From Bacteriovoracaceae bacterium (GTDB taxonomy: Bacteria; Bdellovibrionota; Bacteriovoracia; Bacteriovoracales; Bacteriovoracaceae), in NCBI GenBank assembly GCA_049599895.1, contig JBMYPC010000022.1:1-30182 (forward strand): 30,182 bases of DNA, read 5' to 3'. Of this stretch, positions 1 through 30,182 are shown in pieces. The translations under genes were made by a program, and so were the position numbers. Each line of letters begins with the position of its first letter. Positions within the stretch are counted from its first letter, which is position 1. A model generated the notes under the pieces. It had not been told where the DNA came from and made no database searches. It was given only the letters and a program-made list of their open reading frames with translations.

Positions 1-1
1 C

Positions 2-1399
2 GATAAATATTATGGCTTTACTTATGAAAGGTCATTGATTCATTTTTATCAATCATTAAATCGTTTTCTTCTTTCTCAACAAAAGTTCTACGAAGGCTAT
101 AAAAAAGGGGAGAAAGACTTTCCTCAAAAAGAGTTAAATCCTTCTGAGATTACTCGAGAAAGACAAGCTGCAAGGGCAGAGCTTCTTGAATGGGACTCCT
201 ATCTTAAAGATGTTAAAAATCAAAAACTTGGCAACTCTGTTTTTAAAGTAGATCTTTTAGCAAAAACTTTTGGGGCTTATGTTCATGAGTCATTCAATAC
301 AGTGAATGACGATCAAGTTGCTTTAAGGCTTTATCAAGATGCTAAACTTTTTCTCTTTCGAAATTACAACTCATACCGAACCTTCAATCGGAACTTTAAA
401 AAGTTTAGAGGCGATTATTCGAAACTCCCCAAAATGAAAAAAGAAGTTGTTGAAAAAAAATATGTCAATATGACAGAGTTTCAAAAAACTTTAAAAGACT
501 TTTTGGATTTTAAAATTTTATCTCTTATTAAAAAAATTAGACCTCGAGATTATAAAAAGCAGGTTCGTCTGCAAAAGCCTACAAAAAAGACTTTAGAGGC
601 CTTAAAGAAATACAAAAACCGTTCTAATGTAGGGATTGTTTTTCAAAAGGGCTTTATACCAAAGAAAAATCCTTCTAAGCAGTATTTTGGTCTCGGAGCG
701 GTTATTGATGATCCTAATGCTTCTGGCGCGGCTAAAGCAGCAGCGGCTATTGGCTCGGTTGTCTTGACTGTCTATGCGGCTCAGACCTTAGGTTTAATGC
801 CACCACCACGAAGCTATAATCCTATTGGTGCCCATATGGGAATTCGAGTAGCCGAAGGAGTGGCCAGGCATTCAGCAATTTCATTTGAGCTTCCCAAAAT
901 GGAGAATCGTCCCTCTTCTAAAATGAGTTATCTCAAAATATCAAATTCAAAAGATAAAAAGACAATTCGTTCCGTAGAGGTCCCAGTGGTTAATCCCTTA
1001 GGAGATATCGCGGCAGAGGCCATCGCTGAAGATTCGGCAGCAAGATATGCAAGAATTGGAACCCGCCTCGCTCTTAAGCACATTGCTGCGATTCTGGCAT
1101 CCTATACAACCTACAAGGCCATGATAAGCAGTGATAAGCCAAAGTTTATTGCAAAAAATGTTGCCGTCTTACAGTACCTCGCTGCTGCTAAGGGAATTCA
1201 GATGAGTGAAAAGGCCGACATTCGTTATTGGAGTTCACTGCCTCAGGACTTAAGGTTTGTAGACTTTTACATTCCTGAAGGTGAGTACCAGCTAAATCTC
1301 GAACTTAAGAAAGGTAAAAAGCTTCTTCAGTCTATTGATCTTGGTAAACAAAAGATGAAGAAGAATCATCAACTTTTAAATGTAAGCTCCAGGATCTAG
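2..1399 (+). CDS. COG3014-like protein, 5'-truncated by the window edge
   Basis: The frame is open from position 2 (DKYYGFTYERSLIHFY...), so TTG35 is probably not the real start. The Y-G-x-x-YE motif and C-terminal ADIRYWSSLP resemble the COG3014 family. Confidence 0.6.
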   Translation, partial: DKYYGFTYERSLIHFYQSLNRFLLSQQKFYEGYKKGEKDFPQKELNPSEITRERQAARAELLEWDSYLKDVKNQKLGNSVFKVDLLAKTFGAYVHESFNTVNDDQVALRLYQDAKLFLFRNYNSYRTFNRNFKKFRGDYSKLPKMKKEVVEKKYVNMTEFQKTLKDFLDFKILSLIKKIRPRDYKKQVRLQKPTKKTLEALKKYKNRSNVGIVFQKGFIPKKNPSKQYFGLGAVIDDPNASGAAKAAAAIGSVVLTVYAAQTLGLMPPPRSYNPIGAHMGIRVAEGVARHSAISFELPKMENRPSSKMSYLKISNSKDKKTIRSVEVPVVNPLGDIAAEAIAEDSAARYARIGTRLALKHIAAILASYTTYKAMISSDKPKFIAKNVAVLQYLAAAKGIQMSEKADIRYWSSLPQDLRFVDFYIPEGEYQLNLELKKGKKLLQSIDLGKQKMKKNHQLLNVSSRI

Positions 1400-1504
1400 T
1401 TTAACGGAGTTCTCTTCTCGGTCATAATGAGGGGATTTCGACAAACTTTCCGGCATTTATAATTTCTCTAATTATTTGACTCTTATTTACCGAATTAGGA
1501 GTCA

Positions 1505-2461
1505 ATGAAATGGACTCACAGAAGAACATTTAAACTTCTAAGCTTTATCGCTCTGACTTTACTGTGTGAAAGTGTTTTTGCTCGCAGCTATCAAAGAAGT
1601 CGTGTTTTAATGCATGATCAGGAAGTCGACTGGAGTGCAAGCTGGCTCAAGCTCGGAAAGACAGAAGGTGACAGTATAAAGGAACTCTTTAAACTGTTAA
1701 GAAAATCAAATACTGGGACGAGAATTCTCTTAAAAACAAGAAACAAACTCGATGTCGAAGGAAGAGATATTCTCGATCTGGTTTCATCAGCTGAGACCTC
1801 CTTAACAGATACAACACTTATTCGAAGGTTCTCTCCCTACAATCCTCTCGATGTAACATATGTGACTCGCTCAACGATTACGATCAACCGCAATCACAAT
1901 GTGATGGATGCCTTATTAGATCTTGCCCACGAATTAACTCATTTTATTTATAGAGCAGCTTTTAACCCTTACGAAGCAAACTTCAATTGGAAGCAGTTTA
2001 TTGCTGATACCGTTGAAGGAAGAGGGGGAGAAGTTGATGCCTACCTTAAAGAATGCCAAGTGATGAAAGAGCTGAGACCAAGATATTATGCCAACGGTTC
2101 GAAGTGTTTGAATGTGGTTGATATGAGAACTGGTAAACTTTCTAAACTTTTGGCCACTCGAGAGTTTTATCGTGTGGGGAATCATCTTAAGAGATTTCAC
2201 CGCCGAGTCAAAGACCTTGATCTTGAGGCAGAAGATCAGAATTTTCCAATTTCAGGAAAAGAAAGCCGTTTTATCTCTTCCGCTTATGGACTCCCTTATC
2301 CTGTTGCGGCGCTAGAGGAATACGCGGTGATTATGAATACAGTGTGCCAAAATGACCAGAAGCGATTAAAGATGATCTCAAGAAGCCCCGCAGTATCTGA
2401 CTCTGAACATCAGGAATACCTTCTGAATTTCAAAAGCCGCTGCCGTTCATTTGTGCAATAG
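1505..2461 (+). CDS. Secreted hypothetical protein with an HExxH zinc-metallopeptidase motif
   Basis: RBS AGGAG precedes the ATG. Signal peptide ends ...SVFA. Contains AHELTH, a downstream GEVDAY and several Cys. Confidence 0.55.
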   Translation: MKWTHRRTFKLLSFIALTLLCESVFARSYQRSRVLMHDQEVDWSASWLKLGKTEGDSIKELFKLLRKSNTGTRILLKTRNKLDVEGRDILDLVSSAETSLTDTTLIRRFSPYNPLDVTYVTRSTITINRNHNVMDALLDLAHELTHFIYRAAFNPYEANFNWKQFIADTVEGRGGEVDAYLKECQVMKELRPRYYANGSKCLNVVDMRTGKLSKLLATREFYRVGNHLKRFHRRVKDLDLEAEDQNFPISGKESRFISSAYGLPYPVAALEEYAVIMNTVCQNDQKRLKMISRSPAVSDSEHQEYLLNFKSRCRSFVQ

Positions 2462-2641
2462 GGTTCATGCCTTACTTTTGCTGCGTTAAGACAAATCTCT
2501 TACAACTTAAATTCCAAGCTAAATTGATGAAGATTCGTTGACCCCAACCAGTTAACTTGGTAAAAATAATAGAGTATAAAAAGTATAAGAGTTTGATTTT
2601 CTTGGTTTCTTTACAGAGACCCAATATCGTTGAGGTTTAAT

Positions 2642-3169
2642 ATGACTCAAACCCAAGCGCCTGCAATGTCAGCGCAGACAGGCCCAATTACAGATGGACT
2701 TATTCTTACGACAGTAGATGATTTTCTCAACTGGGGAAGAAAGAATTCTCTTTGGCCTATGACCTTTGGTCTTGCTTGTTGTGCAATTGAAATGATGGCA
2801 ACAGGTGCTTCTAAGTATGACTTAGAGAGATTTGGTTGTGGAGCTTTTATGGCAACACCAAGACGAGCTGACTTAATGATTGTTGCTGGAACGGTAACTC
2901 TTAAAATGGCTTCAAGAGTGAAGACTCTCTATGAGCAAATGGCCGAACCAAAATATGTGATCTCTATGGGCTCTTGTGCCAACAAGGGTGGACCTTACTG
3001 GCAACACGGATACCATGTCTTAAAAGGTGTCGATGAAGTTGTTCCTGTTGATGTTTATGTTCCTGGATGCCCTCCAAGACCAGAAGCACTTATCGAAGGG
3101 ATTATGACTCTACAAAAGAAAATTTCAAACGAAAGATTATTAAAAGACAAATGGATTAAAAATGCTTAG
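2642..3169 (+). CDS. nuoB: NADH-quinone oxidoreductase subunit B
   Basis: Motifs [16 protein letters not shown] and [14 protein letters not shown]2642 follows a GAGG RBS. Confidence 0.97.
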
Positions 3170-3791
3170 TGAAATCGTTTCAGATCTTAGTCGTTCTGTT
3201 AATGGCTCTTCAGCAAAACTTAATGAAGCTGAAGTAGGTGATTCATCAGTTCAAGTTGCTTCAAGCACTATCAAAGCTTGTTGTGAAAGATTAAAATCAA
3301 ACTTTGGCTTCAACGTATTACAGGTGATTTCAGCTGTTGATTATCCTCAAGATAATGAAATCGAACTCAACTATATCTTAGCAAACTTCACCAGTGGGGA
3401 TGAGCTAATTTTAAAAACGAGACTTCCTCGTGGTGATGAAAATTCACTTCCCAAAATTGAAAGTGTGACTTCTCTTTGGAAGGCAGCGAACTGGCAAGAA
3501 AGAGAAGCTTACGACATGATGGGGATTGATTTTGTTGGTCACCCAGACCCTCGAAGAATTCTTTGTCCTTATGATTGGACCGGATATCCCTTAAGAAAAG
3601 ATTATGTAGTTCAAGAAGAGTATAACGGGATGGTTGTTAATCCTGAGTCTAAGATGAATCGTGACGATCACTTTTTTGGAGATAAGCTTATCCAAGAAAA
3701 AGGTGATCCCAAAAAGATTGCTTGGAGTTGGAAAGAAGTTATTGACCGTAACGAAAGTAAAAAAGAAACAACAGAAGGAACTCAAGCCTAA
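3162..3791 (+). CDS. nuoC: NADH-quinone oxidoreductase subunit C
   Basis: Motifs [20 protein letters not shown] and GYPLRKDY. Overlaps the nuoB stop. Confidence 0.96.
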
Positions 3792-3809
3792 GGCTTAGAG
3801 GAAAACTTT

Positions 3810-4940
3810 ATGCAAGATAAAATAGAAAGTTTAAAGTCGGATCTTTTGACCATCAATATGGGGCCACAACACCCGGCAACCCATGGGGTTTTAAGAGTTG
3901 AAATTAAAACCGATTCAGAGATTGTCGCTGAAGCAGTGCCTCACCTTGGATATCTTCACAGATGTATGGAAAAGCACTGTGAGCATCTTGATTATAGAGG
4001 AGTGATTCCTTTTTGTGATCGAATGGATTACCTCGCATCAATGAGTATGGAATGGGGTTACTGTCTCGCAGTTGAAAAAATGCTTGGCACAGAAGTTCCT
4101 GAAAGAGCAGAGTACATAAGAATTATTATTGGTGAGCTTCAAAGAATTGCTTCGCACCTTATGTTTTTTGGTGTTTATGCTATTGACCTTGGGGCCTTTA
4201 CTCCATTTCTTTATGCTTTCCAGGACCGTGAAGAAATCCTAAGACTCTTTGAAGAGATCTCGGGAGCGAGACTTCTTTATAATTACTTCTGGATTGGTGG
4301 GGTCTGGAATGATGTAAATTCCGAGCAACTCAAAAGAATTGGAAGAATGTGTGACACTTTTGAAGAGAACTTTAAAAAGTATCACAACCTTGTAGGTGAA
4401 AATTCAATCTTCGTTAACCGAACTGCCAATATTGCTCAAGTTACAGAAGAAATGGCCTACGACTTTGGTGCAACTGGACCTGTTCTTAGAGGCTCAGGAG
4501 TTGAGTGGGATCTAAGAAAGAAAAGGCCATATTCTCTTTACGAGAAATTTGATTTTGACGTTATCACTGGAAAAGGTGAGAAGGGCGTTCTTGGTGATTG
4601 TTGGGATCGCTATTATGTCCGAGTTATGGAAATGTTTGAGTCTATCAAAATCATTCGCCAGGCCCTTGATGGGATTGAGGATGGAAAAGTTATGGGCAAG
4701 GTGCCTAAGATTCTTAAAGTTCCAAAAGGTGAAATCTACTGCCGTACAGAATGTCCAAGAGGTGAACTTGGTTACCATCTTGTAAGTGACGGTGGAAAAA
4801 TGCCATACCGATTAAAAGTAAAATCATCTTGTTTTACACATACTTCAATGCTTCCTGAGTTGGCCCCAGGTCAAATGGTTGCTGACTTTGTTGCGACTAT
4901 TGGAAGTATCGATATTGTTTTAGGGGAGGTTGACCGATGA
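3810..4940 (+). CDS. nuoD: NADH-quinone oxidoreductase subunit D
   Basis: Motifs NMGPQHPATHGVLR, DRMDY and ECPRGELG, with C-terminal DIVLGEVDR. Confidence 0.97.
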   Translation: MQDKIESLKSDLLTINMGPQHPATHGVLRVEIKTDSEIVAEAVPHLGYLHRCMEKHCEHLDYRGVIPFCDRMDYLASMSMEWGYCLAVEKMLGTEVPERAEYIRIIIGELQRIASHLMFFGVYAIDLGAFTPFLYAFQDREEILRLFEEISGARLLYNYFWIGGVWNDVNSEQLKRIGRMCDTFEENFKKYHNLVGENSIFVNRTANIAQVTEEMAYDFGATGPVLRGSGVEWDLRKKRPYSLYEKFDFDVITGKGEKGVLGDCWDRYYVRVMEMFESIKIIRQALDGIEDGKVMGKVPKILKVPKGEIYCRTECPRGELGYHLVSDGGKMPYRLKVKSSCFTHTSMLPELAPGQMVADFVATIGSIDIVLGEVDR

Positions 4941-5494
4941 GCGCAGAACACGTTCAAACACTACAAGCAGAGGATCTCTCTGGCCTTAACCTTGAAAGAG
5001 AGCAAGACAAGCTCACACTAGGAAAATGGTTTAAAAATGTTTTCAACGCGATAAAAACGATCTCTAAGGGAATGAGAATTACTTTTAAGTATGTTTACGG
5101 AGTAAAGCCTGTAACAATTGAATACCCTGAAGTAAGAGAAGCATTACCTGAAAACTCAAGATCAAGACTTTTTAACGACGTTGATAATTGTATTTCATGT
5201 CTTCAATGTTCTGTTGCTTGCCCTGTTGATTGCATCTACATCACAGCAGTAAGAAGAGATAAAGAAGCTCCAAAACTTAAGACAGACGATGGAACTCCAA
5301 TCAAACTCGATCTTAAGCAATACACAATTGATACAGCTCTTTGCTGTTACTGTGGTCTTTGTACAACAGTTTGTCCGACTCAGTGTCTGACTCACACAAC
5401 TGATTACGAATACGCTCAGTACACAATCGATTCAATGAAGTACGATTACCTCGATGCCGATATCCGTGCTTGGAAACATCGAATCGTAAAATAA
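4937..5494 (+). CDS. nuoI: NADH-quinone oxidoreductase subunit I (2x[4Fe-4S])
   Basis: Two CxxCxxCxxxCP motifs and VTIEYPE. ATGA overlap with nuoD. Confidence 0.92.
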   Translation: MSAEHVQTLQAEDLSGLNLEREQDKLTLGKWFKNVFNAIKTISKGMRITFKYVYGVKPVTIEYPEVREALPENSRSRLFNDVDNCISCLQCSVACPVDCIYITAVRRDKEAPKLKTDDGTPIKLDLKQYTIDTALCCYCGLCTTVCPTQCLTHTTDYEYAQYTIDSMKYDYLDADIRAWKHRIVK

Positions 5495-5524
5495 GCTCTT
5501 TTTATTTATAAATTTGAGTTTTGA

Positions 5525-5983
5525 TTAGTAATGAATCTTATCGATCTTTTTTGACCATTCATCAAAAACTTCTTTCGCTGACTCACGATCAATTTGTTGA
5601 AGAGGGATCTTACGTTCTTCCATTTCAACTTTAAACTCTTGATAAAGAAACTCATCATCAAAGCCAATTGCAGCAGCATCTTGTCTTGTGTTGGCGTAAT
5701 AGATTTTATCGATTCTTGCCCAGTAGATAGCCGCAAGACACATAGGACAGGGTTCACAGCTCGTATAAATTTCACAACCTTCTAAAGAGAATGTTCCAAG
5801 CTTCTGGCAAGCATTTCTGATCGCCGTAACTTCGGCATGAGCTGTCGGGTCACAAGAGCTTGTCACCTTATTCCAACCTTCAGCAATAATTTCACCATCT
5901 TTCACAATGACGGCACCAAATGGCCCACCTTCGTTACTGTTCATCTTTTCTCTTGAAAGTGAAATGGCCTTCTTCATTGGCAT
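5525..5983 (-). CDS. guaD: Guanine deaminase (cytidine-deaminase superfamily, GuaD type)
   Basis: Motifs GGPFGAVIV, PTAHAE, CEPCPMC and GFDD. AAGGAG RBS before ATG5983. Confidence 0.85.
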   Translation of the reverse strand: MPMKKAISLSREKMNSNEGGPFGAVIVKDGEIIAEGWNKVTSSCDPTAHAEVTAIRNACQKLGTFSLEGCEIYTSCEPCPMCLAAIYWARIDKIYYANTRQDAAAIGFDDEFLYQEFKVEMEERKIPLQQIDRESAKEVFDEWSKKIDKIHY

Positions 5984-6072
5984 ACTGAGCTCCTTGAAAC
6001 TAGTTGTACCCACTTATAACTGACCGATATCAGTTTGTCACATCTTGTCTATGAGATAAGTTGTTGAAAATA

Positions 6073-7380
6073 CTAAGGGTGTTTTGAAATGATAAAGCCC
6101 TTTAAGTAATCACTTTCAGGAAAATTTTCTAAAGCACCACAATCGCCATCTAAGAAAAGCTCTTCTTGGATGGCGTAGTTCTTTGGCAGAAGAGAATTCA
6201 CAACAGATTTAAATTTCTTTCGTGTTGTTTGATGAGTATTGCAAAAAAGAGCAATCTTTCCATTCTCTGTTAAAACTTCAAAGAGCTCCGGAAGAAGCTT
6301 TTCGGTATACTCTAAAACTGAATATCTTTTATTCTTATCTGTAAAACTACTTGGTGGATCGCAAACGATAAATGAGAACTTCTGGTTTTCTTTTTTGAGC
6401 TTTTTAATCGCACTTAGGGTATCGCTTTTAATTGAATAGTGGTTTTTTGTTTCAAGATGAGAGTTAAGCTCAAGGTTTTCTTGAAGCCAGTTAAGATATT
6501 TGGGAGATAAATCTACAGAAACAACTTTTTTCGCTTCAAGCCCTAAAGCATAAAGACTGTAGGCCCCTGTATAACAAAAAAGATTGAGAACTGAATCGGC
6601 TTTATAAAGATGTTCTGATAGCCCTTCTCGAATAGAAGACATGTCCGTATAGATTCCAAAATCGTAGAAGTCCTTCATATTGAGTTTATAGCTTATCCCA
6701 AACTCATTGATGACGACTTCATTATCAATCAGGTCTTGGTCAGAGCTTTTTATTTTGAGTTTTGAAGTATTTCTCACTGTCCAAATGATTGTGATATCTT
6801 CTTCAAAGTAATGATTGAGGCTCTTTTGAAGAATTGATTTCACTTGTTCTTTCTGATGGCCCCAGAAGTTTGCGTACTCTTCAATAAGAACAATATTTTT
6901 AAGCTTTAAGATTTTAAGACCTGGAATTTGGTCATACTCAGAAAACACTAAAAAGAAGTTTTCTCTTTCATTATCGATTTCTTCTTCGATTCTTTCTTCA
7001 ATTGCTTCAGACACTCTTATAGAAAAATCTTCCCAGAAGTTATCGGTGGAGTAAGACTCTTCAGAGTTTTCAAGAACGGTCCAAAGTCTTGCTTTGACTT
7101 TTGAATGTTCTGGATCGTTAAGGAAGACCCATTTCTGATTATTTGATAGGGAGTAGATGAGAGGAAAGTTCTTGGGGAAGTTGAGAGAATAACGATCCTT
7201 CGTGACCCAAGGATGACCCTTTCTTAAATATTTATAGCTATCGGGATGAAGGACAACTTCGCCATCGCTCTTAAGTGACTTTTTGTCATTTCCTCTGTTT
7301 GATGGCCTCTTTTTTATTGAAGGTTTTTTATAGCTTGAGGTGCTTTTTGATTTCTTGGAATTCCTGGATGGCGTCTTCAA
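6073..7380 (-). CDS. Class I SAM-dependent rRNA methyltransferase (RlmI/RlmK-like)
   Basis: PUA-like GHPWV, plus VLNLFCYTGAYS, VDLS and DPPS motifs. The start (TTG7380) is uncertain. Confidence 0.85.
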   Translation of the reverse strand: MKTPSRNSKKSKSTSSYKKPSIKKRPSNRGNDKKSLKSDGEVVLHPDSYKYLRKGHPWVTKDRYSLNFPKNFPLIYSLSNNQKWVFLNDPEHSKVKARLWTVLENSEESYSTDNFWEDFSIRVSEAIEERIEEEIDNERENFFLVFSEYDQIPGLKILKLKNIVLIEEYANFWGHQKEQVKSILQKSLNHYFEEDITIIWTVRNTSKLKIKSSDQDLIDNEVVINEFGISYKLNMKDFYDFGIYTDMSSIREGLSEHLYKADSVLNLFCYTGAYSLYALGLEAKKVVSVDLSPKYLNWLQENLELNSHLETKNHYSIKSDTLSAIKKLKKENQKFSFIVCDPPSSFTDKNKRYSVLEYTEKLLPELFEVLTENGKIALFCNTHQTTRKKFKSVVNSLLPKNYAIQEELFLDGDCGALENFPESDYLKGFIISKHP

Positions 7381-7615
7381 GTTTTACTACCAATTGGTTG
7401 GTGACATGAAATGGATCTTTGACTTCATTGATCCCAATTGCACCGAGTTCGAGAACCTGCTCTTCACTGAGTTCACTATAAGGATCGATAGTTTCACAGA
7501 GTTGATTGAGCCGTTCAATTTCGCCTTCAAGAAATCCAAGTTTTTTCTCGAGAAAAACTTTATCAGAGCTGAGATTTGGACCTGTACTATTTAATGTTTC
7601 GTTAGTTGGATTCAA
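7328..7615 (-). CDS. Hypothetical acidic, helical protein (95 aa)
   Basis: GGGAG RBS before TTG7615. Co-oriented with and overlapping the methyltransferase. Confidence 0.6.
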   Translation of the reverse strand: MNPTNETLNSTGPNLSSDKVFLEKKLGFLEGEIERLNQLCETIDPYSELSEEQVLELGAIGINEVKDPFHVTNQLVVKLEDAIQEFQEIKKHLKL

Positions 7616-7754
7616 GGCTTGCTCCCTTTCTATCGGACCTAAGTAGCAATTCTACCTAAAATAGACATGAGTTGTCAAAAATGACGCTTGGCAAACTAAG
7701 TTGGTGTCTAATTTGTATAAAAAATTACAGGTTTAAGTGACAAAGGGGACATAA

Positions 7755-8657
7755 GTGCTTCAAATTTTTATCATTTCTGGCTATTTCGGGATCATTTTCT
7801 TTTTGTTGAAATGTTTTTTACCGAAAAAAGGCCTTCGTTTGGGAGCGGCCCTTGCAACCATTGGATTAAACGACATTTCAAAAGAGGGCCAGCGTCTTAT
7901 TGGGGAGATTCAAAGATGTCTTCTTCGGATCAGCTCCTTTGGAGCCGAAGGTTTCGTGATTGAAACGGTTTATAAAGAATACTCTGAAATTGCGAAGGAT
8001 CTGATTTTTGAGCACAGTAAGCTTGGGGGGTCGATAAGAGAATATCTTGAGTTTCTTTTAGACCGAGTCGAAGAAGATATCGGTTTTGAAAAAGAGCAGT
8101 TTTCCTCTAGGTCAAACTGCTTGATTCAGGCGATCTTTATCATGGTTGTTATCGGAGTTTTCTATTTTTATGCAACAGGAGTTCTGGGGCAGAAAAAAGA
8201 CTGGTTTACCATTGGGATTCTAGCTCTCTTTCAAATGACAACTCTTTCGATACTTCTTTTTGCTCTAAGATGGTTTACTGAGATGAAGCTCTTTCCCTAT
8301 AGCCAGACATTGCTTTTTATCACAAGACTTCATTATTATTTAGGTTTAGGGTTTTCGCCACAAGAAGTTCTCAAGCGTTGCCATTTTGAAGAGTTTCTCA
8401 AAATGAAAACGACGGATAAAAATCTCATTTCGCTGAATAGTGAAATCAAAGCACAAATTGAAGACTGGAGTAAATTTGGAGGAGATTTAAAACAGAGTCT
8501 TAATTCAATGCTTAAAACCTTGAGCCTTCTTCGAAAAACGGCTCTTCAAAATTATCAGAGAATTACAACAGTGGCGCAATTCTTGACTCTTACATTAGTG
8601 GCGATTCCCTCCTTTTTCTTTGTGATATTCCAATTCGTAAGACACGTCTGGTCATAG
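7755..8657 (+). CDS. Type II secretion F-family inner-membrane platform protein (TadB/TadC-like, two repeated domains)
   Basis: AGGGG RBS before a GTG start. About 4 TM segments. Repeated motif [11 protein letters not shown] / [11 protein letters not shown], each copy followed by a helix and a TM segment. Confidence 0.6.
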
Positions 8658-8749
8658 AGCCTTTGGGTCTTGCTAAGAGGGCGATGTTTAAGCTAGTTTT
8701 AATGACTAAATTTCTTAAAAATTTCTTTACGATGGTTCAGGGAGTCGCA

Positions 8750-10441
8750 ATGAGCACTAAGCCTACAAATGATAAGCAAATCATTTATTCAATGTCACGA
8801 GTTGGAAAAGTCTATAGACAAAAGCATGTCCTCAAAGACATTTCTCTTTCTTATTTTTATGGAGCAAAAATTGGAGTTCTCGGTCTTAACGGTGCAGGGA
8901 AGTCGACTCTCTTAAAGATTATGGCCGGGATTGATGATGACCATCTTGGAACCACGACAATGTCTAAGGGCTACACCATTGGCTACCTTGAGCAGGAACC
9001 AACCCTCGATCCTGAAAAAACAGTTAGAGAAATTGTTCAAGAAGGTGTAGGTGAAGTCATTGATCTTCTGAAGCAATTTGATGATCTCAATGCAAAGTTT
9101 GCTGAGCCTATGGAAGACGATGAAATGCAAAAGCTTCTTGAAAAGCAAGCTGTTCTGCAAGACAAGCTTGATGCTTCCAATGCTTGGGATATTGATAGCC
9201 GACTTGATCTTGCGATGGAATCTTTAAGATGTCCTCCTGCTGATCAAAAAGTAGGAGTTCTTTCTGGTGGTGAAAAAAGGCGAGTGGCCCTTTGTCGTTT
9301 ACTTTTAAAAGAGCCAGATATTCTTTTATTAGATGAGCCCACCAACCACCTTGATGCGGAAACTGTTTGGTGGCTTGAAAGACATCTTCAACAATATAAA
9401 GGAACTGTTATTGCCGTAACCCACGATCGTTATTTTCTTGATAATGTTGCGGGTTGGATTCTTGAACTTGATCGAGGAATGGGGATTCCCTTTGAAGGAA
9501 ACTATTCGGCTTGGCTAGACACTAAGGCCAAACGTCTTGCTCTTGAAGAAAAACAAGAGTCGAAAAGACAAAAAGCAATGAAGGAAGAACTTGAATGGAT
9601 TAACTCAAGCCCTAAAGCGAGACAGGCCAAAAGTAAGGCCAGAATTAAAGATTACGAAGAGAGACTCAAACACTCAAAAGAGAAAAGAGTGGAAACGAAT
9701 GAGCTCTTTATCCCTTCTGGACCTCGTCTCGGTGATGTTGTGATTGAGGCCCACGGTGTTTCAAAAGGCTTTGAAGATAAGCTTCTCTATGAAAATTTAA
9801 ATTTTAAACTTCCTCCAGGTGGAATTGTTGGTGTTATTGGTCCAAACGGTGCCGGTAAGACAACTCTTTTTCGTTTGATAATGGGAGAGATGCAACCAGA
9901 TGCGGGGGAATTTAAAACAGGTGAGACAGTAAGTGTTTCTTATATTGATCAGGGAAGAACCCTCGATGCTGATGAAACTCTACTTCAAACAGTTTCAGAA
10001 GGAACTGAGCTTATCAAGCTTGGTGAAAGAGAAGTGAATGCAAGGGCCTATCTTGCAAAGTTTAATTTCTCTGGTGAAGACCAAAAGAAAAAAGTAAGTG
10101 AATTATCAGGTGGTGAGAGAAATAGAGTTCACCTGGCACGGACTCTTAAGCAAGGGGGAAATGTTCTTCTTCTCGATGAGCCAACTAACGACCTTGATGT
10201 TAATACGCTTCAAGCGCTTGAAAAGGCCCTCATTGAGTTCCCTGGTTGTGCCGTTGTCATTTCTCACGATAGATATTTTATCGATCGAATTGCGACTCAT
10301 ATCCTTGCCTTTGAGGACGACAGTCAGATTGTTTTCTTTGATGGGAACTTCTCTGATTACGAAGAGGATAAGAGAAAGCGACTAGGTGAAAATGCAATCA
10401 ATCCAAAAAGGCATACATACAAAAAGCTAAAACGTGATTAA
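8750..10441 (+). CDS. ettA: Energy-dependent translational throttle protein EttA (ABC-F)
   Basis: Motifs [23 protein letters not shown] and [13 protein letters not shown], with two ABC domains. AGGGAG RBS before ATG8750. Confidence 0.95.
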
Positions 10442-11525
10442 GGTTTTTAAGTTTGGAGGGTCTCTTTTAAGCGACCCTCAAAAAATGTGTAAGGTCGTCT
10501 CTGAAATTCATTCAGAGAAACCAACCCTTGTTATTATTAGTGCTCTTAAAGGCATGACCAATCGTCTTGAAGAGCTTTGTATGCTTCTTTATCAAGGTAA
10601 GCTTAAAGCGGCACAAAAACAATTTGAAGATATAAAGCAAGATCACATTACCTTTCGATCAGAGCTTCCACTGTTTCTCGATTTACATGAAAATCTTGAG
10701 AAAATGATTTTTGATGAACTGGATCAGCTTTGTTCTTCTAAACTCGATCAACTTATTTGCAGTACCTATGATCAAGTTCTTTCCTGTGGGGAGAGATTAA
10801 GTTCTTTATATCTTCATTCTCAATTAGAGAATTCAAAACTTTTTGATTCAAGAGACTATATTAAAACTGATTCGAATTTTTCCAACGCAAAACTTGATTG
10901 GGACTCAACAAGAAAAGCATTTCGTGAGTTTGAATTAGAGCCTGATAAGCTTTATATCTCTCAAGGTTTTATCGCTTCAGATCTTTCTGGCTCAACCACA
11001 ACATTAGGACGTGAGGGTTCTGATTATTCAGCGACAATCTATTCAAACCTCATGAAAGCAAATCAAGTGAGAATTTACACTGATGTTGATGGAGTTTTTA
11101 GTACCGATCCTAAAAAGATCATTGATGCTAAAACAATTCCACAGCTTCATTTTGATGAGGCCCATACTTTTGCTAAAAATGGGGCCAAGGTTTTGTACCC
11201 TCGAACCATTGAGCCTTTAAGAGAGATTCAAACCGACTTGATTGTTTGTTCTTTAGATTCAAGCTCAGGTGGTACAAAGATTAATTCTTCTGGCCCAGAA
11301 AAGGGATTTAAAGGTTTAATCTTTAATAGCCATCCTACAAAAGGGCTGCTTGAGCTTATCTTAGTCGGTTGCTTTGATAAAGAAATGGTGAAGGCCATGG
11401 AAGCGGACTATAAAATTACTGCCCGAAGTTTTGACAGGCATGAGATTATTACAGTCGTCTCTATAGAAGAAAGTCTTGAGTCCACTGCTCAAAACTGGCA
11501 TCAGAAACTATTCTTAAACACTTAA
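10434..11525 (+). CDS. lysC: Aspartate kinase, short form
   Basis: Motifs [26 protein letters not shown] and GAKVLYP. Confidence 0.88.
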
Positions 11526-11591
11526 CGCAATGCTAACGTGCTTATTTAATCCTTACTTGAGTTTTGAACGAAAACATTAGATATATTATGC

Positions 11592-12641
11592 ATGGTGATT
11601 AACAGAAGAACATTCGTAAAGCTTTTAGGGCTGGGTTTATCGGCACCAGCACTTGGTTTTGGAAAAGAGCAAACAGAACTCTTTTTACCAAAAACTGATC
11701 CCCGAAGACTAATGACGAAGTTCTGTTTTGGTTCTTGTAATAAACACCATCTTCCCCAGGATCATCTTTCGGCTATCGCTTCTTTAGATCCCGATCTTTT
11801 TATATGGCTTGGCGATAATGTCTATGGTGACACTTATGATATGAACCTTCTTCAAAGTAAGTATCAAAGCCTTAAATCAAACTCACATTTTTATAATCTT
11901 TACCGAACATGTCCGATGATTGGAACTTGGGACGATCACGACTTTGGAAAGAATAATGCAGGTGCTGAGTTTTTGATGAAAGAAATGAGTCAGCAGCACT
12001 TTCTCGATTTCTTTGATGTTCCTAAGGATTCCCCACGAAGAGAGCAAAAGGGGATCTATTCTTCAAGTGTTCATGGGCCCGCAGGTCAAAAGGTGAAATT
12101 TATACTTCTCGACCTTAGGTATCACAAAGAAAAGAAAAACAAAAAAACTGCAGACATGCTAGGCCAAGAGCAATGGACTTGGCTTGAAAATGAAATTAAA
12201 AATAGTGATGCAAGTTTTCATATTTTTTGTTCAAGTATTGGCGTTTTAAAAGGTCTTCCTTTTGTGGAAGACTGGAGTGACTATCCCAGAAGCTATAAGC
12301 GCTTTATGGATTTGATTGATACTTATAGACCTTCGGGAACTTTTTTCATCTCGGGTGATAAACATTTTGGTGCTCGGATTACCAATACTTATAAAGGACA
12401 GCGTTATTATGAATGGATGTCTAGCGGTATGACCCATTCAATACGAAAGCCCTTTATTCCTGTTGCCCGGTTTAAGTATAAGAAAAAGAACTGTTACTTT
12501 GAAGAAAACTTCGCTCAAGTTCTTTTTGACTGGGAAAAAAGTGAGCCTGTCATGACCACTCAAATTCTTAATCCAAGCAAACGAGTTGTTCTAGAGTCTC
12601 GATACCAGCTCTCTTCAGGGATACTTAGACAAATCTCTTAA
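11592..12641 (+). CDS. phoD: PhoD-family alkaline phosphatase, Tat-exported
   Basis: Twin-Arg signal NRRTFVK. Motifs FGSC, GDNVYGD, WDDHD and SGDKH. Confidence 0.9.
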   Translation: MVINRRTFVKLLGLGLSAPALGFGKEQTELFLPKTDPRRLMTKFCFGSCNKHHLPQDHLSAIASLDPDLFIWLGDNVYGDTYDMNLLQSKYQSLKSNSHFYNLYRTCPMIGTWDDHDFGKNNAGAEFLMKEMSQQHFLDFFDVPKDSPRREQKGIYSSSVHGPAGQKVKFILLDLRYHKEKKNKKTADMLGQEQWTWLENEIKNSDASFHIFCSSIGVLKGLPFVEDWSDYPRSYKRFMDLIDTYRPSGTFFISGDKHFGARITNTYKGQRYYEWMSSGMTHSIRKPFIPVARFKYKKKNCYFEENFAQVLFDWEKSEPVMTTQILNPSKRVVLESRYQLSSGILRQIS

Positions 12642-13723
12642 GAAATGATGTTTTCAAAAAAAGGCCTTCCGTGAGAAATTCCCTTTAACCAAATCGCCTC
12701 TTTAATTTTTCCTTTTTCAAGATGAACAATAATATCAATATTTCGACAAACAAGTTCTTGGATATTATTGGCATCAATTGTCTTGAGATTTGAATAAAGA
12801 CAAAAGAGCATAATGAGTCGATCAATGGCATCGAGAGCCGAGTTGGCGTGGATGGTGGACATGAGTCCTTTATGGCCATTGTTGAGATTGAGAATAAGGG
12901 GAACAACTTCAGATGATCGAATTTCTCCCAATAAGATTCGATCAGGTCTCATCCTTAATAAATAATGACAATAGTTTAGATAATCGTCATCTTTTCTTCC
13001 CGTTCTTGTAATCAGATGGCTCACATTCTGGCTATGGGTTCTTATTTCGGGAAGATCCTCAATGACTACTGTGTGTTCCTCTTGGTTGAGATGACAGAGA
13101 AGTGAATTTAAAAAGGATGTTTTTCCAGATCCCGTACTGCCAGAGATGAGAATATTACTAAAGCTTCTTCCCTGATCGATAAGATAGTCTTTAAGTTCGC
13201 TGGAGTTGGTAAATTGATCAAGAGTAAAAATTTCCTTTTTAAAGATTCTTATATAGGCCTTATGACAATGATTTTGGTTTGTTGAACTATGAATGAGGGT
13301 GACTCGAACCTTTTTTCCAAATAAAGTTCCATCAAAACTACAGAATGGATTTTCGTAGTTAAAGCTTTGACCATGACGAATCGCTAAGAACTCCATCGAG
13401 AGGTTATATTCAATGACCTCAAGATCATAAAGTGTGTGCTCCATAGAGGAATTAAATGTTGTAAATTGAATATGTTGATGAGAGTGGAGGATGATTTCAT
13501 GGGGATCCTCATTGAAAACGTCCTCGATAAAAGATAATGAAAAAAGATTAGAAAACCAATCTTGTGCGACTTCTGATTTAAAGAACTGAAAACTTTCTTT
13601 TAAATCTGTATGATTTTCTAAAAAATAACGAATGAGTGATTCATAAGAATCGCAAAAACCTGAAGAGTGAATACGACTGAAGTTTTTTTGAAGACAATCG
13701 TTGATGATTTGTCTCGAAGTCAT
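12638..13723 (-). CDS. cpaF: TadA/CpaF (VirB11-family) pilus assembly ATPase
   Basis: Walker A GSTGSGKTS, Asp box IED, LRMRPDRILLGEIR and His box GHKGLMSTIHANS. Confidence 0.88.
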   Translation of the reverse strand: MTSRQIINDCLQKNFSRIHSSGFCDSYESLIRYFLENHTDLKESFQFFKSEVAQDWFSNLFSLSFIEDVFNEDPHEIILHSHQHIQFTTFNSSMEHTLYDLEVIEYNLSMEFLAIRHGQSFNYENPFCSFDGTLFGKKVRVTLIHSSTNQNHCHKAYIRIFKKEIFTLDQFTNSSELKDYLIDQGRSFSNILISGSTGSGKTSFLNSLLCHLNQEEHTVVIEDLPEIRTHSQNVSHLITRTGRKDDDYLNYCHYLLRMRPDRILLGEIRSSEVVPLILNLNNGHKGLMSTIHANSALDAIDRLIMLFCLYSNLKTIDANNIQELVCRNIDIIVHLEKGKIKEAIWLKGISHGRPFFENIIS

Positions 13724-15009
13724 TGAAGTTCCTCAACATTAATAATTCCATAGATCTTTTTATAATGGTGACTTTTATTTCGACTCGAAAAAAGAGCACT
13801 CAAGAGGGGGATCTTATTAAGGTATGGAATAGATTTATGGTTTTCAGCATAAGATTTAATCCCAACGGTGAAGAGTTTTGTAGGCTCGTCTCGATAAAGA
13901 TAAAGCATCGATTTTTCAGTATTGGAATTAAACTGACCTTCGGAAGTAGGACTGGAAAGAGAGATAAGACTCTTTGCTTTTAGTTTTGAGCCAAATCTTT
14001 CAAGCTTAAGTTTGACGGATAGCCCTGCGAACTTCCATTTTGTCTCTGTCCTATTTTCTCCTGCTTGCCCTTGAAAAGGTATTTCACCACCAATTTTGAG
14101 CTCAACATATTCATCGAGAATGGTTGTGATTTCAGGTTCTGCGATGACTTGAAAATTGACTTTTTCGTCTTTGAGATGAATGAGATTGTTTTCATAAACC
14201 TCATTAAAGCTTTTCTTAAAAAGGGAAGAGAGAGAAATCTTAAACTCTTCGAGTCCAAGATCTCTATGTTTATCGTCTAAATTCTCAAATTGAATAATCT
14301 TAAGTGAAACTCTGTAGTTTTTTGGTGATGGGCCTGGAGCTTCTGCCATCACAGAGACTTGATAGCGACTTTCAAGTTTAGTCAGTAAAGTTTTAAGCTT
14401 TTTCTTTTCAGCATCAACTTCACAAAAAATTTGGATATTTCTTGTGTAGCAATTAATACTATCTTCAAACTGAGCATAAAACTGTGAGTAAACTTCTGTA
14501 ATGATTGGCCTCCATATCTTTGAGGAGAGTTCTCCTTGAATTGAGAGAGAGGCCTTTTTAGCTTTATGTGTTCTTAAGAGTTTATTGAGGTAAAGATAAT
14601 GGGCCTTATCTTCAAGAGGCTTCAAGATTTTCAAAGAATTAAAACCAATCTGTTTAAAATTCAAGCTGTGATTTTTTAAATAGTGAATGACTCGCTTTAG
14701 CTCCTTACTGGGCTTAAAGTTTAAGATTGCGATCCGATAGGTTTTGATAAGCTCTCCACGGTTCCAGATGTTGAGAGTACTCTGGCCGAGGGCCTTGGAT
14801 TTAATGATGATTTCTGACGCAGAAGGTCTCGAGGTCACTGAGATTTTACTTGGATCCGAAATGGAGAACTTAGAGTTGCGCGGAAAGTCAATTGGCTTAA
14901 TTTCACCTCTTGAAAGGTAAATATCTGAAATTTCGGAAAAACATTCATTGTTAATCAAAAAACTCAGAAAAAGCACGAGCAATAATTTGACTGAATTTAA
15001 GAATTTCAT
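13720..15009 (-). CDS. cpaC: RcpA/CpaC-like secretin
   Basis: Signal peptide and a pilus N-domain (ISDPSKISV). Secretin motifs AEPEIT, GGEIP and IPYLNKIPLLSALFSS. GAGGA RBS. Translationally coupled to the ATPase. Confidence 0.8.
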   Translation of the reverse strand: MKFLNSVKLLLVLFLSFLINNECFSEISDIYLSRGEIKPIDFPRNSKFSISDPSKISVTSRPSASEIIIKSKALGQSTLNIWNRGELIKTYRIAILNFKPSKELKRVIHYLKNHSLNFKQIGFNSLKILKPLEDKAHYLYLNKLLRTHKAKKASLSIQGELSSKIWRPIITEVYSQFYAQFEDSINCYTRNIQIFCEVDAEKKKLKTLLTKLESRYQVSVMAEAPGPSPKNYRVSLKIIQFENLDDKHRDLGLEEFKISLSSLFKKSFNEVYENNLIHLKDEKVNFQVIAEPEITTILDEYVELKIGGEIPFQGQAGENRTETKWKFAGLSVKLKLERFGSKLKAKSLISLSSPTSEGQFNSNTEKSMLYLYRDEPTKLFTVGIKSYAENHKSIPYLNKIPLLSALFSSRNKSHHYKKIYGIINVEELQ

Positions 15010-15015
15010 TATGTT
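14987..15015 (+). promoter_or_regulatory. Sigma70-type promoter for the small basic ORF
   Basis: TTGACT (14987-14992), a 17-nt spacer, then TATGTT (15010-15015). The spacer contains the secretin start codon on the opposite strand. Confidence 0.6.
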
Positions 15016-15057
15016 ATGTCCTCACTTGCGATTCATGTTGATAAGGAGAAAGTGATC

Positions 15058-15189
15058 ATGGTTTCACTTACGCGAATAACGAAAACGAAAAGAGCTAATA
15101 AACGTAAGAAAATGGGAAAAAAGCGCAAGGCTGCGAATAGAAACAAGGGAACAACTCCTAAGTTTGCGATTCACCAAGACAAAGCTTAA
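15058..15189 (+). CDS. Small, highly basic 43-aa protein absent from the ORF track: MVSLTRITKTKRANKRKKMGKKRKAANRNKGTTPKFAIHQDKA
   Basis: AAGGAG RBS at 15043-15048, ATG15058 to TAA15189. Fills the gap between the secretin and the 108-aa gene. 16 K/R versus 1 D. Confidence 0.8.
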   Translation: MVSLTRITKTKRANKRKKMGKKRKAANRNKGTTPKFAIHQDKA

Positions 15190-15203
15190 TTTCATAAGTT
15201 CAT

Positions 15204-15530
15204 TCACAGACTTCTCTTTATAGGTGTATGAAACACCCGCAGCGCATTTCTAAAATGTGACGGTGACGTTTTTACAATTTTAAATTCACCACGACCATCA
15301 AAGCAAAAGTGATAAATTGATTCTTTCACTTCATGGCAGACTTTCTTTTTGTCTTTCACAGACTTAATTCCAATAAATTCTTTGGGAATAGAGTAGCGAT
15401 CGATTAAAACTTCTTTTGTGAGTTTGGCCTTGTCCCATTCCCCTGAATGTGTGATCACAAAGATTTCTCGGGCCTGAGCAGAAAAGCAAAGACAGGTGTG
15501 CAAAGCTAAAAGCTTAATAAGGTATTTCAT
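15204..15530 (-). CDS. Secreted Tad-cluster protein (possibly RcpB/CpaD-like)
   Basis: Signal peptide ends ...SAQA. Overlaps the upstream gene by 17 nt. Sits just before the secretin. Confidence 0.55.
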   Translation of the reverse strand: MKYLIKLLALHTCLCFSAQAREIFVITHSGEWDKAKLTKEVLIDRYSIPKEFIGIKSVKDKKKVCHEVKESIYHFCFDGRGEFKIVKTSPSHFRNALRVFHTPIKRSL

Positions 15531-16077
15531 AAGGGTCTCCTTTTTTTGATTTCTTTCTAAAAACTTTTGAAACTCCGTAGGGGAAGGCCAAAAGATTCTT
15601 TTTATTGATGATTTCTTTTTTCAAATACTTTTTAGGTATTGAGACTTCAAAGTATTGACCTTTGTGATCGATATGATCGTGCTCCGCTTGGAGGTCAGCT
15701 CTATGAATATAAGCTTCTTTGATCCAGAGCTTTCCGTCAGTGCTATTGATAGAAACTTTATTAACGGAATTTTCTAAAGTCGTAAGGTTTGTGAGGTGTA
15801 ATTTTAAAGTTGTAAAATGTGAAGGAACTTTCAAGACGACTTTTTTTGTGATTTGTGTTTTCTCTCCAGGCATAATGATGAGAGCAACTAGTATGTTTGT
15901 GAGTAGAATGCAAAGAAAAGCTTTTAATGCGAATTTCTTTTTGTATTCCAGAAGCCTCTGGTCTTGATCGAATTGTTTGAGAGGATCACTTGAAAATGGA
16001 AAATCTTCTTTTTTCGATTCGATTCCATTCTTTTTGAAATTCTCCAAGAAGTTTCCCGTAAGCTTTTCTGTAATCAT
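15514..16077 (-). CDS. Single-TM Tad-cluster protein (possibly a divergent CpaB/RcpC)
   Basis: One TM segment followed by a periplasmic beta-rich domain. Occupies the cpaB position upstream of the secretin. AGGAG RBS. Confidence 0.5.
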   Translation of the reverse strand: MITEKLTGNFLENFKKNGIESKKEDFPFSSDPLKQFDQDQRLLEYKKKFALKAFLCILLTNILVALIIMPGEKTQITKKVVLKVPSHFTTLKLHLTNLTTLENSVNKVSINSTDGKLWIKEAYIHRADLQAEHDHIDHKGQYFEVSIPKKYLKKEIINKKNLLAFPYGVSKVFRKKSKKGDPYEIPY

Positions 16078-16119
16078 GATGTATTTTGACTCCTGTTAAT
16101 AATATTGAGGCAAGAACTC

Positions 16120-16725
16120 CTATCCAGAGAACGGATTCAAGAACGGCTTGACCTTTTTCAGACTTTCGAGTGATATCACTGAAATTTTGATCTTTGATGA
16201 AAGCCTCCCTTTGATTTGAAACTTCATTCTTGTCAGTAACGATTTTTGATCTTTACTTGTGATGTAAAGTGAAATTCTTTTATTTCTTAACCTTGCGGTA
16301 TCATCGAGTTTTCTTTTAAGAACAGTTCCATAAGGCAATTGTTTGAGACCGAGAACTCTTTCTGTTTTGCAATAAGCGTTCTTTAAAGAACCTTTAAGAT
16401 ATTTAAAATGACGAAGGTTCTGAGTTCTCATAAGACTCTTTATTCCGGCTACGGCCATGGGCCGAGTTTTGGGGGAGAGTTTTAGAGGTTGAAGAAGAAG
16501 AATTTTTTTATTTAAGGAAGAAATTGATGAGTGATAATCCTGAAGGTTTTGAGCTCTGCTTTTAAGACAGAGTAGGTGATTGATCTCATGGACAATGTTT
16601 TGTCTTTTAAATTCAAGTTTTGTGATGTTCATCACAATGACTGACAACAATGCCAGCATCATGGTAAGTCCAATCAGTGAAACCGATCCTACTTGGTTAG
16701 AATAAAGAGGTTTTTTTGGTTTCAT
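16120..16725 (-). CDS. Pilin-like (TadG/TadE-type) protein
   Basis: The likely start ATG16725 has an AAGGA RBS. Short basic leader, then NQVG|SVSLIGLTMMLALL hydrophobic helix. Confidence 0.5.
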   Translation of the reverse strand: MKPKKPLYSNQVGSVSLIGLTMMLALLSVIVMNITKLEFKRQNIVHEINHLLCLKSRAQNLQDYHSSISSLNKKILLLQPLKLSPKTRPMAVAGIKSLMRTQNLRHFKYLKGSLKNAYCKTERVLGLKQLPYGTVLKRKLDDTARLRNKRISLYITSKDQKSLLTRMKFQIKGRLSSKIKISVISLESLKKVKPFLNPFSG

Positions 16726-16978
16726 CGATTGAAGATCCTTTGAAAACGAGTTCTTTATTTTTTTGAATACGTGATCCCTTTCGCTTATAAGTTTCAAATC
16801 CGTGACAAGATTTTTGAAATTGTCTTCTTTTCTCTTTATTGATCAAAAAAGGTTTGATGTGTTCAATCTCTTTTGAAGCGTGATGGGAATGACAGCTCTC
16901 TTTATTAAGAAAATGAATAAAGCTTGTCGTCGTCAGAGTAATTAAACTCATTCCAAGCACGGATTCGAGAACTTTCAT
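16697..16978 (-). CDS. Small minor-pilin-like protein
   Basis: N-terminal MKVLE plus a hydrophobic helix and two Cys. Coupled to the flp stop through an ATGA overlap. Confidence 0.5.
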   Translation of the reverse strand: MKVLESVLGMSLITLTTTSFIHFLNKESCHSHHASKEIEHIKPFLINKEKRRQFQKSCHGFETYKRKGSRIQKNKELVFKGSSIDETKKTSLF

Positions 16979-17163
16979 AGAAGACTTCGTGTATTGATTT
17001 TGACTCTTTTTGAGATTGCTTCTCGCATATTTTTCAGCTTGGTTTCTAGAGTGTCGCCAAAGCCCTTGACCACGCCAAGACAGAGTATTCCGATCAAGCT
17101 ACTGATAATGATGTATTCTAGGACTCCTTGACCCTTTTGGTTTCGTAGGTGCTTTGTTTCCAT
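16975..17163 (-). CDS. flp: Flp-family type IV (Tad) pilin
   Basis: METKHLRNQKG|QGVLEYIIISSLIG matches the Flp cleavage and ExY motif. AAGGA RBS before ATG17163. Confidence 0.85.
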   Translation of the reverse strand: METKHLRNQKGQGVLEYIIISSLIGILCLGVVKGFGDTLETKLKNMREAISKRVKINTRSLL

Positions 17164-17362
17164 AAATCTTTCCTTGGCTATTGTTGATCGACCTTTTGAG
17201 TCAATATTCTTCATAAACTGAATAGCGAATATTTCCCGATGAGAGGAGTCTGAAATGAAATTCCTTATGAGTTTTTCAATTTTGAAATTAAGGACTTAGG
17301 TAAGTTTTTCACGTAAATGTTTGACTTGCGCGGTTTCGGACTTAGCCTTTAAAATAAACATT

Positions 17363-18022
17363 ATGGAAGATAAAACCAAACTTATTGTGCTCGCTAAAAA
17401 AGAGCTCGTGTTAATTCTAGCGTTGTTCGCGGTGTCAATATCAATCGCTTTTACCTTTGGCTTTAGGCTAGGGAAGAACTATTCATTTGATTCTGGACCA
17501 TTAACTTCAAGTGATCGTAATCGAGTTGATCAAGCGGCTTTAATGAAAGCAGTTGAAGAAGAAAATGCTGAAACAGTAGAAACCACGGCGCCGGCTGATG
17601 TACCTGCTCCAGAAGCTCAAAAAGAAGCAAAAGCTGATGCCAATGAGCTTCTTCAAAAAAGGCTTTATGAAGAGCTTAAAAAAGAGCCTGGAACCAATGA
17701 TCAAGTAGGTGATATTGAGCCTGTTGAGAGTTCGTCAAATGACACTCAAACCGATGAAGAATTAAATAAAGACGAGATTCAAGGAAAATACACCATTCAG
17801 CTAGCTTCAGTGACTTCTCTAAACGAAGCTGAAGAGTTTGCTAAAGGATTTCAAGTTCGTGGCTACAGTCCCATTATTACTAAAGTGGATCTTCAATCAA
17901 AGGGCATTCGCTTTAGAGTTAGTCTGGGCGTTTTTGAGAATGTTGCTGATGCAAGAGAGTATATCAATAGTGAAAAGACTCTCTTCGTTGGCCAAGAATA
18001 CTCTATCATGCCTATTCAATAA
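17363..18022 (+). CDS. SPOR-domain protein (FtsN/DedD-like)
   Basis: N-terminal TM, acidic linker, and C-terminal YTIQLAS...FRVSLGVF SPOR domain. Confidence 0.85.
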   Translation: MEDKTKLIVLAKKELVLILALFAVSISIAFTFGFRLGKNYSFDSGPLTSSDRNRVDQAALMKAVEEENAETVETTAPADVPAPEAQKEAKADANELLQKRLYEELKKEPGTNDQVGDIEPVESSSNDTQTDEELNKDEIQGKYTIQLASVTSLNEAEEFAKGFQVRGYSPIITKVDLQSKGIRFRVSLGVFENVADAREYINSEKTLFVGQEYSIMPIQ

Positions 18023-18124
18023 GAGAAGCTCTGCGCAATCACCTGGGTGCTTCTTAGCCTAGAACCATTCCATTTTTTCAGTTATTATGCCTTTTATTAT
18101 TTAATCACTTAGAAAGGACTCCCA

Positions 18125-19186
18125 ATGAGTAAAGTACATGGATTAATCATGGCCGGTGGACAAGGCACAAGACTTTGGCCTGAATCAACGTCAAAAAGAC
18201 CAAAGCAGTATTTGAGCCTGTTTGATGAAGAGTCCTTAATCTATAAAACTTTAAAAAGACTAGAAGGGATTGTTGAAACAGAAGATCGCTTTGTGATTAC
18301 TGTTGAGAATCAAAGATCCCTTGTGATCGAAAGTTCAAAAGAGCAAATCCTAGAAAAGAACCTTATCTTTGAACCCAATGGAAGAAATACCGCCCCTTGT
18401 ATCTATCTTTCACTTGTTTCTCTTCTTAAAAATAATGGAGCGAGTCCTGATGATGTGGTTTTAATTTTGCCTTCAGACAGTATTATTTTAAATGTTGCTG
18501 GCTTTCATCAATCACTTAAAGAAGCAGTTGAACTTGCAAGTTCAAAGGATCAGTTGGTCACGATAGGTATTAAACCTCATTTTCCTCACACTGGTTATGG
18601 CTACATTAAAAGAGGTGAGAAGTGGGAAGAGAAATCTCATCGAGTTAAAGAGTTTAAAGAAAAACCTGATTTTGAAACCGCAAAGAAATATCTTGAAAGT
18701 GGAGAGTTTTATTGGAATGCAGGGATGTTTGTTGGAAAGATCTCAACTTTTTTAGAAGAGTTCCAAACTCATGCTAGTGAATATAGTGATCTTAAAAATG
18801 AGCTATGGGATGCCCTTGGTTCGGATGCACTTCCCAGTGTCTATGAAAAGTTACCGGCCACGTCTCTTGACTACGCCATTATGGAAAAGTCTTCAAATAT
18901 CTCAGTTGTTGAAGCAAGCTTTGATTGGAATGACCTTGGGGCATGGGATGCTTTAGAAGTCGTCGCTAAAAAAGAAGAAGAAAACTGGCGTTTAAAAGCA
19001 GAAGGGATCACTTCTGTTGAGTCAAAAAATAATATTGTTTATACTCCTGGTAAACAAGCTGTTCTGATGGATGTTGAGAACTTGGTTGTCGTTTCTAATG
19101 ATAGGGTTGTCGCAGTCTTTCCCAAGTCATCTTCGCAAAAGATTAAAGAAGTTGTTTCGAAGCTTAAGGGGACGGATCTTATCTAA
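18125..19186 (+). CDS. manC: Mannose-1-phosphate guanylyltransferase
   Basis: Motifs MAGGQGTRLWP, PKQY, EPNGRNTAP, FKEKP, WNAGMF and WNDLG. Confidence 0.93.
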   Translation: MSKVHGLIMAGGQGTRLWPESTSKRPKQYLSLFDEESLIYKTLKRLEGIVETEDRFVITVENQRSLVIESSKEQILEKNLIFEPNGRNTAPCIYLSLVSLLKNNGASPDDVVLILPSDSIILNVAGFHQSLKEAVELASSKDQLVTIGIKPHFPHTGYGYIKRGEKWEEKSHRVKEFKEKPDFETAKKYLESGEFYWNAGMFVGKISTFLEEFQTHASEYSDLKNELWDALGSDALPSVYEKLPATSLDYAIMEKSSNISVVEASFDWNDLGAWDALEVVAKKEEENWRLKAEGITSVESKNNIVYTPGKQAVLMDVENLVVVSNDRVVAVFPKSSSQKIKEVVSKLKGTDLI

Positions 19187-19192
19187 AGTCTA

Positions 19193-19226
19193 AATGGAGC
19201 CATCAATAAATTTTGAAAGCTCCATT
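19193..19226. terminator. Hairpin between convergent genes (possible bidirectional terminator)
   Basis: AATGGAGC (19193-19200) and GCTCCATT (19219-19226) form an inverted repeat with an inner TCAA/TTGA pair. Confidence 0.45.
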
Positions 19227-19239
19227 ATTAAAACAATTG

Positions 19240-19782
19240 TTACAAAGGTTGCTTCACAAGCTTCACAAGCTTCACTTTAGGATTGGCATAAATAAAGTAG
19301 TTTCCCATACCTCTTCCATTTGGGAAGTCGCCTAGTTTTCTTGTACCCTCGACAGAGACTTCAAAGTAACCAGTGGACATTTGACCATTCTCGTAGCTTT
19401 CATAAGGCCCAATTTTTATTGTGAGCTTTTTTGTTTGGTCGATATCAACATCAAAGTCTTGAGGTCCCCAAAGGTATTCAATGGTTTCACTGCAGCCTGG
19501 TTGCATATGTCCATAGGCATAGAACCCAAGTTGATAAAACATTTGAACACCATCGACATTTTGGGTGAAAAACTCTTCGCCGCAAGCACTGTTTCCTTCG
19601 ATCAAAAGTCGAATTTCATAAACAGAAAAGCCCGTGCCATCTTGGATCTTGTCGATTTTTACGTTTGAAATTCTAACAGTCTCATCGATTCCTCTGAGAT
19701 CGTCATACTTGACTGTGACTGATTGAGCGAAGGCCCCAGAAGTCAGTAAACAAAAGAAAGCGCTCAATAGTATTGTTTTCAT
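19240..19782 (-). CDS. Secreted hypothetical beta-rich protein
   Basis: MKTILLSAFFCLLTSGAFA signal peptide. AGGGGG RBS before ATG19782. Confidence 0.7.
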   Translation of the reverse strand: MKTILLSAFFCLLTSGAFAQSVTVKYDDLRGIDETVRISNVKIDKIQDGTGFSVYEIRLLIEGNSACGEEFFTQNVDGVQMFYQLGFYAYGHMQPGCSETIEYLWGPQDFDVDIDQTKKLTIKIGPYESYENGQMSTGYFEVSVEGTRKLGDFPNGRGMGNYFIYANPKVKLVKLVKQPL

Positions 19783-19915
19783 AAATCCCCCTAGCAGAAT
19801 AAGTTCTTGTGGGGGATTGGTAGCAGGCAAGGCCTTAATTTGTAAGCTTCAGGGGATTAATAGTGCTTTCAATTTCGTAAGCATGAAATTTTGACATGAA
19901 TAAATGTGCTAATAG

Positions 19916-21238
19916 TTACTTTGTTACAGCTGAATAAACTTCCTGCGTTCGATGAAAGATATCACCAGCATGCTTAAGAAAAACATCTCTTAAACTTTCT
20001 GGATCTGGTTCAGGAAGAATTAAGTTCACTCCATGGCGTTCAAGAATACTTTTCATCTTTTGGTGAAAAACTTTTGCTTCACCTGATTCTTTTCCTGCAA
20101 ATGCGGCTTCTTGGACCCAATAATAGACTTCTTCTCTTGGAATATTGGATTCTTTTAAAATAAGATGAAGATAGAGGCTTGAGAGGTATTCAAAGTTTTG
20201 TGTGACTTTGTTTTCAATGTTCTCTTGTTTTACCACTAAGTTCTCAAGAGTTGAGTTAAGCCTTTCAATTGAGTAGAGCATGATTCCGAGGTTGTCGGGA
20301 AGATACATTCTCTCCGTTGAAGAGTGACTGATGTCTCTTTCGTGCCAGAGAATAATATTATCAAGGGCCACAGAGACGTGAGAGCGAAGCATTCTCGCCA
20401 TACCAGTTAGGTTTTCTGTGGCGATAGGGTTTTTCTTATGAGGCATCGTTGATGAGCCTTTTTGTTTTTTAGAAAAACCTTCTTCGATTTCATCAATGTC
20501 ACTGTGATGGAGGTGTCTAAGCTCCACACAGATTCTTTCAAGGGCCGCACCAAAAAGAGCGTTGATGCTTACAAGTTTGGCGATACGGTCTCTTGGGATC
20601 ACTTGAGTTGATACAGGCTCAACATTGAGACCTAAGATTTGAGCAGCCTTCTTTTCAATTTCTGGAGAGAGAATTGTATAGTTTCCAACGGCTCCCGAGA
20701 ATTGAGCTGTAAGTTCATTTTCATAAAAGTCTTTGAGTTCGCTATATCTTCTTGAAAGTTCACTATAAAAAGAGAGGAACTTGCAGCCAAAGCTCATAGG
20801 TTCAGCGTTTCTTCCGTGAGATCTTCCAAGCGCCATAATATTTTTCGTTTCTTCTGCTTTACTAAGAAGAGTTTGCAAAAGTTGTTTGTAAGCGGGAAGG
20901 ATGACTTTTAAAGAGTCTCTTAATTGCAAGGATAAAGCGGTGTCGATGATGTCTGAAGAAGTGACTCCATAATGAAAAAACTTTCCAATTGAAGTGGGAA
21001 GTTTTTCAGTGATGGAAGTACAAAAAGCAATCATGTCATGACGAGTTTCTTTTTCGATTTCGTAGATTCTTTCACAGTCGATTTTCGCTGAGTTTCGAAT
21101 CTCTTGAGAGATTCCTTCCGGGACATTAATTCCTTCTTGGGCCTTAAGAATGGCAAGTTCGGCGTCGAGGTAATACTGGAATTTATTGTTTTCAGACCAA
21201 ATCTTAGAGATAGCTTTTTTTTCGTATCTAGGGATCAC
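19916..21238 (-). CDS. purB: Adenylosuccinate lyase
   Basis: MIPRY start (GTG21238, GGAGG RBS). Motifs HYGVTSSD, GSSTMPHKKNP and WHERDISHSS. Confidence 0.96.
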   Translation of the reverse strand: MIPRYEKKAISKIWSENNKFQYYLDAELAILKAQEGINVPEGISQEIRNSAKIDCERIYEIEKETRHDMIAFCTSITEKLPTSIGKFFHYGVTSSDIIDTALSLQLRDSLKVILPAYKQLLQTLLSKAEETKNIMALGRSHGRNAEPMSFGCKFLSFYSELSRRYSELKDFYENELTAQFSGAVGNYTILSPEIEKKAAQILGLNVEPVSTQVIPRDRIAKLVSINALFGAALERICVELRHLHHSDIDEIEEGFSKKQKGSSTMPHKKNPIATENLTGMARMLRSHVSVALDNIILWHERDISHSSTERMYLPDNLGIMLYSIERLNSTLENLVVKQENIENKVTQNFEYLSSLYLHLILKESNIPREEVYYWVQEAAFAGKESGEAKVFHQKMKSILERHGVNLILPEPDPESLRDVFLKHAGDIFHRTQEVYSAVTK

Positions 21239-21273
21239 CTTAGCCTCCGAGGACAAATGAAAGAGATGAGTTA

Positions 21274-22020
21274 TTAATAATAAAAACTAAACTCAAAGCC
21301 AAGGTTCAGCCAGTCAATGATAAGAGATCTTTCAAGACTTGGTTGATTATCTGTGTCTCTGTCCTTTTTAATACTTGCAACATGGTAGCTCAGTTTGAGA
21401 CCAAAATGGTAACCCTCTGAAAGGCGGTAGTGGATACCATAATCTGACTTGATTCCTAAGCCTTTATAGTCGTCACTATAGAATCCCTCACTTAATGAAA
21501 CATAGTTTAAAGTTGCAGAGATGGTCTCAAAAACATTCCTTGAGTCATAGAGAAACTGAAGATAGGTGGTTCTCAGTCCTGCTCCAACTCCAAACTCATT
21601 AATGGTGCTGGACTCCTCATAAAGAGCGTCACTTTCAGAATTGATGTTCGTATTATATTCAAAAATTTGGCGATTGTTCGCTGTGGTTCTCGCAAAGACG
21701 AATTCAAGCCAAAAGGATTCATAGTTTTTTGCATAGAGAATTTCAAAAGTTGAAATTTCACTGGCCTCTCGTATATCGGAGTTACCCAGATAACTGATAC
21801 TGAATCTTCTTTTATCAAGTCTTGAATTATAGGTTTTAAGATCAATTCCAGTATTTTCATCTCTTTCAAGAGAGACGTTGGATTCATCTAAAAACATCGA
21901 GTCTTCTACTTTTTTGATCTCAGGGTTAGGAAGGGTGTACCAATAGGATTCATCTTGAGCAAAACTCTGCATAGTTGTTACTAGTAATGATCCGATAAGT
22001 AATGACTTAAAGACTTTCAT
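21274..22020 (-). CDS. Putative outer-membrane beta-barrel protein
   Basis: Signal peptide, alternating amphipathic strands, and a C-terminal aromatic signal LGFEFSFYY. Confidence 0.6.
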   Translation of the reverse strand: MKVFKSLLIGSLLVTTMQSFAQDESYWYTLPNPEIKKVEDSMFLDESNVSLERDENTGIDLKTYNSRLDKRRFSISYLGNSDIREASEISTFEILYAKNYESFWLEFVFARTTANNRQIFEYNTNINSESDALYEESSTINEFGVGAGLRTTYLQFLYDSRNVFETISATLNYVSLSEGFYSDDYKGLGIKSDYGIHYRLSEGYHFGLKLSYHVASIKKDRDTDNQPSLERSLIIDWLNLGFEFSFYY

Positions 22021-23579
22021 TAGAACTCCTCACTTTTTGTTTCAGGGAGGATGGCAAGTTTCTCAAAGATCTCACCTGGAAGCTCTTCAACACCGATTTC
22101 TTGAGCGAGAAGAATTTTATTCTGCAAATGTTCAAATTCGGCTTGATAGAGGTCCATTTTGGCATTTCGAAGCTCTTTTAGAGAATCAGAGAAGTTGATG
22201 TAAAGAGTTTTTGAATCGGTATAGTCCTTGAAAGCGGTTTCAAAAAGTTTTTCTGCATTGGAAACTCTTGGTAAAAGGGCCTCTCTTCTTAGTTCTAATC
22301 TCTTTAACTTTCGAAAGATCTGTCTGATATTAGCGCTGGCCTCACGTCTTGATTTAATAAGAGTTTGAACTTCTTTATTTTTAGAGACTAAGGCTTGAGC
22401 GGTTTTTCTTTGATTGAAGAAGCCACCTTCTCCAAAAAGGCTCCACGTCGCATTTAAGGTCGCAACGATCTCAACATTTGTGTCAGAATCATTTTCATAG
22501 CGAGTGGAGTTACTGGATCTTGAAAAGCTATGAGTATAGGCTCCGAGATCCACTGTGAACTTTGGAAGTGGAAGGTTCTCTCTTTTTTGGATTTCATAAC
22601 TTCTTTTAGCGTTCTCAATTGAAGTAAGAGAATTCAAAATTTCAGGATTGGTTTTTTGTGAAAAGCCAATCGCCTCTGACTCTTTCATTTTGATAGGTCG
22701 AAACTCAAGCTCTTCTTTTAAAAGATACCGAGTACCAACAGGGTCGGAGATAAGTTTTGCAACATTTTCATCAAGGTTTTCAGAAAGAATCTTATATTCT
22801 TGATACTCTGTTTGGGCACGGAGGTATTCATTTCTTGCTTGGAGAAATTGAAGCCTCGTTGTTTTTGAAGTCTTCAGTCTTTCTCTATTAAATCGATAAA
22901 CAAATGAAGCATTCTTAAGTTGTTCTCGATAAACCATTTCAATCTTTTTCTGCTTCATGAGATCAAAAAAAGCAATAATAAGGTTTTGCTTTAGCTCTCT
23001 TCTGTTTTCTTTTAGAGAGATTTTGCTTCTGGTGTAAGTGGCCCGATTTGAAAGATAGGCGAGATAATCTTTACCCCAGTTAAAAACAGTATACTCCCCA
23101 AGGGAGAGTGAAGCGTTTCCGTTTGGAGACTTTGCTGTTCTTGATGTTTCTCCATCTCGATCATACAGTTCACCAATTCGATAAGAATCAGTACTAAGAG
23201 TGAGATCAACCTTGGGAAACCAAAAGGCTGAGTATGTGTCCTTCCAACCAAGATCAAGCAATTGCATCTCAAAGTTTCGAATTCTTTGATCGTGGTTCTC
23301 TCTTAGGCCTTGTTCGATAACGTCACCTAAAGTGAGGATTTTATAATCAGGCATCTCCCGAGATTCGGCATGCCTTTGAATATAAGAGTCTTCAGCAAGT
23401 TGCTCAGCATCTCTTTGTTTCTCAAAAGCATTTTCCACCGGAGTGGAAGATTGAGAAGAGTTGTTGATATTAATTTGGACTCCGCTTGGAGATGGTTCAG
23501 AGAGAGTATCTTGAGCATTGGTCATTCCACTATAAAGAAGAGCCGTCAAGATGAAGTTTAAAATGTAGCGTTGCTTCAT
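22020..23579 (-). CDS. TolC-family outer-membrane efflux/secretion protein
   Basis: Signal peptide and two OEP-like repeats (WFPKVDL / LPLPKFTVD) with long coiled helices. Confidence 0.8.
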   Translation of the reverse strand: MKQRYILNFILTALLYSGMTNAQDTLSEPSPSGVQININNSSQSSTPVENAFEKQRDAEQLAEDSYIQRHAESREMPDYKILTLGDVIEQGLRENHDQRIRNFEMQLLDLGWKDTYSAFWFPKVDLTLSTDSYRIGELYDRDGETSRTAKSPNGNASLSLGEYTVFNWGKDYLAYLSNRATYTRSKISLKENRRELKQNLIIAFFDLMKQKKIEMVYREQLKNASFVYRFNRERLKTSKTTRLQFLQARNEYLRAQTEYQEYKILSENLDENVAKLISDPVGTRYLLKEELEFRPIKMKESEAIGFSQKTNPEILNSLTSIENAKRSYEIQKRENLPLPKFTVDLGAYTHSFSRSSNSTRYENDSDTNVEIVATLNATWSLFGEGGFFNQRKTAQALVSKNKEVQTLIKSRREASANIRQIFRKLKRLELRREALLPRVSNAEKLFETAFKDYTDSKTLYINFSDSLKELRNAKMDLYQAEFEHLQNKILLAQEIGVEELPGEIFEKLAILPETKSEEF

Positions 23580-23660
23580 TTTTATTCCAGCACATTTTTG
23601 AGTTAATAGCTTTCAATAGCTTAGAACAAGTTTACTCAACTGAAAACAAAGAGTTTATCT

Positions 23661-23996
23661 TTAGAGGTTAGGAATAGGGCAGCCTCTTCGAACAAGGCCT
23701 TCTTCCTGTCGGTCAATCTTTGAAAGGACCAGCCTTAGCTCTCTTTTTAATCTGCCGTAGTTTGAACGAAGATTCGAGACGAGTGACTTTCGATGAGGAG
23801 GAGTTTGTTGAAAGAGCTTTCGGTTTCTTGAAATAAGCTCCATCACTTTATTTTTGTGCTTAATCTTTTTGTCTCGATCCCCGAGCATATTCTCACAACG
23901 ACGAGCAATAGAGGGGTCGGTGATGATTCGTCTGCTTGTATCTTGAGCAAAACACTCAAGCGTAAAGATGGCGATAATAGTCACAAAAACTTTCAT
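23661..23996 (-). CDS. Secreted, basic, helical hypothetical protein
   Basis: Signal peptide MKVFV...CFA, two Cys, coiled-coil character. Confidence 0.6.
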   Translation of the reverse strand: MKVFVTIIAIFTLECFAQDTSRRIITDPSIARRCENMLGDRDKKIKHKNKVMELISRNRKLFQQTPPHRKSLVSNLRSNYGRLKRELRLVLSKIDRQEEGLVRRGCPIPNL

Positions 23997-24053
23997 GACT
24001 TTAATGATAGCAAAAGCTATCAAAATGATAATTAGTTTGATACATTTTGCTGC

Positions 24054-24803
24054 GTGTGCCAGAGAGTACTAGTCCTTATTCCCGCCCGATATCAGTCATC
24101 ACGGTTTCCTGGAAAACCACTGGCAGAAGTCTCCTCTAAAAACTGGCAAAATCCAAAGACTCTTATTCAGCTTGTTTGTGAAAATGTTCACGCTCTCGTC
24201 AGTGAAAACTTTGATTATGCGGTTGTGACTGATTCAGACGAAATAGAGAAACATCTCTCTGAGCTGAACTACAAGGTTGTGAGAGTGGACGATGATGTTC
24301 GCACGGGCTCTGAGAGAATTTATTTGGCCTATGAGAGAAATTTCAAAAACCAGAAATGGGACTTAATTGTGAACCTTCAAGGTGACGAGCCGTTATTTGA
24401 TCCAGAAGTACTTGAACGTTTTATTAAGTTTTCATTTGAGAAACCATTTGAAGTGACGACTATGGTGAATAAAAGAACAGATGAAACTCTTAAAAACGAT
24501 CGGAATATTGTGAAAGCTGTTTTTGAAAAAGATTCTTCTGAATGTCATTATTTTTCGAGAGCTCCTATTCCTTATGGATCTGATGAATGGTTTCAGCATG
24601 TGGGAATTTATGGTTATAGAAATGACTCTCTCACTCGATTTTTTAAGGCTCCTGCTTCAAGTTTAGAAATAGCAGAAAGCCTTGAACAGTTACGAGCTTT
24701 AGGTTTAGGACTTCGAATAGGGGCCATGAATACTGAAAGAACATTTATTGGAGTCGACACTCCTGAAGATATTAAAAAATTAGAAAATTATTATAACGAG
24801 TAA
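24054..24803 (+). CDS. kdsB: 3-deoxy-manno-octulosonate cytidylyltransferase
   Basis: Motifs IPARYQSSRFPGKPL, NLQGDEP, YFSR and ESLEQLR. Confidence 0.95.
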   Translation: MCQRVLVLIPARYQSSRFPGKPLAEVSSKNWQNPKTLIQLVCENVHALVSENFDYAVVTDSDEIEKHLSELNYKVVRVDDDVRTGSERIYLAYERNFKNQKWDLIVNLQGDEPLFDPEVLERFIKFSFEKPFEVTTMVNKRTDETLKNDRNIVKAVFEKDSSECHYFSRAPIPYGSDEWFQHVGIYGYRNDSLTRFFKAPASSLEIAESLEQLRALGLGLRIGAMNTERTFIGVDTPEDIKKLENYYNE

Positions 24804-24819
24804 AATTAAAGGCCAGAAC

Positions 24820-26436
24820 ATGGGACAAGAGAGACCAAGAAAATATATTTTTATTACCGGCGGGGTCGCTAGTTCCCTTGGTAAAGGATTGGCAGCGGCA
24901 AGCTTGGCCTGTCTTCTCGAAAGAAGTGGAATAAAGGTCAATCTTCTCAAAATGGATCCTTATCTCAATGTTGATCCAGGAACTATGAGTCCATTTCAAC
25001 ACGGAGAAGTTTTTGTGACCGATGATGGTGCCGAGACAGATCTTGATCTTGGTCATTATGAAAGGTTCACAAGTCTTACTCTTTCAAAATCAAATAACTT
25101 CACAACCGGACAAGTTTATCTTGAAGTTATCGATAATGAGAGGGAGGGGAAGTATCTTGGAAAAACTGTTCAAGTTGTTCCTCATGTGACCAACGAAATT
25201 AAAAAACGAATTCATACAGCAGCTGAAGGTTACGATCTTCTCATTGGAGAGATTGGCGGGACTGTAGGGGATATTGAGTCTGGTCCTTATCTTGAGTCAA
25301 TCAGACAGTTTGCTTTAGATGTAGGGGTTGAGAATGTTCTTTTCGTACATCTTGTTTTACTTCCTTATATTGAAGCTGCTGGAGAACTTAAAACGAAACC
25401 TGCTCAGCACTCAGTAAAAGAGCTAAGATCTATTGGTCTTCACCCTCAGGTTATTATTTGTCGAAGTGATCGTGAGATCGAGCAATCAGTTATTGATAAG
25501 ATTTCTCTTTTTTGTAGTGTTCCCGCGAAGCAAGTTTTTCAATCCATGGATATGGACTCAATCTATAAACTTCCTCTAAGTTTTCATGAGCAAAAACTTG
25601 ATGAGAAAATTACGAATCTTCTTGGCATGTGGGCTGCCAAAGCCAAAGTTGATGACATTCAAGAAGTGATTTCAAATCTAGAAAACCCTGAAGGCAAAGT
25701 TCGAATTGGGGTGGTTGGAAAGTATACTGATCTCACAGAGTCCTATAAATCTCTAAATGAAGCTCTTGTTCATGGGGCCCTCTCTTTAAAACAGACTCTT
25801 GAAACCGTTTATATTGATGCAGAGTTATTAGAAGAAGGCGACTCAGAACTTCAAAAACTCAAAACGGTTGATGGGATTCTCGTTCCTGGTGGTTTTGGGG
25901 AAAGAGGGACTGAAGGAAAAATTAAGGCCATTCAGTTTGCCCGAGAAACGAAGAAACCATACTTTGGAATTTGTCTTGGAATGCAACTTGCTTTTGTTGA
26001 ATACTTTCGAAATGTGAAAGGTCTTAAAGATGCATGCTCTGAAGAGTTTGTTTCAGGAAAAGATCAAGATAAGGTCATTCATTACATGGAAGGACAGACT
26101 AAGGATGGTAGTAAAGGGGCCAGTATGCGTTTAGGAGCATATGATTGTGAGCTTCTGTCTGGGTCTCTGGCGAGTAAGGTTTACGGGAAAAGTTCAATTT
26201 CAGAAAGACATCGTCATCGCCTTGAGGTGAATAATGATTATGCTGTGAAACTTTCAGATTCTGAAGGTGACACGATGGTGATTAGTGGACGAAATCAAGA
26301 GCATGGATTGGTGGAAATCATCGAACTTAAGGATCATCCTTTTTTCCTAGGTTGTCAGTTTCATCCCGAGTTTAAATCAAGACCTTTTTTACCCCATCCA
26401 CTATTTAAAGAATTTATAAGAGCATCTATATCTTAA
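24820..26436 (+). CDS. pyrG: CTP synthase
   Basis: Motifs TGGVASSLGKG, DPGTMSPFQHGE, GICLGMQ and QFHPE. Confidence 0.98.
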   Translation: MGQERPRKYIFITGGVASSLGKGLAAASLACLLERSGIKVNLLKMDPYLNVDPGTMSPFQHGEVFVTDDGAETDLDLGHYERFTSLTLSKSNNFTTGQVYLEVIDNEREGKYLGKTVQVVPHVTNEIKKRIHTAAEGYDLLIGEIGGTVGDIESGPYLESIRQFALDVGVENVLFVHLVLLPYIEAAGELKTKPAQHSVKELRSIGLHPQVIICRSDREIEQSVIDKISLFCSVPAKQVFQSMDMDSIYKLPLSFHEQKLDEKITNLLGMWAAKAKVDDIQEVISNLENPEGKVRIGVVGKYTDLTESYKSLNEALVHGALSLKQTLETVYIDAELLEEGDSELQKLKTVDGILVPGGFGERGTEGKIKAIQFARETKKPYFGICLGMQLAFVEYFRNVKGLKDACSEEFVSGKDQDKVIHYMEGQTKDGSKGASMRLGAYDCELLSGSLASKVYGKSSISERHRHRLEVNNDYAVKLSDSEGDTMVISGRNQEHGLVEIIELKDHPFFLGCQFHPEFKSRPFLPHPLFKEFIRASIS

Positions 26437-26450
26437 AAAGAGATTTAATT

Positions 26451-27245
26451 ATGAGAAAATTAGAAATTTATCTTGGCCCTTGTGTTTTAGAATCAAAGCA
26501 GCTGGCCTTTGATATTGCAGGTTCTTTAAAAGAAGACCTTCATCACCTTGAACACGAAATTGATCTTACTTTTAAAGGCTCTTTTGATAAGGCCAACCGT
26601 AGTGCCATCGATTCTTATCGTGGACCTGGAATTGAAAAAGGTCTTAAGGTTCTCGAAGACGTGAAAAAAGAGCTTCACCTCAAAACGGTTACCGACTTTC
26701 ACCTTCCTCAGCAAGCAGAGGAAGTGGCCTCTGTCGTCGATGTCCTACAAGTTCCGGCTTTTCTTTGTCGTCAAACCGATATGATTGTCGCCGGAGCAGA
26801 GGCCTGTAAAAAGCATGGTGGAATTTTAAAAGTTAAAAAAGGACAGTTCTTAAGCCCTGATGACATGAAAAATGTTGTTGATAAAGTAAAGAACTTTTTA
26901 AGTCTTGATCAGCTTCGTCTCACAGAAAGAGGGACAAGCTTTGGTTATAATAATCTCGTTGTTGATATGGCCTCTTTTCAAATCATGAAAGGTTTTGGGG
27001 TTAAGACTGTTCACGATGCTACTCATTGTGTGCAAAGACCTGGAGGGCATGGAAAGACCTCTGGAGGCAAAAGAGAATTTGTTGAAACTCTCGCTAGAGC
27101 TGCTGTCGCTGCTGGTGCTGATGGGGTCTTTATGGAGACTCATCCAACCCCAGACAAAGCTCTTTCCGATCCAGCGACAAGTCTTCCGCTTGAATCGGTA
27201 CCGAAATTAATTGAAAACTTATTAAAACTTTTTAGGGAAATATGA
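26451..27245 (+). CDS. kdsA: KDO-8-phosphate synthase
   Basis: Motifs GPCVLES, FDKANRS, PAFLCRQTD and ERGTSFGY. Confidence 0.96.
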   Translation: MRKLEIYLGPCVLESKQLAFDIAGSLKEDLHHLEHEIDLTFKGSFDKANRSAIDSYRGPGIEKGLKVLEDVKKELHLKTVTDFHLPQQAEEVASVVDVLQVPAFLCRQTDMIVAGAEACKKHGGILKVKKGQFLSPDDMKNVVDKVKNFLSLDQLRLTERGTSFGYNNLVVDMASFQIMKGFGVKTVHDATHCVQRPGGHGKTSGGKREFVETLARAAVAAGADGVFMETHPTPDKALSDPATSLPLESVPKLIENLLKLFREI

Positions 27246-27796
27246 TGGACTATAAAAAACTAAAAGAATCTTCTGAAAAATTTAAAGACAAACTTTTAAA
27301 GTTAAAAGTCTGTCTTTTTGATATCGATGGCATCTTAACCGACGGTCACGTCTTTCATGATGGAAGTGAAGTTGGATGGAATAGAGTCTTTCATACCCGA
27401 GATGGGTATGGCCTTAAGCTTCTAAGAGAAGCAGGATTAAAAGTCGGCGTGATTTCGGGAGGGGATAGCAATAGCGTAAGACAAAGGTTCATTGAAAACC
27501 TTGGTCTTGATTATGTTCATCTTGGGAACGAAGACAAAAGAAAAGCTTATCTTTCTGTGACAAGTGATGGTTATAAAGACGAAGAAGTTCTTTATATGGG
27601 AGATGAGTTCTTTGATCTTCCGCTTTTAAAGCGAGCTGGTTTTAGTGCGACTGTTCCAGCTGCAAGTCCAGAGGTTCAGGCGAGTGTAGACTATGTCACC
27701 CAGCTTGATAGTGGTAAGGGATGTGCTCGAGAAGTGATCGAGATGATTCGCTTTGTTCGAAATTTCACACCAGATATACCTGACTTCGAAGATTAG
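27242..27796 (+). CDS. kdsC: KDO-8-phosphate phosphatase (HAD)
   Basis: Motifs FDIDGILTDG, DGYG, YMGD and GKGCARE. Confidence 0.92.
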   Translation: MMDYKKLKESSEKFKDKLLKLKVCLFDIDGILTDGHVFHDGSEVGWNRVFHTRDGYGLKLLREAGLKVGVISGGDSNSVRQRFIENLGLDYVHLGNEDKRKAYLSVTSDGYKDEEVLYMGDEFFDLPLLKRAGFSATVPAASPEVQASVDYVTQLDSGKGCAREVIEMIRFVRNFTPDIPDFED

Positions 27797-27901
27797 AAAC
27801 TTTAAGACTAAATTAACCATTTGAAATGACGTGTTCTTGACGTTTTGCGTGATCTTTAATAAAAATTCTGAACTTTTGATTTAAACCTCTAAGGATAAAT
27901 T

Positions 27902-28168
27902 ATGTCTTATTCAGACCATCTCGTACGCATGAAAGAACTTCTCGATCAGCAATACACTTGGCCAGATAAGTATATGTTTAAATTTATTGTTCCTGGTGGG
28001 AAAGAAGATGAAGTGAAAACTCTTGCTGATGTCACTTCAGCTCAATTCAGACCTTCACGCAGTGGTAAATATGTTTCGATGACCTTTGAAAAAAGCATTG
28101 AGTCAAGTGATGAAGTTATTGAAATCTACAAAAGACTCTCTAAAATAGAGGGCATAGTCTCTCTCTAA
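27902..28168 (+). CDS. DUF493 (YbeD-like) protein
   Basis: Motifs WPDKYMFKFIV and SRSGKYVS. Confidence 0.85.
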   Translation: MSYSDHLVRMKELLDQQYTWPDKYMFKFIVPGGKEDEVKTLADVTSAQFRPSRSGKYVSMTFEKSIESSDEVIEIYKRLSKIEGIVSL

Positions 28169-28227
28169 CGTCTTTTTGTACTGCCTAGAAATGCGGCCCA
28201 TAAAGCATGGATTTTAAGGAGAAAATC

Positions 28228-29262
28228 ATGTCGATTAAATTTAATAACGTTCTTGTGATCGGAGCGGGAGCTTTTGGAACTTCAATTGCTTCAGTTCTTG
28301 CCAATAATTTTAAAAATGTTGTTCTTAAAGTCAGATCAGATGATGTTTATGAAAGTATCAAAGAGGGGAAGAATCAAATCTATCTTCCTGGTCATGAACT
28401 TTCTGGAAATATTATTGGCGCAAAGGAATGGAAAGAAATTGATAGTGAATTTGGTAATGATTTTGATCTCATTGTTAGCGGACTTCCAACAGCTGGGATA
28501 AAGCACTTTTTTTCAGAAAACCAAGAGCGCTTTCAAAAATATCTTGATCGAGACATTCCGTTTGTCTCTCTTTCAAAAGGGATTGATCCTGTTACTCTTG
28601 AACTTTCTGATGATCTTTTCTTTGATCTTTTTCCCGATAAAAAAGAGCTCTTCACATTTCTTTCTGGGCCATCTTTTGCCAAAGAAATTATGGAAGAGCA
28701 GATTACTCTTGTGACAATCGCAGGGCGATCAAGAAAAATCCTTATGAAAGTTCGAGATATGTTTGAATGTCCTTATTTTAAAGTTTTCCCAAATTATGAT
28801 GTGAAGGGAACTCTTCTTGGTGGGGCCCTTAAAAATATTTTGGCCATTGCCGGAGGGATTATTGAAGGTCTTGGTTTTAACCACAATACTCGAGCGGCGA
28901 TGATCACTCGAGGAATTGCAGAAATGCTAAGGTTTGGAAAAGTCTACAACGCACGTCCTGAAACCTTTTACGGGCTCAGTGGAATGGGGGATCTGATCCT
29001 TACGACCACTGGTGGATTAAGTCGAAATAAAACCTTCGGGCTTGAACTTGCCAAAGGTCGAAAGCCACAAGAGATTATCGATTCCCAGCGAACTGTTGTT
29101 GAAGGTTATAAGACCGCAAAAGCTGCTAAACTTGTCTGTGAGAAATATGAAATCTCAGCAAGAATCTTTGATGCTGTTTACCAGGTTCTTTATGAAGATC
29201 AAAACCCAAAAGATGTGATCACGAAGCTTATGACAGTTCCTTCAAAGTTTGAAATCGACTAA
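28228..29262 (+). CDS. gpsA: NAD(P)H-dependent glycerol-3-phosphate dehydrogenase
   Basis: Motifs GAGAFGT, LSGPSFA, GGALKN, GMGDL and SRN. AAGGAG RBS before ATG28228. Confidence 0.95.
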   Translation: MSIKFNNVLVIGAGAFGTSIASVLANNFKNVVLKVRSDDVYESIKEGKNQIYLPGHELSGNIIGAKEWKEIDSEFGNDFDLIVSGLPTAGIKHFFSENQERFQKYLDRDIPFVSLSKGIDPVTLELSDDLFFDLFPDKKELFTFLSGPSFAKEIMEEQITLVTIAGRSRKILMKVRDMFECPYFKVFPNYDVKGTLLGGALKNILAIAGGIIEGLGFNHNTRAAMITRGIAEMLRFGKVYNARPETFYGLSGMGDLILTTTGGLSRNKTFGLELAKGRKPQEIIDSQRTVVEGYKTAKAAKLVCEKYEISARIFDAVYQVLYEDQNPKDVITKLMTVPSKFEID

Positions 29263-29274
29263 GCTTATAAAATT

Positions 29275-30182
29275 CTAGTGAATTGGAGAGAATTCCATTG
29301 TCACTCCTTCGCCTTCTCTTACACAAACAAATGTGAAGTGAGATTTACCGTTTAGGTAGTTTGGCATAAGAGGAGCACAGTCACTATCAACAACGTGATT
29401 GTTGTGCGCTTCAAGCTTAAGTTTTCCATCTTTGACTTTGATAATGTTTACTCCACCTTGGTTAAAAGTGTTTGAGTCAACGTAAAGCCCCGGAGAAACG
29501 TCTTTTCCTGTTTTTGCGACAAATGGCAGATACTTCTGATTAAGGATGTGTCCGCTCAGAAGACTTACTTTGTAAGCAGGATAACTATCCACAACTTCGT
29601 TGTCATTCATAAGAAAGATAGATCTCTTATCAAGACCAATGTAATGATCTCCTGACTTTGAAAAGTTAAAGCCCGCGATGAAGCCTTCGAACTTACTGCT
29701 ATCAAGGTTAATTTGAGATCCACTAAAATCATCACCCTGGGTCAAAGAAAAGTGAGTTGATCTCATGGCAACGGGAGTTCTGTAAAAGTCCTGAGGAATA
29801 CGACTTGCATTTTGATTAAACTTATTGATTGGCTCAGCGTCGACAAGCTCGTCGAAAGGAGCGATTTCTTTTGGTTCTCCAAATGCTTCGCCACCTTTAA
29901 ACTTTTGAACAAAGTAACGAAGATTTAATGAATACCCTGTATTGAAATAGACTTCAGTTATTCCTTGTTTGAAGTTTTCTTCGTCTTGAGTTCTTACAAG
30001 AATTGGGACAAGGTTGTCTCTATAAAGTCTTGCGCCAACTTTTCGAGCAAATTTGCGATCAAAAATTTCATCATTGATAATATTAAGTTTAAAGCTTCCA
30101 AGATCTTCTTTTGATTGAGAAAGAAAGTAGATTCTTTGCTTTTTGTCAGGATCATCGAGTTGAGGAAGAGGGCTCTCTGCTC
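29275..30182 (-). CDS. Hypothetical beta-rich protein, 5'-truncated by the window edge
   Basis: The frame has no stop from 29766 to the window end, so the gene is longer than the 163-aa track ORF. Confidence 0.65.
   Translation of the reverse strand, partial: AESPLPQLDDPDKKQRIYFLSQSKEDLGSFKLNIINDEIFDRKFARKVGARLYRDNLVPILVRTQDEENFKQGITEVYFNTGYSLNLRYFVQKFKGGEAFGEPKEIAPFDELVDAEPINKFNQNASRIPQDFYRTPVAMRSTHFSLTQGDDFSGSQINLDSSKFEGFIAGFNFSKSGDHYIGLDKRSIFLMNDNEVVDSYPAYKVSLLSGHILNQKYLPFVAKTGKDVSPGLYVDSNTFNQGGVNIIKVKDGKLKLEAHNNHVVDSDCAPLMPNYLNGKSHFTFVCVREGEGVTMEFSPIH

Follow-up and report, generated by a model that had tools for sequence, protein, structure and literature searches.

To our knowledge, new ribosomal proteins of bacteria are seldom discovered, and until now they emerged as surprises of cryo-EM. 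Small ribosomal proteins have previously been found as unannotated genes (10.1101/2023.04.16.537070), and bS22, a protein with an AURKAIP1/COX24 domain and the analogues mS38 and eL41, was found in this way in Borrelia (10.1101/2023.04.16.537070; PMC10085706). Both bS22 and mS38 are described as bent basic helices (10.1101/2023.04.16.537070). The protein bL37 of Actinobacteria is likewise small, helical and lineage-specific and sits in an rRNA pocket (10.1101/2023.04.16.537070; PMC10085706). The protein bL38 of Bacteroidia and spirochaetes, of about 5 kDa, is phylum-conserved and growth-critical and was first seen as unexplained density in the ribosome (PMC11851116). Here, the gene of a 43-aa basic protein from a Bacteriovoracaceae bacterium is compared with these systems.

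The gene, its signals and its neighbours

The window, i.e. the whole stretch of 30,182 nt that was analysed, is contig C22 of a 3.27-Mb genome, which is 97% complete. The features in and around the gene are the following:

15058-15189, plus strand: gene of the 43-aa basic protein, from ATG to TAA; ortholog of B. bacteriovorus Bd3769
15043-15048, plus strand: Shine-Dalgarno sequence AAGGAG, 9 nt 5' of the ATG at 15058
14987-14992, plus strand: putative -35 hexamer TTGACT, within the 5' end of the divergent secretin gene
15010-15015, plus strand: putative -10 hexamer TATGTT, after a 17-nt spacer; at chance level if taken alone
13720-15009, minus strand: secretin-domain gene of a Tad-type pilus cluster, divergent from the 43-aa gene; a neighbour in part of the phylum only
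12638-13723, minus strand: T2SSE ATPase gene, next after the secretin gene
15204-15530, minus strand: gene of a 108-aa protein without Pfam family, convergent; a conserved neighbour in Bacteriovoracaceae-like loci

A sequence-only reading of this DNA had pointed out an ORF of 43 codons with 16 K+R and a single acidic residue, and exactly this composition (11 K, 5 R, one D and no E) is encoded at 15058-15189, resulting in a net charge of about +15 and 37% basic residues. An alternative longer frame of 57 codons begins with the ATG at 15016; this start was rejected and ATG 15058 was taken, because the homologs align from the Met at 15058. The ribosome-binding site AAGGAG named in that reading is present, and SD words are kept across homologous loci: a 4-nt word occurs in 171 of 196 loci, whereas a control window has one in 29 of 196 (these and the following counts exclude four duplicate loci and false hits). 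Of the near-consensus sigma70 promoter claimed there, the site itself exists with 9 of 12 matches; taken alone, it is at chance level, as 3 sigma-70-like sites were found and 3.4 are expected by chance. The promoter-like site gains support from its conservation, since TTGAC is found at a distance of 40-100 nt upstream in 150 of the 196 loci, and within the 60 nt downstream in 7 of 196. The supposed preference for codons of highly expressed genes is also borne out in part: the gene ranks at the 84th percentile of 2858 genes, but CGC is a disfavoured codon of this genome, and CGA, ATA and ACG are used as well. In the same genome, bL34, bL35 and bL32 rank at the 90th, 92nd and 97th percentile, respectively. 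Folding of the leader is not out of the ordinary (z -1.6), a search for a terminator-like site at the locus found none, and no RNA holder is listed for the window.

The gene occupies a 194-nt gap between the secretin gene and the gene of the 108-aa protein, and between positions 12638 and 16797 it lies antisense within a minus-strand run of Tad-type pilus genes. This antisense layout, with the -35 hexamer inside the secretin gene, recurs in Bacteriovoracaceae-like loci, so that overlapping opposite transcripts are possible. A role within the Tad pilus cluster, as a partner or by antisense regulation, would fit the interruption of this run and the Tad-type ATPase or secretin gene that is located divergently upstream in many loci (clusters with 48 and 18 members among 157 loci). 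Such a role is nevertheless very improbable: a TonB-like gene and a gene of 275-350 aa flank it instead in Bdellovibrio and in two other families, the neighbours in Myxococcota loci differ again, and the Bdellovibrio ortholog shows no correlation with the pilin Flp1 (r -0.06; PMC12546842).

Depending on the lineage, the recurring neighbours comprise a Tad-type ATPase or secretin, metK, holB/tatD/metG, an aminotransferase or the TonB-like gene. Since the neighbours vary in this way, the 43-aa gene stands as its own small unit. Linkage to a ribosomal-protein operon was not found among 36 annotated representatives of the recurring neighbours, clustered from the 157 loci. At two loci of family f4 (L026 and L030), a longer-tailed member is located directly upstream of a gene of an Rsm22-like methyltransferase; the Rsm22-like family is tied to small-subunit assembly in mitochondria.

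Distribution, conservation and predicted structure of the family

When the single sequence was used as query, 32 of 41 related genomes gave one match each, and a profile built from 11 close sequences retrieved 126 representatives at 50% clustering. With an alignment of 100 sequences (A3), 901 proteins were matched. Among 301 genomes of Bdellovibrionota, A3 matched 266, i.e. 266 of the 269 genomes outside of the families f6, f16 and f20, with a single match in each of the positive rows listed; some A3 sequences were taken from genomes of this sample, which are therefore hits by construction. The positive genomes include one of only 0.9 Mb and others within 0.9-2 Mb. The misses fall into f6 (0/28), f16 (0/2), f20 (0/2) and three single genomes. 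Even at E values up to 1, the search of f6 yielded partial noise only and no family member.

In none of the 28 genomes of f6 was either the 43-aa family or bS22 found. Five of these genomes were examined and possess four or five lon copies each; upstream of 10 of their 21 lon copies no conserved basic ORF was detected.

In a second phylum, A3 matched 82 of 151 Myxococcota-type genomes. One of these matches was dropped due to the lack of a start codon, and 81 were confirmed with the broader alignment at E ≤ 2e-7; in 70 of the 151 genomes the family was not found. The tails of the 81 members are of the type G-T-T-P-x-F-x-I-H in 54 cases and of another type in 27. When roughly one third of the genome collection was scanned with a pattern, 120 loci were obtained, whose titles are mostly Bacteriovoracaceae, Bdellovibrionales, Oligoflexia, Myxococcales or Deltaproteobacteria. 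Thus, the statement in the sequence-only reading that similar peptides occur as hypothetical proteins in Bdellovibrionota and Myxococcota proved right for both groups. The database names returned for the family are exclusively 'hypothetical' or 'uncharacterized', and the closest protein hits are 'hypothetical proteins' of Halobacteriovorax. Viral or phage copies were searched for and none were found.

Some hits of the pattern scan are titled Rickettsiales, Enterobacteriaceae, Flavobacteriaceae, Nitrosovibrio or Sulfitobacter and carry typical family members. The loci with unexpected titles (L083, L090, L114, L121, L122, L145, L148, L149, L151 and L065) are likely mislabelled records or mixed bins.

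The ORF is a real gene. Homologs are abundant and their frame is conserved, and the dN/dS ratio is 0.08-0.13 for pairs with at least 75% DNA identity and 0.21 for pairs with 70-75%. These values stem from 154 distinct gap-free sequences that were chosen for G20, G31, P34 and H39, so that dN is somewhat lowered. Third codon positions are about twice as variable as first and second ones in this set, and stop codons interrupt the other five frames in 49-115 of the 154 sequences. The gene is hence under purifying selection with a dN/dS of about 0.1. Together with the distribution across the 301 genomes, this corresponds to the single-copy core pattern of ribosomal proteins.

Up to the tail, the length is fixed, with a family median of 45 aa, and conservation is position-specific and goes beyond charge alone: M1, S3, R12, G20 and K24 are near-invariant over the broad alignment, and A3 adds G31 and T33. 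An AlphaFold2 model (mean pLDDT 87) predicts one helix at residues 4-18 and a second one at 21-30, interrupted at G20 and followed by an extended tail with the motif G-T-T-P-x-F-x-I-H. According to this model, the protein would have no globular core and would consist of two isolated helices and a loop. Structure searches with the model returned generic helices, both in Foldseek (best E 6.1) and in VIA (best Z 3.5, rmsd 4.9, 41 residues aligned).

Expression of the ortholog Bd3769

The protein from one Bdellovibrio locus (L226) is identical to CAE81131.1 / Q6MGZ6, which is Bd3769 of B. bacteriovorus and is annotated as 'uncharacterized'. In the supplement rows of PMC12546842, Bd3769 was detected with 3 unique peptides. 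Its abundance (log2) rose from 5.14 in attack phase, the lowest value, through 5.44 after 15 min to a maximum of 5.77 after 3 h, and was 5.42 after 7 h. The mRNA amounted to 1106 RPKM (row 3421 of the rising mRNA list of PMC10627809, with at least 147 genes above), beside uS4 (1011), bL21 (975), bL9 (1126) and uL24 (1136). Bd3769 is thus translated and peaks in the growth phase, and protein as well as mRNA from published data now stand behind an ORF that had been proposed from its letters. The two outcomes that would have refuted the sequence-only reading, a lack of homologs with a kept frame and a lack of signs of translation, thus did not arise. Within PMC10627809, Bd3769 occurs in the RNA table and not in the searchable proteomics tables. 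The cluster file of PMC12546842 holds neither Bd3769 nor five ribosomal proteins that were sought, and the available supplements of a Tn-seq paper (PMC6561027) contain no HD100 locus tags.

The time course of Bd3769 was compared to the mean of 37 ribosomal-protein rows, out of 52 matches in PMC12546842 (r 0.88; RMSD 0.083), and it lies closer to this mean than 16 of the 37 ribosomal proteins do in a leave-one-out comparison. As background served 102 of 2195 proteins from three table parts of the same source, all of them with few peptides (2-5). None of these came as close by RMSD, one exceeded Bd3769 by r, and only 4 showed a higher mean signal. The profiles nearest to Bd3769 were, in this order, bL35, ATP synthase subunit a, bS21 and bL31, and 13 of the 15 nearest among 139 profiles belong to ribosomal proteins, in a set without translation factors. 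The TMT signal of Bd3769 (about 5.4 log2) is below that of bL35 and uL30 (about 6.7), and fewer peptides were counted for Bd3769.

A comparison against 22 further proteins of PMC12546842 gave r values of 0.86 for GreA, 0.84 for EF-P, 0.81 for EF-Ts and 0.75 for RpoA, and of 0.19-0.58 for RpoB, RpoC and RpoZ. Level and time course of Bd3769 are ribosomal-protein-like, a likeness that is unspecific with regard to GreA, EF-P and EF-Ts; as these behave alike, the profile shows growth-coupled housekeeping and not ribosome binding. It places Bd3769 with the growth-coupled gene-expression machinery and speaks against nucleoid, hibernation and pilus roles. For a ribosomal role, the co-variation with ribosomal proteins provides indirect support.

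Instead of a stable ribosomal component, the protein might be a growth-coupled RNA-binding or gene-expression factor, for example an assembly chaperone, a partner of a translation factor, or a small subunit or regulator of RNA polymerase. We consider this unlikely, but it is the main alternative: GreA, EF-P, EF-Ts and RpoA have a similar time course, the gene stands alone outside ribosomal operons, and the core single-copy pattern would suit any essential housekeeping role. The poorer fit of the other three polymerase subunits and the predominance of ribosomal proteins among the nearest profiles argue the other way. The strong positive charge suits RNA, and two isolated helices with a loop, if the model is correct, would need a large partner.

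A nucleoid or protamine-like protein, by which DNA would be condensed for the small cell of the attack phase, would also be small and very basic, and B. bacteriovorus has unusual chromatin proteins, as PMC10627809 reports. However, the abundance of Bd3769 tracks neither nucleoid proteins nor the attack phase, in which it is at its minimum. It runs opposite to the histone Bd0055 (r -0.91) and is unlike the profiles of HU-beta (RMSD 1.15), HU Bd0711 (r 0.64) and IHF (r 0.50) in the rows of PMC12546842. Furthermore, conservation is position-specific and includes a hydrophobic tail, and the family also occurs in non-periplasmic Myxococcota. Such a function is quite improbable. The genome also encodes a 110-aa protein of K/A/T repeats with 57% K+R (G000:C219:368-700, plus strand), which looks histone H1-like by eye.

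A factor for ribosome hibernation or stress would have counterparts in other ribosome binders that are small and basic, such as SRA. As Bd3769 peaks during growth and the hibernation factor pY shows an opposite trend (r -0.48) in the same proteomic rows, there is very little probability left for this role.

Relation to known ribosomal proteins and proposed role

Sequence searches of Pfam, NCBIfam and PDB with single proteins and with alignments gave noise only. For the 100 members of A3, no ribosomal family of Pfam or NCBIfam was found at E values up to 1; among PDB chains, A3 retrieved none at E up to 10 and the alignment A4 one unrelated chain (E 0.051). In the ESM Atlas only unnamed clusters were hit, and the nearest named cluster of ribosomal kind was L32p with a non-significant value of 0.79. 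The sequence-only reading had been unable to match the protein to a named family, and its novelty is upheld, since no characterised family matches.

bS22 is the closest analogue. Like the 43-aa family, it is tiny, basic and helical with a bend, and it is often unannotated and patchy among lineages (10.1101/2023.04.16.537070; PMC10085706). The 43-aa family differs in its greater median length, in its conserved non-helical tail and in its coexistence with bS22 in 9 genomes. The proportion of basic residues is 37% in the 43-aa protein and 55-65% in bS22/eL41 (PMC10085706). With the bS22 models PF08213 and NF047430, none of the 100 members was matched at E values up to 1, while true bS22 controls matched. 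Because the distribution is clade-wise and the two profiles show no alignment (hhalign probability 0.4%), an assignment of the family to bS22 was rejected. Genuine bS22 genes are present at L204:1498-1590 and L205:1492-1590 in two genomes of f16, the only ones over the cut-off among the 301.

Functional replacement of bS22 within the h27/h44/h45 pocket would be a specific form of a ribosomal role, and its probability, which we rate as low, is contained in that of the main reading given below. In favour, both Bdellovibrionota genomes with bS22 lack the 43-aa family, and in the second phylum bS22 occurs in 0 of 54 genomes with the full tail versus 29 of 70 without the family; the predicted bent basic helix would fit as well. 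Against it, bS22 is also found in 9 of 27 genomes with tail variants, 41 of 151 carry neither, the pattern follows clades and so comprises few independent events, and the profiles share no similarity. In addition, a second basic peptide of 33 aa in the genome is another candidate for that pocket.

This second unnamed ultra-basic peptide is encoded at G000:C40:6098-6199 (plus strand), with an SD sequence, and also at L231 and L232-L251. Its gene has the strongest codon bias tested (top percentile). One match each was found in 25 of 41 related genomes, in 22 of 24 within the family, and the 0.9-Mb genome possesses it as well. Neither a Pfam or NCBIfam family nor a profile match to bS22 was obtained, and judging from its sequence, it is a candidate for another small ribosomal protein. 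Two further genes with strong codon bias, C134:4264-4626 and C203:3392-3751, look like bL19 by eye, which is our assumption for both.

With regard to bL37, the role proposed for the 43-aa protein would be similar, namely that of a small, helical and lineage-specific protein in an rRNA pocket (10.1101/2023.04.16.537070; PMC10085706). However, the searches of NCBIfam, Pfam and PDB gave no sequence match to bL37. The protein uL30, examined with respect to the bL37 pocket, is short both with and without the 43-aa family (open frames of 63-88 aa in both). The 43-aa protein is presumably about twice as long as bL37. As a small protein conserved throughout a phylum, bL38 is a precedent; its gene forms an operon with those of bL28 and bL33, unlike the 43-aa gene (PMC11851116), and no sequence match to the 43-aa family was found.

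In size and charge the protein also resembles bL34, bL32, bS21, bL35 and bTHX. No match to the family HMMs of bL34, bL32 and bS21 was obtained within the 43-aa family, nor a real match to Thx. Judged by these comparisons, the protein is unrelated in sequence to bS22, bL34, bL32 and bS21. The same genome has genes of bL32, bL34 and bS21 (the last one truncated by the contig end) at other places, so that the protein does not replace these canonical ones. B. bacteriovorus likewise has bS21, bL32 and bL35 beside Bd3769 in its proteome. A resemblance to eL29 (PF01779) in motif spacing, which we took as a lead only, was rejected: PF01779 found nothing in the genome at E up to 10, nor in the 100 members.

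The 43-aa protein is probably a new lineage-specific ribosomal protein, a predicted kinked pair of basic helices with a short tail and putative ribosome binding; we put a rough probability of 0.65 on this reading. Its copy number would roughly equal that of the ribosomes. Both K/R-rich helices would occupy an rRNA groove, in which the residues S3, R12, G20 and K24, all of them near-fixed, would set register and kink, and F36, I38 and H39 of the tail, which is replaced in some lineages, may pack on a neighbouring protein or base. In this position, the protein could brace a subunit or help to assemble it, like bS22, bL37 and bL38 do elsewhere. Its pocket would be, at a guess that leans clearly to this side, another one than that of bS22, because members with tail variants coexist with bS22. 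The missing linkage to ribosomal operons, a codon bias milder than that of four ribosomal genes of the same genome, and the loss in whole families speak against a ribosomal role.

In the literature searched, no ribosome MS or structure from Bdellovibrionota or the Myxococcota-type phyla and no description of the family were found; this coverage is incomplete, with subscription papers mostly outside of it. 'Bd3769' appears in no main text in this literature, and a search for motif and accession led to one unrelated paper.

Somewhat short of even odds, we would go further and regard the protein as an undescribed ribosomal protein at a site unfilled in any solved bacterial ribosome, marking Bdellovibrionota and half of Myxococcota. 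The family spans two phyla, and with Bd3769 a named and expressed ortholog exists in a tractable and harmless model. It would also supply a marker gene absent from Pfam and NCBIfam. If the ribosomal reading is true, the catalogue of lineage-specific ribosome parts would be extended, and the finding would bear on the recruitment of small basic peptides to rRNA pockets. Together with the second unnamed peptide of 33 aa, predatory bacteria would then have a ribosome composition of their own. Even if the protein is non-ribosomal, it belongs to the core proteins of the growth phase in predatory bacteria and has no assigned function.
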